Positions 1-64,000 of a stretch of DNA of 64,000 nucleotides are shown here, one piece after another. A program made the translations under genes and the position numbers. The notes beneath the pieces are model-generated. The model did not search any database. It saw only the letters and a program-made list of their open reading frames with translations, and was not told where the DNA came from. How positions within the stretch are numbered: the first letter of the stretch is position 1; each line of letters starts with the position of its first letter. The stretch spans positions 3,439 to 67,438 of the forward strand of contig CAZRMW010000002.1 of the NCBI GenBank assembly GCA_964601305.1, in the 5' to 3' direction. The DNA comes from an uncultured Candidatus Saccharibacteria bacterium (GTDB lineage Bacteria > Patescibacteriota > Minisyncoccia > JAHISW01 > Tagabacteraceae).

Positions 1-3
1 TAT

Positions 4-38
4 AAAAACCCCTGGCGCATTTATGCCAGGGGTTTTTT
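4..38. terminator. bidirectional intrinsic terminator hairpin
   Basis: 8-bp stem CCCCTGGC (9-16) / GCCAGGGG (25-32) with 8-nt loop, flanked by an A-run (5-8) and a T6 run (33-38). Confidence 0.6.
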
Positions 39-44
39 GATTTA

Positions 45-482
45 TCAGTCACCTATAAATTTGTCAAATTCAAAACCAATCCTTCTTTCTATATTTTTAT
101 ACTCTCTTTGTTGTTCTCGTTGTTTTATAATTTTTTTTAATCCAAACACAGCATACAAAACCACATCCGATGAGTTTTTTTCTAAATAATTGTTAAACTC
201 TTTTAACATAAATTCCAAAACAAAAGGATCGAGCAATTTAAAACACAATGGTAGTGGATTATTTTCTTTTATACAAAACACTGTTTCTCTTTTACTTTCT
301 TCTCCTTCTTTTACATTAACTCTTATTTCATCTTTTGAAACTTTCTCTCCTGATTTTTCAGAAAATCTCCATTGAAAATAACCTTTTGCTATATCAACAT
401 CTTCTTTTGTTGTAATAACAGAATAATGAATATGTCCTTTCAAAAATCCTTTTTCTTTATCAATTTCAAACTCAAATTTCAT
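45..482 (-). CDS. hypothetical protein
   Basis: 145-aa ORF with no recognisable motifs; divergently arranged with the AbrB-like gene. Confidence 0.45.
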   Translation of the reverse strand: MKFEFEIDKEKGFLKGHIHYSVITTKEDVDIAKGYFQWRFSEKSGEKVSKDEIRVNVKEGEESKRETVFCIKENNPLPLCFKLLDPFVLEFMLKEFNNYLEKNSSDVVLYAVFGLKKIIKQREQQREYKNIERRIGFEFDKFIGD

Positions 483-560
483 TTTGTACTCCTTATTTGA
501 AGGTGTTAAAGAAATATCTACCTAAAGACTAATTTAATTCTTGCTTGTAGTCAAACAAAA

Positions 561-606
561 TAGTATATACGATAGTGTACACTATGATGTATACTATAGT
601 GTATAT
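561..606. promoter_or_regulatory. putative operator: perfect 14-bp palindrome ATAGTGTACACTAT (572-585) plus ATAGTGTA / TATACTAT repeats and an ACTATAGT palindrome
   Basis: Read directly from sequence; lies in the divergent promoter region and overlaps the 5' end of the AbrB-like ORF. Confidence 0.4.
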
Positions 607-775
607 GAAAGATAAAAAATATATTCACAAATTAAGAAAACTTTCTAAATATACTTATTCTTTAATAATTCCTAAAGAAATCATTAAAAAGTATAGTTGG
701 AGAGAAAAACAAAAAATAGAAATAAAAGACAAGGGTAGAGGTAAAGTAGAAATTAAAGATTGGAGAAGAAGATAA
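605..775 (+). CDS. AbrB/MazE-family (swapped-hairpin) small DNA-binding protein
   Basis: 56 aa from ATG at 605 (MKDKKYIHKLRKL...). The segment KYTYSLIIPKEIIKKYSWREKQKIEIKDKGRGKVEIKDW fits the MazE/AbrB pattern (S..IPK...... then G.V.I...G). The ORF-track start at 575 is a GTG inside the palindrome and is probably not used. Confidence 0.5.
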   Translation: MKDKKYIHKLRKLSKYTYSLIIPKEIIKKYSWREKQKIEIKDKGRGKVEIKDWRRR

Positions 776-896
776 ATACTATCTATTTACAAACTAGTTA
801 TTTTTTGCTATTATAAAGAAACAAAATCCTGATAAGGGTTTTTTATATAGGTCGGCTGATTTTTAAAATATATATTAAAATTAAACTTTTAATAAC

Positions 897-1127
897 ATGG
901 ACGAAGAAATGAACACAAACACAGAGGAGATGACAACTGACGCTCCTGCGACAGACGACGCTCCTACTACTGATACTCCTGTTGAGGAAACTTCTACAGA
1001 AGAAATATCAACAGAAAACCCTGTATCAGAAGAAACTACTGAAGAAGCTACACCTGAAGCCCTTGAGGCAACAGAAGAAGCCACTCCAGAGGCTACAGAA
1101 GAAACTTCTACTGAAGCTACAGAGTAA
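897..1127 (+). CDS. acidic Thr/Glu-rich low-complexity protein
   Basis: 76 aa with ATEEATPEA-type repeats; followed by a perfect palindromic terminator. The antisense Ser/Val-rich ORF 881-1132 is its mirror image. Confidence 0.35.
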   Translation: MDEEMNTNTEEMTTDAPATDDAPTTDTPVEETSTEEISTENPVSEETTEEATPEALEATEEATPEATEETSTEATE

Positions 1128-1132
1128 TTCAT

Positions 1133-1162
1133 AAAACATTCCGCAATATTGCGGAATGTTTT
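1133..1162. terminator. bidirectional terminator; perfect 22-nt palindrome CATTCCGCAATATTGCGGAATG
   Basis: Palindrome at 1137-1158 flanked by AAAA and TTTT; sits between the converging ORF 897-1127 and tyrS. Confidence 0.65.
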
Positions 1163-1165
1163 AAT

Positions 1166-2341
1166 TTAGAGAATAATTTTCACAAACTTTTTCTTACCAA
1201 TCCGGACTGTCCCGGATTTTTCTATTTTGTAGTGTATATCATCTATTTTTTCTCCATCAAAATCTATTGCACCATCCTTTATAAGTCTTCTAAAATCTGA
1301 AGAAGATTCTATAATATTATTATTTAAAACAATATCTTTTAATTCTTCTCCTTTTTTTACTTTAAATTCTTCTATATTTTCTGGTAATTCTCTTTTTTGA
1401 AAAGTATTTTCGAAATTTTCTTGCGCCTTCTTAGCTTCATTTTCTCCATGAAATATTTTTACTATTTCGTAAGCACATCTTTTTTTAGCATCCATTGGGC
1501 TTTCTTTTAAAACTTTTTCTATTTCTTCCAATTCAAGCCTAGTATTATTTATAGCAAAAATTTCTGTCATTTCGTCTGGTTGAGCCATTATGGCTCCAAA
1601 CATATCTGAAGGAGGTGTATTTATAAACACACCTTTACCATTACTTTTAGACATTAATTCTCCTGTTTTTGGGTTTTCCATAAGATTAACAGCTAAAACG
1701 AATTTGTCTTTATTTTTTAATTTCTTTAACAATGTACGCCCAACCATGGCATTAAAAATTTGGTCTGTACCACACATTTCTACATCTACATCCATAGCTA
1801 CACTATCGTACCCTTGCATAAGTGGGTACATAAATTCATTTAAATATATTGGTTTGTTTTCCTTCATTCTGTGTTCAAACATATCTCTTTCGAGCATTTG
1901 CTGAACTGTAAAATTACTTGCCAAATCAACAACTTCTTTAAAAGACAGTTTTGAAAGCCAATCATTGTTATATTTTATTTGTGGAGGATTTTCTTTTGCA
2001 TCAAAATCCATTAATGGTTTTACTTGCTTAACCCAACTTTCAACATTATTTTTTACTTCTTTTTCTGATAATTGTTTTCTTACAGCACTTCTGTCTGTGG
2101 GATCTCCAATTCTAGCAGTAAAATCACCAAAAAGAACTATAACCTCATGTCCTAGTTTTCTAAAATCTTCCAAAAGTAAGAAGTTTTTTGCATGGCTTAA
2201 ATGAAGCGCTGTAGATGTTGGATCAAATCCTATGTAAAATCGAAGTTTTTCTCCACTTTCAAGTTTTTTCTTAAATTCATCAATACTTGGAAGTACATCC
2301 ATAATAATCCCTCTACTAAATATTTTTTCTATATCACTCAT
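1166..2341 (-). CDS. tyrS: tyrosyl-tRNA synthetase
   Basis: Class I aaRS: GFDPTSTALHLSH (HIGH-type motif), KMSKS-like ELMSKSNGKG, and a C-terminal S4 domain (FRRLIKDGAIDFDGEKI) typical of TyrRS. Confidence 0.85.
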   Translation of the reverse strand: MSDIEKIFSRGIIMDVLPSIDEFKKKLESGEKLRFYIGFDPTSTALHLSHAKNFLLLEDFRKLGHEVIVLFGDFTARIGDPTDRSAVRKQLSEKEVKNNVESWVKQVKPLMDFDAKENPPQIKYNNDWLSKLSFKEVVDLASNFTVQQMLERDMFEHRMKENKPIYLNEFMYPLMQGYDSVAMDVDVEMCGTDQIFNAMVGRTLLKKLKNKDKFVLAVNLMENPKTGELMSKSNGKGVFINTPPSDMFGAIMAQPDEMTEIFAINNTRLELEEIEKVLKESPMDAKKRCAYEIVKIFHGENEAKKAQENFENTFQKRELPENIEEFKVKKGEELKDIVLNNNIIESSSDFRRLIKDGAIDFDGEKIDDIHYKIEKSGTVRIGKKKFVKIIL

Positions 2342-2410
2342 TCTTAAAGAGTACCAAAAAACTTGTTTTTTATCAATTTATAGTATAAATTTCGTGTTAT
2401 AATTAAAATT

Positions 2411-4579
2411 ATGAAAAAGAAAAATAAAATAAGAAATTTATTAGTTTACCTTACAACAGCTTTTGTTGTTTGTTTCTTGATTATTGGTTTTTTGTTTTTA
2501 TTATGGATTAAGTCCTTGCCAATACCAGATTTTGAAACTTTTAACGAAAGAAAAATCATCCAATCCACAAAAATATATGATAGAACAGGTAAAAATCTTT
2601 TATACGATGTTTTTAAGGATGTAAAAAGAACTGTAATACCATACGAAGAAATCCCTCTTCATATTAAAAATGCCACTGTAATAATAGAAGATGAAAATTT
2701 TTATCAACACAATGGTATAAGTATTGAGGGTATTTTAAGAGCATTTACAACCAATTTGAAACACGGAAAAATAAAAGGACAAGGTGGCTCTACAATTACA
2801 CAACAACTTGTTAAAAATAGTTTCTTAACACCAGAAAAAACTTTTACACGAAAAATAAAAGAAGCTATTATTGCACTCAAAATCGAAAGAGTATTTTCAA
2901 AAGAGAAAATTCTTACTCTTTATCTAAACGAAATTCCTTATGGTGGAACTAATTACGGAATAGAGTCTGCCTCTCAATCTTTTTTTAACAAACAAGCTAA
3001 AAATTTAACGTTAGCTGAATCAGCTTATTTAGCAGCTATACCACAAAGACCAACCTATTATTCACCTTATGGTTCTCATATTGATGAACTTGAAGAAAGA
3101 AAAACTTTTATTTTAGAAAAAATGCTTCAACTTGGTTTTATTTCTGAAAATGAATATAATAATGCAATTTCTGAAGAAGTAGTGTTTTCTAGTATACAAG
3201 AAAAAGGAATAGAAGCACCACATTTTGTAATGTATATAAAAAGCTATTTAGAAGAAATGTATGGGGCAGATTTTGTAGAATATGGCGGATTAAAAGTTAC
3301 TACAACATTAGATTTAGAATTACAAAAAGAAGCTGAAAAACTAGCTTTAGAGTATTCAAAAACTAATGAAAAAAATTTTAATGCAAAAAATACTGGTATA
3401 GTTGGTGTAGACCCAAAAACAGGACAAATAATTATAATGGTTGGTTCTAGAAATTATTTCGACGAAGAATATGAAGGAAAATACAATATAGCACTTGCAG
3501 AAAGACAACCTGGCTCCGCTTTTAAGCCTTTTGTATATGCTACAGCGTTTAAAAAAGGGTATACTCCAGAAACTGTTGTTTTTGATTTAAAAACAGAATT
3601 TAATTCTTCTTGTAATCCAGATAGTACCCCTAAATTTGGTACCGAAGAAGATGAATGTTATAGTCCTGGAAATTATGACAATATTTTTAGAGGTCCAGTA
3701 AGCCTAAGAAATGCTTTGGCTCAATCTATAAACGTTCCTGCTGTTAAAACACTTTATCTTGCTGGATTAAACGATTCATTAAACACTGCTAAAGATATGG
3801 GTATTTCTACTCTTACAGACCCATTACGATATGGATTAACCTTAGTTCTTGGAGGTGGGGAAGTAAGCTTGCTTGATATTACAAGTGCTTATTCTGTGTT
3901 TGCTAACGACGGAATAAAAAATAAGACTGTAGGAATTTTAAAAATTACAGATAATGAAGGAAATATAATTAAAAACTTCGAACCTCAACCAACAAGAGTA
4001 CTAGATCCTAATGTTTCTAGTATGATAAACGATGTTTTGTCAGACAATGTGGCGCGCACACCAGCTTTTGGAGCAAGATCCTGGCTTTATTTCTCAGACA
4101 GAGATGTTGCGGCCAAAACTGGTACAACAAACGACTATAGAGATGCTTGGGTGGTAGGATATACCCCAAATTTTTCTCTAGGTGTGTGGGTAGGAAATAA
4201 CGACAACACCTCTATGGAAAAAAGAGTTGCCGGATTTATTACAGCTCCTTTATGGAATGCAGTATTTAATAAAGTTTTTGAATCTTTACCAAAAGAAGAT
4301 TTTAAGAAAAATGAACAAAACAATATTCACAAAAACATAAAACCAGTACTACGTGGATACTATATGGGTAGTAAAACAAATTTAGTAGACACAGATAATG
4401 GACAAATAACAGAAAATATACCTACTCAAATTCATTCTATATTATATTGGGTAGACAAAAATGATCCAAACGGAGAAATACCAACAAACCCAGAAAAAGA
4501 TTCTCAGTTTTATTTATGGGAAAAACCAGTAAGAGATTGGTTGGCAACACAAAACATTATTGAAGAATATCAAAATTAA
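2411..4579 (+). CDS. class A penicillin-binding protein (bifunctional glycosyltransferase/transpeptidase, PBP1A-like)
   Basis: N-terminal TM; GT51 motifs EDENFYQHNGI and GGSTITQQLVKN; transpeptidase SAFKPF (SxxK), SIN (SxN) and KTGTT (KTG). Confidence 0.9.
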   Translation: MKKKNKIRNLLVYLTTAFVVCFLIIGFLFLLWIKSLPIPDFETFNERKIIQSTKIYDRTGKNLLYDVFKDVKRTVIPYEEIPLHIKNATVIIEDENFYQHNGISIEGILRAFTTNLKHGKIKGQGGSTITQQLVKNSFLTPEKTFTRKIKEAIIALKIERVFSKEKILTLYLNEIPYGGTNYGIESASQSFFNKQAKNLTLAESAYLAAIPQRPTYYSPYGSHIDELEERKTFILEKMLQLGFISENEYNNAISEEVVFSSIQEKGIEAPHFVMYIKSYLEEMYGADFVEYGGLKVTTTLDLELQKEAEKLALEYSKTNEKNFNAKNTGIVGVDPKTGQIIIMVGSRNYFDEEYEGKYNIALAERQPGSAFKPFVYATAFKKGYTPETVVFDLKTEFNSSCNPDSTPKFGTEEDECYSPGNYDNIFRGPVSLRNALAQSINVPAVKTLYLAGLNDSLNTAKDMGISTLTDPLRYGLTLVLGGGEVSLLDITSAYSVFANDGIKNKTVGILKITDNEGNIIKNFEPQPTRVLDPNVSSMINDVLSDNVARTPAFGARSWLYFSDRDVAAKTGTTNDYRDAWVVGYTPNFSLGVWVGNNDNTSMEKRVAGFITAPLWNAVFNKVFESLPKEDFKKNEQNNIHKNIKPVLRGYYMGSKTNLVDTDNGQITENIPTQIHSILYWVDKNDPNGEIPTNPEKDSQFYLWEKPVRDWLATQNIIEEYQN

Positions 4580-5676
4580 ATATTCTTCATCGGCGATATT
4601 AAATACTTAAATGAAGAATCTCCTAAACCTGTAACTAAGAGTGGTTTACCTTCGCCACTAAACTTAAAAATTATTTTTTCAGTACCAATAGAAGATAAGC
4701 ATTCCACAAGATAACGATAATTAAATACCGATGTTAAGTCATCACCCTCTATATCTCCTTTTATATTGTTAATATGTTCTCCTAGCTCAGAATTGTTAGA
4801 TAAAAATTCTAAAAAATTCTCCCCTTTATATATCTTTATTCTAATTTCGTTCAATTTACCACAAAACATTGCTGAGCTTTTTAAAACATTCAACAATTCT
4901 TTTTTACTTACTGTAGCAATATTTGTAAAATCTGTAGGTATTATTTGTTTATAATCAATGTATTTACTGTCAACCAATCTTGTTATGAATTGAATATTAT
5001 CCGACTCTAAAAGTATATTGTTATCGTCAATTTTTATTTTTAAATCACCGTCTTTGTTTTCAAAAATTCTCAAAATTTCAACAACACTTCTGTAAGGAAT
5101 CAAAAGATTGGGGAAATCTGAAAAATTATAATGAATTATTTTTTCAGCCAACCGGAAAGTATCAGTTGCAACAAAAGTTAAAGGGTTTTTTTCTGAAGAG
5201 TTTAAATAAACACTATTTAACTCTGGTTTCATTTCTGAAATAGATACTCCATAATATACAGATCTTAAACCAGACATAAAATCACTTACAGATAAGCTAA
5301 AATTCTTTTTTTCTTTTATTTCAGGAAGTATAGGGAAATCTTCAACCGGATACCCTTTGATTGTAGTAGAGCTACTATTTGTTATTACAACTAAATTTTC
5401 GCCTGAAGTAGAAAGTTTAATATTATCATCTTGAAGAGAAGAAACAAGATTTGAAAAAACTTTAGATGGTACGGCAATCTTACCTTCTTCTTTGATTTCT
5501 ACTGGTATAGTTACCCTTAAACCTACTTCAAGATTAGTACTTAAGAAATGAAGTTTATTTTTTCCTGTTTTTATAAGTACAGTATTTAAAATCGGTAGGG
5601 AAGGGTTTTTGTTTGGAATTTTTTCACTAAGAGAAGATGCTTCTTGTAGATATTTTTTTATACAATTAACTTTCAT
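4576..5676 (-). CDS. dnaN: DNA polymerase III beta sliding clamp
   Basis: 366 aa immediately downstream of dnaA on the same strand; three-domain clamp-like composition. Confidence 0.8.
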   Translation of the reverse strand: MKVNCIKKYLQEASSLSEKIPNKNPSLPILNTVLIKTGKNKLHFLSTNLEVGLRVTIPVEIKEEGKIAVPSKVFSNLVSSLQDDNIKLSTSGENLVVITNSSSTTIKGYPVEDFPILPEIKEKKNFSLSVSDFMSGLRSVYYGVSISEMKPELNSVYLNSSEKNPLTFVATDTFRLAEKIIHYNFSDFPNLLIPYRSVVEILRIFENKDGDLKIKIDDNNILLESDNIQFITRLVDSKYIDYKQIIPTDFTNIATVSKKELLNVLKSSAMFCGKLNEIRIKIYKGENFLEFLSNNSELGEHINNIKGDIEGDDLTSVFNYRYLVECLSSIGTEKIIFKFSGEGKPLLVTGLGDSSFKYLISPMKNI

Positions 5677-5898
5677 TATTTTATATATATTATATTAGTA
5701 ATATATTAATTAAATATTTATTATTACTATTAGCTTTGTGAGTATGTGTATAATTTTTTAATATTCTTTTAAAATATAGCTCAAAAAAATATTTGTTTAT
5801 AATAAGTTGTTGATAAATACACAATACTTTTGTTGATAACTTTTATGTTTTGTTTATTCCTTGTTTTTATACACAGTTTTGTTAGTAATTTATCAACA
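5677..5898. promoter_or_regulatory. oriC: putative oriC: DnaA-box cluster plus AT-rich unwinding element in the dnaA-dnaN intergenic region
   Basis: TGTTGATAA at 5808-5816 and 5831-5839 (reverse of TTATCAACA), TTATACACA at 5867-5875, TTATCAACA at 5890-5898; the consensus DnaA box is TTATCCACA. A >90% AT tract lies at 5681-5740. Confidence 0.6.
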
Positions 5899-7287
5899 TT
5901 ATTTATACAGGTAATCCCTAATTTTTTGTATATCACCTTTAATTTGATGATTGGTTTTTAAATCTCTTGATATTTTTTCATAAGCATGGATTACTGTGGT
6001 GTGGTCTCTTCCACCAAGTTTCTGACCAATATAAGGGTAAGATGCTTTAAAATCTTCTCTAAGTAAGTACATTGCTATTTGTCTTGGTAGAACATATTCT
6101 TTTCTTCTGGATTTTTCAAAAATTCTATTTTTTTCTATTTCATAAAATTCAACAATTGTTTCAATGATTTTATTGAAGGTAACTTTTTTTCTAGAGTAAA
6201 AAATATTTTTATTAATTAAATCTTTTAATTCGGTGGTTGTTAGATTTTTATCAAGAAGTTTTGTTTGCGCAGAAATAACATTTAAAGAACCTTCAAGCTC
6301 TCTAACATTATTTTTTATTATAGAAGCTATATATTCTATAATTTCTTTTGGTAATTCTATATTTTTTTCTGTTGATTTAGAATTTAAAATAGCCAATCTT
6401 GCTTCGTATTCTGGTCTTGATACATCGGCCATCATTCCTCCTTCAAATCTTGTTTTAAGCCTATCCTCAAGGTCTGGAATAGATTTTGGAGGTCTATCTG
6501 ATGAAAATATAATTTGTTTGTTGTTTTCATAGAGAGTGTTAAATATATGGAAAAACTCCTCTCTAGTTTTTGTTTTTCCAGACAAAAACTGAACATCATC
6601 CATTATTAATAAGTCATATTTTTTATATTCTTCTTTAAATTCGTATGTTTTGTATTTCTGAATAGATTGAACAAGATTACTTGTAAATTTTTCTGATGTT
6701 GTGTATTTAATTTTAAAATTTTTATTTTTTTCTCTTAATTTATTTCCAATAGCTTGAAGTAAGTGTGTTTTTCCAAGACCAGATTCTCCATACACAAATA
6801 GTGGATTATAAACAGATCCTGGATTTTTAGTTACTGCTATGGCCGCAGCATGAGCAAGTTCATTAAAAGAACCTACAATAAAATTATTAAATGTATATCT
6901 TTTATTTAAAGAACTATTATCTTCATATATATTAGAAAAACCTAATTGTGTTGTTGTATTTATATTTTTTTCTATTTTTTCATTTTCTTCTACAATTTTA
7001 AATATTTTATTTGTATTACTTTGAATATTAGAACAAATTATATATTCAACAGCTCTTATAGAAGGATCTATTTTTCTAAAAGCTCCTATTATAAATTTAT
7101 TATATTTGTTTTGTATCCATTCTTTTGCAAAACTATTAGGAACACTTAAAAAAACAATACCATTTTTTGTTTTATTTATATTAGTATTTTTAAACCAAGT
7201 TATAAAATTAGCTTTGGATATAATAGATTCTATTTCTAATAGAACTTTTTCCCAAACTTCATCTTTATTTGTCTGTTCTATAGTCAT
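5899..7287 (-). CDS. dnaA: chromosomal replication initiator DnaA
   Basis: Walker A GESGLGKTHLL, AAA+ core, and C-terminal DnaA signature helix-turn-helix (VLPRQIAMYLLRE...GGRDHTTVIHAYEKI). Confidence 0.95.
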   Translation of the reverse strand: MTIEQTNKDEVWEKVLLEIESIISKANFITWFKNTNINKTKNGIVFLSVPNSFAKEWIQNKYNKFIIGAFRKIDPSIRAVEYIICSNIQSNTNKIFKIVEENEKIEKNINTTTQLGFSNIYEDNSSLNKRYTFNNFIVGSFNELAHAAAIAVTKNPGSVYNPLFVYGESGLGKTHLLQAIGNKLREKNKNFKIKYTTSEKFTSNLVQSIQKYKTYEFKEEYKKYDLLIMDDVQFLSGKTKTREEFFHIFNTLYENNKQIIFSSDRPPKSIPDLEDRLKTRFEGGMMADVSRPEYEARLAILNSKSTEKNIELPKEIIEYIASIIKNNVRELEGSLNVISAQTKLLDKNLTTTELKDLINKNIFYSRKKVTFNKIIETIVEFYEIEKNRIFEKSRRKEYVLPRQIAMYLLREDFKASYPYIGQKLGGRDHTTVIHAYEKISRDLKTNHQIKGDIQKIRDYLYK

Positions 7288-7415
7288 TAAACTAATTATA
7301 TCAGTTTAGTATTAATAAGGTAAAATAATAAAAACTACTATAATGTTAACAAGTTGTGTATTACCTGTGAATATTGCTTTTTAATAACTTTGTTATATAA
7401 TAAGAAAATCTAATT

Positions 7416-7550
7416 ATGTCAGTCACATATAACCCAAAAAAAGGAAAAAGAAGTAAAACACATGGTTTTTTAAAAAGATCAAGTTCTCCTGGTGGTAAAA
7501 ATATTTTAAAAAATAGGAGAAGAAAAGGCCGAAAAAAACTTAGTGTTTAA
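7416..7550 (+). CDS. rpmH: 50S ribosomal protein L34
   Basis: 44-aa ORF MSVTYNPKKGKRSKTHGFLKRSSSPGGKNILKNRRRKGRKKLSV matches the L34 consensus (..KRxxTHGFxxRMxTxxGRxxLxRRRxKGRKxLxV). It is below the ORF-track size cutoff. It sits immediately upstream of rnpA, the canonical arrangement. Confidence 0.85.
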   Translation: MSVTYNPKKGKRSKTHGFLKRSSSPGGKNILKNRRRKGRKKLSV

Positions 7551-7556
7551 ATTATT

Positions 7557-7901
7557 ATGCTACCTCTTAAGAGTAGATTTAAAAAAGAGGATTTTGAAAG
7601 TATAAAAAATTTTAAGAGAAAAAGTTTTTCTTCTAAAAATTTTACTTTAAAATTATACGACTCTGCTTTTTCGCCGAGTCGTTTTGCTATTGTTGTTTCA
7701 AAAAATTTTTCAAAAAGTGCTGTCAATAGAAATAGAATAAAAAGACAAATTAAAGGAATTATAAATAAAAATATAAAAGAAATTAAAAATGGTTTTGCTA
7801 TAATTATTTATATAAAAAAAGAAGTAAAAGAAAAAATTAATTTTAAAGAAACACAAAAAGAAATTATAAATTTATTTAAAAAATCTAATATTTTAAAATA
7901 A
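7557..7901 (+). CDS. rnpA: ribonuclease P protein component
   Basis: 114-aa basic protein following rpmH in the conserved rpmH-rnpA-yidC-jag cluster. Confidence 0.75.
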   Translation: MLPLKSRFKKEDFESIKNFKRKSFSSKNFTLKLYDSAFSPSRFAIVVSKNFSKSAVNRNRIKRQIKGIINKNIKEIKNGFAIIIYIKKEVKEKINFKETQKEIINLFKKSNILK

Positions 7902-8698
7902 TGTTTTCTATAATATACAACACAATATTTTATGAACCTCTATATAATATATTAATTTTTTTAATTAACATATTACCTTTTCATAGTTTAGGTTTAGCTA
8001 TAATTTTACTCACAATAATAGTAAGATTAATTATTTTTCCATTTAGTCATAAATCAGTAATTACTCAAAAGAAAATTAAAGTAATAGAGCCAGAAATAAA
8101 CAAAATAAAAGAGAAATATAAGAATAAAAAAGAAGAACAAACAAGACAAATAATGAGTTTATATAAAGAACATGGAATTAGTCCTTTTTCTGGTTTTTTA
8201 ATGATTTTAATACAATTACCTATTTTTATTGCTTTATTTGTAATTCTTAAAGATATTTCAAATTTAAATGAAGATATTGTTTATTCATTCTTATTAATAC
8301 CAGAAAATATAAATACATTATTTTTAGGTTTTATAGAAATTTCTAAATCTAATCTTTTTATATCTATTTTAGCTGGTGTGTCTCAATTTTTTCAAATAAA
8401 ACTTGCAATGCCTATTACTCCAAAACAATCAAAAAACCCTTCTCTTTCAACAGAATTTCAAAGAAGTATGAGTATACAAATGAAATATATAATGCCATTT
8501 TTTATTGTATTTATTTCTCAAAAATTTCCTTCAGGATTAGCTCTTTATTGGACAACTTCAAATATATTTGCTATATTTCATGAAATTGCAGTTTCAAGAA
8601 AGTCTAATAAAATAATACAAAAAAATGACCCCGTAAAAGAATCTAAAGATTCCCACGAGGTAAAAAACCAACATGGAAGAGAAAATAAATCAAATTAA
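7901..8698 (+). CDS. yidC: membrane protein insertase YidC (short form)
   Basis: Multi-TM 265-aa protein with the conserved C-terminal YidC/Oxa1 region (ALYWTTSNIFAIFHE); position after rnpA. Confidence 0.8.
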   Translation: MFSIIYNTIFYEPLYNILIFLINILPFHSLGLAIILLTIIVRLIIFPFSHKSVITQKKIKVIEPEINKIKEKYKNKKEEQTRQIMSLYKEHGISPFSGFLMILIQLPIFIALFVILKDISNLNEDIVYSFLLIPENINTLFLGFIEISKSNLFISILAGVSQFFQIKLAMPITPKQSKNPSLSTEFQRSMSIQMKYIMPFFIVFISQKFPSGLALYWTTSNIFAIFHEIAVSRKSNKIIQKNDPVKESKDSHEVKNQHGRENKSN

Positions 8699-9131
8699 AA
8701 AATTAATAGAAGATTTATTAGAGAAATTAACTATTAATGGGAGAGTAGAAACAGAAGAAACAGTGGATGGTCCACAATTTATTATAAGAACTCCAGAAGG
8801 GGGATTGCTTATTGGTGAAAATGGAAAAAATTTAATTTCTTTTAATCATTTAGTAAAAAAAATTATATCTAAAGAAAAAAATAAAGAAGATTCTTTTTCT
8901 TTTTCTTTAGATATAAATGGTTATCAAAATAAAAAAATAGAAGACTTAAAAGATATAGCCAGAGTAAATGCACAAAGAGTAAGATATTTTAAAAAAGAAA
9001 TAATTTTAAAGGCAATGTCTTCTTATGAAAGAAGAATTGTTCATATGGCACTTTCAGATTCTCCCGATATTAGCACAGATAGCATTGGACAAGAGCCAGA
9101 GAGAAAAATTGTTATAAAACCATATCTCTAA
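8673..9131 (+). CDS. jag: Jag/KhpB-like KH plus R3H RNA-binding protein
   Basis: R3H motif region (SSYERRIVHMALSD) and its position after yidC. Confidence 0.7.
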   Translation: MEEKINQIKKLIEDLLEKLTINGRVETEETVDGPQFIIRTPEGGLLIGENGKNLISFNHLVKKIISKEKNKEDSFSFSLDINGYQNKKIEDLKDIARVNAQRVRYFKKEIILKAMSSYERRIVHMALSDSPDISTDSIGQEPERKIVIKPYL

Positions 9132-10312
9132 ATATCTAAACTCCAGAGAGTAAAATCTTTTTTGTTTTGAAAGAAAAGATTGTTTTCATTCTTATCTAAA
9201 AATATATTAATAATATCTAAATTAGAATTATTATAAAGATTTTCTGTTGAACCATCTTTTAAATCTATTTTCCAAATAGAATCATTAAAAGAAATTACTC
9301 CTTTATACCAATCGTCTGGATAATAAGCGGAAGGAATAAAAGAAGGAACTGCACAAAATATTACATCTGTGTTTAATTTACTAAAGATACATTTTTCAGG
9401 TAATGTTTTATAAGACAAAATAGAGATTTTTTTATCACTAGTATTATATATTTTTGTAGAGAGCTCTTTGTTTATTGACTCACTATATATAATTTTATTG
9501 TCATTTGGGGAATGAAGAGTAGTTAACCCTTTTATACCTCCTAATAATTTTGTAAAAGAGTTATTTAAAGGATTTAATTTATATAGAAACCCATCTAAAA
9601 AAGCAGAAGGTTTTGTTTGAAGGGTAATGGTGTTTTTTTGTGGCCAATTAATTAAAAAATTACTATATTCTATTTCTAATATTTCTTTTTTGTTTTTATT
9701 TTCAAAAGTAGAAGTAAAACCAGAAGTTATAATATCTTTCAATAAATAAAATATTTTATTTTCGCTTGATGATACTGTAATTTGAGATGTGTTTAATGGT
9801 AAAAAAACACCAGATGTAGAAGTTGCCAAAGAATTTATAAGAAATGTTTTTACTTGCTCATAATTTTCTTCTTCTTTTATGTCTGTGTATTGAAGTATTA
9901 ATTTTGTAGTATCTTTGGACCAAACGGCATTAAAAATTTTAGGAATTGTATTTATACTTATTTGTTTTTTTTCTTGACCATTATTGTTTATTTCATAAAT
10001 ATGACCAGTAGATTTTTCTATATATTTTATTTTATTCCCATCAAAAACAGCTCCAACAATAGGTAAATTAATAATTTGTTTTAATTTTCCAAATTGTTGT
10101 CCTTCAGAAGTATCTTGAGTTTCTCTTTCAAATACATCGTCTATGGAAATTTGATCAAAAGAAAGTTCTTCTTCATCTGTAGGAAACAAAGTAGAGAAAA
10201 AACCTTTTTCTTCTTTTTTTTCGTCCGATGGCCACAGCAAATAAACCGAAAGAATAGTTATAATAACTAATCCTGTGACTATTCCTATTATTGTTAAATT
10301 TTTTCTAGACAT
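9128..10312 (-). CDS. T4SS-like operon gene 11: N-terminally membrane-anchored extracytoplasmic protein
   Basis: Single N-terminal TM (LTIIGIVTGLVIITILSVYLLW) followed by a large beta-rich domain; last gene of the tightly packed minus-strand operon. Confidence 0.5.
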   Translation of the reverse strand: MSRKNLTIIGIVTGLVIITILSVYLLWPSDEKKEEKGFFSTLFPTDEEELSFDQISIDDVFERETQDTSEGQQFGKLKQIINLPIVGAVFDGNKIKYIEKSTGHIYEINNNGQEKKQISINTIPKIFNAVWSKDTTKLILQYTDIKEEENYEQVKTFLINSLATSTSGVFLPLNTSQITVSSSENKIFYLLKDIITSGFTSTFENKNKKEILEIEYSNFLINWPQKNTITLQTKPSAFLDGFLYKLNPLNNSFTKLLGGIKGLTTLHSPNDNKIIYSESINKELSTKIYNTSDKKISILSYKTLPEKCIFSKLNTDVIFCAVPSFIPSAYYPDDWYKGVISFNDSIWKIDLKDGSTENLYNNSNLDIINIFLDKNENNLFFQNKKDFTLWSLDI

Positions 10313-10323
10313 TTAAATTAAAA

Positions 10324-10896
10324 TTATTTAAAACAACATTCATTTCCCACCTGTGGTCCTGTGATATGTTTTATACATAGGCTATCGTCTGCAGGATTCC
10401 ATCCAGTACCTAATACATTATTATCACTACAACTTTCGTTATTTTGGGTAGAATAATTAGCCCAACTATAGATGTTTCCATCACTAGCTTTTGTTTTTGA
10501 CCCTTGGTTTTTAATTTCAAGTGGTGTAAGGCCTAAATCAAAATTTACTAAATCTGGATTTATAGTATTTAAAATTAAGTAAGAGCCTAAGATTAGTAAA
10601 ATCCCAAGTAAAGCTTGTGTAATCCTTGTTTTTGCTCTTCCTACTGTACTTTCATTTCCTCCGGCTGTGATATATTCAAAACCTCCAACTACTATCATAA
10701 CAACAGCTAAAATAGATCCAAGAACTATAGAAAATTGATATATCCTATTTGCATAGTCGGCTATACTTCCAACAGGTGCTGTTCCTCGCCCAGCGTATTC
10801 AGGGCTTAAAACACTAGCATAAACCAAACTGAAAGAAAAAAAGAATAATATTGTGAAAAGTATTGCGGATAATATGTTATGTGTTTTATGTTTCAT
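10324..10896 (-). CDS. VirB2/TrbC-like pilin-type protein with a Cys-rich C-terminal extension
   Basis: Signal peptide, then two hydrophobic helices separated by a short charged loop (…IYQFSIVLGSILAVVMIVVGGF…RITQALLGILLILGSYLILNTI…), the topology of T4SS pilins. An extra ~80-aa tail carries 6 Cys. Confidence 0.5.
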   Translation of the reverse strand: MKHKTHNILSAILFTILFFFSFSLVYASVLSPEYAGRGTAPVGSIADYANRIYQFSIVLGSILAVVMIVVGGFEYITAGGNESTVGRAKTRITQALLGILLILGSYLILNTINPDLVNFDLGLTPLEIKNQGSKTKASDGNIYSWANYSTQNNESCSDNNVLGTGWNPADDSLCIKHITGPQVGNECCFK

Positions 10897-10905
10897 GTTT
10901 TATGA

Positions 10906-11862
10906 TTAGAAACTTATACTTAATATTTCTTCTGCAAATTGCAAAATATTTGAAATGTTTTTTGAATTAAGATTTATGGTTGTGCTACCAGAAACATCAA
11001 TTGGTTTTTCTAAAAACAAAGTTCTTTTGTTTTTGCTTTCTAAAATTTCTTCATTATTCATATTCCATTCAAATGAAATATCTTCATCTTTTGTTTTTGA
11101 AAAGAAAAATGGTTCAGCAATTATATTAATTGTATCATTTAGTAAAGAAAAAGTATTAACAATGGGATTGTTGTATAAAACCCCTAAAAGTGGATGATCT
11201 TCATAAAAAATTACATTAGGCTCTATGTCGCTTGTAGAAATTCTAGTATTTTTTTCAAAAACAATACTTTTATCAGAATTTGAAATTTTAACACCTATGA
11301 CATTGTCGTTATAATTATCTATAGAAAAATTAAAGGTGTTTTTACCATACCCTGAAGCATTTAAAACTTTTTCATAATTTAAATACCACTCGTATTGTAA
11401 TTTAGATGTTGATAATCTTGATGATCCAGAGTAAATATATGGAATAGCTAACACATCTATTTGTGATTGTACTACTGGTAATGGGCTTCCTAGGTACCAA
11501 TAAGGGGTGTATGTATTTGGCTCTATAAGTATATCTATATCATTTCCTTTTATAGATAAACTTTTGCTAATATTTACACCAGAATCTGTTGTTATATACA
11601 CAGACAAACTTTTTGTTTTTCCTAGGTTTGGCATTTCAAAATTTATCATTTTCTCACCAACACCTTTTTTGACTGTTTTTCCACTTAAAACCCAAGTAAT
11701 ATTACTTCTGTTTACATCAAAACTATTGCTATTTATTTTTAGTGTAGCTTCTTTGTTTGGAAGAGGATAAGAGGGAATAAAATTAACACTAAAATCCTCA
11801 CCAATAGCATAGCTATGTTGAGCAAAGAAGATTAAAAATAATATTGTTAATACTTTTTTCAT
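10906..11862 (-). CDS. secreted protein (signal peptide), T4SS-like operon
   Basis: N-terminal signal peptide MKKVLTILFLIFFAQHSYA; no further recognisable motifs. Confidence 0.5.
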   Translation of the reverse strand: MKKVLTILFLIFFAQHSYAIGEDFSVNFIPSYPLPNKEATLKINSNSFDVNRSNITWVLSGKTVKKGVGEKMINFEMPNLGKTKSLSVYITTDSGVNISKSLSIKGNDIDILIEPNTYTPYWYLGSPLPVVQSQIDVLAIPYIYSGSSRLSTSKLQYEWYLNYEKVLNASGYGKNTFNFSIDNYNDNVIGVKISNSDKSIVFEKNTRISTSDIEPNVIFYEDHPLLGVLYNNPIVNTFSLLNDTINIIAEPFFFSKTKDEDISFEWNMNNEEILESKNKRTLFLEKPIDVSGSTTINLNSKNISNILQFAEEILSISF

Positions 11863-11866
11863 ATTT

Positions 11867-12235
11867 TTATTCTGTATATATTTTTATTAGCGTAGCTCCA
11901 ATGCAAACTGGTAATATTCCTATAAAAAAATCTGCGATACTTCCTAAACCAATTGTATAGGCGGTCTTTGAAATTTTCTTACCACCAAATTTTAAATAAA
12001 GCATTCCTCCCCATATAAAATTAAACACAATAGCAGTGTAGGGAATCAAACCTAAAATATCGAAAAATACTGCCCAAGCTAAAATCATCCAATGTTTAGA
12101 AATCTTTTTTCTAAAAGATAATATATTTATGGCCTCTTTTATTTTTTCAACTTTCTTACTTAAACTCTTTTTTTTCTTTCTAGACTGTTGGAGTTTGAGT
12201 AGGCGGTTGTTTTCTTGTTGTGTTGGTTGGGGCAT
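11867..12235 (-). CDS. small two-TM membrane protein, T4SS-like operon
   Basis: Two hydrophobic helices. The annotated start overlaps the VirB4-like gene by 56 nt, so the true start may be further in. Confidence 0.4.
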   Translation of the reverse strand: MPQPTQQENNRLLKLQQSRKKKKSLSKKVEKIKEAINILSFRKKISKHWMILAWAVFFDILGLIPYTAIVFNFIWGGMLYLKFGGKKISKTAYTIGLGSIADFFIGILPVCIGATLIKIYTE

Positions 12236-14072
12236 TTTGTTGTGGTTGTGTTAATGTTTGTTTGGCTTTTTTAATTGCCAAAAGTTGTCCAGGATCAGAA
12301 GTAATAATTTGGTCTTCAGTATAAGAAGCGATAACTTTTACGGCCACATGTTTTAGGCCGGCAAAAAATATTCCTTCACCCACATCAGATTCTAAAAGTA
12401 AAAATTTTTCTTCATCTGTTAATTTAAATATTTTTTGAAGACCATCTATAGCAGCGGGGGATTGTTTCAACAAAATTTGCATAGCTGAGTTTGTAATAAT
12501 AGGGCTTCCGTAAGGAGACTTTAAAAAATCTCCAACATCTTGAGTAATGGTGGCTAAACCTAGATAATATTTTCTACATCTTTTTGCAATATGTGTTAAA
12601 AAAGATGCTCCATCGTCTGATTTCATCATCCACCAAGCTTCATCAATAACCAAAAGTCTCTTTTTTAATTTTCTTCGAACAGAGTTCCAAATAAAGTGCA
12701 TAATAAGGTACATTGCTACAGGCCGAAGGTCATCTTCCATATCACGAACAGAAAATGTAATAAATTTTTGGTTTATATCTACATTTGTTGGTTGATTTAT
12801 AAATCCGGCCCATGTACCTTGAGTATATTTTTTTAAGTTTTGAGCCATTCTTTCTCCTCCCTCCATACTAGCCAAAACCAATTCTAAATCTGAAAGAATT
12901 GGAGGAACTTTATTTGTAAAATCAGACTCTGGAGTAATATCTCTAGAAGCATATGCTTCTGTAATCCCTCTATCTAAAATAGAATCTTCTTCTGGAGAAA
13001 GACCACCAAGCATTATTCTAAAAAGACCAACAAGATTTATAATATGAGACCTGAGTACATCTGAAGGAGACTCATCTTCTCGAGGCAAAGGCAAATCAAA
13101 AGGATTTATATGATGTTTAGATGTAAGAGAAATATTAAAATAATGTCCTCCCACTGTTTGAGTAAGATATTCGTACTCTTTTTCTGGATCAATAATAATT
13201 ACATCTATGCCATACATTAAAGATCTAAGAACTTCTAATTTCATAGCATAAGATTTTCCAGAACCTGCTTTAGCAAACGTTACGGAGTTATAATTTTCAA
13301 GAGAAAATCTATCAAAAAGAACTAAACTATTATTGTGTCTATTTATTCCATAAAGAATTCCTTTGTTTGAAGTAAGATCAAAAGAAACAAAAGGAAAGAG
13401 ACTAGATACAGGGGAAGAATTCATTTTATTGTGTACACTAAGTTTGTCTTCACCTAAAGGAAAAGATGTTTCTAATCCTTCTGCTTGTTGAAACAGAGCG
13501 GGTTTTGAATAAACAAGCTTTGATTCCATTGAAGATTTTACTTCTTTTTCTACAGAGTCTAATTCTTCTATACTGTCGGCATAAATAGTGATATATAATC
13601 CTAGATTAAAAAGTCTTTCTTGTGCTTGAGTTAGTTTATCTCTTAAATCTTCTAAATCTTGGTAAGCAGTGTCCAGCATAGGGTCTCGTATAAGACTTTT
13701 TTCTTCTCTTATACTAATTTGAGATTGGACTTCAGCAACTTTTTTCTGAAGTTGTTTAAGTACATAAGAGGTATCAACAGGATGAATAAATATAGAAATA
13801 TCAAAAATTTTATCCATATTTATAATTGGAGAAAACCACCCAACAGATAAAAATCTGGGATAACTAAAAACAAAAAGTGTTTTGGCTACTTTGTTTCCAA
13901 GGCGAACATAATTTGGTGTAATCTGCATTGCAGATGGAGCTATAATATCTTGAAGTTCTAGAACACTTTGTGAATGAATATCTTGAGGAAAAACCGGCAA
14001 AATACTTTCTTTTTCTTGCCCTGCTTTGAGAGGTTGTTGTTTCCCTTTTTTAAAAAAATCGAATAATGCCAT
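12180..14072 (-). CDS. VirB4/TrbE/TrsE-family conjugal-transfer ATPase
   Basis: 630 aa with Walker A FAKAGSGKSYAM, Walker B LLVIDEAWWMM, and the VirB4-type N-terminal region; Pro/Thr/Gln-rich C-terminal tail. Confidence 0.75.
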   Translation of the reverse strand: MALFDFFKKGKQQPLKAGQEKESILPVFPQDIHSQSVLELQDIIAPSAMQITPNYVRLGNKVAKTLFVFSYPRFLSVGWFSPIINMDKIFDISIFIHPVDTSYVLKQLQKKVAEVQSQISIREEKSLIRDPMLDTAYQDLEDLRDKLTQAQERLFNLGLYITIYADSIEELDSVEKEVKSSMESKLVYSKPALFQQAEGLETSFPLGEDKLSVHNKMNSSPVSSLFPFVSFDLTSNKGILYGINRHNNSLVLFDRFSLENYNSVTFAKAGSGKSYAMKLEVLRSLMYGIDVIIIDPEKEYEYLTQTVGGHYFNISLTSKHHINPFDLPLPREDESPSDVLRSHIINLVGLFRIMLGGLSPEEDSILDRGITEAYASRDITPESDFTNKVPPILSDLELVLASMEGGERMAQNLKKYTQGTWAGFINQPTNVDINQKFITFSVRDMEDDLRPVAMYLIMHFIWNSVRRKLKKRLLVIDEAWWMMKSDDGASFLTHIAKRCRKYYLGLATITQDVGDFLKSPYGSPIITNSAMQILLKQSPAAIDGLQKIFKLTDEEKFLLLESDVGEGIFFAGLKHVAVKVIASYTEDQIITSDPGQLLAIKKAKQTLTQPQQNAPTNTTRKQPPTQTPTV

Positions 14073-14074
14073 AT

Positions 14075-14743
14075 TTATTGTTGTTTATTAGTTTGTACTA
14101 AAGATGTTTTTTCTGTTTCCCCAGGATTGTATAAGCTGTGAAAAAGCTCTATAAGACCTTCTGTTTCTAATGGCATAGATCTTATGCCTACTCTTGCAAG
14201 TCCTTGTATTACAACGTCTGCTCGTTGTTGAAGTTGTATTTTTCTTTTTTCAAATTCTTCTTGAGGTGTAGTTGTTTGATCTTGTTTCTTTTTGAAAATA
14301 TTTGTAAAAAAATCAGAAACGGGATTTTTTTTAGTTTCAAGTATTGTTGGAGTATATGGTACTACTACATAGAAAGATTTAGTAACAATTTTTGTAGCAG
14401 TTACAAATTCTCTTATAAATTCTATATATTCTTTTGTCTGTATTTTTAAAAGTTCGTCTGTTTGTTCTTGTTCTTTTTGTTTTAAAATATCTATATAACT
14501 TTCTATATTTAATCCTCTAGATTGGATAAAAAATTGTATATGAAAATCTAAAGAGTTTAAAAAGTTTTGGTATTGAAGTATTATGGCTTCCTGCTCTTCT
14601 GTTGATTTTAGCGCGAAGTTTAAAGAAGAGGCCATAATTACCATACGAAGAGAATCGTCTTTTAAAATTAATACATCATCTTTTACTTCTTTTATAGAAA
14701 TAAGTTGTTGTGATGCTTTACTTGTTGTTTGTTGGTCTACCAT
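14075..14743 (-). CDS. hypothetical coiled-coil protein, T4SS-like operon
   Basis: 222 aa, no TM; immediately upstream of the VirB4-like gene with a 2-nt gap. Confidence 0.45.
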   Translation of the reverse strand: MVDQQTTSKASQQLISIKEVKDDVLILKDDSLRMVIMASSLNFALKSTEEQEAIILQYQNFLNSLDFHIQFFIQSRGLNIESYIDILKQKEQEQTDELLKIQTKEYIEFIREFVTATKIVTKSFYVVVPYTPTILETKKNPVSDFFTNIFKKKQDQTTTPQEEFEKRKIQLQQRADVVIQGLARVGIRSMPLETEGLIELFHSLYNPGETEKTSLVQTNKQQ

Positions 14744-15168
14744 TATTTTTCTTGTTTATTATCTGATTTTATATCTAAACTCCATGCTAAATCGCTAAGT
14801 TTTTCTTTTGTTAATTTAGGAGCTACAACTTGTTGTACTTGGGAAGGTTGTGTTTCAGGTTTCTTAATAACCTCTTTTTTAGGTGTCCTCGGTTGTTTTT
14901 TCCATGTATAAATTTTGTTTTTGGTAAAATAACTAAAAGCGTTTTCTAAAACTACTATAAAAGGTTTGTTGTTTATTTTGTAGAAGGCGAGTGCGGCTGC
15001 TAAAGCTGCAACAGGGATAGCAAGTAGTACAAATATAAAAAATGGGAAAATAATATAAAGTAAAAATATTATAGCACCTCCTCCAACAAGATAGATAAAT
15101 TGTTTGAGTGTTAGCGGCCCAAATATTTTATCTTCTACTTCTATAAATTGTGGCACTTGATATCTCAT
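14743..15168 (-). CDS. small membrane protein, possibly VirB3-like
   Basis: 141 aa with hydrophobic hairpin IIFLLYIIFPFFIFVLLAIPVAALAAALAFY, sitting upstream of the VirB4-like gene as VirB3 typically does. Confidence 0.4.
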   Translation of the reverse strand: MRYQVPQFIEVEDKIFGPLTLKQFIYLVGGGAIIFLLYIIFPFFIFVLLAIPVAALAAALAFYKINNKPFIVVLENAFSYFTKNKIYTWKKQPRTPKKEVIKKPETQPSQVQQVVAPKLTKEKLSDLAWSLDIKSDNKQEK

Positions 15169-15201
15169 TGTTTTATTTTATCACTAAATCTTTTAAATCT
15201 C

Positions 15202-15852
15202 CTAGTTTGTAGGTTCGCGGTATGGATCAGATCCTTTATATTTTGGTTCTGAAACAGGAGCTCGGTGCACTTCTTTTGTTCTTTTTTCAAAAATTTTATT
15301 GTCCCGTTTTTGTTTATTATTTATGTCAAACTTTTTAGGCAATGTTTGTGTGGGTGTAGGCTTTGTAGGTAGGGGAGATATTGGTTTTGATTCGGCAGTA
15401 GGGGAAGATTTTGGTATTTCTAAAACAGGTTCGCTTTTTTCTTCTTGATTTTTAACTGTAAATGTTTGTTGGGGTGTAATTATAGAAGACACAGGAGGTG
15501 TTGGTGTTTCTGTCTTCAGGGTTTCTTCTTCCTGACTATGAATTTTTCTTAAAGAACCTCTTATTTTTTTAAAAATCTTTTCGTTTATTTCGTGCGCAAT
15601 TTTTTTTGCTACCTCGTTGTCTATTTCCATTCTTGTAGCTAGGTTTTTTATAAAATTATTTGGGTGAGTAACTCCAAGCATAAATAAACCAGTTTCGTCT
15701 GTCATCGTGCTCGTTTTCATCGTTGTCAATTTATTTTCTTGCCCAATTTTTTGGAGAATTTCTCCTGTTTCTGAAGCCGAATAAGATCTCTGTATATCAG
15801 GAGGTAACTTACTAATTTTTTCTTGTAATTGTTGGAGTGTTAATTTTGCCAT
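15202..15852 (-). CDS. hypothetical protein with Pro/Thr-rich linker, T4SS-like operon
   Basis: 216 aa, no TM, low-complexity PT-rich C-terminal half. Confidence 0.45.
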   Translation of the reverse strand: MAKLTLQQLQEKISKLPPDIQRSYSASETGEILQKIGQENKLTTMKTSTMTDETGLFMLGVTHPNNFIKNLATRMEIDNEVAKKIAHEINEKIFKKIRGSLRKIHSQEEETLKTETPTPPVSSIITPQQTFTVKNQEEKSEPVLEIPKSSPTAESKPISPLPTKPTPTQTLPKKFDINNKQKRDNKIFEKRTKEVHRAPVSEPKYKGSDPYREPTN

Positions 15853-15853
15853 T

Positions 15854-17611
15854 TTATCTATATTGGTCTAATATGTTTGTTCCTTGTGGGGTGAGAGCCC
15901 AAGCCGCTGCAGATTTATTACCCGCTGTTTTTAAGGCTTGTGCTATCGTGTTAGGATCTCCCCCTAGACTATTTAAATGTTTGAACATAGTTTCAGCAGC
16001 GAAACCACCTTTGTTTGAAATATCAGAAAGCTCCTTGTTGCTAATGGTTTTTTGAAGATTACTAAGTTCGGATTGTGTAATTGTTGCTGCTCCAGCATTG
16101 TCTTTTTTTCCAAGTTTTCCAATATCTTTTCCTCTTTGTACTTTTCCATATTCTTTCTTTGTCTTTTCGAACTCTTCTATCCCTAATGCTCCAGTGTCTT
16201 TATGTGTAAGTTTGTCATAAGTTTTCTGGAAACTATCATCTGCTTCGACTAATTGCACCCTTTCTCTTGCGCTCATTTTTCTAAACATTTCGTCTCGGGC
16301 TTTTTTATCTTGTAAGCGCCCTTGCCCTAGTCTTGTTAAATACTCAGCTCTTTGTTTTGGAGAGAGAGTCATACCCCTTGCTACTAATTGATCTATTTCT
16401 TCTTTTCTTCCCCCAACCTCAGATATTTTTCTTAATCTGTCTGCTGTCCACCCACCAACAACAGGAGATCTTGCGGTGAGTTTTTCTAATTGTGGATTTA
16501 TGTATTTTTCTCCAGCTCTGGCAACAGTAGCTCTTGCTGCAAATTTACCAACATTTCCTGCATAGCCTTGGAGTTTTCCTTTAGTCCAATTTGCTGCTTG
16601 CACACCCATACTGGCACTTTTGTCTCCCATAATTTTAGCAATTTGTAGACACCCAAGCATTAAGATAATAAGAGTTACATAATTTACAAAAATTGCAGTG
16701 TTTGATGGGTCCATTATAAACCCATTAAAACCATCTTTGCTTCTGCCAAGTATTCCGTGTATTCCATTTGTAGACTCTATGGTTTTAACCACCAAATAAA
16801 ACATAAAAAGAAAGGCAGGGGCAAAGAAAGCTTGATTAAAAAGTCTTTTAAACCAGTCTTGGAAGTGTGTTTCAGTTTTTGGAAGTATGTTTGCTACAAA
16901 AGCCAAGGGAGCAAGAATCATAAGTATAGACAATACCACAGATCGTAAAATAAACATTATTCCTCCAGCAAACAAAGTGAACGCTGTTACAAGAGATATG
17001 GTGCATGCAAAAAGATAGGTTAAGATAACTCTCATCGTTGCTTGAGTTCCTGTTTGAAATGTATTTTCTGTTTTTGGAAAAACTGTCTGTGGTTCTATGC
17101 CACTAACAAAAGTTTCAGACAAACTCACATTTGCCGATGGTTTTATATTGTTGTAAAATTCTTGAGCCAAAACATTTGAGGCGCTAATAACTGTTTGGCT
17201 TATTATTAAACTAAAATTTACAAGAAGGGCTATAATAATTACTTTTACTAAAAGCTCTTTTACACCATAGCCACTAATTTGCAAAATTGTAGCAATACCA
17301 ATATATATCAAAATAAATATAAAACAGAGGTTTGCCAAATCTCTTGAAATTCTCCAACCATCTTCTACAAGACCCGAGCCTTGAAGTGCGGAGTTGTTTA
17401 TAGATACATTTATAGCTGCATCAAAGAAAAATCCAGAGGCAGCAAGAACCCAATTGCAGACAAGGAAAGCCATACTTCCGATGGCTGCGGGAAAATATGA
17501 AAATCCCTTATCAACCATATCCCAAAATCCAACAGCATGGGTAGTCTTTGGTCCTAAAAATACCCCAAGCGCAACTATAACTATTAAAATGTATGGTAAA
17601 TATTTTTTCAT
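15854..17611 (-). CDS. VirB6/TrbL-like polytopic membrane protein
   Basis: Signal peptide, more than 6 TM helices, and a long hydrophilic C-terminal domain. This is a VirB6-like topology; no sequence motif was checked. Confidence 0.5.
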   Translation of the reverse strand: MKKYLPYILIVIVALGVFLGPKTTHAVGFWDMVDKGFSYFPAAIGSMAFLVCNWVLAASGFFFDAAINVSINNSALQGSGLVEDGWRISRDLANLCFIFILIYIGIATILQISGYGVKELLVKVIIIALLVNFSLIISQTVISASNVLAQEFYNNIKPSANVSLSETFVSGIEPQTVFPKTENTFQTGTQATMRVILTYLFACTISLVTAFTLFAGGIMFILRSVVLSILMILAPLAFVANILPKTETHFQDWFKRLFNQAFFAPAFLFMFYLVVKTIESTNGIHGILGRSKDGFNGFIMDPSNTAIFVNYVTLIILMLGCLQIAKIMGDKSASMGVQAANWTKGKLQGYAGNVGKFAARATVARAGEKYINPQLEKLTARSPVVGGWTADRLRKISEVGGRKEEIDQLVARGMTLSPKQRAEYLTRLGQGRLQDKKARDEMFRKMSARERVQLVEADDSFQKTYDKLTHKDTGALGIEEFEKTKKEYGKVQRGKDIGKLGKKDNAGAATITQSELSNLQKTISNKELSDISNKGGFAAETMFKHLNSLGGDPNTIAQALKTAGNKSAAAWALTPQGTNILDQYR

Positions 17612-17614
17612 CTT

Positions 17615-19225
17615 TTATATATTGGTTACTCCTCCACCTCCCCCTCCTGGTGGTCCATCAGAGCCACTGTTAGAACCACTATCGTCGCTGTCATCACTTG
17701 TTCCCCCTCCGCCAGTGCTACTAAAATTCACAATGATTTTTTTAGTTTCTGTGTCGTAAAGTTCTTCGTTGTCTTGAACTCTTAAAATAATTGTCTTTTG
17801 TGTTGCTGATTTATATTTAATTTGTAATTCTCCTGGCTTAGCATCGCTTGGAATTTGAATTGAGAAGTCTCCTCCAGGGGTTGTAATACCAGCACCTTCA
17901 ACAATTTTTTCAAAAGTTCCATTTTTATCTTCATCTGTTGCCCACCAGTCGTATATTCCATCTCCATCAAAATCCCATTCATAAGAAATTATTTGGTTAG
18001 AGCTGTCGTTATCTTTAGAGTCCGATGGGTCTAGAGTAAAAAAGATACCTTCTGTTATTTGTATAATACCTTTTGGATTTACATCAAATTTTGCGATTGG
18101 TTTTGTAGATCCTCCTGTTGTTTGGGAAGTAGAAGAGTCTCCATTAGAACCGCTAGCTATAGCAGCCTCTACAGCAGCTTGATTAAATTCAAATGAAGGA
18201 GTTCCGTCGTAAAGTCCTGAGTTTTCTATGGCAGAAGCGTCACCACTACTGCTTATATCATCAGAGGTAAGGGCTGCAACCCCATCGTTTATAAGTCTAT
18301 TTATAAGCGCGTCTGTGATAGCTACCATATATGATTCCCACTCTTCGTTACTCATCAACCAGTCTACAGCACTATACGTGGCTTTCGAAAATCCTTCTCC
18401 TATTGTTTGAGCAGGTGTTCTTGTTTCCCACCTTGCGCAAGTGTATCCATTTGGTATATCTTCTTCTTTCCATGTGCCACTTTTGCTCCCATTTCTGCTT
18501 ATAACTTCTCTACAAACCTTATCATTTCTAAATCCTCCACCGGCCATCGCCTCATTTTTAGCAGCTTCTTCTGCTTCCTCTTCTTTTATAAACATTTCTT
18601 CCATTGTTATTAAATAAACTCCGTAAGGGTTGTTTTGATTTTCTGCAATTTTTATCCAAGCGTCCCAACCTCCATTTCCAAAATCGTTCATATAGTCGTT
18701 CCAAGCTACACCTATATCTGAAAGAGTACACTTTGTGGTGTTTTTAAATCTTTGCGGTGTGTTTAAGCCTATGTATATGTGTGGCGCCCAGTTTGGATTA
18801 CACAAACTATTCATTACATCAGGTCCAAGCATTTGCTCTAGTACTTGCCCTCCAGCCTGGTCTCCAATGTCTGTAAGAAAAGATTTCCAGTCTGAAACAA
18901 ATTTTGGTTTTCCACCTCCCTGTATCCAAGTAATTATTTCATTAGTAATTGTGTCTAGTAGGAGTTTTCTAAATTTTGCCATAGCTATTCTCATAAGAGT
19001 TTGGTCTTCGTCCCATGCCCATTTAAAAAGTTCAAACTTTTTTTTCCAAGCAAACTCTACAGCATCTCTTACTATTTGAGTAATTTGATCCCATACAGTT
19101 GCACAGTTTGAACAAAAAATGGCCTCTGTTTTTTTAGGATAGAGCAACCCACTTGTTAGAGAAAAACAGAAAAAAATCAGCAAGACTGTGGCAAAGGATT
19201 TTTGGTTGTTTTTAAAAAAATACAT
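17615..19225 (-). CDS. secreted protein with PKD domain and Gly-rich C-terminal tail
   Basis: Signal peptide; the PKD hallmark YEWDFDGDG; C-terminal GGGGTSDDSDDSGSNSGSDGPPGGGGGG. The start codon overlaps the upstream gene's stop by 1 nt (TAATG). Confidence 0.55.
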   Translation of the reverse strand: MYFFKNNQKSFATVLLIFFCFSLTSGLLYPKKTEAIFCSNCATVWDQITQIVRDAVEFAWKKKFELFKWAWDEDQTLMRIAMAKFRKLLLDTITNEIITWIQGGGKPKFVSDWKSFLTDIGDQAGGQVLEQMLGPDVMNSLCNPNWAPHIYIGLNTPQRFKNTTKCTLSDIGVAWNDYMNDFGNGGWDAWIKIAENQNNPYGVYLITMEEMFIKEEEAEEAAKNEAMAGGGFRNDKVCREVISRNGSKSGTWKEEDIPNGYTCARWETRTPAQTIGEGFSKATYSAVDWLMSNEEWESYMVAITDALINRLINDGVAALTSDDISSSGDASAIENSGLYDGTPSFEFNQAAVEAAIASGSNGDSSTSQTTGGSTKPIAKFDVNPKGIIQITEGIFFTLDPSDSKDNDSSNQIISYEWDFDGDGIYDWWATDEDKNGTFEKIVEGAGITTPGGDFSIQIPSDAKPGELQIKYKSATQKTIILRVQDNEELYDTETKKIIVNFSSTGGGGTSDDSDDSGSNSGSDGPPGGGGGGVTNI

Positions 19226-20322
19226 TATTGTGTCAGTTTTTTTTCAGCTAACTTTAAAAAATTGTTTATTAATTTTGACATTTCTTCTCTAATTTTTTGG
19301 TTTTCCTCTAGAGATAAGATTGTTCGTAGTGGGTCATCCTTAATTTTTTTAATATTTTCATATACTTTTTGTGTTGCTATAAAAAGCTCAACTTCTCTTT
19401 TGTGAATTTCTAAAAAATCAGATGGCACTAAAACTTTTTTCATATTTTTTGCAGAAATTTTGTAGTGTTCTATAAAATCGTCTATTTTTTTAAAATTTTC
19501 TGTTTGTATTGCTTCTTCTAAAATATCTTCTTCTGTTTCTTTGTGTGGTATTTCTGGAATAGCATCACCAACAGCTAATAGATATTTATTTATAGATGCT
19601 GGAGAATTATCTGAAGTAATTTTAAATTCAGAAGCTGGAATTTTTGTATAAAAACCAGATACAAAAGCAAGGAGTCCTTGATTGGTGTCTGAATCTAAAA
19701 GAGCAAAAACATTTTCTGTTTCAATTTGGTCTATTTGGGAAGGGTCTTTTATGTGCGAGCTAATAGTTTGCGCAAAGCTCTGTGTAAGATTTGAGTTTTC
19801 TGAGGCTGTTTTTGTATAAACTGGCGCCTTCTCAGATTTTTTACCGGTGTCTGGATTTGAGAGTGGGTCTAGCGGATCGTACCCAGATTGTGTTTCTTTT
19901 CCATCAGTGTGTCCGTCTTCGTCTGTGTCTGGATTATTTACATCTGTTTTCCAGAGAGTTTCCTCCCAATCTCTTAGACCATCTTCGTCGGTATCTAGAT
20001 TAACTTTTTCAACCATTTTAGGTGTGAGTAGGGCAGAAGTTTTTTCGTAAATTGTTTTTGGCTCTTTGTTTTTTACAAATAAAAACCAGCTTCCTAAGCC
20101 AAAAATGCCCAGCCCAAGCAGGATTACCAAAATAATTATTATTTTGTTTTTCACCCTTTTATTGTACCACTTTTTTATGGCTTTATTGTTGAGTTTTTTG
20201 GGGATAATTATTGTGTATTGACAAAATAAGCAAAAAATGCTTTTATGTGTAGAGAAAACGAGATAAATCTCGCCAGAGGCGAGTAAATTTTTAAAAAATA
20301 AATACAAATTTTTGAAAGCCAC
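19225..20322 (-). CDS. membrane-anchored protein with thrombospondin type-3-like Ca-binding repeats (first gene of the T4SS-like operon)
   Basis: TM segment IIIILVILLGLGIFGLGSWFLF followed by DTDEDGLRDWEE...NPDTDEDGHTDGKE (DxDxDG repeats). The annotated GTG start at 20322 and the first ~55 codons are doubtful; the real start is probably near 20160. Confidence 0.5.
   Translation of the reverse strand: MAFKNLYLFFKNLLASGEIYLVFSTHKSIFCLFCQYTIIIPKKLNNKAIKKWYNKRVKNKIIIILVILLGLGIFGLGSWFLFVKNKEPKTIYEKTSALLTPKMVEKVNLDTDEDGLRDWEETLWKTDVNNPDTDEDGHTDGKETQSGYDPLDPLSNPDTGKKSEKAPVYTKTASENSNLTQSFAQTISSHIKDPSQIDQIETENVFALLDSDTNQGLLAFVSGFYTKIPASEFKITSDNSPASINKYLLAVGDAIPEIPHKETEEDILEEAIQTENFKKIDDFIEHYKISAKNMKKVLVPSDFLEIHKREVELFIATQKVYENIKKIKDDPLRTILSLEENQKIREEMSKLINNFLKLAEKKLTQ
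20265..20284. repeat. hairpin repeat AAATCTCGCCAGAGGCGAGT, copy 1
   Basis: Identical 20-mer at 58495-58514; stem CTCGCC/GGCGAG. Lies in the leader of the T4SS-like operon. Confidence 0.6.
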
Positions 20323-20364
20323 GCCGCAAATTGTATATGCAGGCGGGCAAGGAGGTGTGAAATG
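20316..20364 (+). promoter_or_regulatory. conserved GC-rich leader element, copy 1 (AAGCCACGCCGCA ... TATATGCAGGCGGGCAAGGAGG)
   Basis: Near-identical to 45475-45527; ends in the extended SD AAGGAGGTG 8 nt before the ATG at 20362. Confidence 0.55.
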
Positions 20365-21123
20365 ACTTTTAGGTGGCAGGTTATACTGGCTATTTTCTTT
20401 CTGTCGTTAATGGCTGTAATGATGCTTGGTGGCTGTGCTGCAACTAAAATCCAAAAAGAGGCGTATGTTGGGAGTCAAAAAGCTGCTGAAATGTCGGCTA
20501 AGGTGGCTGCCATAAACAATGCAAAATTGGCTGGGGTTAATCCCGATTGGATTGCTGATCGGTTGGACATTCCAAGAGAGGCTATTAATTCTGGTGGAGG
20601 CAACGAATTTATGCCCGTGGTTTCTTCTTCAAGAAAAGCCTTTATGGGGCCTGTAAGAGAGGAGTTTAACAATATCACCCGAGGAGCTCTCGGCTCTGTG
20701 GGCGCTGCAGCTATTGGTGGATATTTCTACGAAAGGGGCCAAAAGGTTGCCGGAGAGTACTACGAAAAAGGCCAGGCGGCACGCCGTCCGTCTAATTTGT
20801 CGGTAAATACTGGAATAGGTGTAAGTGCTGGAATTTCTCCCAGTGTTACCAGTGGACAGTCTGGAGGCACAACAGTCTCAACTCAACCAACAGCACCTGT
20901 TGTTGTAAGTGTCCCAGGTTCTGGCACTAACACAACAAGCTCCAGTAATAATTCGTCTTCGACCACAACATCATCGACGACATATTATTACAACACTCCT
21001 TCTACAACGACTGGTCCTGGTGTTGTCATTTACAACCCGCCTATAGTGGGGCCCACACCAACGAGCCCGTCAACCACAACTCCAAGCGGTGGCCCTGCGG
21101 GAGGTGCAAATCACGAAGATTAA
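20362..21123 (+). CDS. lipoprotein with Ser/Thr-rich C-terminal region
   Basis: Lipobox MMLGGCAAT, a Gly-rich middle section, and an S/T/P-rich C-terminus; GC content is noticeably higher than the flanks. Confidence 0.6.
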   Translation: MTFRWQVILAIFFLSLMAVMMLGGCAATKIQKEAYVGSQKAAEMSAKVAAINNAKLAGVNPDWIADRLDIPREAINSGGGNEFMPVVSSSRKAFMGPVREEFNNITRGALGSVGAAAIGGYFYERGQKVAGEYYEKGQAARRPSNLSVNTGIGVSAGISPSVTSGQSGGTTVSTQPTAPVVVSVPGSGTNTTSSSNNSSSTTTSSTTYYYNTPSTTTGPGVVIYNPPIVGPTPTSPSTTTPSGGPAGGANHED

Positions 21124-21198
21124 AAGCAAGGGGAAGGCTTTCAAAGCTAACCCCTTGCATCTCATCTTGAAATCCTTAGTATTTACTTAATTAAGGAT

Positions 21199-22413
21199 TT
21201 GAATATGGGATTAATAATTATGAAAAATATGAATAAAATTAAATATATAGTTTCTACAGTGTTTATTTTCGCTGTTTTTATGGCGCCTACAAGTGTAGCT
21301 TTGGCCGATTCTTATATAAATTTAAATAGTCATCCATTAGATTTTGAGACCTTAAGAGTCGGAAATGTAACGCAAAACCCAAACACCACAAGCGCAGATT
21401 GGGGTACTTCAGTTTATGCAAATCCTGGAGATGTATTGTCTTTAGCTATTTATTACCACAATGCTACAGATAAAACTGCTCAGCATTTGAGGGTTCATCT
21501 TGTCCCTAAAAATAGTTTGGCAGAAGCAAAAATACATGTTTTTAAGGCAGAAATTTGGTCAAATCAACACAAACTTGTTTCTGGAAACATTACAATAAAA
21601 CTTTCAGAGCCAAGAAGAATTGATTATATAAAAGACTCTGTAGTATGGAGACCAAACCAAACTATTTATAGCTCACAAAACCTGCTTTTTGGTCAAAATC
21701 CAGACAATATTTTTACAAACGGAATAATTTTAGGAGATATTTATCCAGGATGGAGTACACAGGGAAATGTAGTAGTCGGTTTTAAAGTTGCTCAAAATGG
21801 AAACAGTGTAGCTCCTACAAATACAACTTCAAACAATTCTGTAAAAACAGTTTATGTGCCAGTAAACAACAATATTGGGTCCCCGTTTTTTATAGAAAAA
21901 GAAGTTGAGAATGTAGACAACCCAAACGGTACCGATTTAGAAGTAGCAGCCAAGAGGGGTGATCTTGTGAAGTTTAAAATTACCGTAAGAAATATTAGCG
22001 ATAGAGAACTTTACAATATAGAAGTAATAGATGAAATTTCTAATTTCTTAAGATTTGTAAACAGCGAGGAAGAAAATAGCGACTTTACTCAAAAGAAAAT
22101 TATTTGGAATATAGACAAACTTAGTCCTAAGGAAAAAAGAGAATTAGTTTTAGAAACTATTGTTGCTGATGACGCAGAATTTGAAGGTGTGATTAAAAAC
22201 GGGGGAGAAAGAACCACAGCTGAACTGAATGGGAAAATTCAAACATCAAACGAAGTGTTTGTGAGGGTTTCTAAAAGTGTAAATATTTTTGGGCCAATTG
22301 GTGGGTTAGCCGCTGGTTTGTGGAATTTTGGCTCTAATGTGCTTTATTATCTGGGTATTTTAGCCTTTATAATTCTAGCTATTTGGGGAACTCTAAAATT
22401 CGCCAAAAAATAA
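21199..22413 (+). CDS. cell-surface protein (signal peptide plus C-terminal TM anchor), DUF11-like repeat domain
   Basis: N-terminal signal peptide, beta-rich repeats, and a C-terminal hydrophobic anchor IGGLAAGLWNFGSNVLYYLGILAFIILAIWG followed by KFAKK. Confidence 0.5.
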   Translation: MNMGLIIMKNMNKIKYIVSTVFIFAVFMAPTSVALADSYINLNSHPLDFETLRVGNVTQNPNTTSADWGTSVYANPGDVLSLAIYYHNATDKTAQHLRVHLVPKNSLAEAKIHVFKAEIWSNQHKLVSGNITIKLSEPRRIDYIKDSVVWRPNQTIYSSQNLLFGQNPDNIFTNGIILGDIYPGWSTQGNVVVGFKVAQNGNSVAPTNTTSNNSVKTVYVPVNNNIGSPFFIEKEVENVDNPNGTDLEVAAKRGDLVKFKITVRNISDRELYNIEVIDEISNFLRFVNSEEENSDFTQKKIIWNIDKLSPKEKRELVLETIVADDAEFEGVIKNGGERTTAELNGKIQTSNEVFVRVSKSVNIFGPIGGLAAGLWNFGSNVLYYLGILAFIILAIWGTLKFAKK

Positions 22414-22417
22414 TAAC

Positions 22418-22528
22418 TATCGACATCCGATGTCGATAATTGAATATATGGCTTAAAATGGTAGAAACCACCTAAATGTAGAGCTACATTTAGGTGGTTT
22501 GTATCTGTTGGAAGCTAAGCTTCCAACA
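22418..22528. repeat. three consecutive perfect hairpins
   Basis: TATCGACATCCGATGTCGATA (22418-22438); a 17-bp stem AAACCACCTAAATGTAG...CTACATTTAGGTGGTTT (22465-22500); the palindrome TGTTGGAAGCTAAGCTTCCAACA (22506-22528). Confidence 0.7.
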
Positions 22529-22554
22529 GGTGAGAGGGAGTCTATTTGTGAGCT

Positions 22555-22581
22555 TGACAAAGTACATAGATGTAGTATAAT
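22555..22581 (+). promoter_or_regulatory. sigma70-type promoter (TTGACA, 15-nt spacer, TATAAT)
   Basis: TTGACA at 22555-22560 and TATAAT at 22576-22581, upstream of ORF 22671. Confidence 0.5.
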
Positions 22582-22670
22582 GTAGATAGAAAATAAAAGC
22601 CCCCGCCGAGCGGGGTAAATTGAAAACATAAATATAGATTTTTTGACAGCCTGCGGGCGGGGAGGTTCTG

Positions 22671-23081
22671 ATGAATTTTTATGACAGACCGATGAGTTCA
22701 TTGTCTTGGTTTATGGTCGGCTTCTGCCTCATTTTTGCACTTTTTGTACAGGGGTGTGGAGTACGTCTTCCTGTAGTAAGAATTCAGGAGGTACCAACAA
22801 TTTCGGGATTTTTTTACAACTACAAGGTTATGAATGGTCTTGGAAAACAAGTCCAGTTCACCTACAAAGGTCAGTTGTACACCTTGGATCCAGGAGCTCA
22901 TGCGAATATTCGTATCCCAATGCATGGGCGCAGACAGGAGATTGTTCTACCGATGATGGTCTATGATGGGCCAGACATGGTAGGAACGAAAGGTGTTAAA
23001 ATTTGGATTCCCAAGTTGTTTTCCAATGCATCAGCAAAGGAGGGATTTACCCATATTACGAGTTTTATAAAATTCCGGTGA
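22671..23081 (+). CDS. small putative lipoprotein
   Basis: 136 aa; hydrophobic N-terminus ending FALFVQGCG; preceded by the promoter and the GGGCGGGGAGG SD-like motif; followed by an intrinsic terminator at about 23105-23145; GC content is elevated. Confidence 0.5.
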   Translation: MNFYDRPMSSLSWFMVGFCLIFALFVQGCGVRLPVVRIQEVPTISGFFYNYKVMNGLGKQVQFTYKGQLYTLDPGAHANIRIPMHGRRQEIVLPMMVYDGPDMVGTKGVKIWIPKLFSNASAKEGFTHITSFIKFR

Positions 23082-23122
23082 ATTATTCGTTGGAGTTTCC
23101 CAAAAACAAAAACGGCTAGGTT

Positions 23123-23935
23123 TTACACCCGGCCGTTTTTAATTTTTTTATATAAACAATCCCAATCTTCTAAAGATAGATTTTCTGGGCGGGATTTTTC
23201 TGGAATGTTGCAACTCTCCAAAATATTGCCAGAAATATTTAAATTATTTTTTAGCATTTTTCTTTTTTGAGAAAATCCTTTTTTAATCATCTCAAAAAAT
23301 TCCTCCTCATCTATTCTGTTGGAAGCCGAGCTTCCAACACTTCCAACAAAAAAGTTTTTGGAGATATTTGATATTTTTAGTACTACAGAATCTACTTTTG
23401 GCTTTGGTATAAAATGTTTGGCAGGCACATTTTTTACTATTTTAGGCTCACCGTAAGCCCTTACGCTAATTGAAAGTACGCTGTTTTTTATTTTGCTTTT
23501 TTGTTTTTTTGCTTTTTTGTTTTTTTGTCCGACAATTCTTTCAGCAACTTCTTTTTGTACCATTAAAATTATGTCACTTGGCTGGTAATTGCTAGATAAA
23601 AATTTTTTGAGTATTTTGCCGGTAATGTAGTAGGGAATATTAGCGACAATTTTATAATTAGTGTACGGCAGTTCGCTGTCTTTAATATCTAAAATATCTT
23701 TATTTATCAACTCTAAATTGGTAATGCTAGAAAACTTTTCTTTTAGATTTTCAAAAAGTCTCTCGTCTTTTTCTATAGCAATTACCTCCTCGGCTTTTTT
23801 AATAAGTTCTTCTGTTAAGATTCCTTTGCCTGGACCAATTTCTAAAACGGTGTCGTTTTTTTCGACTTCTGCTAATTCAACAATTCTTTTTGCAATATTG
23901 GGAGATGTTAAAAAATTTTGTCCGAGTTTTGCCAT
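23123..23935 (-). CDS. rsmA: 16S rRNA (adenine1518/1519-N6)-dimethyltransferase
   Basis: KsgA motifs VLEIGPGKGILT, ANIPYYIT and FIPKPKVDS; contains the in-frame palindrome TGTTGGAAGCCGAGCTTCCAACA (23317-23339). Confidence 0.85.
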   Translation of the reverse strand: MAKLGQNFLTSPNIAKRIVELAEVEKNDTVLEIGPGKGILTEELIKKAEEVIAIEKDERLFENLKEKFSSITNLELINKDILDIKDSELPYTNYKIVANIPYYITGKILKKFLSSNYQPSDIILMVQKEVAERIVGQKNKKAKKQKSKIKNSVLSISVRAYGEPKIVKNVPAKHFIPKPKVDSVVLKISNISKNFFVGSVGSSASNRIDEEEFFEMIKKGFSQKRKMLKNNLNISGNILESCNIPEKSRPENLSLEDWDCLYKKIKNGRV

Positions 23936-24347
23936 ATAGTTTTAAAATACATCATCTCTTCTAAATCACAAGTTGTTTAACCCCGCCACAAAAACTAAAT
24001 TTCTACTAAAACACTCCCAAATTTTAAAATTATAGTCGCCTCATAACAAAAAACTCAAAACTCGTCTTCGATAAACTCAGACTCAAACAGTTGAGTTTTT
24101 CTATTCGTCTCCTTAATTTTTAAAAACTTTCCCGTTAAGTCGTAGAAATTTGTTTTTGTGGTGGTGTTTATAAAAAAAGAAAATAATACTAAATTTAAAA
24201 AATTTATCGCAGACCGAAGTGGGCATGGTTTTTTCTGGAAGAAAAAGAGCGAGGTCGAGATATAAGCAAATTTTTCCACGCTGGGGAAAAATATTGTGTT
24301 TTTTTAAATTTAGGTATTGGTTTCTTTGGGAAGGGGTAGTTTTATGG

Positions 24348-26300
24348 TTAGAAATCTAAAAAATTAGTTATTGTTACTTCATCGAAAGTTTCTTCGAAAA
24401 GTTCTTGGGGAATGTCGTTTATAAATCTGGAAGGTTTGTTTATTTGTCTGCCACCAAAAAGATTTCGGCTATAGGAAAAAGAAAGATGTAATTTTTCTTT
24501 TGCTCTTGTAAGGGCTACATAAAAAAGTCTTCGCTCCTCTTCCTCCTCATCTCTACCAAAAGACAACCCTTTTATATATGGGAAAAGCCCGTCTTCAAGG
24601 CCAACTATAAAAACATACGGAAACTCGAGTCCTTTGGCAGCGTGAACAGTCATAAGTCGAACACTCCCTCTTATTTTTTTATTATCATCCTTAATTTCAT
24701 CTTGGTCGCTAATTAAAGACACATCTTCTAAAAATCTTTCAACACCTGTTTCTGGGTCTAAGGTGTCGTATTTTTTACTAAGCACTAAGAGTTCGTTTAG
24801 GTTGTCTATTCTTGCTAAATCTTCTTCTGTCTTAGGGTTTAAGGTTTTTTTGTAGCCACTGTTGTTTATTATAAATTTTAGTGCTTCTGAAAGAGGCTTC
24901 TGTTGTAAAATTTTCTCTGTGCTTTTTAGAAAATCTAAAAAATCTTTCATTTTTGCTGCACGAGCTGGGGGGAGAGGATTACCGGCAATGTATGTTAGTA
25001 GGCTAGTTTTTCCAAGTCCGCGAGATGGTTCGTTTATAATTCGTTCCAAACTTACAACATCATCTGGATTAATGGCGGCCTTAACGTAGGCAACAATATC
25101 TTTTATTTCTTTTCTTTCAAAAAACCTTGTACCGATAACTTGATAGGGAATTCCACGTGTAATAAAAGCTTCTTCTAAAACTCTAGATTGGAAATTAGCT
25201 CTATAAAGCACAGATATTTTTGATGGTTGCAGACCATCTTCGATAAGCTTAAAAGATGTTTTAGCTATAAATTCGGCCTCTTCTTTTTCGTTTTGTGCGT
25301 CAAAAATAGTTAAGTTGTCACCTTCTTTAATCTCAGAAAAAAGATTTTTAGGCTTTCTCATTTTGTTTTTTTCTATAATTGCGTTGGCGGCTTCTAGTAT
25401 AGTTTGGCTAGATCTGTAGTTTTGCTCAAGCATTATTATTTTAGTGTTTGGCCAATCTTTTTCGAAGTTTAAAATATTTCCAAAATTAGCTCCTCTGAAG
25501 GAATAAATACTTTGGTCTTCATCTCCCACAGCACAAATATTTTTGTATTTTTGGGCGAGTAGTTTGGTAAGAACATATTGAGAGTGATTAGTATCTTGAT
25601 ATTCGTCTACTAAAATATATTTCCAGCGATTTTGGTATTTTTCTAGCACTTTTGGATGGTCTTCAAAAAGATAAACAGTTTTTGATATAAGGTCGTCGAA
25701 ATCGGCAGTTTTTTGTTTAACCAAAGATTCTTCGTATTTTTCCCAAATAGAAGCTACTATTTTGGGGAAAAATTTTACTCCCGCTTTTTGTTGATAATCC
25801 TCTAGTTTTACTAAATTTGATTTTTGTTTGGATATAATTCCTAGGATTTTTTTTGGGGAAAATTGTTTAGGATTTATTTCTAATTCTTTTTGACAATTTT
25901 TAATTGTCTTTAAAGATTCGTCACTGTTTAAAATAGAAAAATTTTGGGGCAAGCCCACCTTGCGTCCATTTTCTTTTAAAATTCTTAGGCATATTGCATG
26001 AAAAGTCCCAATAGCTGGAGAACTATCGAAATCCGATTTCAATAGTTGAAAAACTCTTTCTTTCATTTCTTTAGCAGCTTTGTTTGTGAAGGTGACAGCT
26101 AAAATTTGATTTGGCTTAACACTATTTTTAATGAGATTTGCAATTCTATGAGTGATAACCATAGTCTTTCCAGCTCCAGCGCCAGCTACAACGAGCAATG
26201 GACCATCTTTGTATAACACTGCTTCTTTTTGTTGAGGATTTAGATTTTTTAGGAGATCTTTCATTGGTTTAAGGTTAGTATAGTTTAGGTTAAAAGCCAA
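24348..26300 (-). CDS. pcrA: UvrD/PcrA-family ATP-dependent DNA helicase
   Basis: Superfamily 1 helicase motifs: Walker A AGAGAGKTMVITHR, the DEYQDT motif, and the C-terminal VALTRAKE. Confidence 0.85.
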   Translation of the reverse strand: MAFNLNYTNLKPMKDLLKNLNPQQKEAVLYKDGPLLVVAGAGAGKTMVITHRIANLIKNSVKPNQILAVTFTNKAAKEMKERVFQLLKSDFDSSPAIGTFHAICLRILKENGRKVGLPQNFSILNSDESLKTIKNCQKELEINPKQFSPKKILGIISKQKSNLVKLEDYQQKAGVKFFPKIVASIWEKYEESLVKQKTADFDDLISKTVYLFEDHPKVLEKYQNRWKYILVDEYQDTNHSQYVLTKLLAQKYKNICAVGDEDQSIYSFRGANFGNILNFEKDWPNTKIIMLEQNYRSSQTILEAANAIIEKNKMRKPKNLFSEIKEGDNLTIFDAQNEKEEAEFIAKTSFKLIEDGLQPSKISVLYRANFQSRVLEEAFITRGIPYQVIGTRFFERKEIKDIVAYVKAAINPDDVVSLERIINEPSRGLGKTSLLTYIAGNPLPPARAAKMKDFLDFLKSTEKILQQKPLSEALKFIINNSGYKKTLNPKTEEDLARIDNLNELLVLSKKYDTLDPETGVERFLEDVSLISDQDEIKDDNKKIRGSVRLMTVHAAKGLEFPYVFIVGLEDGLFPYIKGLSFGRDEEEEERRLFYVALTRAKEKLHLSFSYSRNLFGGRQINKPSRFINDIPQELFEETFDEVTITNFLDF

Positions 26301-26538
26301 ATTTTAGTTTTTTTGTGATATCCACAAGGTATTGATTTGCTATTGATTTTTTGCTTGTTTTGAGTACAATACAGAGACGGTTGAAGAGTCGATTATTTGA
26401 CAGAAATGGCTTAAATTAAGGCTTATTTTAACAAATTCACAAGCCCCAGAAGAAATAGATAGTAGCAAAAACAACGCAAAAATTTACAGATATACCAAAC
26501 GGGGCAACTTAAAACTTTTTATTATATCACTCACAGTA

Positions 26539-27522
26539 ATGGGTGTGTTTAGTCTTGCTAGTGCTGGTGTTGCAGAGGCAGGATTTTTTTCTTTCTTGGA
26601 CAAAGTTTTTGGTTTAGAAGAGGAAAAAATTGAAATCATTCAAAATTCTCAAACAGCATCTTTGCTTAAGCCAGTGGTAAATTCAGATTTAACTGCAGGA
26701 AAAGGTGGCGGTGGGCCGACCATTGTAGACAAGAGTGCGCTTTTGGCGGATACAGGGCCTTTGGGGAGTATTGCAGATGTTGAAGAAAAAATTGCTAATT
26801 CAGACAAGATTAGCATTTATGTAGTAAGAGAAGGAGATAGTTTGTCTGGCATTGCTAAAATGTTTGGCGTGAGTGTAAATACAATTATTTGGGCAAACGA
26901 TATTTCTAGAGGAGATTTAATTAAAACTGGAGAAACTCTTATAATTTTACCGGTTACGGGTATCAAATATACTATCAAGAAAGGAGATACTCTTTCTTCT
27001 GTTGCTAAAAAATACAAAGCTGATTCCGATGAAATTTTAGACTACAATGATTTAATAGATGGCAGTGAATTAGCTATGGGTGATGAAATTATTATTCCAG
27101 ATGGTGAAGCCCCATACAAACCTGTGATGAGGAGTTACGGTAAGAGTAGATTGAGAGGCTCTGGTGGACCAAACTATGTTGGGTACTATATAAGTCCAGT
27201 AAGTAACTCTAGAAGAACTCAAGGTCTTCATGGTTATAATGCTGTAGATTTGGCAAACTACTGTGGAGCGCCAATTTTGGCTGCAGCTTCTGGTGATGTA
27301 ATTATTTCTAGATCTTACGGTTGGAATGGTGGTTATGGAAACTACATAGTTATAAGCCACCCAAATGGCACACAGACACTCTACGCACACAATAGCAGAA
27401 ATATTGTAAGTCGTGGTTGGCATGTGGTGAAGGGGCAAGTAATAGGGTATATGGGAAGTACAGGTAAATCTACGGGATGCCACGTTCACTTTGAGATTCG
27501 TGGAGCCAGAAATCCATTTTAA
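26539..27522 (+). CDS. LysM-domain M23-family peptidoglycan endopeptidase
   Basis: Two LysM repeats (YVVREGDSLSGIAKMFGVSVNTI and YTIKKGDTLSSVAKKY) and the M23 motifs HGYNAVDL and GSTGKSTGCHVHFEI. Confidence 0.85.
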   Translation: MGVFSLASAGVAEAGFFSFLDKVFGLEEEKIEIIQNSQTASLLKPVVNSDLTAGKGGGGPTIVDKSALLADTGPLGSIADVEEKIANSDKISIYVVREGDSLSGIAKMFGVSVNTIIWANDISRGDLIKTGETLIILPVTGIKYTIKKGDTLSSVAKKYKADSDEILDYNDLIDGSELAMGDEIIIPDGEAPYKPVMRSYGKSRLRGSGGPNYVGYYISPVSNSRRTQGLHGYNAVDLANYCGAPILAAASGDVIISRSYGWNGGYGNYIVISHPNGTQTLYAHNSRNIVSRGWHVVKGQVIGYMGSTGKSTGCHVHFEIRGARNPF

Positions 27523-27591
27523 AAACGATAACAAGCAACTTATAATGAGTAACCAGTAATTACGTATTTTATACGTAGTTTTTTGTTGTGC

Positions 27592-27619
27592 TTGACAAAA
27601 TATATAAATAAGGTATAAT
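27592..27619 (+). promoter_or_regulatory. sigma70-type promoter (TTGACA, 16-nt spacer, TATAAT)
   Basis: Lies just after the M23 gene terminator (27560-27585) and upstream of the first Zn-ribbon gene. Confidence 0.55.
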
Positions 27620-27671
27620 ACGAACAGAAAATAAAGATAAACTTTGATATAAAGGATAAGGGAGGAAAATT

Positions 27672-27926
27672 ATGTATTCGGACAATCCAGCTTTCAAAAA
27701 AGGTCCTTACGGACAGTGCCCTGATTGTCGCTGGGTAGACTTAGAACTATCTGGCTTTGAAACAAAATCCTTGAGATGCCCAGTATGCAAAGAAAGGTTT
27801 GAGGCATCCGGGGAGGCCGAGTACCTCAAAAAATTGGCAAAAGAAAAGAGGGAAAAGGCGACTAAAAATTTTTTCAAAAACGCCTGGGGTATGCCCGGTC
27901 AGAAAAGGGTACAGCCTTCCCCTTAG
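27672..27926 (+). CDS. small zinc-ribbon protein, paralog 1
   Basis: 84 aa with CPDC...CPVC; SD AAGGGAGG; 33 nt identical to paralog 2. Confidence 0.55.
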   Translation: MYSDNPAFKKGPYGQCPDCRWVDLELSGFETKSLRCPVCKERFEASGEAEYLKKLAKEKREKATKNFFKNAWGMPGQKRVQPSP

Positions 27927-27952
27927 TATTCCCGTCCAGGGGGTAACATAAC

Positions 27953-28004
27953 ATCGAAAAGCCTTATGTACTATGCCAAGCGCGGCAAACATAAGGCTTT
28001 TTTA
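27953..28004. repeat. ~50-nt terminator-containing repeat, copy 1 (ATCGAAAAGCCTTATGTACTATGCCAAGCGCGGCAA...AGGCTTTTT)
   Basis: Second copy at 29124-29175, about 90% identical; hairpin plus T-run. Confidence 0.65.
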
Positions 28005-28073
28005 TTTGACTTTTTAGGGTCATTTTGCTTGAATGGTACTAAATTTGAAAATTTAAGAAGGAGATTGAAAAAT

Positions 28074-28328
28074 ATGGACGCAAATAATCCAGCTCTTAAG
28101 TCAGGTCCTTATGGGCAATGTCCTAAATGTCCCTGGACAGATTTAGAATTATCTGGTTATGAAAAAAAATCTTTAAGATGCCCAGTATGCAAAGAAAGGT
28201 TTGAGGCACATTGGGAAAAAATAGAAAAAGAAGAAGAGGGTGCAGAAGAAGCTGCTTGGGAGAAATGGATGTGGGCGAACAAGCCCTGGCTTCATAAATT
28301 AAAAAATCCCAAAAAGAAAAAACCTTAA
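28074..28328 (+). CDS. small zinc-ribbon protein, paralog 2
   Basis: 84 aa with GPYGQCPKCPWTDLELSGYEKKSLRCPVCKERFEA, parallel to paralog 1; SD GAAGGAG. The ORF-track start at 27966 runs through the terminator repeat and is spurious. Confidence 0.55.
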   Translation: MDANNPALKSGPYGQCPKCPWTDLELSGYEKKSLRCPVCKERFEAHWEKIEKEEEGAEEAAWEKWMWANKPWLHKLKNPKKKKP

Positions 28329-28348
28329 TAAAAAAGGGAGAAAATAAT

Positions 28349-28573
28349 ATGAATGAAAAAACAGAAATTGATGTTAGTGATTTGAAAGAATTTGTTCAGC
28401 TTACTTATGGTGGAATTAATAGTTTCAAAGACAGTTTAGCTTATTGGAAGCATCATCTGGAATACATAGACGATTCTGATAGTGTGCATAACAAAGAAGA
28501 GGTGGTAACAAGGATTAAAGAGATTGAGTTTTCAATAGAAAAAGCAGAAAATCTAATTAAAAAATATTCTTAA
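28349..28573 (+). CDS. hypothetical small protein
   Basis: 74 aa; SD AAGGGAG; own composite terminator (28596-28642) containing CCCCGCCGAGCGGGG. Confidence 0.45.
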   Translation: MNEKTEIDVSDLKEFVQLTYGGINSFKDSLAYWKHHLEYIDDSDSVHNKEEVVTRIKEIEFSIEKAENLIKKYS

Positions 28574-28715
28574 TTCGTTTTCGGGCGATATTGTAGAGCC
28601 TCATAAACCCCGCCGAGCGGGGTAAATATGAGGCTTTTTTATTGACTTAGAAACACAGAATTGTTAGTTTGTAATAAGAAAAACCTTGAAATATAACCCA
28701 AAAAGGAGACAACCA

Positions 28716-29102
28716 ATGAAAGGAATGGAAGATTTGATTAAAGTCCAAGAACAAATATTAACAGCTCAAAAAATATTGATAAAGCAAAATATTGAGGCAC
28801 AGCAGGTTCGTTTGTGGTCTGAGTATGGTGAAGAATTAGAAAGAATTAAGCAGGATAAGGTGAAAGACATAGAAGAAGGTGGGCGTGTTGAACAAGTCTT
28901 AGTGTTTTTACTTAATCTTTTTTTGGAGGTTCACGATGCTCAAGAAAGTTTATCCATAAGCTCCAAAGAAGAAAGAAAGTTTTTTGAAAGAAACTTTGCT
29001 CTTTGGATGAATCTACCAGCGATGAAAAAAATGTGGAAAAGAGTAAGACTCTGGAAGCATAAAGAGCATGTAAAATTTGTAGACAGTTTAATTAAAAAAT
29101 AA
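28716..29102 (+). CDS. hypothetical helical protein
   Basis: 129 aa from the ATG that follows SD AAAAGGAGAC; followed by repeat copy 2. Confidence 0.45.
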   Translation: MKGMEDLIKVQEQILTAQKILIKQNIEAQQVRLWSEYGEELERIKQDKVKDIEEGGRVEQVLVFLLNLFLEVHDAQESLSISSKEERKFFERNFALWMNLPAMKKMWKRVRLWKHKEHVKFVDSLIKK

Positions 29103-29123
29103 ATCAATTTACCTTAGGGTGAA

Positions 29124-29175
29124 ATCGAAAAGCCTTATGTACTATGCCAAGCGCGGCAAGTATGAGGCTTTTTAT
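29124..29175. repeat. ~50-nt terminator-containing repeat, copy 2
   Basis: See copy 1; its 3' half resembles the terminator at 28596-28642. Confidence 0.65.
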
Positions 29176-30701
29176 TTTTCTTTTGGCCTGTATTGCAATG
29201 CCTCGAAAATGTGTTTTTCTAAAATATCTTTGTTTTCATCAAGGTCCGCAATTGTGCGGGCTAATTTTATTACTCTATGGTACGCACGCGCCGAGAGATC
29301 GAGCTGTTTGGCAGCTTGGTCTAACGTTTCACGTACAGTATTTGAAATGTTTACAAATTTTTTAAGCTCGCGCACCCCCATTTCGCTATTTGTTATTGTT
29401 GATGTATCAGAAAATCTTTTCTTCTGAATTTCTCTGGCTTTTATAATTCTTTTTCTAACTTCACTTGAAGACTCGGAAACAATTTTGTCGTTTGAAAGTT
29501 TTTCAATTTCTATTTGAGGAACTTCTAACCACAGATCTACTCTATCTATAATTGGTCCAGAAATTTTTCTTTGATATCTTAAAAGTTCACCCTGTGAACA
29601 AATACAATCTTTTACAGTTGAAGTTAGGTTGCCGCAGGGGCATGGGTTCATAGCACAAAGTAAAATAAATCTTGCTGGAAACTTTAAACTACCACGAGCC
29701 CTGGAAATTGTTACTACACCGTCTTCTAATGGTTGACGCATAGCTTCGATGACCCTTTTTTCAAAGAGAGGGAATTCATCAAGAAAAAGAACTCCACGAT
29801 GACTTAGACTTATTTCCCCTGGTTTTGGCCATGTGCCACCACCAACAAGGGCAACATAAGAAGATGTGTGGTGTGGTGTCCGTAGGGGTCGATCTGCGCA
29901 ATATGGCCCGTCTAATGCGCCAGCTATACTGTGAATTGTTGTAATTTCTAAGGCCTCATCGAAAGATGGGGGAGGTAAAATAGCAGAAAACGCTTTTGCA
30001 AGCATTGTTTTTCCTGTGCCTGGAGGACCAGACATTGCTATATTGTGTCCGCCGGCTGCTGCTATCTCTAAACCTCTTTTGGCCGTTTCTTGACCTTTTA
30101 TGTCTGAAAAATCTAAGAGCCCACCCAGAAAATCTTCTGGTTTCATTTTTGTAGGAGATTGTTTTTCTAAAACCTCATCTTCATGGAGGTGTAAAATTAA
30201 ATCTTTTAGGCTGTTTATTCCATAAACATCAATATCTTTTATGAGGGCAGCTTCTTTGGCGTTTTCTTTTGGTAGATAAATTTCTTTAAAGCCTTTTTCT
30301 TTGGCAACTCTTGCAAGACTTAAAACTCCTTTTATTGGTCTAAGTGTACCATCAAGCCCGAGTTCTCCGAGAAAAATTTTTCCTTCAGTAGAAAAATGTA
30401 TTTGATCAGATGCTAAAAGAAAAGAAAGCGCTATAGCTAAATCAAAAACCGGTCCTTCTTTTTTAAGATCGGCCGGGGCTAGAGATATAGTTACTCGATA
30501 GTTTCCTTTTTGTGGTGAATCAAATCCATTGTTTTTTATAGCTGCAGAAACCCTGTCTTTTGCTTCGTCTACTGCCTTATCGGCGAGGCCTACAATAGAA
30601 AAACGATGAAGACCTTTTGTAAGGTCTATTTCTACATCAATGATTTTTCCATCTAACCCAAATGTTTGAGCAGAGTATATCTTTTTTGCCATTAGAGACA
30701 A
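29172..30701 (-). CDS. comM: YifB/ComM-family Mg-chelatase-like AAA+ ATPase
   Basis: N-terminal Lon-like domain, AAA+ core (Walker A GPPGTGKTMLAK, Walker B VLFLDEF), and the C-terminal ChlI-like region. Confidence 0.85.
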   Translation of the reverse strand: MSLMAKKIYSAQTFGLDGKIIDVEIDLTKGLHRFSIVGLADKAVDEAKDRVSAAIKNNGFDSPQKGNYRVTISLAPADLKKEGPVFDLAIALSFLLASDQIHFSTEGKIFLGELGLDGTLRPIKGVLSLARVAKEKGFKEIYLPKENAKEAALIKDIDVYGINSLKDLILHLHEDEVLEKQSPTKMKPEDFLGGLLDFSDIKGQETAKRGLEIAAAGGHNIAMSGPPGTGKTMLAKAFSAILPPPSFDEALEITTIHSIAGALDGPYCADRPLRTPHHTSSYVALVGGGTWPKPGEISLSHRGVLFLDEFPLFEKRVIEAMRQPLEDGVVTISRARGSLKFPARFILLCAMNPCPCGNLTSTVKDCICSQGELLRYQRKISGPIIDRVDLWLEVPQIEIEKLSNDKIVSESSSEVRKRIIKAREIQKKRFSDTSTITNSEMGVRELKKFVNISNTVRETLDQAAKQLDLSARAYHRVIKLARTIADLDENKDILEKHIFEALQYRPKEK

Positions 30702-30721
30702 TCTAGCACTCTAAGCGTGTT

Positions 30722-30976
30722 TTATGCAAGCCTTGTCTCTAAACTTGATATTCGTGTTTCTAGTCTATTTAAGTGCTCTCTCATTATGGTAAATTCTTGT
30801 TCTTGTTTTGTGTATAATTCTACAAATTTATCTATGCTAGAGCTAAGTCCTCTAATTTCAGTTTTAAATTCTTTTTTTGTCTCTTCTAGTCTTTTTTCAA
30901 CAGCATCAAGAATAACCACAGTTTGTTGCGAAAGTAATTTTTCCATTTTTTCAGATGTTATGTTTTCTTCTTTCAT
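30722..30976 (-). CDS. hypothetical coiled-coil protein
   Basis: 84 aa; heptad-rich. Confidence 0.4.
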   Translation of the reverse strand: MKEENITSEKMEKLLSQQTVVILDAVEKRLEETKKEFKTEIRGLSSSIDKFVELYTKQEQEFTIMREHLNRLETRISSLETRLA

Positions 30977-30986
30977 TTTTGTGTAT

Positions 30987-31340
30987 TTATTGTTTGTGTT
31001 TTATGCAAGTGGTGGCTGTGGGATCAGCTTCTAGTCTTTTTTCTTCAATTTTACAGCCCTCAGTACACATACCATAAGAATTATCTTCAATTCTTTTTAA
31101 GGCGTCTTTTACTTTGTTTAATCTTTCTTCTGTTTCTCTTTCCCTAGCTTCTTTGTTTTGAGATTCCTCAAAAACATCAGCCATTTCGCTTTGGTCTGTT
31201 GTCATTACATTTAAATCGTCTGGGGTTGTTTTCCAGTCATCTGGATTTTCTGGATCTGGTTTTGCAATACCTGAAAGTATTTTTTCTAGTTGCTCTTTTT
31301 CTTCTTCTAATTTTTGTTTAAAGTGTTTTGTGTTTATCAT
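30987..31340 (-). CDS. DksA/TraR-family C4-type zinc-finger protein (YteA-like)
   Basis: C-terminal YGMCTEGCKIEEKRLEADPTATTCIKH, matching the RLEAxPxATTC signature of the TraR/DksA family. Confidence 0.65.
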   Translation of the reverse strand: MINTKHFKQKLEEEKEQLEKILSGIAKPDPENPDDWKTTPDDLNVMTTDQSEMADVFEESQNKEARERETEERLNKVKDALKRIEDNSYGMCTEGCKIEEKRLEADPTATTCIKHKQ

Positions 31341-31346
31341 AATGAT

Positions 31347-32204
31347 TTAATTATATCCGAAAAGTGTAAATTGTCGAACAATTTCTTCAAAAGTTTTTGT
31401 GTCTTCAGTAATAATCAAAAACTTTTTATTAAAAAATGAATAAAGAAGAACGGTACCCTCTGCATTTTCTAAAATTCTCACATTCTGATTTTTTATTATT
31501 TTGTCTTTGAAGGCTAGAACCTCGTCTTTAGAAACTTTTTTGTTTGAAAGAAATCCAATGTCTTCAAAAATATTTTTTTCCCATTTTAAAATTCCAGAAA
31601 ATGCATTATCAAACTCACCGTCTTTTATTTTAAAAATTAAAGCAGGATGATTTTCTTGAAGAACCCAAAGCCCTAAGAAAAATTCATTTTCTAAAAATGT
31701 TGTTAGAAAAACAGGGACATTTGCTTCTAGTTCTCTTAAAAAATCTTTTGATGTTAAATATTTATCTGTTGAAAAGTCTAAAATAGGGAAATAAACTAAA
31801 TCTCCAGGAGTGAATTTTTTTTGAAAAACGTTAGTTAGTTGAGTTTTTAGGTTTTCATCCTCTCTTGTTTTTATAAGATTTTCATCTTGGCTTGCGATAA
31901 TTGGCGTCGGCACTGTCTCTATGGTTATTTTTGTTTCTTTTTCTTCTTTTCCTAAAAATAAAAATACTCCTAAAAACAAAACTGTTGTTAACAGAACACC
32001 TACAGAAATTAAGAATTTTTTATTTAGAAAAAAAGAACTTTTTATAGACTCTATTTTTTGCGTGGCCTGCTGTTTTTTATACAAGTCAGCGAGAGACGTT
32101 TTTCCTTTCTTTGCAGCTTCAGAGGCATCTGTTTTGAGTGTGCGAAGAGTATGAAGAGAACTTGTCTCCTTTTTTTCTTTGTTGTCTTGTGGATTTTGAT
32201 CCAT
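31347..32204 (-). CDS. membrane-anchored hypothetical protein
   Basis: 285 aa with a single TM (ISVGVLLTTVLFLGVFLFLG). Confidence 0.45.
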   Translation of the reverse strand: MDQNPQDNKEKKETSSLHTLRTLKTDASEAAKKGKTSLADLYKKQQATQKIESIKSSFFLNKKFLISVGVLLTTVLFLGVFLFLGKEEKETKITIETVPTPIIASQDENLIKTREDENLKTQLTNVFQKKFTPGDLVYFPILDFSTDKYLTSKDFLRELEANVPVFLTTFLENEFFLGLWVLQENHPALIFKIKDGEFDNAFSGILKWEKNIFEDIGFLSNKKVSKDEVLAFKDKIIKNQNVRILENAEGTVLLYSFFNKKFLIITEDTKTFEEIVRQFTLFGYN

Positions 32205-32217
32205 ATCGTTTTAAAAA

Positions 32218-34380
32218 TTAATTTTTATAACGAGGAATGTTTGGTTTTGTTGGGTGTTTTGGTTTTCCAAAGAAGTTTGGATCGGCTAACTTTACAGATA
32301 AACTTATTTTACCATTTATTTTGTCTACTTCTTTTATCTTTACAGGAATTGTGCCACCTTCTTTTACTAAATCAGTTACATTTTCAACTCTAAATGGGGC
32401 AAGTTCAGAAATATGCACTAATCCTTCTATTCCAGGCTTTATTTCTGTAAAAGCTCCAAAGTCCATAATTTTTACAATACGTCCAGTAAACATTTCGCCT
32501 ACTTTTGGTTCGTATGTTACATCTTCAACCATGGTTTTAGCTTTTTCTAAACCTTCCTTACTGTCTCCGGTAATAAATACTTGCCCTTCTTCGTCGATAT
32601 CTATTTGTACACCAGTTTCATCAATAATTTTGTTGATAGTCTTTCCTCCTGGGCCGATTAGCGCACCTTTCTTTTCTGGGTTTATAGTAAGGATTAATAT
32701 TTGCGGTGCATATTGAGAGGTTTCTTTTCTCGGTTCTGGTAGTGTTGTGAGAATATTTTCTAAAATTTCTTCTCTTGCTTTCTTACCTTGAGTTAATAAA
32801 TCTCCAAGCATCTTTGTAGTAAGACCCTTCACTTTTACATCCATTTGCAAAGCTGTAATTCCGTTTTTTGTACCAGCTGTTTTAAAGTCTGCATCTCCGT
32901 GGTGGTCTTCTGGTCCTTGAATATCGGTAAGTACTTTGTAAGAGTTGTCGTCTTTTACCATTATACCCATAGCGATTCCTGAAACAGGGGCTTTTATAGG
33001 TACTCCAGCATCCATAAGTGCTAATGTGGAGCCACAAACAGATCCCATTGACGATGATCCATTTGAAGACATTGTTTCAGAAACGACCCTAATTGTATAA
33101 GGGAAATCCTCTTTGTTTGGAATAACTGGCCTTAGAGCTTTTTCTGCAAGTGCGCCGTGTCCGATAGCTCGTCTATTAAATCCACCCAATCTTCCAGTTT
33201 CTCCTACAGAGAAAGGAGGAAAATTATAATGATGCATAAAACTTTTCTTTTCTCTTACTTCCATACCTTCGATTATTAGAAAATCACTAGGAGCTCCAAG
33301 TGTAGCTACAGAAAGCATGTGTGTTAGGCCTCTGTAAAAAACACCTGTTCCGTGTGTGCGGGGAAGTACCCCTGCTTTGGTAGATAATTGTCTTATTTCA
33401 TCTAATTTTCTTCCATCTGGTCTTACATCGTTTTCTAAAACATTTTTATGGATAGTATCGTCTATCATTTTTTCAAAATAATCACTCACCTGGTTTTCGT
33501 AAAATTCACCAAGGTTGTTTTCTGCTAGTTCTTCCCACTCTTTTTCAAGTTTTCCTAAAACAAAGTAATGCTCCTTTCTTTCTTCCTGGCTTACCACTGG
33601 TTCTGTAAGTGCTTTTTCAAGCCTCTCTTGAATATTTTTTTTGAAAAGTTCTTCCATTCCCTCTGGGTTTTCCTTTAGTTCTGGCCAAACTTTTTCTTTT
33701 CCAATTTCTTTTATTATTTTATTTTGAAAATCTGTAATTTTTTCCATCTCTGGCATTGCTACTTCTAAAGCCTTGAGTATATCTTCTTCTGGAACTTGGT
33801 TTGCACCACCTTCTATCATATTTACTTTCCCTTCTCTCCCACAAACAGCCAAATTTATGTCAGATTTTTCTTTATCTTCGTATGTTGGGTTTACAACAAA
33901 CTTTCCGTCTATTCGGCCTATTCTTACTGCTCCAATTGGGCCATCCCATGGAATATCTGAAGTAGACAAAGCCAAAGAAGCAGCAATAATTGCTGGTATG
34001 TCTGGATCGTTCTCTTCGTCTAACGAAAGAGGAGTAACGACAATTTGAATGTCGTTTCTGATTCTTTTATCAAAAAGAGGACGAAGTGTTCTGTCTATCA
34101 TTCGGCTGTTTAAGATAGCCTCGTCAGATGGCCTTCCTTCTCTTTTCATAAAGCGACCACCTAAAATTTTACCTGCAGCATAAAATTTCTCTTCGTAATC
34201 TACTGTAAGAGGGAAGTAGCTTATACCTTCTCTTAACCCCTCAGACATTACAGCCGTGGCCATTATGGTAGTTTCTCCATATTTTACGGTGACTGATCCG
34301 TTTGCCTGTTCTGTGAGGTCTGAAAATTCAGCAACAAGTGGTCGTCCACTAAAATCGAGTTCGTATTTTTTTGTTTTCAT
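32218..34380 (-). CDS. pnp: polynucleotide phosphorylase
   Basis: Two RNase PH domains plus C-terminal KH and S1 domains; lies downstream of rpsO. Confidence 0.9.
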   Translation of the reverse strand: MKTKKYELDFSGRPLVAEFSDLTEQANGSVTVKYGETTIMATAVMSEGLREGISYFPLTVDYEEKFYAAGKILGGRFMKREGRPSDEAILNSRMIDRTLRPLFDKRIRNDIQIVVTPLSLDEENDPDIPAIIAASLALSTSDIPWDGPIGAVRIGRIDGKFVVNPTYEDKEKSDINLAVCGREGKVNMIEGGANQVPEEDILKALEVAMPEMEKITDFQNKIIKEIGKEKVWPELKENPEGMEELFKKNIQERLEKALTEPVVSQEERKEHYFVLGKLEKEWEELAENNLGEFYENQVSDYFEKMIDDTIHKNVLENDVRPDGRKLDEIRQLSTKAGVLPRTHGTGVFYRGLTHMLSVATLGAPSDFLIIEGMEVREKKSFMHHYNFPPFSVGETGRLGGFNRRAIGHGALAEKALRPVIPNKEDFPYTIRVVSETMSSNGSSSMGSVCGSTLALMDAGVPIKAPVSGIAMGIMVKDDNSYKVLTDIQGPEDHHGDADFKTAGTKNGITALQMDVKVKGLTTKMLGDLLTQGKKAREEILENILTTLPEPRKETSQYAPQILILTINPEKKGALIGPGGKTINKIIDETGVQIDIDEEGQVFITGDSKEGLEKAKTMVEDVTYEPKVGEMFTGRIVKIMDFGAFTEIKPGIEGLVHISELAPFRVENVTDLVKEGGTIPVKIKEVDKINGKISLSVKLADPNFFGKPKHPTKPNIPRYKN

Positions 34381-34403
34381 AATAATGTTGTGCGACAGAT
34401 ATT

Positions 34404-34461
34404 ATTACGAATTCATGCGAATGACACTAATATAAATTGGTATAATTCGTATGCATTCGTA
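34404..34461 (-). promoter_or_regulatory. pnp 5'-leader imperfect inverted repeat (TTACGAATTCATGCGAAT / ATTCGTATGCATTCGTAA)
   Basis: 16 of 18 positions complementary, arms at 34404-34421 and 34444-34461 with a 22-nt loop, immediately upstream of the pnp start. Confidence 0.4.
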
Positions 34462-34513
34462 ATTTTTATGTCACTATTAATTTTTAATTTTAACAACTAA
34501 TAATTTTATTGGG

Positions 34514-35017
34514 TTATATTAAGTATTTTTTTTGGCTTTCACCTAAGTCTGTAAAATCGTCTGCACTTTCTTTTAATTTTGCAGAAGTAGATTTTTCAAA
34601 AGATATTATTTCTGTTTGGATGCCCTTGTTTGATTTTAAATATTCAACCAAAGGTACAAAATCTCCATCGCCAGTAACCAAAACCACAGCATCCATTTGG
34701 CTAGACAGCTTAATAGCATCTACTGTAATACCTACATCCCAATCGGCTTTTTTCATTCCACCATGAAATATTTGTAAATCTTTTACTTTTAGCTCTATCC
34801 CTATTTTTTCTAAAGCTTCAAAAAAAGATTTTTCTTCACCGCCTTCTGTTCGTATTACATATCCAATGGCTCGGATAAGTTGTCTATTACCAACTGCTGT
34901 TTTTAATACTTCTTTAAAATTAACCCTTTTTTTATAAAGGGCTTTGGCAGAGTGATACATGTTTTGAACATCTATCAGCACAGCAACTCGCTGATTTTTG
35001 TGTTTTGCTAATGGCAT
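34514..35017 (-). CDS. NYN/LabA-like (PIN-fold) domain protein
   Basis: VAVLIDVQNMY...VLVTGDGDF pattern typical of NYN/LabA nucleases; inserted between rpsO and pnp. Confidence 0.55.
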   Translation of the reverse strand: MPLAKHKNQRVAVLIDVQNMYHSAKALYKKRVNFKEVLKTAVGNRQLIRAIGYVIRTEGGEEKSFFEALEKIGIELKVKDLQIFHGGMKKADWDVGITVDAIKLSSQMDAVVLVTGDGDFVPLVEYLKSNKGIQTEIISFEKSTSAKLKESADDFTDLGESQKKYLI

Positions 35018-35036
35018 TTTTATAAAAGTTCAGAAA

Positions 35037-35366
35037 TTATTTAGAAACCTTTTTACTTGCCCCGCTCGGCGGGGTTTTTTTATCTGCAAGAGAACGGTTT
35101 CTTTTTAGTCCAAGTTTTTTGCTTATAGCTAAATAACTCTCTTCATTCTTTTTCTTTAAATAATCCATCAGTTTTTTCCTTTTTGAAACCATTTTAAGAA
35201 GGCCTCTCCTTGAATGATTGTCTTTTGGTTGGCTTTTTAAGTGACTAGTAAGCTCTTTTATTTGCTCTGTAAGCACAGCAACTTGCACCTCTGAAGAACC
35301 AGTATCTTTTTCATTAATACCGTATTTCTTGATGATTTTTTGTTTTTCTTGTGTTTTCATCGCCAT
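35037..35366 (-). CDS. rpsO: 30S ribosomal protein S15 with a C-terminal extension
   Basis: [52 protein letters not shown] matches S15. A 20-aa tail (…[14 protein letters not shown]) is encoded through the palindrome CCCCGCCGAGCGGGG (35060-35074). Confidence 0.85.
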
Positions 35367-35468
35367 TAATCAGTACTTTACTATACTTTAAGCCCTTTTG
35401 CAAGCCTACTTGATTGATGGTCGGGGAACAAGAAAAACCCCTGAAAGAGGGGTTTATTGAGGTAGAAG

Positions 35469-35864
35469 TTATTTTGGGGGAATAAAAGCTGTGAATTTTT
35501 TGCCACTTTTTTTGTATTTCATAGTGTCGATAGCATTAGTTATTGGAACTCCCAGATGAGTTCTTTTTCTCGGATATCTTTTTTGAACAAATGAATTAAA
35601 ATAGCCGTTATCGTCTATGACAATACCTTCCTGATTAAATACTATAATTCTGCAATTTCCGTGATTTTTCTTGCCACCATCTTGAATCAATATAGTAAAG
35701 GATTTGTTCTTACACCCAGTGAATTGTTTTAAAAGTTTATCTATTGTTTTGTCGAGAGGGTTTTTAAGATTGTTTCTGTTTTCTTTGTTCCACTCTTTCA
35801 TTTTTTCAAAAAACTGAATAATTTTTGGATGTAAACTTTCTCGCGTAGGCTTAAATGTTTTCAT
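35469..35864 (-). CDS. hypothetical protein
   Basis: Probable start is the internal Met (MKTFKPTRES…); the ORF track extends it to 35981. Confidence 0.4.
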   Translation of the reverse strand: MKTFKPTRESLHPKIIQFFEKMKEWNKENRNNLKNPLDKTIDKLLKQFTGCKNKSFTILIQDGGKKNHGNCRIIVFNQEGIVIDDNGYFNSFVQKRYPRKRTHLGVPITNAIDTMKYKKSGKKFTAFIPPK

Positions 35865-36029
35865 TTCTTCATTCCTTTCATTGTATCGTTTTTTATCTTC
35901 TTCTTCTTTTTTACCAATTTTAAAAATATAAAGCAACAAACAGCTTGAGAGTGGCGTGTAGTTGGTATGTATGGATACCAACGACCGTAGAACTTATACA
36001 TTTTTGTTTTTTGTGCTACTCTTAGAAAA

Positions 36030-36590
36030 ATGAAAAGAGAAACAACAATTATAGTGGGGAAAATAGTCTTAGCAACTGTTGCATCAGTTGGTCTTGTGAG
36101 TATGGCAGTATTGGCTCCAAATGCAGTTCAATGCTTGGAAATGTTTTGGGGCAAGGATAAAAGAAAATATAGTCCCAAATACCATGTTAATAAAACGATA
36201 TCTAAATTAAAACAACAAGGTTTAATAAAATTTGAAAATAAAAATGGTAAAAGTTTTGTACGACTCACCCAAAAAGGACAAGAGAGGTTGCTTAAATATC
36301 AACTCCAAGAACTAAAAATAAAAAAGACAAAAAAATGGGACAAAAAGTGGAGAGTAATTATTTTCGATATAAAAGAGAACAAAAGGTATATAAGAGATGG
36401 GTTAAGAATAGAATTAATTAGATTGGGTTTTGTGAGGCTTCAAAACAGTGTTTGGGTACACCCATATAAATGCGATGATGTAATAGCGATGTTTAAGGCG
36501 CATTTCAAAATTGGCAAAGATGTTTTATATATGACGGTTGAGAATATAGAAAACGATAAGTGGTTGAAGGAGGAGTTTGGATTAGTCTAA
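36030..36590 (+). CDS. winged-helix protein with PaaX-C/Cas2-like C-terminal domain
   Basis: N-terminal TM, a wHTH-like segment, then WRVIIFDIKENKRYIRDGLRIELIRLGFVRLQNSVWV (Cas2/PaaX_C-like beta-alpha pattern). The domain assignment is tentative. Confidence 0.35.
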   Translation: MKRETTIIVGKIVLATVASVGLVSMAVLAPNAVQCLEMFWGKDKRKYSPKYHVNKTISKLKQQGLIKFENKNGKSFVRLTQKGQERLLKYQLQELKIKKTKKWDKKWRVIIFDIKENKRYIRDGLRIELIRLGFVRLQNSVWVHPYKCDDVIAMFKAHFKIGKDVLYMTVENIENDKWLKEEFGLV

Positions 36591-36621
36591 CATTTCTCCT
36601 AATTTTTTAGTACTTTTGAGT

Positions 36622-36655
36622 GTGTATAAACCCTACGGTCGTAGGTTTTATACAC
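36622..36655. other. strong hairpin GTGTATAAACCCTACG / GTAGGTTTTATACAC
   Basis: 15 of 16 bp stem with a 3-nt loop and no U-run, just after the stop of ORF 36030-36590. Confidence 0.5.
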
Positions 36656-36711
36656 TATAACAATAATAGTATAATAATTAATAATTTGGGGATAACTGGC
36701 GAAAATAAAAA

Positions 36712-36745
36712 AACGTCCCCACCCCGGAGCAAGTGGGGTAGGGAC
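36712..36745 (-). terminator. intrinsic terminator on the minus strand (CCCCAC...GTGGGG followed by T7)
   Basis: On the minus strand the sequence reads CCCCACTTGCTCCGGGGTGGGGACGTTTTTTT; it terminates the small gene pair 36795-37240. Confidence 0.55.
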
Positions 36746-36794
36746 TTGGAGAGTTTGCGCCCGACGCAACAGCGGGAGCAACGCACTTTGTATT

Positions 36795-37022
36795 CTAATC
36801 TAGTAAAATCTCTTTGTAAAGCTTTTTGTCATTAAATATCCACATTCCAAGAGTTCCTCTATTAATCATTTCAATCAGTTTTTTTCTGATCTTTCTGTTT
36901 GAAATATAAGCGCTTATGCCTATGGTTGCACTTCTTGGATTTTTGTAAACAAAAGATATTGTTGTAAGGTTTAAGCAAAAAATAGTTTCTTCTTCTTTTT
37001 TATAAATTTCTAAAGATTGCAT
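36795..37022 (-). CDS. hypothetical small protein (downstream gene of an overlapping pair)
   Basis: 75 aa; start overlaps the stop of the upstream 72-aa gene. Confidence 0.35.
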   Translation of the reverse strand: MQSLEIYKKEEETIFCLNLTTISFVYKNPRSATIGISAYISNRKIRKKLIEMINRGTLGMWIFNDKKLYKEILLD

Positions 37023-37240
37023 TAGTCACCTTTTCTTTCAATTTCTCTCAAAAGATCACTAAAAGCTGTTTCAATTATTTCTACAGCTTCATTTTCTTTT
37101 TCAATATCTCTTAGTTTTATAACAACTCCTTTTGCAAGATCGTTGAGTAAATTTTCTAAGTTTTCTTCCTTATCTTGTCTTTTCTGAATTTTCCGTTTGT
37201 TTCTACTCGAGTTACCTTTCATATTAAACTCCTTTCTCAA
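37022..37240 (-). CDS. hypothetical small charged protein (upstream gene of an overlapping pair)
   Basis: 72 aa, Lys/Glu-rich; a toxin-antitoxin-like 1-nt overlap with the downstream gene. Confidence 0.35.
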   Translation of the reverse strand: MRKEFNMKGNSSRNKRKIQKRQDKEENLENLLNDLAKGVVIKLRDIEKENEAVEIIETAFSDLLREIERKGD

Positions 37241-37300
37241 AGTCGTCTAATTTCTTTGTATCAGTTTGATTGTGGTTGGTCAATATCGTAGAATTATTAT

Positions 37301-38182
37301 ATGTCGCAAAACATCAAAAAACTAAAAAACCAATATTTGGAATATATAGAAATAGAAAGAGGGCGTGCGCTTAAAACAGTTGAGAATTATGATAGATATT
37401 TGAAAAAGTTTTTTGATTTTTCTAAAGTTAAAAATCCGCAAGATATAAAAGATGAGACAGTTCGTAAATATCGTTTGTATTTAAATAGAGAGGGACTGAA
37501 AAAGAAAACACAAAACTATTATTTAATTGCGCTTAGAAATTTTTTAAAGTATTTAGCAAAGTTAGATATAAAAAGTTTGCCTCCGGAAAGAATAGAGCTT
37601 GCGAAAGTTGGGCAGAGGCAATTGGATTTGGTAAGTGGTGACGACCTTGAGAGGCTTTTGAGTTCACCGAAAGGCGCCTGCGAGGCTGATTTAAGAGACA
37701 AAGCTATTTTAGAGCTTCTTTTTTCTACAGGGCTTCGAGTGTCAGAACTCTGTGGTCTTAATATAGATAGCATAGATTTGAAGAAAGATGAGTTTTCTGT
37801 GAGAGGGAAGGGGGATAAAGTAAGATTGGTTTTTTTGTCAGGAAATGCTAAAAGTGCTGTGAAGAATTATTTAGATAAAAGAGCAAATATAGATGAAGAA
37901 GCAATGTTTGTAAATATAAGATCGGGAGGTCGGTTAACAGCAAGATCGGTGGAAAGAATCGTACAAAAATATGCCACTTTGGCAGGGATTTCTAAAAAAA
38001 TGACGCCCCATGTAATAAGGCATTGTTTTGCTACGGATCTTTTGGAATCGGGAGCAGACTTACGCTCGGTACAGGCACTTTTGGGGCATAGCAATATTAC
38101 TACTACTCAAATTTATACACACGTTACCGATAGACAGCTGAAAGAAATTCATAAAACCTTTCATGGAAAAAAGCGCCGATAA
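37301..38182 (+). CDS. xerC: tyrosine recombinase XerC/XerD
   Basis: The R..H..R..Y catalytic set: LFSTGLRVSEL, HVIRHCFATDLL, LLGHSNITTTQIYTHV. Confidence 0.85.
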   Translation: MSQNIKKLKNQYLEYIEIERGRALKTVENYDRYLKKFFDFSKVKNPQDIKDETVRKYRLYLNREGLKKKTQNYYLIALRNFLKYLAKLDIKSLPPERIELAKVGQRQLDLVSGDDLERLLSSPKGACEADLRDKAILELLFSTGLRVSELCGLNIDSIDLKKDEFSVRGKGDKVRLVFLSGNAKSAVKNYLDKRANIDEEAMFVNIRSGGRLTARSVERIVQKYATLAGISKKMTPHVIRHCFATDLLESGADLRSVQALLGHSNITTTQIYTHVTDRQLKEIHKTFHGKKRR

Positions 38183-38212
38183 AGGCGCTTTTATATTGGG
38201 GTATCTTTAATC

Positions 38213-38365
38213 TTACGAAGTTTTTCTGCCCCCATTTCTTATTCTAAAACTTTTTGCTTTTAGTTTTGCAAGTTTTTCTGCCGTTTCTGTATCTGGTGTG
38301 GGTTTTTTGTCTTTTTCAACGCAGAAAAACTGACACATTTTTTTTAAATGATCGATGGGCTTCAT
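38213..38365 (-). CDS. putative 50-aa Lys-rich small protein
   Basis: Strong SD GGGAGG 5 nt before the ATG; a promoter-like TTGACA-17-TAATAT lies at about 38470-38526 on the minus strand; unannotated because of size. Confidence 0.3.
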   Translation of the reverse strand: MKPIDHLKKMCQFFCVEKDKKPTPDTETAEKLAKLKAKSFRIRNGGRKTS

Positions 38366-38527
38366 TGCAACCTCCCTTCCCTCCGTAGCTTTATGCGAAG
38401 GAGGGTCTCTTTAAAGTTCTAGTTTTTCTAATTCGCTTTCAAAAAGATCTACTTAGGGTCTTTTCTGAAAATGAACTAAAACGTTTATCTAAAAAATATA
38501 TTAATTTAGCTTAGTACTTTTGTCAAG

Positions 38528-38551
38528 ATGAACATACCATGGTATGTTCAT
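38528..38551. promoter_or_regulatory. perfect 24-bp palindrome ATGAACATACCATGGTATGTTCAT (followed by the palindrome TGAACGTTCA)
   Basis: Lies between the tRNA-Ala 3' end and the minus-strand -35 element. Confidence 0.45.
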
Positions 38552-38579
38552 TGAACGTTCATTGATAGATTCATGAGGA

Positions 38580-38656
38580 TGGTGGACCCTACCGGATTTG
38601 AACCGGTGACTTCTTCCATGCCATGGAAGCACTCTGGCCAACTGAGCTAAGGGCCC
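38580..38656 (-). tRNA. tRNA-Ala (anticodon GGC), CCA encoded
   Basis: Manual fold: acceptor GGGCCCT/AGGGTCC with G3:U70, D arm GCTC…GAGT, anticodon loop ATGGCAT, T loop TTCAAAT. Confidence 0.8.
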
Positions 38657-38733
38657 CTAAATCTAAATTAAACTTAATTTAGATCGGGCGAACAATTTTG
38701 TTAACAAAATAGTTTTAGCCTTGTTAATTTTTA

Positions 38734-38805
38734 TGCCCTCACCAGGAATCGAACCTAGATCTGATCCTTAGGAGGGATCTGTTCTATCCGTTGAACTACG
38801 AGGGC
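38734..38805 (-). tRNA. tRNA-Arg (anticodon CCU)
   Basis: Manual fold: acceptor GCCCTCG/TGAGGGC, anticodon stem GATCC/GGATC with loop CTCCTAA, T loop TTCGATT; CCA not encoded. Confidence 0.75.
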
Positions 38806-38837
38806 TCGCTAAGTGTGATTTATCCCGCTCGGCGGGG

Positions 38838-39074
38838 TTATTTTACACCTAACAATTCTGAGATTTTAGCTTTGTCGAAACCAATTATTGTTTCGTCGCC
38901 AATCGTTATTACTGGTACAGCCATTTGGCCAGTTTTTTCTATAAGCTCGTTTCTTTTGGCTTCGTCTATAGATACATCAAATTCTTCGTATTCTATGCCT
39001 TTTTCTTTAAACCAATCTTTTGCCATTACACAGTAGGCGCAAGAAGGAGTAGAGTATATTTGTACTTTTTGCAT
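38838..39074 (-). CDS. glutaredoxin-like protein (NrdH/Grx family)
   Basis: 78 aa with the CAYC active site in YSTPSCAYCVMAKDWF and the thioredoxin-fold pattern. Confidence 0.8.
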   Translation of the reverse strand: MQKVQIYSTPSCAYCVMAKDWFKEKGIEYEEFDVSIDEAKRNELIEKTGQMAVPVITIGDETIIGFDKAKISELLGVK

Positions 39075-39148
39075 ATTTTTAAATTTTTAAAAATTAATAA
39101 TACACTAGTATTCTACACTAATTTATCTTTATAGCAATTTATTTTTTG

Positions 39149-39233
39149 TGCGCGGAAGAGGATTTGAACCTCCACGAGAGTAACTCTCACTACCCCCTCA
39201 AGGTAGCGCGTCTACCAGTTCCGCCACCCGCGC
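39149..39233 (-). tRNA. tRNA-Leu (anticodon GAG), class II with long variable arm
   Basis: Acceptor GCGCGGG/TCCGCGC, D region GCG-GAACTGGTAGA-CGC, anticodon loop TTGAGGG, variable arm TGAGAGTTACTCTCG, T loop TTCAAAT. Confidence 0.8.
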
Positions 39234-39237
39234 TATT

Positions 39238-39750
39238 CTACTCTTTAGTTTTTGTAGATTCTTCTTTTTTAGTTTCCGCGCCCAAACTTTCAGATTGAGG
39301 TGGACCCGCCTGAATGTCCTTTGGACTTTCGGCGGGTTCTTCTTTGTCTTCTTCTGGTTTAGCTTCCACTTTTGAAGCGTCCATAATAGTTTCTTTGATT
39401 TGTTTCATTTGCTTCATTTTCTTTCTTACTTGTCTTGCAGCCCTTTCTCTTAAGTAATAAAGTTTGGCCCGCCTTACTCTTTTTGGTCTGCTTATAAGCT
39501 CTATTTTTTCAATTTTTGGTGAATATAGAGGTAAGGTTATTTCTACTCCTACACCTCCAGAAATTTTTCTTATAGTAAAAGTGGCACCTGGCTCTGTGCC
39601 GTGTTTTCGTGCAAGCAAAAGGCCTTCAAAAGCTTGAAGCCTACTTTTTTTACCTTCTTGGATTCTTTGCCACACTTTTACTGTGTCTCCTGGGCGAATA
39701 TCCAAATTTTTTCTGTCTTCAGTTTTTACAGGTGTAAATTGCATTTGCAT
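39238..39750 (-). CDS. rplS: 50S ribosomal protein L19 with an acidic/Lys-rich C-terminal extension
   Basis: [31 protein letters not shown]…[10 protein letters not shown] matches L19; about 55 extra C-terminal residues. Confidence 0.85.
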
Positions 39751-40460
39751 TACTCTTTTCTATCACAGTTTTCTAGATTATTCAATACTCTTTGTAAATC
39801 TTCTGGTAAGTCGGCTTCTAACTTAATTTTTCCATTTTGGGGGAGAGAAAACTCTAAGGAAGAAGCATGCAAAAAGTGTCTTTGTAAACCAAAAGGGCAA
39901 ACAGGTGTCTTTGTATAAACTTTATCGCAAACTATAGGTTTACTTATAGCTTTTAGGTGGACTCTTATCTGGTGTGTGCGCCCTGTTTTGGGCGACACCC
40001 GTAAGAGTGTATATTCTTTATACTCTTGTTCGACATTATATTCTGTAATTGCTTCGCGGAGTTTTCCACGAGCTCTTTTGTGTGCTAGGCGTTTGGTCGG
40101 AGTTTTTGGACTTCGGCCAATTGGTATATCTATTGTTCCACTCTTTTTATTTATTTTGCCTTCAATAAGAGCCAAGTATGTTTTTTTAATTTTCTTTTCT
40201 TGGAACTGTTTTTTTAGGTATTCAAAAGTTTTTTGGTTTTTGGCAATTAGTAAAATACCAGAAGTGTCTCTGTCTAGTCTGTGTACTATACCTGGGCGTA
40301 TTTCAGGGTCATCTCCTACCTTTTTAACCTCAGGATAATTTTCTATAAGCCAATCGACTAATGTTTCATGTTTCATATTTTGTGCTTCATGAATAAGAAG
40401 CCCAGCAGGTTTGTTTATTGCAACAATATTTTTATCTTCATATATTATTTTTATATTCAT
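39750..40460 (-). CDS. RluA-family pseudouridine synthase
   Basis: [16 protein letters not shown] catalytic motif. True start is [10 protein letters not shown]…; the ORF-track N-terminal 16 aa run through tRNA-Val. Confidence 0.8.
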
Positions 40461-40461
40461 A

Positions 40462-40534
40462 GTGCGCCCTGCAGGATTCGAACCTGCGACCCCTTGCATG
40501 TCGAGCAAGTGCTCTGCCGGCTGAGCTAAAGGCG
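40462..40534 (-). tRNA. tRNA-Val (anticodon GAC) with an unusual C at position 33
   Basis: Acceptor GCGCCTT/AGGGCGC, D arm GCTC-AGCCGGCA-GAGC, anticodon stem CTTGC/GCAAG with loop TCGACAT, T loop TTCGAAT. Confidence 0.7.
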
Positions 40535-40564
40535 CTTAATTAAATACTATTATATTTGGCGTAA

Positions 40565-42298
40565 TTGGCAACGACGAGTATACTAAACTTTATGGAAAAC
40601 AAAAAATGGAAACTAAAAGAACAAATAGGGAGCGATTTGGAGGAACAACTTCTTCATTCTTTTGACATAGAACAAAAAGATAAAGAAAAGTTTTTAAACC
40701 CAGATTATGAATTAGGTTTGCGAGATCCTTTTGATATTCTGAATATGGACAAGGCTGTGGATAGAATTTTAGAGGCGATAGAAAAAGATGAAAAGATAAT
40801 TGTTTTTGGAGACTACGATGCAGATGGGGTTTGTGCTTCAGCAATATTTAATGATTTTTTTAGAAAAATAGATTTTGAAAATTTTGAAGTATATATACCA
40901 AATAGACGCACTGAGGGGTACGGTCTTAGTTTTGAAAAAATTGATCAGTTTGAAAAAGATGGAGTAAATTTAATTATTACTGTCGATTGTGGGATTACAG
41001 ACCATGAGGAAATAAAAAGAGCTAAAAATAAGAAGATAGATGTAGTGGTTACAGATCATCACTTGGATGCTATTGGTCCACCTTCCGATGCGGTGGCGGT
41101 TGTAGATCCAAAACAGAGTGCAGATAATTATCCATTCGATATGATGTGCGGTGCGGGGGTGGCTTTTAAAGTTGTTGAGGCTATTTTGAAGAAAAAAAAT
41201 TTTAATGTAGTCGAAGGCTGGACAAAATGGCTTTTGGATTTAGTTTGTATAGCCACAGTAGCAGATATGGTAGATTTGGTAGATGAAAATAGAGTTTTTG
41301 TAAAATATGGATTAAAAGTAATGGCGGTATCTCAGAGACCAGGACTTGTAGCACTTTATAAAAAACTAAAGTTAAAGCCTAAAAATATAACAGAAGATGA
41401 TATTGCTTTTTTAATTGCTCCACGTATAAATACTGCCGGTAGAATGGAACACGCAAATATTAGTTTCAATCTTCTTACAACAACCAATCCCGAAGAGGCC
41501 ACTTGGGGAGCGGGCAGACTCGAAGAAAAAAACATAGAGAGGAGACAGGTGGCGGAAGTGGTATTATCTGGCGTTGAAAAAAAGATGGAAAACATCCCGC
41601 CTAACAGCGAGGCAGGCAAAAAAATTCCAGAATTTTTGTTTTTTGGAGACGAGAGTTGGAATATTGGAGTTTTGGGTGTTGCCACGAATAGAGTTTTAGA
41701 AAAATATAACAAGCCAGTTTTTTTGTGGGGTAAAGGAGAAAACAAGGATATAAAAGGATCTTCGAGAAGTGACGGCACTGTAAATCTCGTAGAGGTTATG
41801 AAGATAGCAGCGAAAAAAAATAAAGGTTTGTTTTTAGACTATGGTGGGCATAAATTTGCGGCTGGTTTTACTGTTGAAGCAGAAAAAATTAAAGATGTAG
41901 AGAAAGCAATTCAGGAAGCTTTTAAGGAGGTAGAAAAAGAGGAAGTAGAAGATGAATTATTTATAGACAAAGAGTTGGAATTGGATAATGTAAATGTTGA
42001 TTTGTGGGAGGTAATAAACAAATTTAGTCCATTTGGTGTAGGCAACCCTAAGCCCAATTTTTTATTTAAAAATCTCAAGGTTCTAAATGTAAGAAAGTTT
42101 GGAAATGGAGGGATACATCTCGGGTTAGATTTTAAGACTAATAATGGTTTTGTGTCGGCAATAGGATTTTTTATGAATGGTAAAGATTTTGATGTGAAGA
42201 CTGGAGAAAAGATAGACTTAGTGGCAAATGTTGAGAAGTCGACTTTTAAAGGGTACGATGAAATAAGATTAAGAATAGTAGATTTTAAAGTTTTATGA
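40565..42298 (+). CDS. recJ: single-stranded-DNA-specific exonuclease RecJ
   Basis: DHH motifs (IIVFGDYDADGV, VVTDHH) and DHHA1 domain. Confidence 0.85.
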   Translation: MATTSILNFMENKKWKLKEQIGSDLEEQLLHSFDIEQKDKEKFLNPDYELGLRDPFDILNMDKAVDRILEAIEKDEKIIVFGDYDADGVCASAIFNDFFRKIDFENFEVYIPNRRTEGYGLSFEKIDQFEKDGVNLIITVDCGITDHEEIKRAKNKKIDVVVTDHHLDAIGPPSDAVAVVDPKQSADNYPFDMMCGAGVAFKVVEAILKKKNFNVVEGWTKWLLDLVCIATVADMVDLVDENRVFVKYGLKVMAVSQRPGLVALYKKLKLKPKNITEDDIAFLIAPRINTAGRMEHANISFNLLTTTNPEEATWGAGRLEEKNIERRQVAEVVLSGVEKKMENIPPNSEAGKKIPEFLFFGDESWNIGVLGVATNRVLEKYNKPVFLWGKGENKDIKGSSRSDGTVNLVEVMKIAAKKNKGLFLDYGGHKFAAGFTVEAEKIKDVEKAIQEAFKEVEKEEVEDELFIDKELELDNVNVDLWEVINKFSPFGVGNPKPNFLFKNLKVLNVRKFGNGGIHLGLDFKTNNGFVSAIGFFMNGKDFDVKTGEKIDLVANVEKSTFKGYDEIRLRIVDFKVL

Positions 42299-42738
42299 AT
42301 ATGAATAAAACAATTATATATACAGATGGTGGGTCTAGGGGTAACCCAGGACCGGCTGGTGTGGGGGTAGTGATTGCTAACGAAAAAAACCAAACTATAA
42401 AAGGTTATTCAAAAGCTATTGGAAAAAGAACTAATAATGAAGCAGAATATGAAGCTGTTATTTTGGCGATGCAAAAGACTAAGCAGCTTTTTGGTAAAGA
42501 AAAAGTTAAGAAAATGGATTTTGAATTTAGAATGGATAGTGAGCTTGTGGCGAGACAGCTTCGTGGGGAGTATAAAATGAAAGAAGAAAAATTAATTCCT
42601 CTTTTCATAAAAATTTGGAATTTAAGAACAGAGTTTGGTGAGATTGTATTTAAAGAGATTCCTCGTGAAAAAAACAAGACGGCAGATGCTCTTGCAAACG
42701 AAGCTATGGATACTAAAAAACAAGAAGGGTTATTTTAG
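42295..42738 (+). CDS. rnhA: ribonuclease HI
   Basis: IYTDGGSRGNPGPAG…EAEYEAVILAM…TADALANEAMD, i.e. the RNase H catalytic DEDD residues. Confidence 0.85.
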   Translation: MNMNKTIIYTDGGSRGNPGPAGVGVVIANEKNQTIKGYSKAIGKRTNNEAEYEAVILAMQKTKQLFGKEKVKKMDFEFRMDSELVARQLRGEYKMKEEKLIPLFIKIWNLRTEFGEIVFKEIPREKNKTADALANEAMDTKKQEGLF

Positions 42739-42763
42739 AATTTCAAAAACAGAAACTAATTAT

Positions 42764-43573
42764 ATGAAATCTAAAAAACAAAAAAATATAAAACCTATAG
42801 TTTTTCAAGATAAAGAAGTTAGACGAGTTTGGGACGAAAAAAAAGAAGAATGGTATTTTTCAATTATTGATATTATTGAAATTTTAACCGAAAGTCCGAG
42901 ACCAAGAAAATATTGGAATGCTTTGAAAACTAAATTAAAAAAAGAAGGCTCTCAGTTGTCCCAAGATGTGGGACAACTGAGAATAAAATCAGGAGATGGA
43001 AAACTTTATTTAACAGATGTTGCTGATACAAAAACTATTTTTAGGCTTGTTCAATCAATTCCAAGTAAAAAAGCAGAACCATTTAAATTGTGGCTTGCTA
43101 AAGTTGCTAATGAGAGAATAAATGAAATTTATGACCCTGAAATTGCTATAAATAGAGCAATTAAGATTTATCAAAGAAAAGGTTATGATGAAAAATGGAT
43201 AAATCAAAGATTAAAATCTATTGAAATCAGGAAAGAACTTACAGATGAATGGAACGAACGAGGAGTAAAAGAAGGGCTTGAGTATGCTATTTTGACAAAT
43301 GAAATTTTAAGATCTTGGAGTGAAATGGATACTTTGCAATATAAAAAGTTTAAAGGATTAAAAAAGGAATCACTAAAAGACAATATGTCTAATTTAGAAT
43401 TGGTTTTAAACATGTTAGCGGAAACTTCAACAACTGAAATTAGTAAAAAAGAAAAACCAAAAGATTTTAAGGAAAATAAAAAAGTAGCAAAAAAGGGTGG
43501 GAGTATTGCCCAAAAAGCAAAATTTGAACTAGAAAAAAAATTAAAACGGAATGTTTTAAAAGGCAAAAAATAA
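42764..43573 (+). CDS. Bro-N / DinD-like (phage antirepressor-type) domain protein
   Basis: The N-terminal region IVFQDKEVRRVWDEKKEEWYFSIIDIIEILTES fits the BRO-N pattern. Start taken at the internal Met to avoid overlap with rnhA. Confidence 0.45.
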   Translation: MKSKKQKNIKPIVFQDKEVRRVWDEKKEEWYFSIIDIIEILTESPRPRKYWNALKTKLKKEGSQLSQDVGQLRIKSGDGKLYLTDVADTKTIFRLVQSIPSKKAEPFKLWLAKVANERINEIYDPEIAINRAIKIYQRKGYDEKWINQRLKSIEIRKELTDEWNERGVKEGLEYAILTNEILRSWSEMDTLQYKKFKGLKKESLKDNMSNLELVLNMLAETSTTEISKKEKPKDFKENKKVAKKGGSIAQKAKFELEKKLKRNVLKGKK

Positions 43574-43586
43574 ATTCTATAAAATT

Positions 43587-44045
43587 ATGAATAAAAAAAT
43601 GTACAGAGCTTTTATAGAAATTCCAAAAGGAGATGATAGAAGAAGGCATATGAAATATGATAAAAGTGGCTTGATTGACTTAGGACCGATTAAAGATGTT
43701 ATTCCTGTGAATAATGGTATTATGCCCATTCATTATGGCTATGTTTTAGATACGATCAACAAAAAAGAAGACCCTCCTGAAGAATTAGATGTTTTAATCT
43801 TTTCAAAAAAACAATTTCAGATATCTGATGTTATAAAAATTAAACCAATCGCAATAATAAAAAGAGAAGACAATGATCACAAAATAGTCGCAACGGAAGA
43901 AAATGATTTAAGGGGTTGGAAGGAGATTCATGACAACGAAAAAGAACTAATTAAAAGCTATTTTGGTTACAAATCCAAAATTGTGAGTATAGAGGGAGAA
44001 AAGGAAGCTATTGATTTGATCGAAAATTCGTTGGTTGTTTCATGA
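43587..44045 (+). CDS. ppa: inorganic pyrophosphatase (family I)
   Basis: FIEIPKGDDRRRHMKYDK…YGYVLDT…DPPEELDVLIF matches family I PPase metal-binding motifs. Confidence 0.7.
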   Translation: MNKKMYRAFIEIPKGDDRRRHMKYDKSGLIDLGPIKDVIPVNNGIMPIHYGYVLDTINKKEDPPEELDVLIFSKKQFQISDVIKIKPIAIIKREDNDHKIVATEENDLRGWKEIHDNEKELIKSYFGYKSKIVSIEGEKEAIDLIENSLVVS

Positions 44046-45490
44046 ATTCTAAGCATTTTTTAATTTTTATAATTTTCTTTGGAGTCGGTGTTTTTGCTGG
44101 CTCATTTGTTAGTACGAGCTTATCTTTTTATTTGGGCTTGTTTTTCATTCTTCTTGCTATAGTTTTTCAACTAGTGAGGTTCAACCTCACTAGTTTGGTA
44201 TGGGTGCTAGGGGTGTTTGCGGTGGGGTGCGGTCTTGTCTATTTTGGTTTTGTGGCAGAGCCGGCGGATATGTCTTTTTTGGAAAGTAAAATTGGAGAAA
44301 GAGTTGTTTTGGAGGGTGTGGTGATAGACGAGCCAGATGAAAGAGAAAAATATACAAGATATGTTTTAGAGATAGATAAAGGGGTTAATGTTTTACTTAC
44401 TGCAAGACATTATCCAAAGTTTAAATACGGAGACAAGGTTGAAGTGAAGGGTGTTTTGAAGAAACCAAGTAATTTTAGTGAGTTCGACTGGAGGGCATAT
44501 TTAGCTAAGGATGATATTTATTTTGAAGTATTTTATCCAGAGATAAAATTTTTGTCTGCGCGTCAGGGGTCGGAAATTAAGTATCAACTTTTGGCTTTCA
44601 AGAAAAAATTATTAAACAACGTTTCGGCAGTAATTCCAGAACCTCACTCTGCACTTTTGGGAGGGCTAACTTTTGGCGCCAAGCAAAGCATGCCAAAAAG
44701 TTTGCTCGAAGATTTTAGAAGTACTGGGGTAATACACATAGTAGTGTTGTCTGGCTATAACGTAACAATAATTGCGGATTTTATAATGCGCATTTTTTCT
44801 TTTTTGCCATTTTATTTTGGTATTGGGTTTGGTGCGTTGGGAATACTTGCTTTTGCCATTATGGCTGGAGCTTCAGCGACCGTGGTGCGTGCTTCTATTA
44901 TGGCGATACTTGTGCTCTTGGCGCGTGCGACTGGAAGGATTTATGAAATTACAATTGCTCTTTTTGCAGCTGGATTTTTAATGGTGCTTCATAATCCAAA
45001 AATAATTCGGTTCGATTCTTCTTTTCAGCTTTCTTTTTTAGCAACTATGGCATTAATTTATGTGGCGCCTCTTGTAGAAACAAAACTAAAATTTTTGCCT
45101 AAAAAACTTCAGATTAGAGAAATTGCTACAGCTACTGTTTCTACACAGATTTTTGTGTTGCCACTTATTTTATATAAAATGGGTTTGTTTTCTGTTGTGA
45201 GCTTGCCAGTGAACTTGCTGATTTTATTTTTTGTACCGGCGACGATGTTTTTTGGGTTTATGACAGCAGCGACAGGTTTTCTTTCATATTTTATAAGCTT
45301 ACCTTTTTCTTGGATAACTTATGGGTTGTTAAATTATGAATTAAAAATTGTAGAAATTTTTGCAAGTCTACCTTTTGCATCTTTTGAAATAAGCAATTTC
45401 CCACTTTGGCTAATGTTGACAATCTATGTTTTTTACGCTATTTTGATTATCAGATTGAGAAACAAAAACCCAAAAAGCCACGCCGCATAA
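44042..45490 (+). CDS. comEC: ComEC/Rec2 competence channel protein (DUF4131 plus competence domain; lacks the MBL domain)
   Basis: N-terminal OB-like DUF4131 region, then a polytopic competence domain (HSALLGGLTFGAKQSMPKSLLEDFRSTGVIHIVVLSGYNV). Confidence 0.8.
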   Translation: MNSKHFLIFIIFFGVGVFAGSFVSTSLSFYLGLFFILLAIVFQLVRFNLTSLVWVLGVFAVGCGLVYFGFVAEPADMSFLESKIGERVVLEGVVIDEPDEREKYTRYVLEIDKGVNVLLTARHYPKFKYGDKVEVKGVLKKPSNFSEFDWRAYLAKDDIYFEVFYPEIKFLSARQGSEIKYQLLAFKKKLLNNVSAVIPEPHSALLGGLTFGAKQSMPKSLLEDFRSTGVIHIVVLSGYNVTIIADFIMRIFSFLPFYFGIGFGALGILAFAIMAGASATVVRASIMAILVLLARATGRIYEITIALFAAGFLMVLHNPKIIRFDSSFQLSFLATMALIYVAPLVETKLKFLPKKLQIREIATATVSTQIFVLPLILYKMGLFSVVSLPVNLLILFFVPATMFFGFMTAATGFLSYFISLPFSWITYGLLNYELKIVEIFASLPFASFEISNFPLWLMLTIYVFYAILIIRLRNKNPKSHAA

Positions 45491-45527
45491 TCTAAATATA
45501 TGCAGGCGGGCAGGGAGATCTAAAATG
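45475..45527 (+). promoter_or_regulatory. conserved GC-rich leader element, copy 2
   Basis: AAGCCACGCCGCATAAT…TATATGCAGGCGGGCAGGGAG…AAATG; overlaps the comEC stop codon and ends at the ATG of the small ORF. Confidence 0.55.
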
Positions 45528-45704
45528 CCCGAAGAAGAAAGATATACTTCAAAAGTTTGCAGAGAAAGAAGAGAGATTTTAGTATTTTTAAATGAAATAG
45601 GTCAGGATCTGAAGGATGTGAAAGTAGTTCCCTTTAAAGAAAAAATTGGTGTACATACCCTTGATAAATACGAAGTTATCTACGAAGACAAAGAAGAGAT
45701 ATAA
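45525..45704 (+). CDS. hypothetical 59-aa protein
   Basis: Sits directly behind the conserved leader with SD GGGAG; below the ORF-track cutoff. Confidence 0.4.
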   Translation: MPEEERYTSKVCRERREILVFLNEIGQDLKDVKVVPFKEKIGVHTLDKYEVIYEDKEEI

Positions 45705-45716
45705 AGGGGGTGTAAC

Positions 45717-45899
45717 ATGGATCAATTTGTACCAATGTTGCTTGATTCTCTTTGGGGAAAACTATTCTTTTCCTTCTTTGCTCTTCTTGGAGTTTTGTTT
45801 TTTTCGATGCTTGTATTTTCTGATTTTTGGATCAAAAAACTTCAGTTATCGATTGATTTTCTAGATAGTTGTATAAAAAAGCTTGAAGAATATAAATAA
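45717..45899 (+). CDS. hypothetical small membrane protein
   Basis: 60 aa with one TM; SD AAAGGGGG; a terminator hairpin follows at 45953-45985 (GCCCGATC/GATCGGGC). Confidence 0.4.
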   Translation: MDQFVPMLLDSLWGKLFFSFFALLGVLFFSMLVFSDFWIKKLQLSIDFLDSCIKKLEEYK

Positions 45900-46011
45900 A
45901 TATTGTCTTACTAAAAATAATGGTAGGGAAAAAGTAAAAAGTCTCTTGGTTATATAGCACAAGCCCGATCGGATGGTCGGGCTTTTATTTTTGTGCTAGT
46001 TTGTTTTTAAG

Positions 46012-46869
46012 ATGATAGATTTTTTGAAGAAAAATTTTGCTTACATTTTTGTTGGTGCGCTATTTTTAGGAGCTGTTTTTGTTTGGTTCATAGTTTTTAC
46101 AGAAGACAGAAGTGGGATAGAAGTAAGTTTTTTAGATGTTGGTCAGGGCGATGCAGTTTTTGTACAAGCTGAAAATGGCAACCAAGCTTTGATAGACGGC
46201 GGGCCAAACAAAGCTATCTTACAACAACTTGCGAGAGTGATACCATTTTATGATAGATCGATAGATATACTCATACTATCTCATGCACACAGCGACCATA
46301 TTGAAGGGCTTATCGAGGTGCTTAAAAGATATAAAGTTGGCATGGTGGTGGAGCCATGCTTGGATTACAAATCTGCAGAATATAGAGAATTTTTAAATAT
46401 TATAGAAAGTAAAAAAATTTTAAGGGTTTGTGGAAGTGGAGGGCAAAAAATAAATCTTAGTGAGGGTGTTTATTTTGATGTATTGCTTCCAGTAGGAAAT
46501 GTAGAAGGAAGAAAAGTTCATGATGCTATGTTTGTAGCAAAACTAAATTATAGAAAAACTTCTTTTTTGTTTACAGGGGATATGGAGAAAAACCAAGAAA
46601 AATATTTAGTGAGTGTTTCAGATAAAGATTTAAAAAGCAATGTGCTAAAGGTGGGGCATCACGGATCAGATACATCTAGCTCTGAAATATTTCTAGGCTT
46701 CGCTAGTCCAGAGTATGCAATAATTTCTTCTGAAGAAGGAAATAAATTTGGCCATCCACATAAAGAGACTCTAGAAAAATTAGAAAATTTTGAAATAAAT
46801 ACTTTAAGAACAGATAAGCTGGGAACAATAAAAATCTGGAGTGACGGAGAACAAGTTTTTATAAAATAG
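46012..46869 (+). CDS. ComEC C-terminal metallo-beta-lactamase domain protein (separate gene)
   Basis: N-terminal TM, then LDVGQGDAVFV…ILSHAHSDHIEGL (MBL HxHxDH) as in the ComEC C-terminal domain. Confidence 0.75.
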   Translation: MIDFLKKNFAYIFVGALFLGAVFVWFIVFTEDRSGIEVSFLDVGQGDAVFVQAENGNQALIDGGPNKAILQQLARVIPFYDRSIDILILSHAHSDHIEGLIEVLKRYKVGMVVEPCLDYKSAEYREFLNIIESKKILRVCGSGGQKINLSEGVYFDVLLPVGNVEGRKVHDAMFVAKLNYRKTSFLFTGDMEKNQEKYLVSVSDKDLKSNVLKVGHHGSDTSSSEIFLGFASPEYAIISSEEGNKFGHPHKETLEKLENFEINTLRTDKLGTIKIWSDGEQVFIK

Positions 46870-46923
46870 TATAAAAAACAAAAAGCGACGGGGAGCCCGT
46901 CGCTTTGAATTATTGATAATTAA

Positions 46924-47493
46924 TCAATAGTTTTTTGTTTTTTCTTGTAAAGCTCTTAAAACTTTTATAAAATTTTTACCTTCTATTTCTTCAGGAAACT
47001 GTTTGCTGTTTACAAAAACAATTTTTCTTCTCATGCCAAGTTTTTCTATAAGCATAAAAACCGCACCGTTATCGAAATTTATTCCTCTGCTGTCTGGTAC
47101 ATACCAGATGTGGATTTCATCAGCATCAAGCATCGCATAGAAATTTGTGTTTAAAATGGTGGTGCCAATAGGGTCTGTTTTTTGATGTGGATTATCTCTA
47201 AGTGGCCAGAAAACTTCATTTCCTTCTTTTTCAAGTTTTTTCACATAAGCACGGACTTTATCTATTTCATCTTGGCTTATAATATTATTGCTCCGTACTG
47301 GGCTAATAAAAAATACTCTTGTTTTTCTGGAAGCTCTTTCTTTTTCTTGTTTTTCTTTTGCCATTTTGATCATGGAATTTCTTAGTGGCTTCAGTTTTTC
47401 ATGAGTTTGTTGTTCAGCAGATTTTAACCAATCTGGCCTTGTGTCTTCTTTACCGTCATCTATCAAAAAAACTTGCCATATTTTCTTTCCCAT
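46924..47493 (-). CDS. hypothetical protein (possibly nucleoside 2-deoxyribosyltransferase-like fold)
   Basis: 189 aa; weak pattern similarity only. Confidence 0.3.
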   Translation of the reverse strand: MGKKIWQVFLIDDGKEDTRPDWLKSAEQQTHEKLKPLRNSMIKMAKEKQEKERASRKTRVFFISPVRSNNIISQDEIDKVRAYVKKLEKEGNEVFWPLRDNPHQKTDPIGTTILNTNFYAMLDADEIHIWYVPDSRGINFDNGAVFMLIEKLGMRRKIVFVNSKQFPEEIEGKNFIKVLRALQEKTKNY

Positions 47494-47684
47494 TTTTCAC
47501 CTCTCAACGTGCGTTTTTGTTTAAAATAAATATAGCAGAAAAATTTTTGGTTTGCTAGTTCTTTGGTTTTACTTAAAACTATCCAATTTCTGCGGTCGCA
47601 GTGTTTCGGATAATTTTGTTGTTTGTTGATAGTTCTTTAAAATTTGATTAGAATGATTTTATTGATATTTAACTAAAAATAAAA

Positions 47685-48305
47685 ATGGGAAAGAAAAATT
47701 TACCCGACAAGGCGGGAGAAAGGTCTCTTGTATTAATAAAACCTGATGGAGTTCAAAGAACTTTGATGGGAGAGATTATAAAAAGATATGAACGGACAGG
47801 ACTTAAATTAGTGGCGATGAAATTTATAGTGCCTACAGAAGAAATAGCAGAAAAACATTATTTAATAGATGATGGTTGGCTTGAAGCTGTTGGCACTAAA
47901 ACAAAAAAGGTCTATGAAGGAAAAGGAGAAAAACCTCCTTTTGAAAATCCTAAAGAAATTGGGAGGTGGGTTTTAGATAAAAATAAAAAGTTTTTAGCTT
48001 CCGGGCCTGTGGTAGCGATGATTTGGCAGGGGAATGAATCAGTAGCTATTATTAGAAAAATAACTGGTGGAACAGAACCAAGAACATCTGATGTGGGAAC
48101 AATAAGAGGAGACTTCACAATAGATTCGTACGCGATCGCAGATGGAGATAGTCGGGCTGTTAGAAATTTAGTGCATGCCTCAGGAACACCTGAAGAAGCG
48201 GAAAAAGAAATAAAAATTTGGTTTAGTGAAAATGAGATTATAAACTATCGTTTAGTTTCTGAACAAATTCTTTACGATGTAAATTTGGATGGAATTTTGG
48301 AATAG
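47685..48305 (+). CDS. ndk: nucleoside diphosphate kinase (long form with insertion)
   Basis: ERSLVLIKPDGVQR…, active-site region NLVHASGTPEEAEKEIKIWF; about 60 aa longer than typical NDKs. Confidence 0.8.
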   Translation: MGKKNLPDKAGERSLVLIKPDGVQRTLMGEIIKRYERTGLKLVAMKFIVPTEEIAEKHYLIDDGWLEAVGTKTKKVYEGKGEKPPFENPKEIGRWVLDKNKKFLASGPVVAMIWQGNESVAIIRKITGGTEPRTSDVGTIRGDFTIDSYAIADGDSRAVRNLVHASGTPEEAEKEIKIWFSENEIINYRLVSEQILYDVNLDGILE

Positions 48306-48330
48306 CTTCAAAATCGGATATTAGTTATTT

Positions 48331-48385
48331 CCTATTCTTCCTAAAATCCACGATCGTGAAAAATGGGTAGGATAGGTTTTTGGTT
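48331..48385 (+). terminator. terminator of ndk, member of a repeated terminator family (…CTAAAAYYACGATCGTGARAAAT…)
   Basis: Related copy at 62700-62756; hairpin plus T-run. Confidence 0.5.
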
Positions 48386-48608
48386 TATTTTTGTTAGTGG
48401 TATAATCAAAGTAGTTATTTGAAGATTTGTTTTTAGGTTAAATTGTTTTTCTAGGGAGTCTTATATTGGGCAGTGTCGACGGATTTGTTCTGGATATTGC
48501 TTCTGCGGGCACCCACCTGAAAAGTAGCTAAAAACACTCTTTTAAATAACTTGCCCCGCCAGGCGGGGTGAACCTCGCTCCTTGTTTTCAAGGGGCGTTG
48601 GTTTTTTT

Positions 48609-48673
48609 ACCCCCACACTTAATTTAGTAATTTTTTTGGCGCTTTGTGTCTTTGCTAAATTAAGTGTGGGGGT
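48609..48673. promoter_or_regulatory. perfect 19-bp inverted repeat ACCCCCACACTTAATTTAG…CTAAATTAAGTGTGGGGGT
   Basis: Arms at 48609-48627 and 48655-48673 with a 27-nt spacer, ending 15 nt before the RNase gene ATG. Confidence 0.6.
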
Positions 48674-48688
48674 GCTATACTAATCACA

Positions 48689-50056
48689 ATGACAAACAAG
48701 GCTAAACTTACATTTTATGGTGGAGCTCAAGAGGTAACGGGTGCAAATCATCTTCTGGAGACAGAAGGCAAAAAAATTCTTATAGATTGTGGGCTTTTTC
48801 AAGGTACGCCAAAAAATGAGGAAAAAAATTATGAAAAATTTGCTTATGACCCTAAAAGTATCGATATACTTTTAATTACTCATGGGCACTTAGATCATAT
48901 TGGTAGAATACCAAAATTAGTAAAAGAAGGTTTTTCTGGAAAGATATATTCGACTCCAATTACAAGAGATACTTCAAGACTTTCTTTGGAAGATAGTGTA
49001 AAGCTACTCACAAAAGAAGCTACAAGAGAAGACAAACAATCAATTTACAAAACAGAAGATGTAGAAAAATCTTTTTCTCTCTGGGAAACTTTTGAGTACG
49101 ACAAAGAGATTGTTTTTAACAATTTAAAAATTATTCCTAGAGATGCTGGGCACATACTCGGTTCTACAATGTATGAGATAATTTCTACAAGTGGCAAAAA
49201 AATTGTTTTTACAGGAGATCTTGGCAATCCACCCGTGCCGCTTTTAAGAAAGACATATAAAATAACAGAAGCAGATTATTTAGTAACAGAAAGTACTTAT
49301 GGAGACAAAGAGCATGAGGGAGCAAAAGAGAGAAAAATAAAAATAGAGCGAGCTATAGAAGATGTGGTAAAAAGCAAAGGTACTCTTATGATCCCAGCTT
49401 TTTCAATTGAGCGTACACAACAGCTTCTCTTCGAAATAAACGAGCTTGTAGAAAATGGACGGATACCACAGCTTCCGATTTTTTTGGACAGTCCACTGGC
49501 AATAAAAATCACTGAAGTCTATAAAAAATACGAAAGTTATTTTAATAAAAAAACTAAAGACATAATAAAATCTGGAGATGATATATTCAATTTTCCTGGT
49601 TTGCAACTTACCCGGACTGCTGAAGAATCTAAAAACATAAACAATGTTTCCGCGCCGAAAGTAATAATTGCTGGTTCAGGTATGTCTACCGGTGGAAGAA
49701 TTGTACATCACGAAAAGAAATATTTGCCAGACTCAAACAGTATCTTGCTTTTGGTGGGGTATCAGGCTGCGGGTTCTTTGGGGAGAAAATTGGAGGACGG
49801 TGCTAAATGGGTAAAAATTTTCAGAGAAGATGTGCCTGTAAAAGCAAAAATAGAATCTATAAAAGGATATTCTGCACATCCAGATATAAATAAACTTTTT
49901 GATTTTGTGGAAACAGCATCAAAAAATTTAAAAAAAGTTTTTGTAGTGCAGGGCGAGACAAAGGCTTCTTTGTTTTTTACACAAAGGATTAGGGATTATC
50001 TTGGTATAGATGCGGTTGCGCCAAAAATTGGAGATTCATTCGAGCTTGAGCTATAA
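48689..50056 (+). CDS. MBL-fold beta-CASP family ribonuclease (RNase J-like)
   Basis: LIDCGLFQG…ITHGHLDHIG (MBL motifs) plus beta-CASP and C-terminal RNA-metabolising MBL region. Confidence 0.65.
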   Translation: MTNKAKLTFYGGAQEVTGANHLLETEGKKILIDCGLFQGTPKNEEKNYEKFAYDPKSIDILLITHGHLDHIGRIPKLVKEGFSGKIYSTPITRDTSRLSLEDSVKLLTKEATREDKQSIYKTEDVEKSFSLWETFEYDKEIVFNNLKIIPRDAGHILGSTMYEIISTSGKKIVFTGDLGNPPVPLLRKTYKITEADYLVTESTYGDKEHEGAKERKIKIERAIEDVVKSKGTLMIPAFSIERTQQLLFEINELVENGRIPQLPIFLDSPLAIKITEVYKKYESYFNKKTKDIIKSGDDIFNFPGLQLTRTAEESKNINNVSAPKVIIAGSGMSTGGRIVHHEKKYLPDSNSILLLVGYQAAGSLGRKLEDGAKWVKIFREDVPVKAKIESIKGYSAHPDINKLFDFVETASKNLKKVFVVQGETKASLFFTQRIRDYLGIDAVAPKIGDSFELEL

Positions 50057-50064
50057 TATAAAAC

Positions 50065-50661
50065 ATGAACAAAATAAAGAAAATAAAACCATCGGAGCAT
50101 TCTCATATGAAGTTTAAGGTCTGTATTTCTGGTGCAGCAGAAACAGGGCATTGTAAAGATCCGAACACTTTAGAACTTGCAAAGGAGTTGGGTAAAGAAA
50201 TAGTAAGGCAAAATGGCGTGCTGGTAACAGGTGCAACAACAGGGTTTCCTTTTTGGGCAGCAATTGGAGCCAAAGAAGAGGGAGGGATTTCAATAGGTGT
50301 TTCCCCTGCATTTTCTGAAAAGGAGCATATAGAAAAATACAAGTTGCCTGTAGATTATTTCGATATGATTATGTATACCGGGCACGGGTATTCTGGCAGG
50401 AATCTCCTGCTTACAAGGATCTCAGACGCTGTGATTGTAGGATGCGGAAGAATAGGAACTGTAAACGAGTTTACGATTGCTTTTGAGGATGATAAGCCAA
50501 CAGGAGTACTAAAAGGAGAATGGGCGACAGATGAAGTGATAGAACATATTATAAAAGAGGGGCACAGGCCAAATGAAAAAGTTGTTTATGATACTAATCC
50601 AAAAACTCTCGTTAAAAAAGTTATAGAGCTTGTTCGAGAAGAAAAGGTAATAGAAATATAG
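50065..50661 (+). CDS. LOG/TIGR00725-like (SLOG) Rossmann-fold protein
   Basis: VCISGAAETG…VLVTGATTGFPFWAAIGA…AVIVGCGRIGTVNEF. Confidence 0.5.
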   Translation: MNKIKKIKPSEHSHMKFKVCISGAAETGHCKDPNTLELAKELGKEIVRQNGVLVTGATTGFPFWAAIGAKEEGGISIGVSPAFSEKEHIEKYKLPVDYFDMIMYTGHGYSGRNLLLTRISDAVIVGCGRIGTVNEFTIAFEDDKPTGVLKGEWATDEVIEHIIKEGHRPNEKVVYDTNPKTLVKKVIELVREEKVIEI

Positions 50662-50665
50662 AAAA

Positions 50666-51802
50666 ATGTATAAGTTTTTTGAGGGTATGGGTATCGTTGT
50701 TGGTCTAATGTTTGGTGCAGGTGTTTTTGCTTTACCTTTTGCAATAGCGCAGTCTGGTATTTTGTGGGGAATTGTTCATTTAATAATCGCTCTGACACTT
50801 ACTCTGTTTTTACTTTTTCTGTATTCTGGTGTTTGTTATTTCACAGAAGGAAAACATCGGTTTACTGGGTACACAGGGTTAATTTTAGGCAAGAGAGCTA
50901 AGTTTTTTTCTTTTTTAGTTACCATGGCGGCATACTATGGTTCGCTTCTTATATATATAGTGCTTGGTGGATTATTTCTTTCTAATTTTTTTACTAGTTT
51001 CTCTTCCTTTTATTTTACCTTGATCTTCTTTGGTGCTGGTGCGTTTTTTCTTCTTCTAAATTTAGAAAAAATTGCTTGGATAAACCTATACCTTACAATT
51101 CCTTTGTTGGGTTTTGTACTCTATCTTTTGTTTTCAGCATTGCCTTTTATTGAGCTTAATAATTTTCCATTAACTCTAAATGGCTTTACCACTAAGGGAT
51201 TATGGTTTTTACCCTATGGTGTGTGGCTTTTTTCTTTAGGAGCATTTGCTGCTATACCAGAACTTAAAGATATATATGCGAAGGATTCTATAAAAAAATT
51301 TAAAAAAGTTATTTTGGTAGGTGTTGTATTATCGGCATTCTTTTATTTGATGTTTGTTTTCTCGATAGTTGGTGTGAGTGGAATAAATACTACAAAAGAT
51401 GCTTTTTCTGGAGTTTTGCCAGCGTTGGGTCCGCAAGTTATAGCAATAGGGTCTTTGATGGGGTTTTTGGCCGTATTTACTTCTTTTTTAGCTTTAGGTG
51501 TGGATATGAGGGGGATATTTAGATATGATTTTGGTTTTTCTAAGTATTTAGCCTGGTTTTTGGTGGTTTTTCCTCCTGTTTTTCTGTTTTTATTAGGTTT
51601 TCAGGATTTTACCTTAATTTTGGGCTTGGTTGGAACTGTCGGGATGGGTTTTACTGGGATATTTGTGATTTTAATGGCTAAAAAATTGAGAGAAAGGGGG
51701 GTAATCACAGATGGGATAAAACTTAGTAAGACCAAGGAGTTTTTGGCTTCTTTGGCTCTTTTGTCGGCTGTTTTTTACGAAATATACAGTCTTTTATTTT
51801 AG
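50666..51802 (+). CDS. amino-acid permease-like transporter (aromatic amino acid/HAAAP-like)
   Basis: 10-11 TM helices; N-terminal GLMFGAGVFALPFAIAQSG typical of Trp/Tyr permease family. Confidence 0.5.
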   Translation: MYKFFEGMGIVVGLMFGAGVFALPFAIAQSGILWGIVHLIIALTLTLFLLFLYSGVCYFTEGKHRFTGYTGLILGKRAKFFSFLVTMAAYYGSLLIYIVLGGLFLSNFFTSFSSFYFTLIFFGAGAFFLLLNLEKIAWINLYLTIPLLGFVLYLLFSALPFIELNNFPLTLNGFTTKGLWFLPYGVWLFSLGAFAAIPELKDIYAKDSIKKFKKVILVGVVLSAFFYLMFVFSIVGVSGINTTKDAFSGVLPALGPQVIAIGSLMGFLAVFTSFLALGVDMRGIFRYDFGFSKYLAWFLVVFPPVFLFLLGFQDFTLILGLVGTVGMGFTGIFVILMAKKLRERGVITDGIKLSKTKEFLASLALLSAVFYEIYSLLF

Positions 51803-51928
51803 TTTGTTTGCTAATACTTGGTTTTTTTGTTTATTTTTTGTTATAATTCTAAGGAAGAAAGCGCAGAGAGTCGATTTTAGTTTCCGCCTGAGGCGGACAA
51901 GTTTATATAATTAATTTATTTTTTTAAT

Positions 51929-52300
51929 ATGTCTTTTATGGATAAAATTAAAGGTGTTTTTAGTGGAGCTAAAAATGAAGATACTTCTATGGGTGCAGGT
52001 GATGCAGGCATGCCACCAGTTGAACCTGCTTCACCAATGGGCGAGCCTACAACATCGGATGTTCCGGAAGTTCCAGTTTCAGAGCCAATGGCTACCCCAA
52101 CTCCAGCAGAGCCTGCTTCGCCAATGGGCGAGCCAGTAGCTGCTCCAGAGCCGGAGCCTATGGCTAGCCCAACTCCAGCTGAGCCTGAAGCTCCAGCTGT
52201 AACTCCCGAGACACCCCAGCCACAACCTTCGGATGTAGGCGGGCAGGCAGTTGAGGGTGGAGAAGAAAAGCCAGTAGAAGGTGGTGGAATGGCTTTGTAA
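51929..52300 (+). CDS. Pro/Ala/Glu-rich repetitive protein
   Basis: PAEPASPMGEP repeated; GC-rich; followed by terminator 52321-52362. Confidence 0.4.
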   Translation: MSFMDKIKGVFSGAKNEDTSMGAGDAGMPPVEPASPMGEPTTSDVPEVPVSEPMATPTPAEPASPMGEPVAAPEPEPMASPTPAEPEAPAVTPETPQPQPSDVGGQAVEGGEEKPVEGGGMAL

Positions 52301-52368
52301 AGTTTTTTTCTTTATACTTAAAAAACCCGGCGAGCTAGCTAGCTCGACGGGTTTTTGTTTTCATAGAT

Positions 52369-52860
52369 CTATGGCCAAAGAATGTGGCCGGTAATTTTGT
52401 CTTCAATTTTTTCGATAGAAGAGTATCCAAAAGTAAAAACTGTTTCAGAGGATAAATCGGTAATTTCAATTTGGCGTTTTTTAAATATGATAGAAGCTTT
52501 TTTTATAAATATCGTTTTGGGATTGGGGTCGTTTGCAATAACAATGCTTTCCACTTCCTTTATTCTCGGATATATAATAGCACCTTTTGTTAAGTGAATA
52601 ACTGCCTGCCCAACAAACTCTTTAAGATCGGACTTTATATTAACTTGTCCACCATATCTGCTAGCGTAAATATAAAACACTCCATCTTTTTTGTTTACTA
52701 CCGATTTGCAGAGCTGTACGGCTTGTTCAAAAGTGCTAACATCATCCCCACCAATTTGGTAATATTCTTGCTTAAATAATAAAATGGCTCTAAGTCGCCC
52801 GCTTTTTTCTGGTCTTAAATTTTTCTTAGAAATTTTTTTGAGCCTTACAAAGTCGCCCAT
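52369..52860 (-). CDS. hypothetical protein
   Basis: 163 aa, no recognisable motifs. Confidence 0.4.
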   Translation of the reverse strand: MGDFVRLKKISKKNLRPEKSGRLRAILLFKQEYYQIGGDDVSTFEQAVQLCKSVVNKKDGVFYIYASRYGGQVNIKSDLKEFVGQAVIHLTKGAIIYPRIKEVESIVIANDPNPKTIFIKKASIIFKKRQIEITDLSSETVFTFGYSSIEKIEDKITGHILWP

Positions 52861-53154
52861 TTCAAGCCTCCTTTTAGTAAATGATTATAGTTTTCAAATC
52901 TTTTTATCTGACAAAAAGATAGCATAGGAGTTTTTTGGTGTCAATTACCCTAAAACGGGGGGGGTTTTCACCAAATAGGATTAAAAATGCCTGCCTGCCG
53001 GTAGGCAGGGCTTAATAGAGCTATGTAATTTGCATAAATTCATAAAATTAAAACGGCTCTGTTGAGCTATTAATGTAGGTTTAATCAAAGTTGCGGTGAT
53101 ATCTTAGTGCTTTTGACCCCTTTTACTAAATTTGAGTAGTGATACACTAAAGAT

Positions 53155-53607
53155 ATGCCTACTTTATTAAACAACAAAAGAGCAGATTTTGATTATGAAG
53201 TATTAGAAAAGTTTGATGCAGGAATCAAGCTTCTTGGTTTTGAAGTAAAATCTTTAAAAATGAAGAGAGGAAACCTTACTGGCTCTCATATAATCATCAG
53301 GGGAGAAGAAGCATATATGGTAGGTATGGAAATACCGCCATACCAGCCAAAAAATACTCCTACAGACTATGATTCAGCGCAGACTAGAAAACTTTTACTC
53401 ACAAAAAAAGAAATAAAATATTTAGATGGTAAAGACAGCCAAAAAGGATTAACCTTGATACCATTGACTATTTATACAAAAAATGGTTTAATAAAAGTAT
53501 CTTTTGCAGTAGCAAAAGGGCAAAAAAGATACGACAAAAGAGAAAAAATAAAAGAACGTGAATCAAAAAGAGATATAGAACGTAAATTGAAATCACAGAA
53601 TATATAA
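53155..53607 (+). CDS. smpB: SsrA-binding protein
   Basis: FDYEVLEKFDAGIKLLGFEVKSL…TRKLLLTKKEI…VAKGQKRYDKRE matches SmpB; immediately precedes the tmRNA. Confidence 0.85.
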   Translation: MPTLLNNKRADFDYEVLEKFDAGIKLLGFEVKSLKMKRGNLTGSHIIIRGEEAYMVGMEIPPYQPKNTPTDYDSAQTRKLLLTKKEIKYLDGKDSQKGLTLIPLTIYTKNGLIKVSFAVAKGQKRYDKREKIKERESKRDIERKLKSQNI

Positions 53608-53954
53608 GGGAGTGATCGGCTTTGATAAGAAGCTTCTTTTAAAACAGTGCATATCGAGTATTCTAAAATCTCGTTAAACTTTTAGAGCTTCAAATAAATG
53701 CAAATTTATTTAAAACTCCAGCTTTAGCTTACGCTTAAAGCTCGTTCCCTTACTCATTCTCAATAAGTAAGGAAGAACGTCATCATTGAGATAGATAATT
53801 TTTATTGGGCTTTGAAAAATTATTGAAACAAAACAAAGCCAAAGCTAAGAACTTTTTGCTCGGTTTTTATTTCTTAGTCTAAACAAACCAAGCTAAATAT
53901 GTAGATACTTTTTAAAAATCTTTTTACACGGCGGTTCGATTCCGCCCACTTCCA
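53608..53954 (+). ncRNA. ssrA: tmRNA (transfer-messenger RNA)
   Basis: 5' GGGAGTG pairs with 3' CACTTCC including G3:U70; T arm GGCGG-TTCGATT-CCGCC. PK1 region CAGTGCATATCGAG resembles E. coli GGUGCAUGCCGAG. Tag ORF gca aat tta ttt aaa act cca gct tta gct tac gct taa encodes ANLFKTPALAYA (53700-53738); the GCTTTAGC core is conserved. CCA is not encoded. Confidence 0.85.
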
Positions 53955-54377
53955 CAAAATATTAATTCCCGAAGCGTTAGCTTTGGGGATTTTGATTTTG
54001 TAGGTTGGTGGCGGAATTGAACAGGCGGAGGCGGGCACCGTCGCCGACTAGCGAAGCTAGTGGCGCGCGGTCGCCGAGCCCGGGGAGGAAGTTCTTAGTG
54101 AAGACAAGTGCAAAGCACGAAGTCTGAGCTTAGAAACTTGACCCTCGATTCCGCCCACTTCCACAAAATATTAATTCCCGAAGCGTTAGCTTTGGGGATT
54201 TTGATTTTGTAGGTTGGTGGCGGAATTGAACAGGCGGAGGCGGGCACCGTCGCCGACTAGCGAAGCTAGTGGCGCGCGGTCGCCGAGCCCGGGGAGGAAG
54301 TTCTTAGTGAAGACAAGTGCAAAGCACGAAGTCTGAGCTTAGAAACTTGACCCTCGATTCCGCCCACTTCCACAACT
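53937..54377 (+). repeat. 209-bp tandem repeat (2.1 copies) beginning inside the last 18 nt of ssrA
   Basis: CGATTCCGCCCACTTCCACAA recurs at 53937, 54146 and 54355 with identical 188-bp GC-rich spacers. Confidence 0.9.
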
Positions 54378-54526
54378 TGAGAATAAGGAGCTTGCTTTTT
54401 TTATAGAAAAAATCTACTCTTTGATAAAGCACATTAACATTCGTGCGTGTCAAATATCCGTGCAACAATGGTACGCCAGCTTGCACATTTTTAACCCCCT
54501 AACCTCTTTAAAAAGGAGAATAAATT

Positions 54527-55465
54527 ATGGGTACGCCAAAAGAATTATTTCCACCGACAATTGCAAGAAAAATTGAATTACTCGAGTTTGGCAGAAAAAC
54601 AGGGAAAAGGTTAGATGTGAATGACTTTGCAGATGTTCTTGAAGAAACAGCGAAAACTATTCTTCCGCTTGTACCGTGGTTGGATAAACAGGTTTTCAAC
54701 AAGACCTTTGTTAAAAGGCACGATGTACCAGAAAAATACAGAAGAAAAAGGGGCTTGTTTTTATTTAGAGAAAGAGGTGTTGTAAGTGTTTATCTTCAAC
54801 GTTCAGGGAAATGGTTTTTGTGTTTCAATGACACTTTTCTATCAATATTTAATAATCCGTGTTCTATTTTTTGTGAAATCAACTCAGAGTTGTTCGCTAT
54901 GGTTTTTTGGGAACACTCAAAATATTTTTTAAGCAAAGGTGGAAGATTGGTTGAAAAAGAAGCTCCTTTTATGAAAGATATCTTTCTTTATCACGACATA
55001 GTCCTTAATTTTGTTTCTCAATGTTTTGAATCGATAAGAAAACTGATCGAAGAAAAAGAAAAGAGAATCAATACAATGAAAGATTGGATGAATTTGGGCA
55101 TTGATTTTTCTGAATCTCTTGACCCGCTGACTTCCACAGATAAAGAGATAGAAGTTGAGAGATTTTGCATGTGGAAAGACGAGATAAAAGGCCCAAGAAG
55201 AAGCCGGCTAACTGGTTCTTATTTTTGTCCGAAAGCCCTAGATTTGTTTTGGGAAAGTGTTAAAGATAGAAAACACATAGGAGATGGTTGGGATGTTGAA
55301 CAGACCGACATAGACACTTTTTCTCCAGAATCCTTGCAGAGATTTTTAGAAAAGATTTATTGGAATTTTGAAGAAGCAGAAAAGGAAAATGTGCTTGGCA
55401 GGGGGCCAATAACGGATTCTGAAATAGAAGTTTTGAAAAAAGTTGTTGAATCCTTGAAAAAATAG
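54527..55465 (+). CDS. hypothetical protein (cargo of the tmRNA-adjacent segment)
   Basis: 312 aa; SD AAAAAGGAG; no recognisable motifs; GC content is somewhat above the local average. Confidence 0.5.
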   Translation: MGTPKELFPPTIARKIELLEFGRKTGKRLDVNDFADVLEETAKTILPLVPWLDKQVFNKTFVKRHDVPEKYRRKRGLFLFRERGVVSVYLQRSGKWFLCFNDTFLSIFNNPCSIFCEINSELFAMVFWEHSKYFLSKGGRLVEKEAPFMKDIFLYHDIVLNFVSQCFESIRKLIEEKEKRINTMKDWMNLGIDFSESLDPLTSTDKEIEVERFCMWKDEIKGPRRSRLTGSYFCPKALDLFWESVKDRKHIGDGWDVEQTDIDTFSPESLQRFLEKIYWNFEEAEKENVLGRGPITDSEIEVLKKVVESLKK

Positions 55466-55475
55466 GATTTTTTAT

Positions 55476-55513
55476 AAAAAAGCGAAGCTCTGCGGAGTCT
55501 CGCTTTTTATATT
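55476..55513 (+). terminator. terminator AAAAAGCGAAGCTCTGCGGAGTCTCGCTTTTT, copy 1
   Basis: Near-identical copy at 56050-56088. Confidence 0.6.
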
Positions 55514-55773
55514 TGCATTAAAATTTGCATCGAATTTAAATATTTTCAAAACCTACTCTAACTAGTGCTATCACCTCAGTTAGAGTAGGTTTTAAACTGT
55601 CTCGCTAATTCAGCTATAGCAGTTTTAAGTAGATAGTATTAAGAGCATAGTATTAAGAGCATGGAATTTCAAATATTAATTGGTTTACGATTGCAAAAAA
55701 TTGACAAATAATAAAATTAGTGATATGTTGCTACCAACAGAAAATTAAAAATAAAATAAGGAGGACAGCTCGA

Positions 55774-56016
55774 ATGAAAAAAAATGCAAGGATAACACTT
55801 GAGAAAATAAGGAAATACTACGAAAAAAGAAAAAAAACTTCTGATCGTTTTGATTCTTTCGTTAGTGGAATTTGGTTGGCAACAAATGAAAAAGCTAAGT
55901 TAACAGAAAATCAAGAAGGTAATTTATGGGGGATAATGATGTCCCTCCATTCAGAAGAAAATCTGACGGTTTTGGATGAAATAACTGTTGCTACTTGGAT
56001 TAATTCTTGTCGTTAA
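55774..56016 (+). CDS. hypothetical 81-aa protein
   Basis: SD AAGGAGG before the ATG at 55774; followed by the duplicated terminator. Confidence 0.45.
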   Translation: MKKNARITLEKIRKYYEKRKKTSDRFDSFVSGIWLATNEKAKLTENQEGNLWGIMMSLHSEENLTVLDEITVATWINSCR

Positions 56017-56049
56017 GATTTAATGTTCCCATATTTGACCTATCTCTCA

Positions 56050-56088
56050 AAAAGCGAAGCTCTGTGGGGCCTCGCTTTTTTATATTGA
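56050..56088 (+). terminator. terminator AAAAAGCGAAGCTCTGTGGGGCCTCGCTTTTTT, copy 2
   Basis: Hairpin plus T-run. Confidence 0.6.
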
Positions 56089-56159
56089 CTAATTTAAATA
56101 TATGTATATAATGGTAAATAAGAATAAGAGGCCGAAGGGCCTTTTAAAAATGATTTAAA

Positions 56160-56345
56160 ATGTTTACAAAATTAGTCAATTATTTAAAGGGTACAAAATC
56201 AGAGCTTGGCTCTGTAAACTGGCCTACAAAAAATCAAACAATTAATTCTACATTGTTAGTAATTGGTTTTTCTTTGTTCATTGCATTTTTTTTGGGATTT
56301 TTTGATAAAATTTTTACATTTTTACTAAAAACATTTGTTTTATAA
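56160..56345 (+). CDS. secE: preprotein translocase subunit SecE
   Basis: 61 aa with a single C-terminal TM (LLVIGFSLFIAFFLGFFD); directly upstream of nusG. Confidence 0.75.
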   Translation: MFTKLVNYLKGTKSELGSVNWPTKNQTINSTLLVIGFSLFIAFFLGFFDKIFTFLLKTFVL

Positions 56346-56348
56346 AAT

Positions 56349-56963
56349 ATGGCAGAGGAAATAAAAAAGAAAAAAGAGAAAAGAGAAATTTCTGAGCAAG
56401 ATACTCCTAATGAAATAAATAAACAAGGAGGTGAGGAGGAAGGTAGGGCTTGGTATGCTCTGCACACATATTCTGGATACGAAGATGCAGTTGTTAGAAA
56501 TCTTAAACAAAGAATAGAATCTTTGGGAATGGAAGATAAAATTTTTAATGTAATAGTACCAACGGAGAAAAAAATAAAAATAAGAGCAGGTAAAAGAAAA
56601 GTAGTTGAAGAAAAGCTTTATGCGGGGTATGTTTTGGTAGAGATGGTTGTTACCCACGATTCTTGGTATGTTGTAAGAAATACGCCAAGGGTAACAGGTT
56701 TCGTTGGTTCTGGTACCGTACCGCTTCCTTTAGAAAAAGAAGAAATAGACGGATTGTTTAAGAGAATGGGTGTTAAGGAGCCAAAATACAAATTGGATGT
56801 TGTAGTCGGAGAGTCTGTTAAAATTACAGATGGTCCATTTAAAGATTTTGAAGGAAGAGTAGAAAGTACAGATGAGGAAAGAGGAAAGATAAAAGTACTT
56901 GTTTCTATGTTTGGTAGGGAAACTCCTGTAGAATTAGACTTTTTGCAGGTAAAGAAAATTTAA
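56349..56963 (+). CDS. nusG: transcription antitermination factor NusG
   Basis: NGN domain (WYALHTYSGYEDAV) and C-terminal KOW (VVGESVKITDGPFKDFEGRV). Confidence 0.85.
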   Translation: MAEEIKKKKEKREISEQDTPNEINKQGGEEEGRAWYALHTYSGYEDAVVRNLKQRIESLGMEDKIFNVIVPTEKKIKIRAGKRKVVEEKLYAGYVLVEMVVTHDSWYVVRNTPRVTGFVGSGTVPLPLEKEEIDGLFKRMGVKEPKYKLDVVVGESVKITDGPFKDFEGRVESTDEERGKIKVLVSMFGRETPVELDFLQVKKI

Positions 56964-56972
56964 ATTTTAAAC

Positions 56973-57164
56973 ATGTCACAGAAAACAAACAAATCATATA
57001 GTAAAAGACTCAAAGTTACCAAAAATGGTAAGGTTGTTCAGCGCAGACCTGGTATGGGGCATTTTAATGCCAAAGAAGAAAGAAAAGGGCAGTTAAAGAA
57101 AAAAAGAACAAAACATTTTAATATTTCAAGTAAAACATTAAGCGGATTTATACCGCACGAATAA
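56973..57164 (+). CDS. rpmI: 50S ribosomal protein L35
   Basis: 63-aa basic protein with a KR.K.T..GK…H… pattern; adjacent to rplT. Confidence 0.65.
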   Translation: MSQKTNKSYSKRLKVTKNGKVVQRRPGMGHFNAKEERKGQLKKKRTKHFNISSKTLSGFIPHE

Positions 57165-57168
57165 AAAA

Positions 57169-57534
57169 ATGGTTAGAATAAAAAGAGGTACAATTTCATT
57201 AAAGAGGAGAAGAAACGTTTTAAAACAAACGAAGGGTTATAAGTGGGGAAGGAAGTCTAAAGAAAGGGCAGCTAAAGAAGCAATTTTTCATGCAGCTACT
57301 CATGCCTTTCAAGACAAAAGAAAAAAGAAAAGAGTTTTTAGAAAATTGTGGCAGATAAAAATAAATGCAGCTGTTCGTCCGCTAGAGGTTTCTTACAGTA
57401 GGTTTATAGACATGCTTAAAAAAGCTGAAGTTGGTTTGGATAGAAAAATATTGTCGCAATTAGCAGAGCACAAACCAGAAGTTTTTAAAAAAGTTGTTGA
57501 AGAGGTAACCCCGCCGAGCGGGGCAAGAAAATAA
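57169..57534 (+). CDS. rplT: 50S ribosomal protein L20 (C-terminal tail encoded by the palindrome)
   Basis: MVRIKRGTISLKRRRNVLKQTKGY…RKLWQIKINAAVR matches L20; the last codons (…TPPSGARK) read through CCCCGCCGAGCGGGG at 57509-57523. Confidence 0.85.
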   Translation: MVRIKRGTISLKRRRNVLKQTKGYKWGRKSKERAAKEAIFHAATHAFQDKRKKKRVFRKLWQIKINAAVRPLEVSYSRFIDMLKKAEVGLDRKILSQLAEHKPEVFKKVVEEVTPPSGARK

Positions 57535-57543
57535 AATAAAATT

Positions 57544-58062
57544 TTGAAGAGACCAAAAATAAACAACGAAATAAGAGCAAAAGAAGTCCGTTTAATAGAT
57601 GAAGAGAAAGGAGATTTAGGGGTTTTTGAAATTTCAAAAGCTATAGAAATGGCGCAAGGGAAGGGGTTGGATTTAATAGAAATTTCAGCAAAGGTAAAAC
57701 CTCCTATTGCTAAAATGATGGATTTTGGTAAGTTTTTATATAAAGAAAAAAGAAAACAGAGAGATGCAGCCAAAAAATCGAGTGGATCGGAAATGAAAAG
57801 TGTAAGGATTGGGCTTGGTACATCTGGAAAAGATTTAGAGTTAAAGGCAAAAAAAGCCTCGGAATTTATAAAAGAAGGGAACAGAGTAAGAGTGGAGCTT
57901 TTTTTAAGAGGAAGAGAAAAATATTTGGATAAAGATTTTTTGAAGGAGAGATTAGAAAGGGTAATAAATTTAATAACTGAAGAGCATAAAACTTTGCAAG
58001 AAATTAGAAAAGGTCCACGAGGAATATTTACTATTATAGAAAAACATGGCAAAAGCAATTAA
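57544..58062 (+). CDS. infC: translation initiation factor IF-3 (non-AUG start: TTG at 57544 or ATT at 57541)
   Basis: [34 protein letters not shown]… matches the IF3 N- and C-terminal domains; no in-frame ATG is available. Confidence 0.8.
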
Positions 58063-58468
58063 AACAATTTTTAAGATTCAAATTCCTGCAGGAAAAGCTG
58101 CACCAGCTCCTCCTATTGGTCCAGTTTTGGGTCAGCATGGTGTTAATATTGGAGATTTTGTAAGTAGATTCAACGATGCTACCAAAGAAATGGGGAGCGA
58201 TATTGTTCCAGCAGAAGTGACAGTTTATGAAGACAGGACTTTTGATTTTAAGCTTAAAACACCGCCTGCATCGGATCTTCTTAGAAAAGCTGCTGGTATC
58301 GAGAAGGGTTCTGGTAAACCAAATGTAAAAAAAGCAGGAAGTGTTAGTAAAGATCAAATAAAAGAAATTGCTGAGCGCAAAATGGAAGATTTAAATGCAA
58401 ACGATGTAGATGCTGCAATGAAGATTGTTGAAGGTACTGCGCGTTCAATGGGTATTGATGTAAAGTAA
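58046..58468 (+). CDS. rplK: 50S ribosomal protein L11
   Basis: [25 protein letters not shown]…TARSMGI matches L11. Confidence 0.9.
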
Positions 58469-58494
58469 TTTAAGACTTTTTTAAACAGAAAACG

Positions 58495-58514
58495 AAATCT
58501 CGCCAGAGGCGAGT
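58495..58514. repeat. hairpin repeat AAATCTCGCCAGAGGCGAGT, copy 2
   Basis: Identical to 20265-20284; downstream of rplK. Confidence 0.6.
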
Positions 58515-58544
58515 GAACTTTGAAAATATTTAGGGGGATATGAA

Positions 58545-59096
58545 ATGAAGAAACAAGTAGAGCGTCTTTCAAAAGAAGATTATCAGCGAATGATAACTTT
58601 TTTTGTTGCAACCCGTGGTACTTGTGATCGTTTGAGAGCTGCCACCACTTTGTGGGATGAAGTAGGTAGAATGATATCGATAGGCTATAATGGTTCACCA
58701 CCAGGTGATTTACATTGCGATGAAAAAGGTCATTTATTGGTTGACGATCACTGTATAAGAACAATTCACGGTGAAAGAAATGCCATTTTTAATACGGTTA
58801 ATCTAAAAAAACTCAAAAGTGCTACTGCGCGCATGTTGGGTACGCCTTGTTATAATTGTGTGAAGGATTTAGTTACCAATGGAATAATTACCATCGATAT
58901 TCTTAGTCCATACAACAACTCGCTAGGAATAGAAAATGTTGAAGATTTATGTAGACGTAAGAATGTAAAACTTATATTTACTAAATTTGATTTTGTAAAA
59001 GTTTTACAACAATCTGTTGATTTTTTGCAGGGACCTGGTGGACCACTTAAAGACTTGCAAGATATTCAAGTTAAATACAAAGGAGAAAATAAATGA
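58545..59096 (+). CDS. deoxycytidylate (dCMP) deaminase, ComEB family
   Basis: Zinc-binding motifs HGERNAI and PCYNCVK. Confidence 0.75.
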   Translation: MKKQVERLSKEDYQRMITFFVATRGTCDRLRAATTLWDEVGRMISIGYNGSPPGDLHCDEKGHLLVDDHCIRTIHGERNAIFNTVNLKKLKSATARMLGTPCYNCVKDLVTNGIITIDILSPYNNSLGIENVEDLCRRKNVKLIFTKFDFVKVLQQSVDFLQGPGGPLKDLQDIQVKYKGENK

Positions 59097-59824
59097 TAGA
59101 CGAAAGAACGAACTATGTTGAAGGAAGAAGAATTGACGATGTGTGGCGTGACGCAATGTGGTTGTGTATAAAAAACGGTTGGGATTTTGTTGTGAAGGGC
59201 GGAAGTTACAAGGGGCAGATAAGAAAACAATTATCGAGGGCACAGTTAGTTATTACAGACCCAGGAGAAAGACCACTTACTCCTTTTATGCCTCCAAATT
59301 TGGATCCAACAACTTCTGAGGAAGAAATAGAAAAATATTTTTTGACGTATTTAATGAATGATGTACCAGAGCCCGGAGAGCAGTATACTTATGGAACATT
59401 TATAAAACCACAATTACCAAAAATAATCGATATTTTGATAAAAGCAGAGGGGAACACAAATCAGGCGTGTATAAGTGTTGGAGATAAAGAGTCTCCATTT
59501 CTTGACGATCCTCCGTGTTTACGCATGGTTGATTTTAAAGTTGTCGAGAGAAAATTAGAGATGACGGTATTTTTTCGTTCTTGGGATTTGTATGCTGCAC
59601 TACCTCAAAATCTTGGCGGACTACAAATGTTAAAAGAATATGTGCTTGTAAATTTGCAAAACCATTTTGATGTTGAAGATGGTCCACTAATTGCTTATAG
59701 TAGTGGTCTTCATATCTATGAACAATATTTTAAAATAGTAGATATGTTAAATGTAGACAAAATAAAAATAGGAGTACAGGCGATAAAAGATAAAGAAAAA
59801 TTTCTTTCTGAAAAAGGTATTTAA
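59093..59824 (+). CDS. thymidylate-synthase-family protein (divergent ThyA-like)
   Basis: DPPCLRMVDF (compare ThyA PPCH with the catalytic Cys) and FFRSWDLYAALPQNLGGL (compare ThyA Q.YQRS.D..LG.PFNI); shorter than typical ThyA; overlaps the dCMP deaminase gene by 4 nt. Confidence 0.5.
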   Translation: MIDERTNYVEGRRIDDVWRDAMWLCIKNGWDFVVKGGSYKGQIRKQLSRAQLVITDPGERPLTPFMPPNLDPTTSEEEIEKYFLTYLMNDVPEPGEQYTYGTFIKPQLPKIIDILIKAEGNTNQACISVGDKESPFLDDPPCLRMVDFKVVERKLEMTVFFRSWDLYAALPQNLGGLQMLKEYVLVNLQNHFDVEDGPLIAYSSGLHIYEQYFKIVDMLNVDKIKIGVQAIKDKEKFLSEKGI

Positions 59825-59865
59825 ATTAAAAAAAGCGTGCTCGCGTGAAATGCGAGGACGCTTTT

Positions 59866-60726
59866 TTACTTGTGGCCTTCTATATATTCAAGAGCTACTC
59901 TTAAGGCATCTTCATTTTCTTTTACTAAAATGTCTGGAACAATCTTGTTTTTACCGCTTTGATATTTTAACTCTGATGTTGTAATAGATATCTTAAAACC
60001 ATCTTTTATCTTATAAAAATCACTTTGGGTAAGATTTTTCCCAAAACTAGGCGTGCCTATAACAACACCTCTTTTAGTTCTTTGAATAACATCCGCAAAA
60101 ATTTCTGCAGCACTTGCTGTGCGACTATTGATTAAAACGAAAATCTTATGTTTCAAAAAAGCAGGAGACCGTGTAATGTACCCAGAAGCTCTTTTTGTTT
60201 TCGTGAAGATTATATTTTCTCCAGGAGGCAAAAAAAGATCTAATAATCTAGAAGCATTGAGTATAAAACCTCCATAGTTGTCTCTCAAATCAAAAACAAT
60301 AGTCTTTATTTTTTTATTTTTTTTAAGTAATCGTTTTATTTTTTCTTCTATTGGATAATTAAAGTCTGAGATTTTTGTAATATAGATCTCGTTTATAATA
60401 ATATTACTAATAAAAGATTGTTTTCTTGCTGGTGTTGCTTCTTTGTTTATTGTAAGTTTGTTATTTTTTATCGAAATTGTCGCGTAAGGATCTATTTTTC
60501 TGAATTCTTTTAAAAATCCAATCATAGCGGCTATCTTTAGCTTTTTCTTTTGTTCTTCACTTAGATTTTTAAGTCCATTTTTATCTATTATATCTAATGT
60601 CCTTTCAACTACACCAGAAACTTCGAAACTTATAAGAGGTTTGTTTAATCTTGATATACCTACAAAAACTCCAATAATCAAAAAAATGAGAAATATTAAC
60701 AAAGGATTAATTTTTATCTTTTTCAT
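59866..60726 (-). CDS. S41-family (C-terminal processing) peptidase, membrane-anchored
   Basis: N-terminal TM; VFDLRDNYGG…LINSRTASAAEIFADVIQ (S41 catalytic region). Confidence 0.7.
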   Translation of the reverse strand: MKKIKINPLLIFLIFLIIGVFVGISRLNKPLISFEVSGVVERTLDIIDKNGLKNLSEEQKKKLKIAAMIGFLKEFRKIDPYATISIKNNKLTINKEATPARKQSFISNIIINEIYITKISDFNYPIEEKIKRLLKKNKKIKTIVFDLRDNYGGFILNASRLLDLFLPPGENIIFTKTKRASGYITRSPAFLKHKIFVLINSRTASAAEIFADVIQRTKRGVVIGTPSFGKNLTQSDFYKIKDGFKISITTSELKYQSGKNKIVPDILVKENEDALRVALEYIEGHK

Positions 60727-60871
60727 GAGATACTCCTCTTGTTTTTCAAAGTTTACTTGCCTTTGGCAAGGTTCTCTGTTTTAACTGTCTCACAGTTTGG
60801 ATGTTTTTGCTAGCATATGGTATTTTTATAAAAAACAAAGCAATTTTTGACAACAAAATAAGGAGTTCAAA

Positions 60872-61579
60872 ATGTTTATAGTTATTGAAGGTACAGATGG
60901 TACAGGGAAAACGACCCAGTTTAATAAGCTAAAAGAAAAATTGACACAAGAAGGACATAGTGTTGCGGTTTTTGATTTTCCTCAGTATGGAAATCCTTCA
61001 GCTTTTTTTGTGGAAAAATACTTGAATGGTAGATATGGAAGTGCTGATGATGTTGGGCCAAAAAGAGCATCCGTTTTTTACGCAGTTGATCGTTTAGACG
61101 CTTCTTTTAAGATTAAAGAAGCTCAAAAATTAAGAAAGATTTGTTTGTCCAATAGATATGTTGGGTCAAACATGGGGCATCAGGGCGGAAAAATTAAAAA
61201 TGAACAAGAGTTGATAAATTTTTTGGTATGGGTACAAAACTTTGAGTATGGATTAATGGGGATTTCAAAGCCAGATGTTTCAATTATTTTGCATATGCCG
61301 GCAAAGGTTGCACAAACACTGGTTGATAAAAAAGGAGAGAGGGAATATATAGGTGGCAAAAAAAGAGATATTCATGAAGATTCTTTGAGTCATCTTCAAA
61401 ATGCAGAAAAAACTTATTTAAAAATAGCCGAACTGTTTCCGAATGATTTTGTCGTCGTTGAGTGTTTTGAAAATGGAAGAATTTTGTCTGAAGAAGAAAT
61501 CCACGAAAAAATTTATAGCATTGTGAAAAAATTCCTGAAGGTAAGGAGGGAAAGATATGAAAATAACAGAAGAAGATAG
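60872..61579 (+). CDS. tmk: thymidylate kinase
   Basis: P-loop IVIEGTDGTGKTTQ, DRLDAS (DRY-like) and lid region. Confidence 0.8.
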   Translation: MFIVIEGTDGTGKTTQFNKLKEKLTQEGHSVAVFDFPQYGNPSAFFVEKYLNGRYGSADDVGPKRASVFYAVDRLDASFKIKEAQKLRKICLSNRYVGSNMGHQGGKIKNEQELINFLVWVQNFEYGLMGISKPDVSIILHMPAKVAQTLVDKKGEREYIGGKKRDIHEDSLSHLQNAEKTYLKIAELFPNDFVVVECFENGRILSEEEIHEKIYSIVKKFLKVRRERYENNRRR

Positions 61580-62633
61580 TTGTAAAATATATACAGGAAA
61601 TGATCATAAAAAAAAGAAAACAAGAATTATTTGGGCAACTGGTTTACCTTGTAATGGACGAAAAAAAATTTTAAGGGCATGGAAAAAACAAGCTAAAGAA
61701 AAGAAAAAAAATGTCGAAGTTTTTTATGTTGGAGATATGATGAAAGAGCAAGGAAGAACTATTCAAAGAACATGGCCCTCAAGAAATGTTTTGCGAGTAG
61801 CTTCACGATTTTTAGATGAAAGAAAATCTGCTGTCTTTGAAAAAATTCTTAAAAACATTGCAGAAAATTTTTATGATACAGTTGTTATAGTAGACCATTT
61901 AAATTTTCTTTGGGATAACGATTTTTTGGAAGCTCATGCTTCTTTTTCTTATATTCCAGTTGTTCAACCAGATGTTTTTGTTTGTTTTGTAGATGGTCCA
62001 GAAATTATTTCAAAAAGGTTAGCAAAAAACGATATGTGGAAGACACAATCTTTAAGGGCTCAGAACATTATTCTTTGGCAAAGTTCCGAGATAATGCTCA
62101 CAAAGAGTTTGGCAGAATCTCAGAGAAAAAGATGGATAATACTTCCTACAGGAGAGGAAAAGGAAGTTTTTTATGAGATAGCAAAAGATCCAGATGTAGA
62201 ATTGTTTTATATTATGATACCGATTACACACTTACTTGGGAAAGAAGGGGAAGAGGGGAGAAAAAAAGTAGATGATCTTATAAGAATGGTAAAAAAGGCG
62301 TACCCAGCAATGATCAATCCATATACCCTCCCCGTCGGCGACATAAAGATTGCTGGTTATTCAGAAAAATTAAGAGCCATTCATGATCATGTGTTAAATT
62401 TAAACGAAAGATTTATGAATCAGGCGGGCAGTGGAATCGTGCTTATGCCTGACAAGATTCCAAGTGATGGTGTAGGTTATGAACAACCAACAATGTCTCA
62501 AGCGGGAAAGGATGTTTTTACATTTTATCCTCACGATAAAGCAGGTCCACACAAAGCTCGATTTTCGACAAAAATATTTAAAACAATGGAAGAAATGGTT
62601 GAATTTCTTGAAAAAAAAGCTCATCCTGAATAA
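61557..62633 (+). CDS. hypothetical protein (overlaps tmk by 23 nt); possible nucleotide-kinase-like N-terminal region
   Basis: 358 aa; weak P-loop-like IIWATGLPCNGRKK; no confident family. Confidence 0.35.
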   Translation: MKITEEDSCKIYTGNDHKKKKTRIIWATGLPCNGRKKILRAWKKQAKEKKKNVEVFYVGDMMKEQGRTIQRTWPSRNVLRVASRFLDERKSAVFEKILKNIAENFYDTVVIVDHLNFLWDNDFLEAHASFSYIPVVQPDVFVCFVDGPEIISKRLAKNDMWKTQSLRAQNIILWQSSEIMLTKSLAESQRKRWIILPTGEEKEVFYEIAKDPDVELFYIMIPITHLLGKEGEEGRKKVDDLIRMVKKAYPAMINPYTLPVGDIKIAGYSEKLRAIHDHVLNLNERFMNQAGSGIVLMPDKIPSDGVGYEQPTMSQAGKDVFTFYPHDKAGPHKARFSTKIFKTMEEMVEFLEKKAHPE

Positions 62634-62659
62634 ATTGAAGTGTAAAGCCTTAAAGGGCT

Positions 62660-62756
62660 TGCCCCGCTGAAAAAGTGGGGCTTTTATTTGTGAAAATTCT
62701 ATTCTTACTAAAACTTACGATCGTGAGAAATAACAAGAATAGGGTTTTTGTTTTTG
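62660..62756 (+). terminator. tandem terminators: GCCCCGCTGAAAAAGTGGGGCTTTT, then a CTATTCTT…ACGATCGTGAGAAAT…AAGAATAGGGTTTTTG hairpin
   Basis: The second hairpin belongs to the same family as 48331-48385. Confidence 0.55.
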
Positions 62757-62785
62757 AGTTGGTGTTTTTGTGATAATATAGTTTT

Positions 62786-64000
62786 ATGAAGACAATAAAG
62801 ACAATTTTGGAAAACGAGACCGGGAAAAAGGTTGTTTGGAACGACAATTTTAAGGTTTACGGTGTTAACCTGGAATCTAAAAGTGAGGCGGAAAAAATTA
62901 GTAAAAAAGTCCAAAAAGAGGGTTTCAGTACTTCTATTATAGAAAAAGCCAGTAGGTTTTTCCTAAATGTGACTCCAGATGAAAAAGTCCTAAAAAGCAT
63001 TTTTAAGGATCTTTTGAATAAAGATATTTTTAATTTCGGAGAAGAAAAAGTGCAGGTGGAATTTATTTCTGCAAATCCTACAGGTCCACTTACGCTTGGA
63101 AATGGCCGAGGTGGAGTGTATGGAGATGTGCTAGCAAATGTTTTAAAGAAAGCTGGGTACGATGTTACAAAAGAGTACTACATAAACGATGCGGGCGGGC
63201 AAATAGAAATTTTGGGGCACTCTGTGCTTGGCGATGAGGAGGGACAGTATAAAGGAGAATATATAGACGAGCTTTCTAAAAAATTTACAGAAGGCAGTCC
63301 GGTGGAGGTGGGACAAAATGCTTTGGAAATAATTTTTGAGGGAATTAAAAAAACTGTTTCAGAGATGGGTATAGAGTTTGACAAATGGTTTTCTGAGCAA
63401 AAAGAACTTAGAGACAAAGGCAAGGTAGATGAAATAATAAATTGGTTTAAAGAAAAAGATTTGGTTTATGAAAAAGATGGAGCGCTTTGGTTTAAAGCAA
63501 GTGAATTTGGAGATGTGGAAGACAGAGTTTTAATAAAACAAAATGGTGAACCCACTTACTTCGGGGTAGACTGTGCATACCATAAAAACAAGTTTGTGGA
63601 GAGAAAGTTTGATAAAGTAATAAATATTTGGGGTGCAGATCACCACGGCGACGTAGCCAGAGTAAAAGGTTTTGTGGAAGCTTTGGGATATAAAGATAAG
63701 TTAGAAATTATTTTGATGCAATTTGTAAGGCTGGTGAAAGATGGCAAATCTGCGAGAATGTCTAAAAGAGAAGGTAATTTCGTTTTGGTAGACGATATAC
63801 TAAAAGAAGTGGGTAAAGATGTTTTTAGGTATTTTATGCTTACGCGCTCTGCTAATACTCATATGGATTTTGATATGGATCTAGCAAAAGAGCAAAGCAA
63901 GAAAAATCCAGTTTATTATATTCAATATGCTGGGGCAAGGATGAGTAGCCTCTTGGAGAAAGCTAGCTTTCAAGAAAAAGCAAAAGAAAGTAGCGAGAGT
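62786..64000 (+). CDS. argS: arginyl-tRNA synthetase (3'-truncated by the window end)
   Basis: Open frame to the window end (405 codons); N-terminal add-1 domain; ISANPTGPLTLGNGRGG (HIGH-region equivalent of ArgRS) and RMSKREGNFV (KMSKS). Confidence 0.85.
   Translation, partial: MKTIKTILENETGKKVVWNDNFKVYGVNLESKSEAEKISKKVQKEGFSTSIIEKASRFFLNVTPDEKVLKSIFKDLLNKDIFNFGEEKVQVEFISANPTGPLTLGNGRGGVYGDVLANVLKKAGYDVTKEYYINDAGGQIEILGHSVLGDEEGQYKGEYIDELSKKFTEGSPVEVGQNALEIIFEGIKKTVSEMGIEFDKWFSEQKELRDKGKVDEIINWFKEKDLVYEKDGALWFKASEFGDVEDRVLIKQNGEPTYFGVDCAYHKNKFVERKFDKVINIWGADHHGDVARVKGFVEALGYKDKLEIILMQFVRLVKDGKSARMSKREGNFVLVDDILKEVGKDVFRYFMLTRSANTHMDFDMDLAKEQSKKNPVYYIQYAGARMSSLLEKASFQEKAKESSES

Follow-up and report, generated by a model that had tools for sequence, protein, structure and literature searches.

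GC-rich 15-nt palindromes within rpsO, rplT and other genes of AT-rich Patescibacteria: a probable family of dispersed ultra-short insertions

Yeast mitochondria contain GC clusters and Neurospora mitochondria GC-rich palindromes; both resemble the element considered here in being GC-rich hairpins scattered through a very AT-rich genome (PMC8811140). Mitochondrial GC clusters are mostly intergenic, but they also occur in frame in the ribosomal-protein gene var1, where they lead to length polymorphism, and they are held to be mobile though no dedicated enzyme is known for them; the title of a study cited there (Yin et al. 1981) also places conserved mitochondrial palindromes beside tRNA genes (PMC8811140). 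Short conserved motifs are found at their ends, AG or TAG in mitochondria (PMC8811140) and CAA or TAA in the present case. The terminal repeats of GC clusters are taken as target-site duplications, whereas none is seen for the Patescibacteria 15-mer; the host is organellar there and bacterial here, with no sequence relationship between the two. Yeast GC clusters measure about 30-50 nt, and the unit described here is shorter, at 15-18 nt. Like a GC cluster, the 15-mer is dispersed in an AT-rich genome, polymorphic between relatives and occasionally in frame. We take this resemblance as a functional analogy only and do not claim common descent.

A second parallel is provided by the Rickettsia palindromic elements (RPEs), in-frame palindromic repeats found in unrelated and often essential genes, to which they add a peptide while the protein remains functional (PMC10969869). 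RPEs, about 150 bp long, are divided among ten families, and each family codes for a conserved peptide tens of residues long (PMC10969869), in contrast to the 15-18 nt and 5-6 residues observed here; they belong to another phylum and show no sequence similarity to our element.

REP sequences and REPINs, with their RAYT proteins (IS200/IS605-like Y1), share with the 15-mer the short GC-rich hairpin, the many copies, the lack of target-site duplication and a conserved motif beside the hairpin, and the single-strand, hairpin-guided mechanism proposed for REP/RAYT is compatible with the flank preferences reported below. REPs are extragenic sequences of 20-40 bp that bear a terminal GTAG or CGTC tag on one side and co-occur with a RAYT gene (PMC3733652, PMC2817692). 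Our element, in contrast, is a perfect rather than an imperfect palindrome, has 15 nt and no GTAG or CGTC tag and is frequently intragenic (at least 18 coding copies). Unlike MITEs, it has no terminal inverted repeats flanked by a target-site duplication.

Palindromes in the window

The window, by which we mean the whole 64-kb stretch of DNA analyzed, has a GC content of 33%. It contains four exact copies of the 15-mer CCCCGCCGAGCGGGG, at 22601 (plus strand), 28608 (plus), 35060 (minus) and 57509 (plus), against none expected from dinucleotide shuffles, together with one truncated copy and one loop variant. More generally, perfect 6-3-6 palindromes with GC-rich arms occur nine times, for 0.085 expected and a maximum of 2 in simulations. 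A preliminary description of this DNA had listed the palindrome family, and its sequence and positions proved correct for the four exact copies and for 48554, which is the loop variant.

Two of the exact copies are located outside genes. The copy at 22601-22615 (plus strand, TAAAT flank) is intergenic and probably lies near a transcript 5' end, since a 12/12 consensus sigma-70 promoter (22554-22581) is found 20 nt upstream. The copy at 28608-28622 (plus strand) is surrounded by a larger terminator hairpin (approximately 28595-28645), whose loop contains it. Removal of this palindrome with the adjoining TAA leaves AGCCTCAT-AAAA-ATGAGGCT followed by TTTTTATT, and the composite fold has an energy of -31.5 kcal/mol (z = -7.3). 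This copy is a passenger in the loop of a pre-existing, real terminator.

The copy noted earlier at 38824-38837 (minus strand) is present, 18 nt upstream of tRNA-Arg(cct), but is truncated, with 14 of 15 positions; a parallel is seen in L079, which has a copy 9 nt before a tRNA-Arg gene. The loop variant CCCCGCCAGGCGGGG (48554-48568, strand not assigned) is located just upstream of the real terminator that follows ndk (48576-48597). Related 6-3-6 palindromes include CTCGCCAGAGGCGAG, found twice on the plus strand, in a divergent intergenic region (20269-20283, TAAAT flank) and between rplK and a dCMP-deaminase gene (58499-58513, TGAAC flank), and the intergenic TCCGCCTGAGGCGGA (51883-51897, plus strand, CAAG flank). 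One proposed variant, GCCCCGC…GGGGC at 62662-62682, had to be removed from the family: it is an ordinary intrinsic terminator, GCCCCGC-TGAAA-AGTGGGGC then TTTTATTT (62661-62681, plus strand), located after the gene at 61557-62633, a distinct hairpin with its own T-run that has only the CTTG/CCCCGC start in common with the 15-mer.

The shared flank reported previously is confirmed, as CTTG (CAAG on the oriented strand) recurs at five sites, 35060, 57509, 48554, 51883 and 62662. All copies in the window are single, with no inverted pairs of the REPIN/BIME arrangement. The relative L215 has two palindromes of another type, arranged in tandem rather than inverted.

Six added residues in S15 and L20

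The remaining exact copies lie inside rpsO and rplT, in the same reading frame, and both encode TPPSGA, as first described. In rpsO (35037-35366, minus strand), which encodes an S15 of 109 aa, the core seen in solved structures ends at residue 89 (LGLKR). The 20 residues beyond it consist of NRSLADKK, then the insert TPPSGA, then SKKVSK. The whole tail had been viewed as an extension due to the palindrome; this holds for the six residues TPPSGA, but not for the first eight, as NRSLADKK is an S15 extension conserved clade-wide and independent of the palindrome. Apart from TPPSGA, the extension is clade-conserved or part of a naturally hypervariable tail. The inserted unit (35057-35074, minus strand) comprises CCCCGCCGAGCGGGG (35060-35074) and CAA (35057-59), and its size of 18 nt is inferred from six other insertions of palindrome plus CAA. 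The palindrome is absent from the orthologous rpsO-NYN junction in relatives L009, L215 and L011, where the next gene follows after 20, 0 and 52 nt, respectively, and the 52-nt gap of L011 contains only weak GC hairpins. The rpsO stop in the window aligns with the stop of the relatives: TAAATAAT.

The L20 protein encoded by rplT (57169-57534, plus strand) is 121 aa long and ends in ...EEV TPPSGA RK, for 114-116 aa in relatives. Here the unit (57509-57526, plus strand) is formed by the palindrome at 57509-57523 and CAA, six to eight codons before the stop. Removing these 18 nt yields a 115-aa protein ending in ...VVEEVRK, which is the length of the closest relative, P0122 (...VVEKVSK). The palindrome is absent from the rplT-infC junction of relatives L007 and L214, and the original stop codon is still in use and can be aligned with that of the relatives. 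We also considered an insert of exactly 15 nt at both genes with an ancestral CAAG, as L007 has CAAG at this place. This version was replaced by the 18-nt unit; six independent cases of palindrome plus CAA all add six residues.

The organisms closest to that of the window (GCA_964636095 and SAG AM-311-F06) possess the 15-mer elsewhere in their genomes and lack it at rpsO and rplT. The comparison of orthologs proposed as a check finds three related genomes with no palindrome at either junction. With the insertions described next, these empty junctions support the initial suggestion that a hairpin-forming, RPE-like element has lengthened S15 and L20.

Insertions in other Patescibacteria

We found the exact 15-mer at no fewer than 20 AT-rich loci in at least 13 Patescibacteria assemblies, among 103 matches listed; chance matches in such loci are expected to be near nil. 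Both scans of public collections demanded a 3' flank (YAAR or CAAG) and list only part of the matches, so these counts are samples rather than a census. Coding sequences account for at least 18 independent copies. In-frame hosts are S15, L20, L4, TrpRS, TatD, MiaB, MiaA, ArgRS, PheS, IscU and a GT2 gene, and copies in conserved genes are clean insertions of six residues (18 nt) or five residues (15 nt). Six residues are added in TrpRS relative to four solved structures and a Tagabacteria ortholog, in L4 relative to solved structures and 16 relatives, in TatD, and in MiaB and MiaA, the last two being reciprocal between L012 and L143.

Filled and empty alleles can be compared directly in two genes. 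In the GT2 gene, they are 86-92% identical at the nucleotide level and differ by exactly 15 nt (TAA subtype), the two filled alleles being each other's closest relatives. In the L4 gene, filled and empty alleles are 82% identical and differ by 18 nt. At the L4 site, a third lineage has a decayed copy, TTTCGCCGAGTGGGGCAAGT. Three scattered lineages are filled at this site, a distribution that requires either recurrent insertion at a single position or exact losses. Two IscU orthologs with about 90% identity have different palindromes at one and the same position and equal total length, a pattern that fits a hot spot but also selection for a hairpin. These comparisons demonstrate insertion, dispersal, in-frame tolerance and presence/absence polymorphism.

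Not every GC palindrome in these genomes is inserted: GCCCGCGCGGCGGGC, in the L214 PHP gene, was rejected as an insertion. Copies in KsgA and Fpg fall within length-variable loops that give no reading of the insert size, and a hydrogenase cluster was set aside as evidence on length, as its 406-aa and 412-aa members differ elsewhere than at the palindrome. We take GCCGAGCGG to resemble the D-arm of class II tRNAs.

Of 18 genic insertions, 11 are in a reading frame free of arginine codons (TPPSGA, APLGG), for 6 expected (chi-square p = 0.004). This frame bias, which the preliminary description had proposed to look for, implies that the insert is translated and under purifying selection. On the 5' side the flank is rich in A, with A at position -1 in 24 of 36 copies (p = 6e-5). 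While 5' triplets vary, the 3' triplet is CAA or TAA, and CAAG and TAAA form two separate classes of 3' flank (Fisher p = 7e-4). A 3-nt target-site duplication of the form CAA|palindrome|CAA fits only 3 of 19 copies and was rejected; the flank gradient xxA > xAA > CAA is more suggestive of microhomology.

No target-site duplication is evident when empty sites are compared with filled ones, and outside the hairpin, which makes up the whole element, we see no terminal inverted repeat; therefore, this is no canonical transposon. We found no transposase or mobilizing gene among about 20 window ORFs compared with Pfam, including the ORFs beside copies, or in the annotation of L001, and no RAYT (Y1 transposase) in the same material, which covers 64-70 kb of genome. 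The XerC/D-like gene at 37301-38182 has a syntenic counterpart in relatives, and we presume that it encodes the housekeeping recombinase. Carriage by phages was rejected after a scan of viral contigs yielded five chance matches, all in GC-rich contigs.

Alternative readings and proposed origin

We consider it probable that the rpsO and rplT palindromes belong to a family of ultra-short palindromic insertions, rich in GC, that is dispersed through AT-rich Patescibacteria genomes. A first alternative, which we hold to be unlikely, is a selected RNA element placed at gene boundaries for its usefulness, acting as a 3'-exonuclease barrier or mRNA stabilizer, as a processing site, or as an attenuator in the rpsO/NYN-pnp and rplT/infC intervals, the overlap with ORF ends being incidental. 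The eight oriented copies of the window all run in the direction of the local genes (p = 0.008), a uniformity that could point to a role at the RNA level, and the 15-mer RNA forms a stable hairpin with a 6-bp stem (-10.3 kcal/mol). In the window and in L079, L072 and L036, copies occur where genes end, within a 5' UTR and at a distance of 5-18 nt from tRNA genes, the IscU site retains a hairpin of different sequence in the ortholog, and other relatives have different GC hairpins in their rplT-infC or rplK-downstream spacers. However, a boundary function is impossible for the same sequence in the middle of conserved enzyme genes, where it occurs in both orientations. The exact copies have no U-tract on the sense strand, the orthologous junctions of relatives do without the element even with gaps down to 0-1 nt (L215, L007), and the L4 copy has decayed. 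Furthermore, the primary sequence, loop included, is identical across distant classes, which is more than a purely structural signal needs. At gathering thresholds, Rfam identified only a tmRNA and four tRNAs in the whole window, leaving the palindromes outside any known RNA family, and detected no S15 or L20 leader.

In a second alternative, which appears highly unlikely, the 15-mer would be a recognition sequence accumulating by molecular drive with no transposition, either a DNA-uptake signal in naturally competent Patescibacteria or the binding site of a conserved protein. Uptake sequences of Haemophilus and Neisseria are likewise present in coding and non-coding DNA with a frame bias. The exact same 15-mer does occur in many distantly related Patescibacteria, in coding and non-coding copies with a reading-frame bias, but these copies arise as discrete 15- or 18-nt insertions and not by substitutions in existing sequence. 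A self-complementary hairpin is atypical for uptake signals, and the density is low, at about 1 per 13 kb in the window and zero in the 68 kb (about 40 kb of it unique) of L007 to L010, which represent one relative.

That pre-existing terminator hairpins 3' of rpsO and rplT became part of the ORFs, through stop loss or recombination between terminators, is scarcely credible. The 15-mer resembles intrinsic terminators in having a GC-rich stem-loop of the same size, and the rpsO copy read on the plus strand is a textbook terminator, CCCCGCTCGGCGGGG then TTTTTTT; the identical hairpin with a run of seven T forms terminator-like sites in unrelated bacteria (L041, L052). This plus-strand terminator is nonetheless antisense to rpsO, and its T-run is the complement of conserved Lys-Lys codons. 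Exact-15-mer copies score as terminators on the antisense strand only (35059, plus; 22615, minus; 38822, plus), and T-rich tails are likewise antisense for 22601, 35060 and 38824, 57509 being followed by CAAGAAAA. Unlike intrinsic terminators, the window copies have no U-tract on the transcribed strand, so that a role as terminators of their own genes was rejected on strand and U-tract. The earlier reading of several copies as classic terminator hairpins is therefore not upheld, the 28608 copy sitting inside the loop of another terminator. Its suggestion of recombination with terminator hairpins fares no better: the relatives compared have no hairpin 3' of rpsO or rplT (beyond the weak GC hairpins of L011), and the original stops, aligned with those of the relatives, are kept.

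Finally, although chimeric reads can generate short GC-rich palindromes, an assembly or sequencing artefact has next to no probability, since several ENA and JGI metagenome samples, with at least six contigs between them, contain the same 121-aa L20 with the same DNA, which dispels the sequencing error named at the outset as a possible refutation, while many other insertions are repeatedly recovered from different samples and preserve the reading frame.

Under the insertion reading, the core would be a perfect 6-3-6 hairpin, CCCCGC-CGA-GCGGGG, arriving as 18 nt (palindrome and CAA) or as 15 nt (palindrome before a TAA-like triplet) and landing preferentially after an A-rich stretch with no target-site duplication. 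Because its length is divisible by three and none of its six frames contains a stop, the unit would only add five or six residues to a gene that it enters. One copy may have entered directly after the conserved ...ADKK of S15 and another six to eight codons before the L20 stop, each adding TPPSGA while the original stops were kept; neither would end transcription of rpsO or rplT. Copies would be retained through tolerance, as they lie in flexible termini or loops and in frames that code for small, uncharged residues. We can envisage two routes of copying: a hairpin-dependent insertion of single-stranded DNA by an enzyme acting in trans, as for IS200/IS605 and REP/RAYT, or copy-choice template switching between copies through A-rich microhomology.

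There is perhaps an even chance that we are dealing with an undescribed class of mobile DNA in the Patescibacteria (Candidate Phyla Radiation, CPR), the smallest known: a perfect 15-nt GC hairpin, inserted as 15 or 18 nt, devoid of its own transposase, terminal repeats or target duplication, spread over several classes by a host-encoded or other hairpin-recognizing activity and repeatedly adding 5-6 residues to essential and universally conserved proteins, including ribosomal proteins and aminoacyl-tRNA synthetases. It would be the bacterial counterpart of the mitochondrial GC clusters. The literature, queried also with the literal sequence, yielded no account of an element of this kind from Patescibacteria or CPR.

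The question raised is what copies a 15-nt hairpin to new sites in genomes otherwise poor in mobile elements. If confirmed, the family would represent a compact and easily followed cause of indels within the most conserved proteins of a very large uncultured bacterial radiation, and would account for some lineage-specific loops and tails of ribosomal proteins and tRNA synthetases. It would call for caution with alignments and marker-gene trees, and would also provide a presence/absence marker for the fine-scale phylogeny and population genetics of Patescibacteria. As the parallel with GC clusters in AT-rich mitochondria suggests, extreme AT-richness may be linked in general to the invasion of genomes by GC hairpins.

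The palindrome in rpsO and rplT

The 15-nt sequence CCCCGCCGAGCGGGG, a perfect 6-3-6 palindrome, is found by exact sequence match at 22601 (+), 28608 (+), 35060 (-, in rpsO) and 57509 (+, in rplT) of the window, which has a G+C content of 33% and is placed in the Patescibacteria by its gene content and best protein matches. A truncated copy (14 of 15 nt) occupies 38824-38837 (-), and at 48554 the loop differs (CCCCGCCAGGCGGGG). Dinucleotide shuffles of the window never yielded CCCCGCCGAGCGGGG, and over the whole window we count nine perfect 6-3-6 palindromes with GC-rich arms against 0.085 expected. Other palindromes of this shape are CTCGCCAGAGGCGAG (20269 and 58499), TCCGCCTGAGGCGGA (51883) and one at 46887 that lies innermost in the stem of an ordinary terminator. 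The one at 20269 occupies the divergent intergenic region around 20300 where gene orientation changes from a minus-strand to a plus-strand majority; the cumulative GC skew is lowest near 18-20 kb, and this region may be a replication origin. Another family, of longer palindromes with the form (C)TGTTGGAAGC-NNN-GCTTCCAACA(G), has two copies within 1 kb (22505-22529 and 23317-23339).

The reading frames of rpsO (S15, 109 aa; 35037-35366, -) and rplT (L20, 121 aa; 57169-57534, +) run through the palindrome, with codons AAA AAA ACC CCG CCG AGC GGG GCA AGT and GAG GTA ACC CCG CCG AGC GGG GCA AGA AAA TAA, respectively. Since the frame is the same, both proteins read TPPSGA. The preliminary description of a palindrome family translated in frame in these two genes was essentially right, and its sequence, coordinates and frame are confirmed. 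Sequencing error, raised there as a potential refutation, is excluded as the source of the inserts: six contigs drawn from several metagenome samples agree fully in the 121-aa L20 and in its DNA, and the S15 tail recurs in a protein of 99% identity.

Solved S15 structures stop at the equivalent of residue 89 (...LGLKR). Beyond this point, some 36 of the closest S15 relatives have NRxLADKK in common, with a hypervariable stretch of 0-30 residues after it; in several the protein stops exactly at ...ADKK*. The window palindrome begins directly after ADKK, and among these relatives TPPSGA is found in this organism only. The L20 relatives compared have 114-116 aa, end in ...EKVK* or ...EKVSK*, and leave the window as the only case of TPPSGA. 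Without 18 nt, the window S15 would end in ...ADKKSKKVSK* and L20 in ...VVEEVRK*, at 115 aa, the length of its closest relative.

The corresponding junctions of relatives are empty. In GCA_974502465.1 (~75% aa identity), gaps of 20 nt (rpsO to the NYN-domain gene) and 1 nt (rplT to infC) contain no palindrome, and its loci L007-L010 (68 kb total, roughly 40 kb unique) hold no 6-3-6 GC palindrome at all. The rpsO stop abuts the NYN start in SAG AM-311-F06, and in GCA_964636095.1, whose L20 is closest to that of the window (82%), rplT ends in ...GTG TCC AAA TGA, without the palindrome. In both of these closest relatives the exact 15-mer is present elsewhere in the genome (L012, L057). The stop codons in use in the window coincide in alignment with those of relatives, rpsO sharing the sequence CTAAATAAT. 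An origin by recombination with terminator hairpins, one option of the preliminary description, is rejected because these junctions held no ancestral terminator to capture and the stops align; its comparison with Rickettsia palindromic elements (RPEs) gains support from clean in-frame insertions and empty relatives.

The order rpsO, NYN-domain gene (putative RNase), pnp (32218-35366, -) is kept in the rpsO loci of GCA_974502465.1 (L009) and SAG AM-311-F06 (L215), and rpsO is followed by the NYN gene in L011, a more distant Patescibacteria contig; the NYN gene occupies the place of the rpsO terminator and pnp leader of E. coli. The order rpmI-rplT-infC (56973-58062, +), with infC downstream instead of the usual infC-rpmI-rplT, is conserved in relatives; the infC ORF starts at TTG, 9 nt past the rplT stop. 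At the extreme rplT end of L011 (343-357) lies CCCCGCCCGGCGGGG, with the same stem and a CCG loop, read in a different frame (..IHPARRG*; without it ..EKIH*, 114 aa); the end of rplT appears to have been hit independently here. Long ribosomal-protein tails seem common in this clade: L19 (39238-39750, -) has 170 aa, with a Pfam domain ending at residue 111 and a C-terminal extension of ~60 aa, and is equally long in L009.

Insertions in other Patescibacteria

Searching one genome per species for the 15-mer with YAAR directly after it gave at least 103 loci. Among the matches listed, about 80 are chance occurrences in high-GC taxa and 20 are AT-rich Patescibacteria loci, from 13 assemblies labeled Saccharibacteria, Portnoybacteria, Tagabacteria, Roizmanbacteria or 'Patescibacteria group', with up to four per MAG. 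Metagenomes scanned for 15-mer+CAAG contributed more AT-rich cases among the matches listed; a viral-contig scan produced no AT-rich contig with the 15-mer. Using longest-ORF gene calls, we find many of the listed copies inside long ORFs of conserved proteins, in both orientations: L4 (..NLKL[TPPSGA]SFAKTKE), TrpRS (..QDDL[TPPSGA]SNIFCVVD), a NiFe-hydrogenase-like protein (..TDW[TPPSGA]SKV), ArgRS (..IEI[APPSGA]SSPAFLNF), PheS (..GK[TPPSGV]NW), MiaB (..KLA[NPAERG]KNG), MiaA (..RLH[NPAERG]KKG), a GT2 glycosyltransferase (..LIDV[NPAERG]KIP), Fpg (within the protein), RsmI (C-terminus ..GN[PRRAG]*, the flanking TAA serving as stop) and, antisense, TatD (..KYDL[APLGGG]IFA), IscU (..KL[APLGGV]DG) and KsgA (..IA[CPARRG]SAK). 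In the PheS linker of locus L022 (~6250-6340) the 15-mer stands amid a series of several GC-rich hairpins, and in ArgRS of L134 a further segment, ..FNPLGGASWEG.., may also derive from an inserted palindrome.

Alignment of TrpRS, L4 and TatD with solved structures leaves a gap of exactly six residues opposite the peptide that the palindrome encodes, and for TrpRS a Tagabacteria TrpRS shows this gap as well; 16 of 19 L4 relatives read ..L-x-x-P-KTKE, six residues fewer. At the DNA level, the L4 gene of P0241 has 18 more bases than that of its closest relative P0282 (82% nt identity), and this site in a third lineage contains a decayed copy, TTTCGCCGAGTGGGGCAAGT. Fused MiaB-MiaA genes form a reciprocal pair: six extra residues are present in the MiaB part of L012 but not of L143, and six in the MiaA part of L143 but not of L012. 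In a 90%-identity GT2 cluster, three members have ..CA[ CCCCGCCGAGCGGGG ]TAAAATT.. and six lack it; in a DNA comparison, two filled alleles differ by exactly 15 nt from two empty ones (GATAAAT^TAGAAATT and GATAAGC^TGAAAATT). The two filled alleles are mutual closest relatives (91.6%), which indicates that the filled state is a derived insertion. Taken together, these sequence comparisons show two subtypes, the palindrome with CAA inserted as 18 nt (six extra residues in 6/6 readable cases) and the bare palindrome inserted as 15 nt before a TAA-like triplet. Other palindrome types likewise insert into genes: tandem 6-3-6 palindromes TCCGCCAAAGGCGGA and TCCGCCTCGGGCGGA lie inside a ComM-like (Mg-chelatase) gene of L215 (8979-9008), which is 8 aa longer than its orthologs in the window and L009.

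Family statistics were drawn from 36 non-redundant AT-rich copies among the matches listed. The base at -1 is A in 24 of 36 (p = 6e-5). In the listed matches of the flank-restricted genome scan, 3' flanks are of two separate kinds, CAAG and TAAA, and mixed forms are few (Fisher p = 7e-4). The sites show no target-site duplication: only 3 of 19 palindrome+CAA copies have CAA as their 5' triplet. All six frames of the 15-mer are free of stop codons. Among the matches listed, frames without arginine codons (TPPSGA, APLGG) account for 11 of 18 independent genic insertions, PAERG for five and the three Arg-rich frames together for two (chi-square p = 0.004), a bias that would be expected if selection acts on translated inserts. 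A tRNA gene is 5-18 nt away from several of the intergenic copies.

Relation to terminators and RNA elements

Several copies had been taken for terminator hairpins with T-runs, an interpretation that is not supported for these genes. A consensus scan of both strands finds 15-mer copies terminator-like only opposite to the local genes, at 35059(+), 22615(-) and 38822(+). In rpsO the seven T's are the complement of Lys-Lys codons in the conserved ...ADKK; the sense strand 3' of the hairpin reads CAAGUAAAAAGG in rpsO and CAAGAAAAUAAA in rplT. Lying 20 nt downstream of a perfect TTGACA-16-TATAAT promoter, the copy at 22601 is probably near the 5' end of a transcript. Two such 12/12 matches are present (22554-22581 and 27592-27619, +), which suggests that the organism uses canonical sigma-70 promoters. 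The 28608 copy is within a larger hairpin (composite fold -31.5 kcal/mol); removing palindrome and TAA leaves AGCCTCAT-AAAA-ATGAGGCT followed by TTTTTATT, a canonical terminator, so the element is a passenger in a terminator loop. The 62661 hairpin is an ordinary terminator that differs in sequence from the 15-mer.

That the palindrome is a functional RNA is improbable, though two observations speak for it. All eight oriented window copies are co-directional with local genes (p = 0.008). At one IscU site (L219 1164-1183 versus L128), one ortholog has the antisense 15-mer and a 90%-identical one a different palindrome, CCCCGAC-TGGAGC-GTCGGGG, at the same codon positions and with total length unchanged; either insertions favor this site or a hairpin is maintained there. 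Rfam places no known RNA family at any palindrome copy in the window.

Origin and relation to known elements

The closest analogue is the GC clusters of mitochondria, GC palindromes in AT-rich genomes with AG/TAG terminal motifs, polymorphic in-frame insertions in the ribosomal-protein gene var1 and copies that flank tRNA genes (PMC8811140). RPEs, also inserted in frame in many genes, are close as well but measure ~150 bp (PMC10969869) against 15-18 nt here. REP/REPIN, MITEs and intrinsic terminators have defining features that the family lacks. Our literature search, which included the literal sequence, found no such element for Patescibacteria.

We infer that the copies are non-autonomous selfish or neutral insertions, which would persist where five or six small residues are harmless, as in protein termini and surface loops, or in terminator loops. 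They could arise by hairpin-guided single-strand insertion beside a short motif, catalyzed in trans by an enzyme in the manner of IS200/IS605 and REP/RAYT systems, or by template switching between copies during replication, seeded by A-rich microhomology. The gradient xxA > xAA > CAA at the 5' junction points somewhat towards template switching. Pfam scans of about 20 window ORFs and the annotation of L001 revealed no candidate gene for a mobilizing enzyme; the analysis covered some 70 kb of this genome in all. A 186-aa protein (36030-36590, +) has a PaaX central Cas2-like domain (E = 5e-20); its gene adjoins that of a XerC/D-like recombinase (37301-38182), the recombinase gene being syntenic in relatives. 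The last 22 nt of tmRNA, TCGATTCCGCCCACTTCCACAA, recur at 54145 and 54354 (53936-54375), bounding an exact 209-nt unit in two tandem copies; same-organism assemblies L001 and L002 have one unit only, and this may be an att-like 3'-end duplication with copy-number variation or an assembly collapse.

The 15-mer inserts as a discrete unit, disperses to non-homologous sites, is polymorphic between close relatives, decays and is tolerated in frame. It represents a phylum-wide family of 15-18-nt in-frame hairpin insertions, broader than the preliminary description had suggested.

Follow-up and report, generated by a model that had tools for sequence, protein, structure and literature searches.

A two-gene ComEC of the Patescibacteria with an orphan cassette between the channel and nuclease genes

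ComEC/Rec2 of the Bacillus subtilis type (TIGR00361; structures 30bt and 9vc6) consists of three modules in the order OB fold/DUF4131, Competence and metallo-beta-lactamase (MBL)-like nuclease. The locus studied here encodes all three in this order, and its nuclease keeps the metal-binding motifs; however, the modules are divided between two polypeptides, with a separate start codon and a separate membrane anchor for the nuclease. ComEC without an MBL fusion has been reported in CPR/Patescibacteria (Meheust et al. 2019, PMC6744442) and, as far as the ComEC passages of that paper describe it, our locus has the same form, a Competence-domain protein without fused MBL. Those passages mention no adjacent MBL gene, whereas in the loci described below the MBL partner is an adjacent, often overlapping gene, which at our locus is pushed away by a 521-bp orphan cassette. 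ComEC has also been described as variable in its domains (Pimentel and Zhang 2018, PMC6299819), but at this locus the domain is not lost; it is encoded next door. Since that survey tallies domains per protein, a neighbouring stand-alone MBL gene would score as a loss. Saccharibacteria are naturally transformable in a comEC-dependent manner (PMC10633639). In Piscirickettsia salmonis, comEC is disrupted by transposable elements (PMC12955456), and foreign DNA likewise lies inside the comEC locus here. Insertion sequences break the gene in P. salmonis, whereas here there is no transposase, neither reading frame is truncated and the split is older than the inserted DNA.

The stretch of DNA analysed, hereafter the window, is 64 kb long, and its relevant features are listed in Table 1. 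We consider it most probable (roughly 85%) that the window carries an ordinary ComEC of the Patescibacteria (CPR), that is, an old two-gene system of neighbouring genes for the channel and for a membrane-anchored MBL-type nuclease, whose overlap was pulled apart here by an orphan-cassette spacer.

Table 1. Features of the split comEC locus and the second copy of its leader element (window positions)
Feature	Position	Strand	Basis or remarks
comEC N-terminal gene (comEC-N), 482 aa	44042-45490	+	OB-fold/DUF4131 and transmembrane Competence channel; Pfam and NCBIfam matches
Leader element: GC-rich bulged hairpin and Shine-Dalgarno GGGAG (45513-45517)	45474-45517	+	sequence, fold energy
orf59, orphan 59-aa soluble protein, predicted beta-alpha-beta-beta fold	45525-45704	+	ORF list, codon statistics, AF2
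orf60, orphan 60-aa protein, one long helix, TM-like hydrophobic stretch ~14-36	45717-45899	+	ORF list, codon statistics, AF2
Intrinsic terminator	45955-45997	+	inner stem 45961-45984, T-run 45985-45994, outer stem AGCACAA/TTGTGCT
Relic of ancestral comEC-N 3' end (GTGCTAGTTTGTTTTTAAG)	45993-46011	+	directly upstream of MBL start; no Shine-Dalgarno
comEC C-terminal gene (MBL), 285 aa	46012-46869	+	N-terminal membrane anchor and metallo-beta-lactamase-like nuclease domain
Only other leader copy in the window	20313-20364	+	covariance model; upstream of lipoprotein-like gene

The comEC-N product contains the N-terminal OB fold (PF13567 DUF4131, residues 26-169, E 2.7e-19) and the channel domain (PF03772 Competence, residues 209-473, E 6.2e-46), as the original prediction of a DUF4131 and Competence gene ending at 45490 had it. 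It covers TIGR00361 positions 77-409 in NCBIfam. The downstream ORF matches Lactamase_B in Pfam and covers TIGR00361 positions 418-663 in NCBIfam (E 3.3e-40). Near the N-terminus of its product is a hydrophobic helix (residues ~10-30), in agreement with the earlier view of a separate MBL gene with its own TM helix. Its best solved relatives are the beta-lactamase-like domains of ComEC (9ic4_A, E 7.8e-30; 30bt_A, residues 524-789). In an alignment with 11 homologues all of the conserved motifs are kept (D42, QGD47, H91xHxD95H96, D190, H216H217 and H248), and the protein has the ComEC-type MBL nuclease domain with its metal-binding motifs.

Since comEC-N can be aligned to residues 142-476 of the solved ComEC 30bt_A and MBL to residues 524-789, the two genes are collinear with the fused ComEC and nothing is missing. 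The break falls between the channel and nuclease modules, within their linker, and every ComEC module is therefore retained. The two genes do not form the one-polypeptide TIGR00361 equivalog: they are ORFs 521 bp apart with scores of 81 and 137.9 bits, where the cut-off is 190. The break would correspond to a cytoplasmic loop, with a basic comEC-N tail and a basic MBL N-terminus ahead of its TM helix, and it is plausible that the two subunits assemble in the membrane like the fused protein. Both halves are intact ORFs, and they probably cooperate, as the suggestion of a functional two-piece ComEC would have it. A role of this two-gene ComEC in DNA uptake has indirect support by analogy: Saccharibacteria are transformable (PMC10633639), and two of their loci, L009 and L010, are likewise split.

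A comparison with related loci places the split before the cassette. ComEC-N ends at 452-503 aa in 17/17 distinct related Patescibacteria loci examined, all of them split rather than fused, and MBL, wherever found in related loci, is a separate gene of ~285 aa. In the window and 14 related loci (L001-L003, L006, L007, L009, L010, L137-L144) a ComEC-N of ~450-500 aa is followed on the same strand by a ~285-aa MBL with an N-terminal TM helix; no MBL gene was found within 6 kb of comEC-N in L004, L005 and L008. The relatives share the break point, the MBL-specific start codon and the membrane anchor. All of the best 120 MBL homologues (120/120) are of stand-alone size, 227-302 aa and mostly 280-290 aa, down to 51% identity. 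The genes lie in a conserved block, RecJ - RNase H - comEC-N - MBL - NDK - RNase J. The commonest state among the loci examined is an overlap of comEC-N and MBL by 20-26 nt, found in seven of them (26, 26, 23, 26, 20, 20 and 23 nt across L003, L137, L139, L141, L142, L143 and L144), whereas in the window a 521-bp spacer, containing two ORFs and a terminator, takes its place. The MBL reading frame sits at one and the same offset in every overlap seen, so that an indel of a single base could convert the split state into the fused one or back. In other CPR lineages a housekeeping gene intervenes: an opposite-strand Fe/Mn superoxide dismutase gene lies between comEC-N and MBL in L007, L009 and L010, and a cytidine deaminase gene in L006.

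The original prediction was that an insertion, on this view a recent mobile cassette of ~520 bp, had cut a formerly fused comEC in two. The cassette and its hairpin are indeed missing from all relatives, the hairpin spans the comEC-N stop and provides its final codons, and a second hairpin copy is present 25 kb away. However, the relatives already have two genes, without leader or cassette and with the same break point, MBL-specific start and anchor, so the cassette separated genes that were separate beforehand. A two-gene state in relatives that lack the leader is the very finding that the original prediction had named as refuting it. A transposase, terminal inverted repeats and a clean target-site duplication are all lacking as well, and we regard a bisected comEC as highly improbable. 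Nor is it credible that a sequencing or assembly error, a frameshift or a chimera, produced an apparent split; this is a general possibility in metagenome assemblies and nothing more. The halves are separated by 521 bp rather than by a single base. Three contigs from independent samples agree at 100% identity across the locus, and identical contigs come from samples SRR8062331 and SRR9166041. Two more contigs show 98-99% identity in the region of overlap, and none of the differences falls in the spacer. The break point is identical in all relatives. With the locus recovered in five independent assemblies, an artefact is excluded.

The two-gene system with a later spacer leaves traces in front of the MBL gene. 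The relic at 45993-46011 matches the coding 3' end GCTATTTTGATTTTGAAAT of the overlapping relatives, and equivalent relics are present in L001 and L002. It is a degenerate duplicate, ~20 nt long, of the comEC-N 3' end and not a clean target-site duplication. The old comEC-N 3' end stayed behind in front of the MBL gene when the overlap was pulled apart, probably in the lineage of the window and its sister L001. In a neighbour-joining tree of ComEC-N the two are sisters with 78% bootstrap and both carry a spacer; as this is a simple tree with moderate support, a single spacer origin for them is not certain. The spacer of L001 is 110 bp long and has no ORFs, and that of L002 was apparently acquired independently. 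In local alignments no homology was found among the spacers of the window, L001 and L002 beyond the ~20-40 nt relic before the MBL start, with scores at, or barely over, the shuffle maxima. The comparison supports the idea that the spacer is lineage-specific inserted material. The 521-bp spacer with two orphan ORFs, in place of the ancestral overlap, is the organism-specific part of the locus.

In the window the spacer (45491-46011) contains, in this order, the hairpin/RBS leader, the 59-aa ORF, the 60-aa single-helix ORF and the strong intrinsic terminator, all of which the original prediction had placed correctly. It may be a small self-contained expression unit composed of a hairpin and RBS, two orphan mini-proteins and a strong terminator. 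The arms of the leader hairpin are 45477-45487 (GCCACGCCGCA) and 45501-45511 (TGCAGGCGGGC), and it folds with -19 kcal/mol (z -2.96). The leader does lie at the comEC-N stop codon, as had been noticed: the TAA (45488-45490) is inside the element, in the hairpin loop, and the 5' arm is made of the last four comEC-N codons. The C-terminus of ComEC-N, ...IIRLRNKNPKSHAA*, extends 4-5 residues beyond the ends of the relatives when C-termini are compared.

A covariance model run over the whole window found two real copies of the leader, at 20313-20364 and 45472-45527 (84 and 76 bits). The next match has 15.8 bits and covers only the ordinary RBS part, and there are no diverged copies in the window by this model. 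A candidate third copy at 52211 was discarded as a weak match (63%) within a coding region. The arms of the two copies are 100% identical and the loops are different. The upstream copy lies in a divergent intergenic region directly in front of a gene for a 253-aa lipoprotein-like protein (20362-21123). The search for further copies that had been proposed thus yielded one more in the 64-kb window, but there is little to show that the element is mobile. Written as a pattern, the hairpin motif is GCCACGCCGCA-N(8-14)-TGCAGGCGGGCA. Beyond its own site the hairpin is absent from 24 related or same-species loci, and with full arms it had no match in viral contigs. A metagenome scan with CCACGCCGCN{6,30}GCAGGCGGG returned at least 120 loci; those among the matches listed were all from genomes of 53-77% GC and arise by chance in GC-rich coding DNA, and this pattern, which lacks the AT-rich loop and the flanks, is uninformative on real copies. 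No Rfam family reached its gathering score in the window except tRNAs and tmRNA. In a permissive Rfam search of 45400-46050 the sole match touching the leader was snoRNA U54 (45408-45479, 20 bits against a gathering score of 40, E 0.63).

The hairpin could be regarded as one end of a REP/PATE-like mobile element, small, non-autonomous and moved by a Y1/HUH transposase, or as a recombination site, with the cassette as cargo. It is an imperfect palindrome with single-base bulges, its arms are conserved between copies with different loops, and a Y1_Tnp gene is present in the corresponding neighbourhood of the relative L137. We nevertheless think this quite unlikely: there are two copies in 64 kb, both equally placed relative to the SD and start codon, tblastn detected no homologue of Y1 transposases in the window, the hairpin that closes the cassette at its far end has an unrelated sequence, and related loci and viral contigs have zero copies. 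The spacer was likewise rejected as an IS, MITE, REP/PATE or integron cassette, given no transposase or integrase match, unrelated terminal hairpins and the hairpin copy number of two. A reading of the hairpin as an integron attC site was dismissed, since it lacks a GTTRRRY/RYYYAAC core and an integrase is absent. Nor were its two copies accepted as att sites on either side of a 25-kb island, because the RNase H - comEC-N synteny inside the interval is conserved in relatives.

Neither orf59 nor orf60 has a homologue in 5.8 billion proteins or 1.84 billion representatives, where searches returned self-matches and one spurious repeat-protein match (E 1.9e-4). Nothing reached a curated cut-off in Pfam or NCBIfam, PADLOC gave no match, and PHROGs gave only weak matches (E 0.002 and 0.68) to families whose function is unknown. 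The pair was therefore rejected as a toxin-antitoxin or anti-phage defence system, no known toxin, antitoxin or defence family having been matched in Pfam, NCBIfam or PADLOC. The composition of both ORFs is coding-like. The codon log-likelihood of orf59 is 0.405 per codon and that of orf60 is 0.284, both within the range of true genes and higher than the 95th percentile of off-frame chunks (0.203); the other frames are strongly negative (-0.6 to -1.1), and codon usage is host-like. The strain variants L014 and L015, checked for a coding signature, have no differences in the spacer. Each ORF has one well-spaced SD, that of orf60 being AAGGGGG, and together they fill the spacer. Single-sequence AF2 models have a mean pLDDT of 79 for orf59 and 89.6 for orf60, the latter with a helix at 4-59. 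The orf59 model has no significant fold match in the PDB; the best are generic PII/CutA/Alba-like half-ferredoxin folds (E >= 0.15). As homologues are lacking, the case for coding comes down to the codon scores, the SD sites and confident structure predictions from single sequences.

It might be argued that the spacer is non-coding, that orf59 and orf60 are chance ORFs and that the hairpin and terminator are a processing site or attenuator setting the channel-to-nuclease ratio. The lack of homologues, the short ORF-free spacer of the sister locus and the presence of two strong RNA structures are consistent with this. The positive in-frame scores against those of the other frames, the SD of each ORF, their occupation of the spacer and the confident folds argue against it, and we hold it to be unlikely. 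A more far-reaching proposal is that orf59 and orf60 are new lineage-specific subunits for DNA uptake, that the hairpin is a new cis-regulatory RNA co-regulating envelope and competence genes, and that the terminator tunes nuclease dosage apart from the channel. As a whole this is very unlikely. If true, the spacer would be a functional add-on to the split ComEC, with orf59 as a soluble and orf60 as a single-pass membrane protein in accessory or regulatory roles, and the hairpin leader would be common to the comEC spacer and the surface-lipoprotein gene at 20362.

The terminator affects how the MBL gene would be expressed. Its inner stem has 10 pairs, followed by TTATTTTTGT in the terminator scan, and its fold has -23.7 kcal/mol (z -5.0), with 0/200 shuffles as stable. 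It stands directly in front of the MBL gene, which has no Shine-Dalgarno sequence, and no promoter-like site was found on the + strand in 45444-46945. In the usual state the MBL start codon is 20-26 nt inside the comEC-N end with no SD, and MBL is presumably translated by coupling. In the window, its expression would now depend on read-through of the terminator and SD-independent initiation. Since both would be needed, MBL is probably expressed independently of the channel and at a lower level, as far as the sequence can tell.

In conclusion, ComEC that appears to lack its nuclease in CPR genomes usually does not represent a loss, the nuclease being a separate membrane-anchored protein encoded by the adjacent gene. 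Because the nuclease is encoded next door, surveys of domains per protein would under-report it. The locus leaves the present view of competence and of CPR biology as it is. Its one point of biological interest is that the coupling of channel and nuclease would have been lost through a terminator-ended orphan cassette, which would make the locus a natural experiment on whether nuclease and channel need to be produced in a coordinated way.

ComEC is encoded in the window, which belongs to a genome of low GC content (33%), by two genes, comEC-N and a separate gene for the metallo-beta-lactamase-like (MBL) nuclease half. The two proteins match successive stretches of the whole-protein ComEC/Rec2 model TIGR00361 and of the solved ComEC structure 30bt_A. 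ComEC-N aligns with 30bt_A residues 142-476, and the nearest solved structures of the 285-aa MBL protein are the ComEC beta-lactamase-like domains 9ic4_A and 30bt_A residues 524-789. Thus, the pair is collinear with fused ComEC, the break lying within the linker. Since ComEC-N ends in a basic tail and, at the N-terminus of the MBL protein, a short basic segment precedes a hydrophobic helix, the break would fit a cytoplasmic loop. The HxHxDH motif and every other residue invariant among 11 aligned homologues are kept in the MBL protein. Both halves are intact ORFs. The locus was found 100% identical in three contigs from independent samples, and two further contigs, 98-99% identical over the overlap, have zero differences within the spacer. 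Because five contigs reproduce the locus, a sequencing frameshift or assembly error as the origin of the split is excluded. L014 and L015, contigs from other populations of the same species, show a 15-nt in-frame deletion polymorphism in the comEC-N Competence domain (45019-45033); the L015 version, 19 nt long, would cause a frameshift and is possibly an assembly artefact.

Features at and around the comEC locus (window positions unless a related locus is named)
Feature	Position	Strand	Remarks
Hairpin leader, copy 1	20313-20364		upstream of a lipoprotein-like gene, divergent intergenic region
PaaX_M/Cas2-like gene	36030-36590	+	186 aa
Bro-N domain protein	42785-43573	+	PADLOC candidate defence family PDC-S13, E 3.7e-122; phrog_15286, E 7.6e-110
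Inorganic pyrophosphatase	43587-44045	+	with the Bro-N gene between RNase H and comEC-N
comEC-N	44042-45490		482 aa; DUF4131 + Competence; TIGR00361 positions 77-409
Hairpin leader, copy 2	45472-45527		5' arm encodes last four comEC-N codons; stop codon opens the loop
orf59	45525-45704		59 aa
orf60	45717-45899		60 aa
MBL gene	46012-46869		285 aa; TIGR00361 positions 418-663, E 3.3e-40
Orphan gene	46924-47493	-	189 aa; between MBL and NDK; host-like codon usage; no family match
Fe/Mn superoxide dismutase, L007	7403-7954	-	between comEC halves, opposite strand to comEC
Fe/Mn superoxide dismutase, L009	2180-2770	-	as above
Fe/Mn superoxide dismutase, L010	7851-8444	-	as above

The original prediction held that an inserted cassette had bisected comEC. 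We compared 11 Patescibacteria loci from a genome-collection scan with ComEC-N, in which the window's relatives were all Patescibacteria/CPR assemblies, and six further distinct loci (eight records) added by look-ups of close MBL homologues. Related loci show the two-gene state without the leader element, which refutes bisection by insertion. ComEC-N ends at 452-503 aa in every locus compared, and MBL, wherever present in the related loci, is a separate gene of ~285 aa that has a start and an N-terminal helix of its own. In seven loci (L003, L137, L139, L141, L142, L143 and L144) MBL begins 20-26 nt before comEC-N ends, at a constant frame offset, within a common block RecJ - RNase H - comEC-N - MBL - (PaaX_M-like) - NDK - RNase J. 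In more distant lineages other genes separate the pair: a cytidine deaminase gene in L006 and, in Saccharibacteria and one other CPR lineage, a superoxide dismutase gene, which is a stable, different route to a separated pair. The best 120 MBL homologues range in length from 227 to 302 aa, most of them 280-290 aa, at identities down to 51%, and CPR ComEC is described as having no fused MBL domain in a passage of Meheust et al. (PMC6744442). Because the ComEC-N proteins of the relatives are all short and the MBL homologues are all of stand-alone size, in line with that description, the fission, or a never-fused state, is old and CPR-wide. An explicit description of the overlapping two-gene arrangement was not found in the literature searched; it is already evident from public annotation, as several stand-alone MBL proteins among those 120 are annotated 'ComEC/Rec2 family competence protein'.

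Compared with the overlapping relatives, the window has a 521-bp spacer. Immediately upstream of its MBL start is GTGCTAGTTTGTTTTTAAG, a degenerate duplicate of the 3' end of the ancestral comEC-N coding sequence (L137: GCTATTTTGATTTTGAAAT), and comEC-N now has a longer tail, in which the hairpin arm encodes the final residues KSHAA. L001, the sister of the window in the ComEC-N neighbour-joining tree (78% bootstrap), has the same relic before MBL and a spacer of only 110 bp without ORFs; the cassette was either gained after the L001 split or lost in L001. L002 is placed elsewhere in the tree, and its 1.2-kb spacer is a separate local rearrangement, with a zinc-ribbon-like ORF of 71 aa and the PaaX_M-like gene, which usually comes after MBL. 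Thus, the comEC-N/MBL junction was opened more than once.

Each neighbouring junction of the block also carries gained lineage-specific genes in the window. RNase H and comEC-N adjoin in L001, L137, L139 and L142, and another gene intervenes in L141 and L143/L144 too; at the MBL-NDK junction relatives have nothing or other genes (PaaX_M-like, Y1 transposase). The PaaX_M/Cas2-like gene, found between MBL and NDK in L139, L142 and L143/L144, is ~10 kb from the block in the window, indicating local rearrangement. Elsewhere, the tmRNA gene 3'-terminal ~22 nt (TCGATTCCGCCCACTTCCACAA) is present three times in 53936-54375, with two 209-nt units, 100% identical to each other, between the copies. A terminator-like hairpin is present in each unit, as is a GC-rich segment (~55% GC vs 33% for the genome) that folds very strongly (z -6.2) and whose 5' end pairs with the tmRNA-like 3' end. 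Rfam has no family for these repeats, which could be att-site repeats left by an integration event at the 3' end of tmRNA, or else a tRNA-like RNA duplicated in tandem. At 27665-29180, a 55-nt terminator-like element occurs three times (27953, 28590, 29124; 73-91% identity) and a 142-nt repeat twice (27665, 28067; 80% identity), and these repeats together point to a small cluster of short duplicated genes whose 3' ends resemble each other.

The predicted contents of the gap were borne out: from 5' to 3', a GC-rich hairpin at the comEC-N stop, a Shine-Dalgarno (SD) sequence and orf59, a second SD and orf60, and a strong intrinsic terminator (z -5.0). Neither ORF has a homologue among 5.8 billion protein clusters, nor does orf59 have one among 1.84 billion representatives in a search that used no word index; Pfam, NCBIfam, PHROGs and PADLOC gave nothing usable for either. 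Both SDs are well placed. The in-frame codon log-likelihoods per codon (orf59 0.405, orf60 0.284) fall inside the distribution of 60-codon real-gene pieces (0.487 +/- 0.163) and exceed the 95th percentile for off-frame pieces (0.203), the other frames being strongly negative. For orphans, both have unusually confident AlphaFold models from single sequences (orf59, beta-alpha-beta-beta, pLDDT 79; orf60, one long helix, pLDDT 90); a fold search with orf59 gave only generic, non-significant similarities. Because of the SDs, codon scores and models, we treat both as putatively real lineage-specific mini-proteins, and it is improbable that the spacer is purely non-coding.

The search for copies of the leader element found a second one in the window; mobility, judged within the window and the searched loci, is not supported. 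A covariance model over the window gave no third copy, its weaker matches covering only the generic ribosome-binding part. No Rfam family matched, and 24 related or same-species loci gave no copy apart from the one at this site; viral contigs gave none. Since the arms of the two copies are 100% identical while a 4-nt indel and substitutions set the loops apart, the stem seems to be under constraint rather than just recently copied. Both copies stop 1-2 nt before the SD, ~13 nt before the start codon. Both strands fold equally well, so folding cannot separate RNA from DNA function. An intrinsic terminator was rejected because the T-run is missing. Our best guess is that the hairpin is a 5'-leader stem-loop that would stabilise or mark the mRNA; alternatively, it may be a processing site dividing the comEC-N message from the cassette. 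Short GC-rich intergenic hairpins with CGCC-N3-GGCG cores lie at 20269-20283, near the leader at 20313, and at 51866-51884, ahead of the gene at 51929; such structures may be common in the intergenic regions of this genome. The two ORFans and the two-copy hairpin do not so far amount to evidence for a new system.

Neither in the window nor in the relatives is the MBL gene preceded by an SD; in the relatives, its translation is presumably coupled to that of comEC-N. In the window it starts 18 nt after the terminator, and the + strand of 45444-46945 showed no promoter-like site; to be expressed, it would therefore need terminator read-through and a translation start that works without an SD. Nuclease output is probably reduced and no longer in step with that of the channel. 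Since the gene is intact and no catalytic residue is missing, it is probably still used. Natural transformation of Saccharibacteria depends on comEC (PMC10633639), and the environmental Saccharibacteria loci L009 and L010 carry the split form; by this analogy, a two-piece ComEC is very likely functional.

In conclusion, the claim of a bisected comEC reduces to a known lineage trait: the window has the known CPR-type unfused ComEC with a lineage-specific spacer cassette. Surveys based on the Pfam domains of each single protein (PMC6299819) would score such genes as being without Lactamase_B, although the neighbouring gene encodes it.

Follow-up and report, generated by a model that had tools for sequence, protein, structure and literature searches.

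In the 64-kb stretch of DNA analysed here, hereafter called the window, smpB is followed by ssrA, the gene for tmRNA, and the interval between ssrA and secE holds a tandem repeat and two ORFs (Table 1). tmRNA has a tRNA-like 3' domain, and in the present gene the 5' end GGGAGUG pairs with the 3' end CACUUCC, which yields the G3:U70 pair. A first-pass annotation of this DNA had called the gene a canonical tmRNA gene with G3:U70 after smpB, and ARAGORN, Rfam and the pairing of the ends all bore this out.

Table 1. Coordinates of the features discussed, in window positions
Feature	Position	Strand	Basis or remark
Xer-type tyrosine recombinase	37301-38182		only recombinase in the window, 16 kb from the repeat
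smpB	53155-53607	+	150-aa ORF; Pfam SmpB on the identical protein in L001
ssrA (tmRNA), tag ANLFKTPALAYA	53608-53957	+	ARAGORN 53608-53955; Rfam RF00023 (tmRNA) 115 bits over 53608-53957
Core copy 1	53936-53957	+	last 22 nt of ssrA
Repeat unit 1 (209 bp), made up of a trailer with a terminator hairpin, an inverted copy of the T arm, a GC-rich folded interior and core copy 2 (54145-54166)	53958-54166	+	TRF
Intrinsic terminator-like hairpin and U tract opening unit 1	53964-54001	+	terminator scan, fold; unit 2 counterpart 54173-54210
Inverted copy of the tmRNA T-loop/T-stem (GGCGGAAUUGA)	54010-54020	+	fold, helix table; unit 2 counterpart 54219-54229
Arm 1: P2 (GGC/GCC), GGA/GA internal loop, GGCG/CGCC, long hairpin with GAA loop	54024-54080	+	helix table
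Arm 2: GGG/CCC and hairpin AAGUUCUUAG...CUUAGAAACUU	54082-54144	+	helix table
Repeat unit 2, with the same sequence as unit 1 and core copy 3 (54354-54375) at its end	54167-54375	+	TRF, 100% identity
ORF312, 312 aa, lineage-specific ORFan	54527-55465	+	3 matches among 5.8 billion proteins
Two terminators bracketing ORF80	55477-55508 and 56049-56080		91% identical
ORF80, 80 aa, separate lineage-specific ORFan	55774-56016	+	between the two terminators
secE promoter (TTGACT-16-TATAAT) and secE	56085-56345	+	promoter scan; Pfam SecE in L001; L013 alignment

The last 22 nt of ssrA, TCGATTCCGCCCACTTCCACAA, start at 53936 and occur again at 54145 and 54354, with 0 matches expected by chance. TRF delimited a tandem repeat (53936-54375) with a period of 209, 2.1 copies and 100% identity. 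The recurrence of the ssrA 3' end at an exact spacing of 209 bp and the identity of the spacers had both been recognised before, and both stood. Their lengths needed correction: the core is 22 nt, one T longer than first written, and the spacer is 187 bp, not 188. The first unit begins at the base right after ssrA, on the same strand. With a GC content of 0.54-0.60 against 0.333 for the window, the repeat units are the only GC-rich part of the locus, and no further copy of the unit was found elsewhere in the 64-kb window.

Within unit 1, the inverted copy of the T arm at 54010-54020 is predicted to pair with 54145-54155 (UCGAUUCCGCC) in a closing helix, P1. In the folded model, the inverted and the direct copies of the ssrA 3' end pair and thereby close a three-way junction with a two-armed interior. 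A single U-G pair in P1 makes the + strand the better-paired one. The fold energy of unit 1 was -97 kcal/mol, with z = -6.2. The basal part of arm 2 matched L154, a tmRNA-linked metagenomic unit (73 nt aligned, 73% identity, blastn E = 6e-6), and the folds of the window unit and of L154 contained the same three-way junction. The terminator scan placed a strong terminator ahead of every unit, and the promoter scan predicted no promoter inside the unit or at the unit junction, so that expression of the unit may be low.

Downstream of the repeat, the two orphan ORFs and near-identical terminators of the first-pass annotation are indeed present, the terminators having no further copy elsewhere in the window. 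The size given for ORF312 was right, while the second ORF has 80 aa and not 81. The idea that the GC content of the ORFs exceeds the local average did not hold, since the values of 0.351 for ORF312 and 0.317 for ORF80 fall within the spread seen among 22 long ORFs (0.325 +/- 0.047). ORF312 had no match in Pfam, PHROG, NCBIfam or PADLOC, and its homologues offered little guide to context, as there were only two distant matches, on short contigs without a tmRNA gene. In the relative L013, the secE promoter begins 6 nt after ssrA, which marks the right edge of the extra DNA in the window. The interval had been described as an islet inserted between ssrA and secE; by comparison with L013 it is lineage-specific extra DNA, but the repeat unit was not shown to be a remnant island. 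Because an allele without any unit (L004) keeps ORF312, and because the GC content of the ORFs is ordinary, we do not tie the ORFs to the repeat.

Assemblies of the same strain differed in the number of units, with none in L004, one in L001, L002 and L003, and two in the window, whereas the flanks were 100% identical. This indicated that copy number is a real polymorphism, and L004 represents an exact empty site. It also agreed with an earlier suggestion that the unit is a locally amplified module bearing the ssrA 3' end, a module that is gained and lost. Two Logan k=31 contigs from run SRR8062331 (L006 and L010) end exactly 30 nt (k-1) around the core, which is where contigs should break when the reads contain unit-to-unit as well as unit-to-flank junctions. 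It could be argued that an assembler had expanded or collapsed a single unit into a tandem duplication, as perfect 209-bp tandem copies are difficult for short-read assemblers and the contigs L005, L006 and L007 stop at the repeat. We consider such an artefact very improbable: the contig ends of SRR8062331 fall where a real unit-to-unit junction predicts, clean alleles with 0 and 1 unit come from independent assemblies, and arrays of 2 to 4 or more units exist in related loci and in complete E. coli genomes. Copy number would shift through slippage or unequal homologous recombination, involving the 209-bp units and the 22-bp cores. Recombination between the 22-bp repeats accounts for the passage from one unit to none, but it does not account for the arrival of the first unit.

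Relatives of the unit were sought in metagenomes with a pattern that required the T arm (CCGCC T stem) and its inverted copy. This part of the layout was thus partly selected for; the terminal direct repeat, the homology of the interiors and the arrays are independent of the retrieval pattern. Among the matches listed, many metagenomic lineages have similar units, which follow tmRNA genes or the genes for tRNA-Phe, Cys, Arg, Thr, Val, Ala and Gly. Unit size is uniform across distant lineages, with about 130-215 bp between the repeated 3' ends, the direct repeat measures 12 to 26 nt, and its left edge ranges from T-loop position 54 to 60. The units frequently stand in tandem arrays (L136, behind tmRNA, 212 bp x 4.1; L176, 202 bp x 2.3; L126, 155 bp x 2.6). 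Closely related interiors follow different genes, each time with termini that correspond to the adjacent gene, as in L099 and L155 (tmRNA), L189 (tRNA-Phe) and L149 (tRNA-Ala). The spread is patchy: in a sample picked only by SmpB similarity, such a repeat followed 2 of 27 tmRNA genes and 0 of 27 tRNA genes. Apart from SmpB and housekeeping genes, the related loci had no protein neighbour in common, and no integrase.

The tmRNA-linked units L154, L136, L099, L155 and others, which we call type A, share the core GAAC-(0-2 nt)-P2-GGA-(hairpin)-GA-P2'-GG, and the window unit fits it with GGC-GGA...GA-GCC. P2 showed complementarity in 14 of 27 units, the controls giving 6.6 +/- 2.2; there were six pair types, and the helix covaried across relatives (for example GGC/GCC, GCC/GGC, GUC/GAC, GAC/GUC and GCC/GGU). 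In four units linked to tmRNA, tRNA-Phe and tRNA-Ala, 13 of 30 pairs were compensatory; the compensatory base changes fall on the tRNA strand. A covariance model, R1, was built from 9 other tmRNA-linked units with the window excluded. It matched both window units, at 54010-54155 and 54219-54364, with 36.4 bits and E = 7.5e-9, and nothing else over the 64 kb. R1 did not match the E. coli units described below or the L021-type unit. The first-pass annotation had stated that related genomes carrying the repeat as a conserved functional RNA would speak against its reading, and the relatives, with their conserved and covarying fold, come close to this.

The layout matched that of the tRNA-linked repeats (TLRs) of E. 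coli. TLRs are defined by 18-19 bp of identity to the 3' end of an upstream tRNA or rRNA gene, a definition that follows Egan and Landy 1978 and Rudd 1999, and E. coli has 22 of them, spread over ten loci that carry between one and five each (PMC8144298). Those called rrA, rrB and rrF sit behind 5S rRNA and are expressed by read-through, and TLRs are without known function (PMC8144298). At tyrT-tyrV of E. coli we found the 19-nt 3' end of tRNA-Tyr six times and units of 178 bp x 3.14, each with an inverted copy, GGGGAAGGAT. TLRs have been known since 1978, and the 178-bp repeats at tyrT/tyrV go back to Egan and Landy 1978. The E. coli unit is closed by a helix in which GGGGAAGGAU pairs with AUCCUUCCCC, and the consensus of RF00391 (RtT RNA) shows the same helix. 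Of 5426 E. coli genomes, 4726 carried RtT, each at 1 to 9 places. RF00391 gave no match to the window even at E <= 10 (gathering threshold 45 bits), and a metagenomic unit linked to tRNA-Phe, L179, scored 33.8 bits over the full model, against the same threshold.

The window unit immediately follows a stable-RNA gene, in the same orientation, ends in the 3' end of that gene, and is present in 2 copies here and in 0 or 1 in the same-strain assemblies. It shares with the E. coli TLRs this position and strand, a terminus made of the last 18-22 nt of the gene, a tandem copy number of one to several that varies among strains, and an internal inverted copy of the 3' end, paired with the terminal copy so as to enclose a GC-rich folded interior. 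Like rrB, it lies beyond the first terminator, and no protein is encoded. The differences concern the gene, which is tmRNA rather than tRNA or 5S rRNA; the host, a Patescibacteria-type (CPR) bacterium with 33% GC rather than an enterobacterium; the dimensions, 209 bp with a 22-nt repeat as compared with 178 bp and 19 nt at tyrT; and the interior, which is another sequence family. RtT and RrB are cotranscribed with the gene before them and matured into a discrete RNA. Since R1 misses the E. coli units and RF00391 misses those of the window, common descent with the E. coli TLRs rests on layout, not on sequence. We propose, with a probability of roughly 0.75, that the 209-bp unit is a tRNA-linked repeat attached to a tmRNA gene, a distant counterpart of the E. 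coli TLRs. A TLR in this sense is a small non-coding module directly behind a stable-RNA gene, ending in a copy of the 3' end of that gene.

The array had initially been read as the scar of an integrase. According to this reading, a tyrosine integrase once inserted an element at the 3' end of ssrA; the element then shed its genes, leaving attL/attR-type repeats behind, and 209-bp minicircles are now inserted or excised by an integrase supplied in trans. Several features speak for it: the direct repeat covers ssrA from the T loop to its 3' end, like the sites of integrases, the exact empty site exists, a circle would also yield the unit-to-unit junction, and the unit brings a replacement trailer and terminator like integrating elements. 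In Dehalococcoides, ssrA-specific islands with repeats of about 20 bp and tandem arrays have been reported (PMC3146451). Those islands resemble the window in their ssrA 3'-end direct repeats, in the intact gene restored at the left junction, in the empty-site allele and in possible tandem arrays. However, the window unit has neither integrase nor cargo. The claim that no integrase is present was correct for the 15 kb around ssrA, but not for the whole window, which encodes one Xer-type tyrosine recombinase at a distance. In the loci compared, neither an integrase nor any other common protein adjoins the units. Island remnants should differ widely in size, whereas the units keep a tiny, constant size and the same layout across phyla; the covariation of their interior is typical of a single-stranded fold, and the shifting left edge of the repeat is unlike one fixed crossover site. 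Besides, the 52-nt core and the T-arm pattern were absent from 2.9 million viral contigs, which also speaks against a phage attP. Together with the TLR layout, these observations leave the integrase reading unsupported, and we regard it as improbable.

Another possibility is that a protein-less module is mobile, its conserved interior moving between stable-RNA genes and gaining termini copied from the 3' end of each target, one inverted and one direct. Such movement might use template switching or an RNA/cDNA intermediate, and the window would then show a recent gain. The close interiors behind different genes with locally matched termini, the patchy distribution and the presence and absence of the unit in one strain are all in line with this, as is a preprint that reports the E. 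coli tyrT-rttR region to be enriched among exonuclease-resistant DNA during stress (10.1101/2024.07.17.603846). Yet, the window holds no second copy, there is no target duplication of fixed length, and no candidate enzyme was found. The polymorphism is explained just as well if a single ancestral unit was lost by recombination, and gene conversion could keep the termini matched to the gene. The comparison with REPINs and MITEs is mixed as well: these too are short, non-coding and GC-rich, with inverted termini forming a long hairpin, and lie in intergenic DNA after gene 3' ends, but the window unit sits at one locus instead of being dispersed, its termini are those of the neighbouring gene and not a family-wide sequence, and it lacks a fixed target duplication and a RAYT or transposase partner. 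We hold mobility of the module to be rather doubtful. The wider proposal is equally tentative. It would make TLRs a cross-phylum class of structured elements without proteins, which settle on the 3' side of tRNA, 5S rRNA and tmRNA genes and rebuild both termini from the target 3' end on moving, possibly via RNA or a template switch, the 0/1/2 polymorphism being an element caught active.

As far as we found, discussion of TLRs has hardly gone beyond E. coli and its relatives. What is new here is that very distant bacteria, among them Patescibacteria with reduced genomes, have the TLR layout after tmRNA and many tRNA genes, that the interior has a conserved junction with covarying helices, and that related interiors are linked to different genes, the termini agreeing with the gene in each case. 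The alignments, the natural alleles with 0, 1 or 2 units and the arrays provide comparative material on TLRs as functional RNA or selfish DNA, and on how they spread. For annotation, this means that an integrated island should not be concluded from repetition of a tRNA or tmRNA 3' end alone.

Other identities of the unit were considered and set aside. A group I intron in the T loop was rejected, as the unit is too short, shows no U/G splice-site pattern at any repeat register, and follows a gene that is already complete. The trace of a two-piece (permuted) tmRNA amounted to a weak partial Rfam match (E = 0.059), which the T arm and a chance 5' motif explain. Nor is the interior a decayed duplicate of the tmRNA body, having no similarity to the upstream tmRNA in nine loci (absolute z mostly below 2). 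A retron, an IS110 bridge RNA and a TnpB guide RNA were discarded because no reverse transcriptase, recombinase or TnpB lies nearby, no neighbour is conserved, and ORF312 resembles none of the families searched. As for an integron attC, the inverted boxes are only loosely like RYYYAAC/GTTRRRY, and the start of the repeat is not fixed at a G/TT position. GIY-YIG genes as source of a mobilising enzyme were dismissed too, since the window has none and L188 alone among the metagenomic unit loci has one. As a separate observation, GIY-YIG genes are common beside ssrA in Patescibacteria.

ARAGORN placed the tmRNA gene, ssrA, at 53608-53955 with the tag ANLFKTPALAYA, and the Rfam tmRNA model matched 53608-53957 with 115 bits. 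Its acceptor pairs GGGAGUG with CACUUCC, giving G3:U70. Directly 3' of the gene, Tandem Repeats Finder detected 2.1 copies of a 209-bp period at 100% identity (53936-54375). The 22-nt core that ends ssrA, TCGATTCCGCCCACTTCCACAA, is present at 53936, 54145 and 54354, where chance would give none. The smpB-ssrA pair followed by a tandem repeat of the tmRNA 3' end, as described in the first-pass annotation, was thus borne out, as were the exact 209-bp spacing and the identity of the two spacers; the sizes needed correction, the core being 22 nt rather than 21 and the spacers 187 bp rather than 188. GC content of the unit was 0.54 overall and 0.60 for 54000-54144, as compared with 0.333 for the window, making it the sole GC-rich stretch at the locus.

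The + strand of the unit folded with -97 kcal/mol (z = -6.2) and the reverse strand with -75.5 kcal/mol (z = -4.2). In the predicted fold, a three-way junction is closed by pairing between the inverted T-arm copy and the first bases of the core, UCGAUUCCGCC (54145-54155). This closing helix, P1, includes one U-G pair that the other strand would render as an A-C mismatch, and the G-U pairs of P1 and of P2, the 3-bp helix of arm 1, speak for the linked gene's strand. Independent folds of the window unit and of L154, another tmRNA-linked unit, gave the same junction. A promoter scan predicted no sigma-70-type promoter within or between the window units.

Features at the ssrA locus, copy-number alleles and GIY-YIG genes at related loci
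Feature	Position or locus	Strand	Remark
smpB	3' end at 53607		
Terminator-like hairpin and U tract	53964-54001	+	First part of unit
Inverted copy of tmRNA T-loop/T-stem, GGCGGAAUUGA	54010-54020	+	After terminator hairpin
Arm 1	54024-54080	+	After inverted T-arm copy
Arm 2	54082-54144	+	Between arm 1 and core
ORF312	54527-55465		
ORF80	55774-56016		
0-unit allele	L004 (ENA SCRA20-1)		1 core, CTTGAG... directly after core
1-unit allele	L001/L009 (JGI 3300009405), L002 (ENA SUTE22-1), L003 (Logan SRR9166041)		2 cores
2-unit allele	Window		3 cores
GIY-YIG near smpB/ssrA	L015, L016, L018, L021, L024, L033, L034, L036, L040, L188		

Other assemblies of the same strain, retrieved by exact look-up of the SmpB and ORF312 proteins, carried zero units or one, as compared with two in the window. 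They were 99.9-100% identical to the window with one mismatch (in L002), and all remaining differences were confined to the repeat. In Logan contigs of run SRR8062331, L006 ended exactly 8 nt past the core and L010 started exactly 8 nt ahead of it, a break distance equal to k-1 = 30 nt, k being 31 in these assemblies. Reads that hold both unit-to-unit and unit-to-flank junctions would be expected to give such breaks, which makes it unlikely that the tandem duplication is an assembler artefact. Unequal crossing-over between 209-bp units would account for changes between two units and one, and the last unit would be lost when the 22-bp cores recombine or slip.

In a SmpB scan with one genome per species, the closest loci belonged to Patescibacteria, at no more than 79% identity. 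In this sample, the tmRNA 3' end was repeated downstream of 2 of 27 tmRNA genes (L012 and L021) and no tRNA 3' end was so repeated (0/27), indicating that the unit is sporadic. Both loci showed the order found in the window, namely terminator, inverted T-arm copy (..GGAATYGAAC), GC-rich interior and terminal copy of the gene's 3' end. We then scanned metagenomes for GTTCRANTCCGCC-N(55-85)-GGAATYGAAC, which yielded at least 120 loci, and filtered the matches with ARAGORN. A T arm with an inverted counterpart is built into this pattern, but the terminal direct repeat, interior similarity and arrays are not. Among the matches listed, many turned out to be units of this kind, linked to tmRNA or to tRNA-Phe, Cys, Arg, Thr, Val, Ala or Gly, with the last 12-26 nt of the gene recopied 130-215 nt downstream and host GC contents from 32% to 68%. 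Tandem arrays followed tmRNA (L136, 212 bp x4.1, 99%), tRNA-Cys (L176, 202 bp x2.3) and tRNA-Phe (L126, 155 bp x2.6). In L136, whose cores lie at 389, 601, 813, 1025 and 1237 (oriented), ssrA itself ends in ...CTCCACAA and all four downstream copies in ...CTCCACCA, the mature CCA end. Among the loci compared, unit neighbourhoods had no protein in common except SmpB and housekeeping genes.

L154 shared basal arm 2 with the window (73 nt aligned, 73% identity, blastn E = 6e-6), and L136 shared the 5' junction. Nine other tmRNA-type units, the window being left out, gave a covariance model that matched both window units (36.4 bits, E about 7.5e-9 by a rough calibration) and nothing further in the 64 kb. 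Covariation supported a conserved single-stranded fold. The common core of tmRNA-type units reads GAAC-(0-2 nt)-P2-GGA-[variable hairpin]-GA-P2'-GG, wherein P2 varies as GGC/GCC, GCC/GGC, GUC/GAC, GAC/GUC, GCC/GGU and AGC/GCU; a complementary partner was present in 14 of 27 units, versus 6.6 +/- 2.2 (maximum 13) for random triplets. On aligning four closely related interiors, two linked to tmRNA (L099, L155), one to tRNA-Phe (L189) and one to tRNA-Ala (L149), RNAalifold found compensatory double changes in 13 of 30 pairs, and the loops CAGCAG and GAGCGRCGGCGAG were conserved.

An Rfam scan of 17 loci pointed to a known element: the tRNA-Phe-linked L179 matched RtT (RF00391), one repeated unit of the E. 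coli tyrT operon, over its full length with 33.8 bits, below the gathering score of 45 (local E = 9e-5), and its second tandem copy scored 25.5 bits. In MG1655, the 19-nt tRNA-Tyr 3' end AATCCTTCCCCCACCACCA is present in six copies and tyrV is followed by three 178-bp units (178 bp x3.1 by Tandem Repeats Finder), each containing GGGGAAGGAT, an inverted complement of that 3' end, which likewise forms the closing helix in the RF00391 consensus and in the computed fold. This class is named tRNA-linked repeats (TLRs), defined by 18-19 bp at the 3' end that exactly repeat the 3' end of the preceding tRNA or rRNA gene; they have no known function, and an early stringent-response claim for RtT was retracted (PMC8144298). 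As cited in that article, Egan and Landy first described them in 1978, and Rudd (1999) counted 22 in E. coli K-12 at ten loci, one to five per locus. We found the unit in 4726 of 5426 complete E. coli genomes, at 1-9 places each, hence with polymorphic copy number; about 700 genomes lacked it and 18 places were plasmid-borne.

Every structural feature of a TLR was found in the window unit. The RF00391 sequence model did not match it, nor did the window-type covariance model match E. coli or L021-type units. Thus, we class it with the TLRs on the basis of layout, in a new tmRNA-linked sequence family, and claim no homology to RtT. The repeat is real and polymorphic, and we give a probability of roughly three in four that it is a TLR attached to the tmRNA gene of a Patescibacteria-type genome. 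It would be a fresh variant of a long-known, unexplained kind of element, whose family is far wider than the accessible literature describes. By analogy with E. coli, RNA polymerase reading through the first terminator would transcribe the unit, the terminal tmRNA 3'-end copy would be held in P1 with its 3' tail free, and the tRNA/tmRNA 3'-end processing machinery might act on this copy to leave a stable RNA some 150 nt long.

The first-pass annotation had proposed that the array could be a scar of serial integration and excision at the ssrA 3' end, or a locally amplified att-containing unit. An integrase scar would account for the repeats, the empty site and possible circles, but it predicts neither uniform unit size nor a covarying fold, and it fits poorly with a repeat whose left boundary varies. 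No integrase was found near the window locus, as the annotation itself had noted, or in related loci, and a search of viral contigs gave no support to a phage att origin. We therefore consider an integrase scar improbable. Room is left for real mobility of units, since related interiors stand behind tmRNA, tRNA-Phe and tRNA-Ala with termini matching their own linked gene, and distribution is patchy. A mobilome preprint reported the tyrT-rttR region as enriched in exonuclease-resistant DNA under stress (10.1101/2024.07.17.603846). A T-loop intron, a permuted tmRNA, a decayed tmRNA duplicate, a retron, a bridge RNA, a guide RNA and attC were also examined as identities of the unit and dropped.

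In locus L013, the secE promoter (TTGACT-16-TATAAT) starts 6 nt past ssrA, whereas its homolog in the window lies at 56085, so about 2.1 kb (53958-56084) are extra relative to L013. Additional DNA between ssrA and secE, as proposed from the sequence, is thus borne out. The two ORFs within it are both retained in the 0-unit allele, and no core copies flank them. Their GC content is ordinary, not above the local average as stated. A search of 5.8 billion proteins turned up just two homologs of ORF312, both distant, and neither ORF matched a family. They are lineage-specific ORFans beside the TLR, and nothing marks either as its cargo. The near-identical terminators reported with the ORFs are indeed present: two 32-nt sequences (55477-55508 and 56049-56080), 91% identical and 572 bp apart, flank ORF80. 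There are hints that a separate small event at a terminator, either a duplication or an insertion, brought in ORF80. Similarity of the terminators runs a few bases beyond the stems, and the second abuts the secE promoter. The ORF312-ORF80 gap contains an inverted repeat of 19 bp with 95% complementarity (55545-55596) and, at 55621-55662, a tandem repeat of 14 bp x3, AGTATTAAGAGCAT.

Several kinds of small insert appear to have a hotspot in the tmRNA 3' flank. Small GIY-YIG genes (about 80-100 aa) lie beside smpB/ssrA in many Patescibacteria loci. In one of them, L036, tmRNA 3'-end copies (1628, 2158, 2337) flank each of two segments, one with GIY-YIG and one of 179 bp, and a 122-bp x1.8 repeat lies directly 3' of ssrA. 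Elsewhere in the window, a 123-aa ORF (51929-52300) without Pfam match has proline-rich PAEPASPMGEP-type repeats and a GC content of 0.55-0.63, an outlier for a genome of 33% GC. The ORF at 42635-43573, some 10 kb upstream of smpB, encodes 312 aa with a Bro-N domain, a domain usually associated with phages or mobile elements. The only recombinase among the ORFs scanned is a Xer-type tyrosine recombinase (37301-38182; best NCBIfam matches XerD/XerC/XerA), adjoining a cluster of four tRNA genes (38580-40535). Contig L118, which carries a tRNA-Gly-linked unit, also has a group I intron among tRNA genes (2611-2846; RF00028, 64.6 bits).
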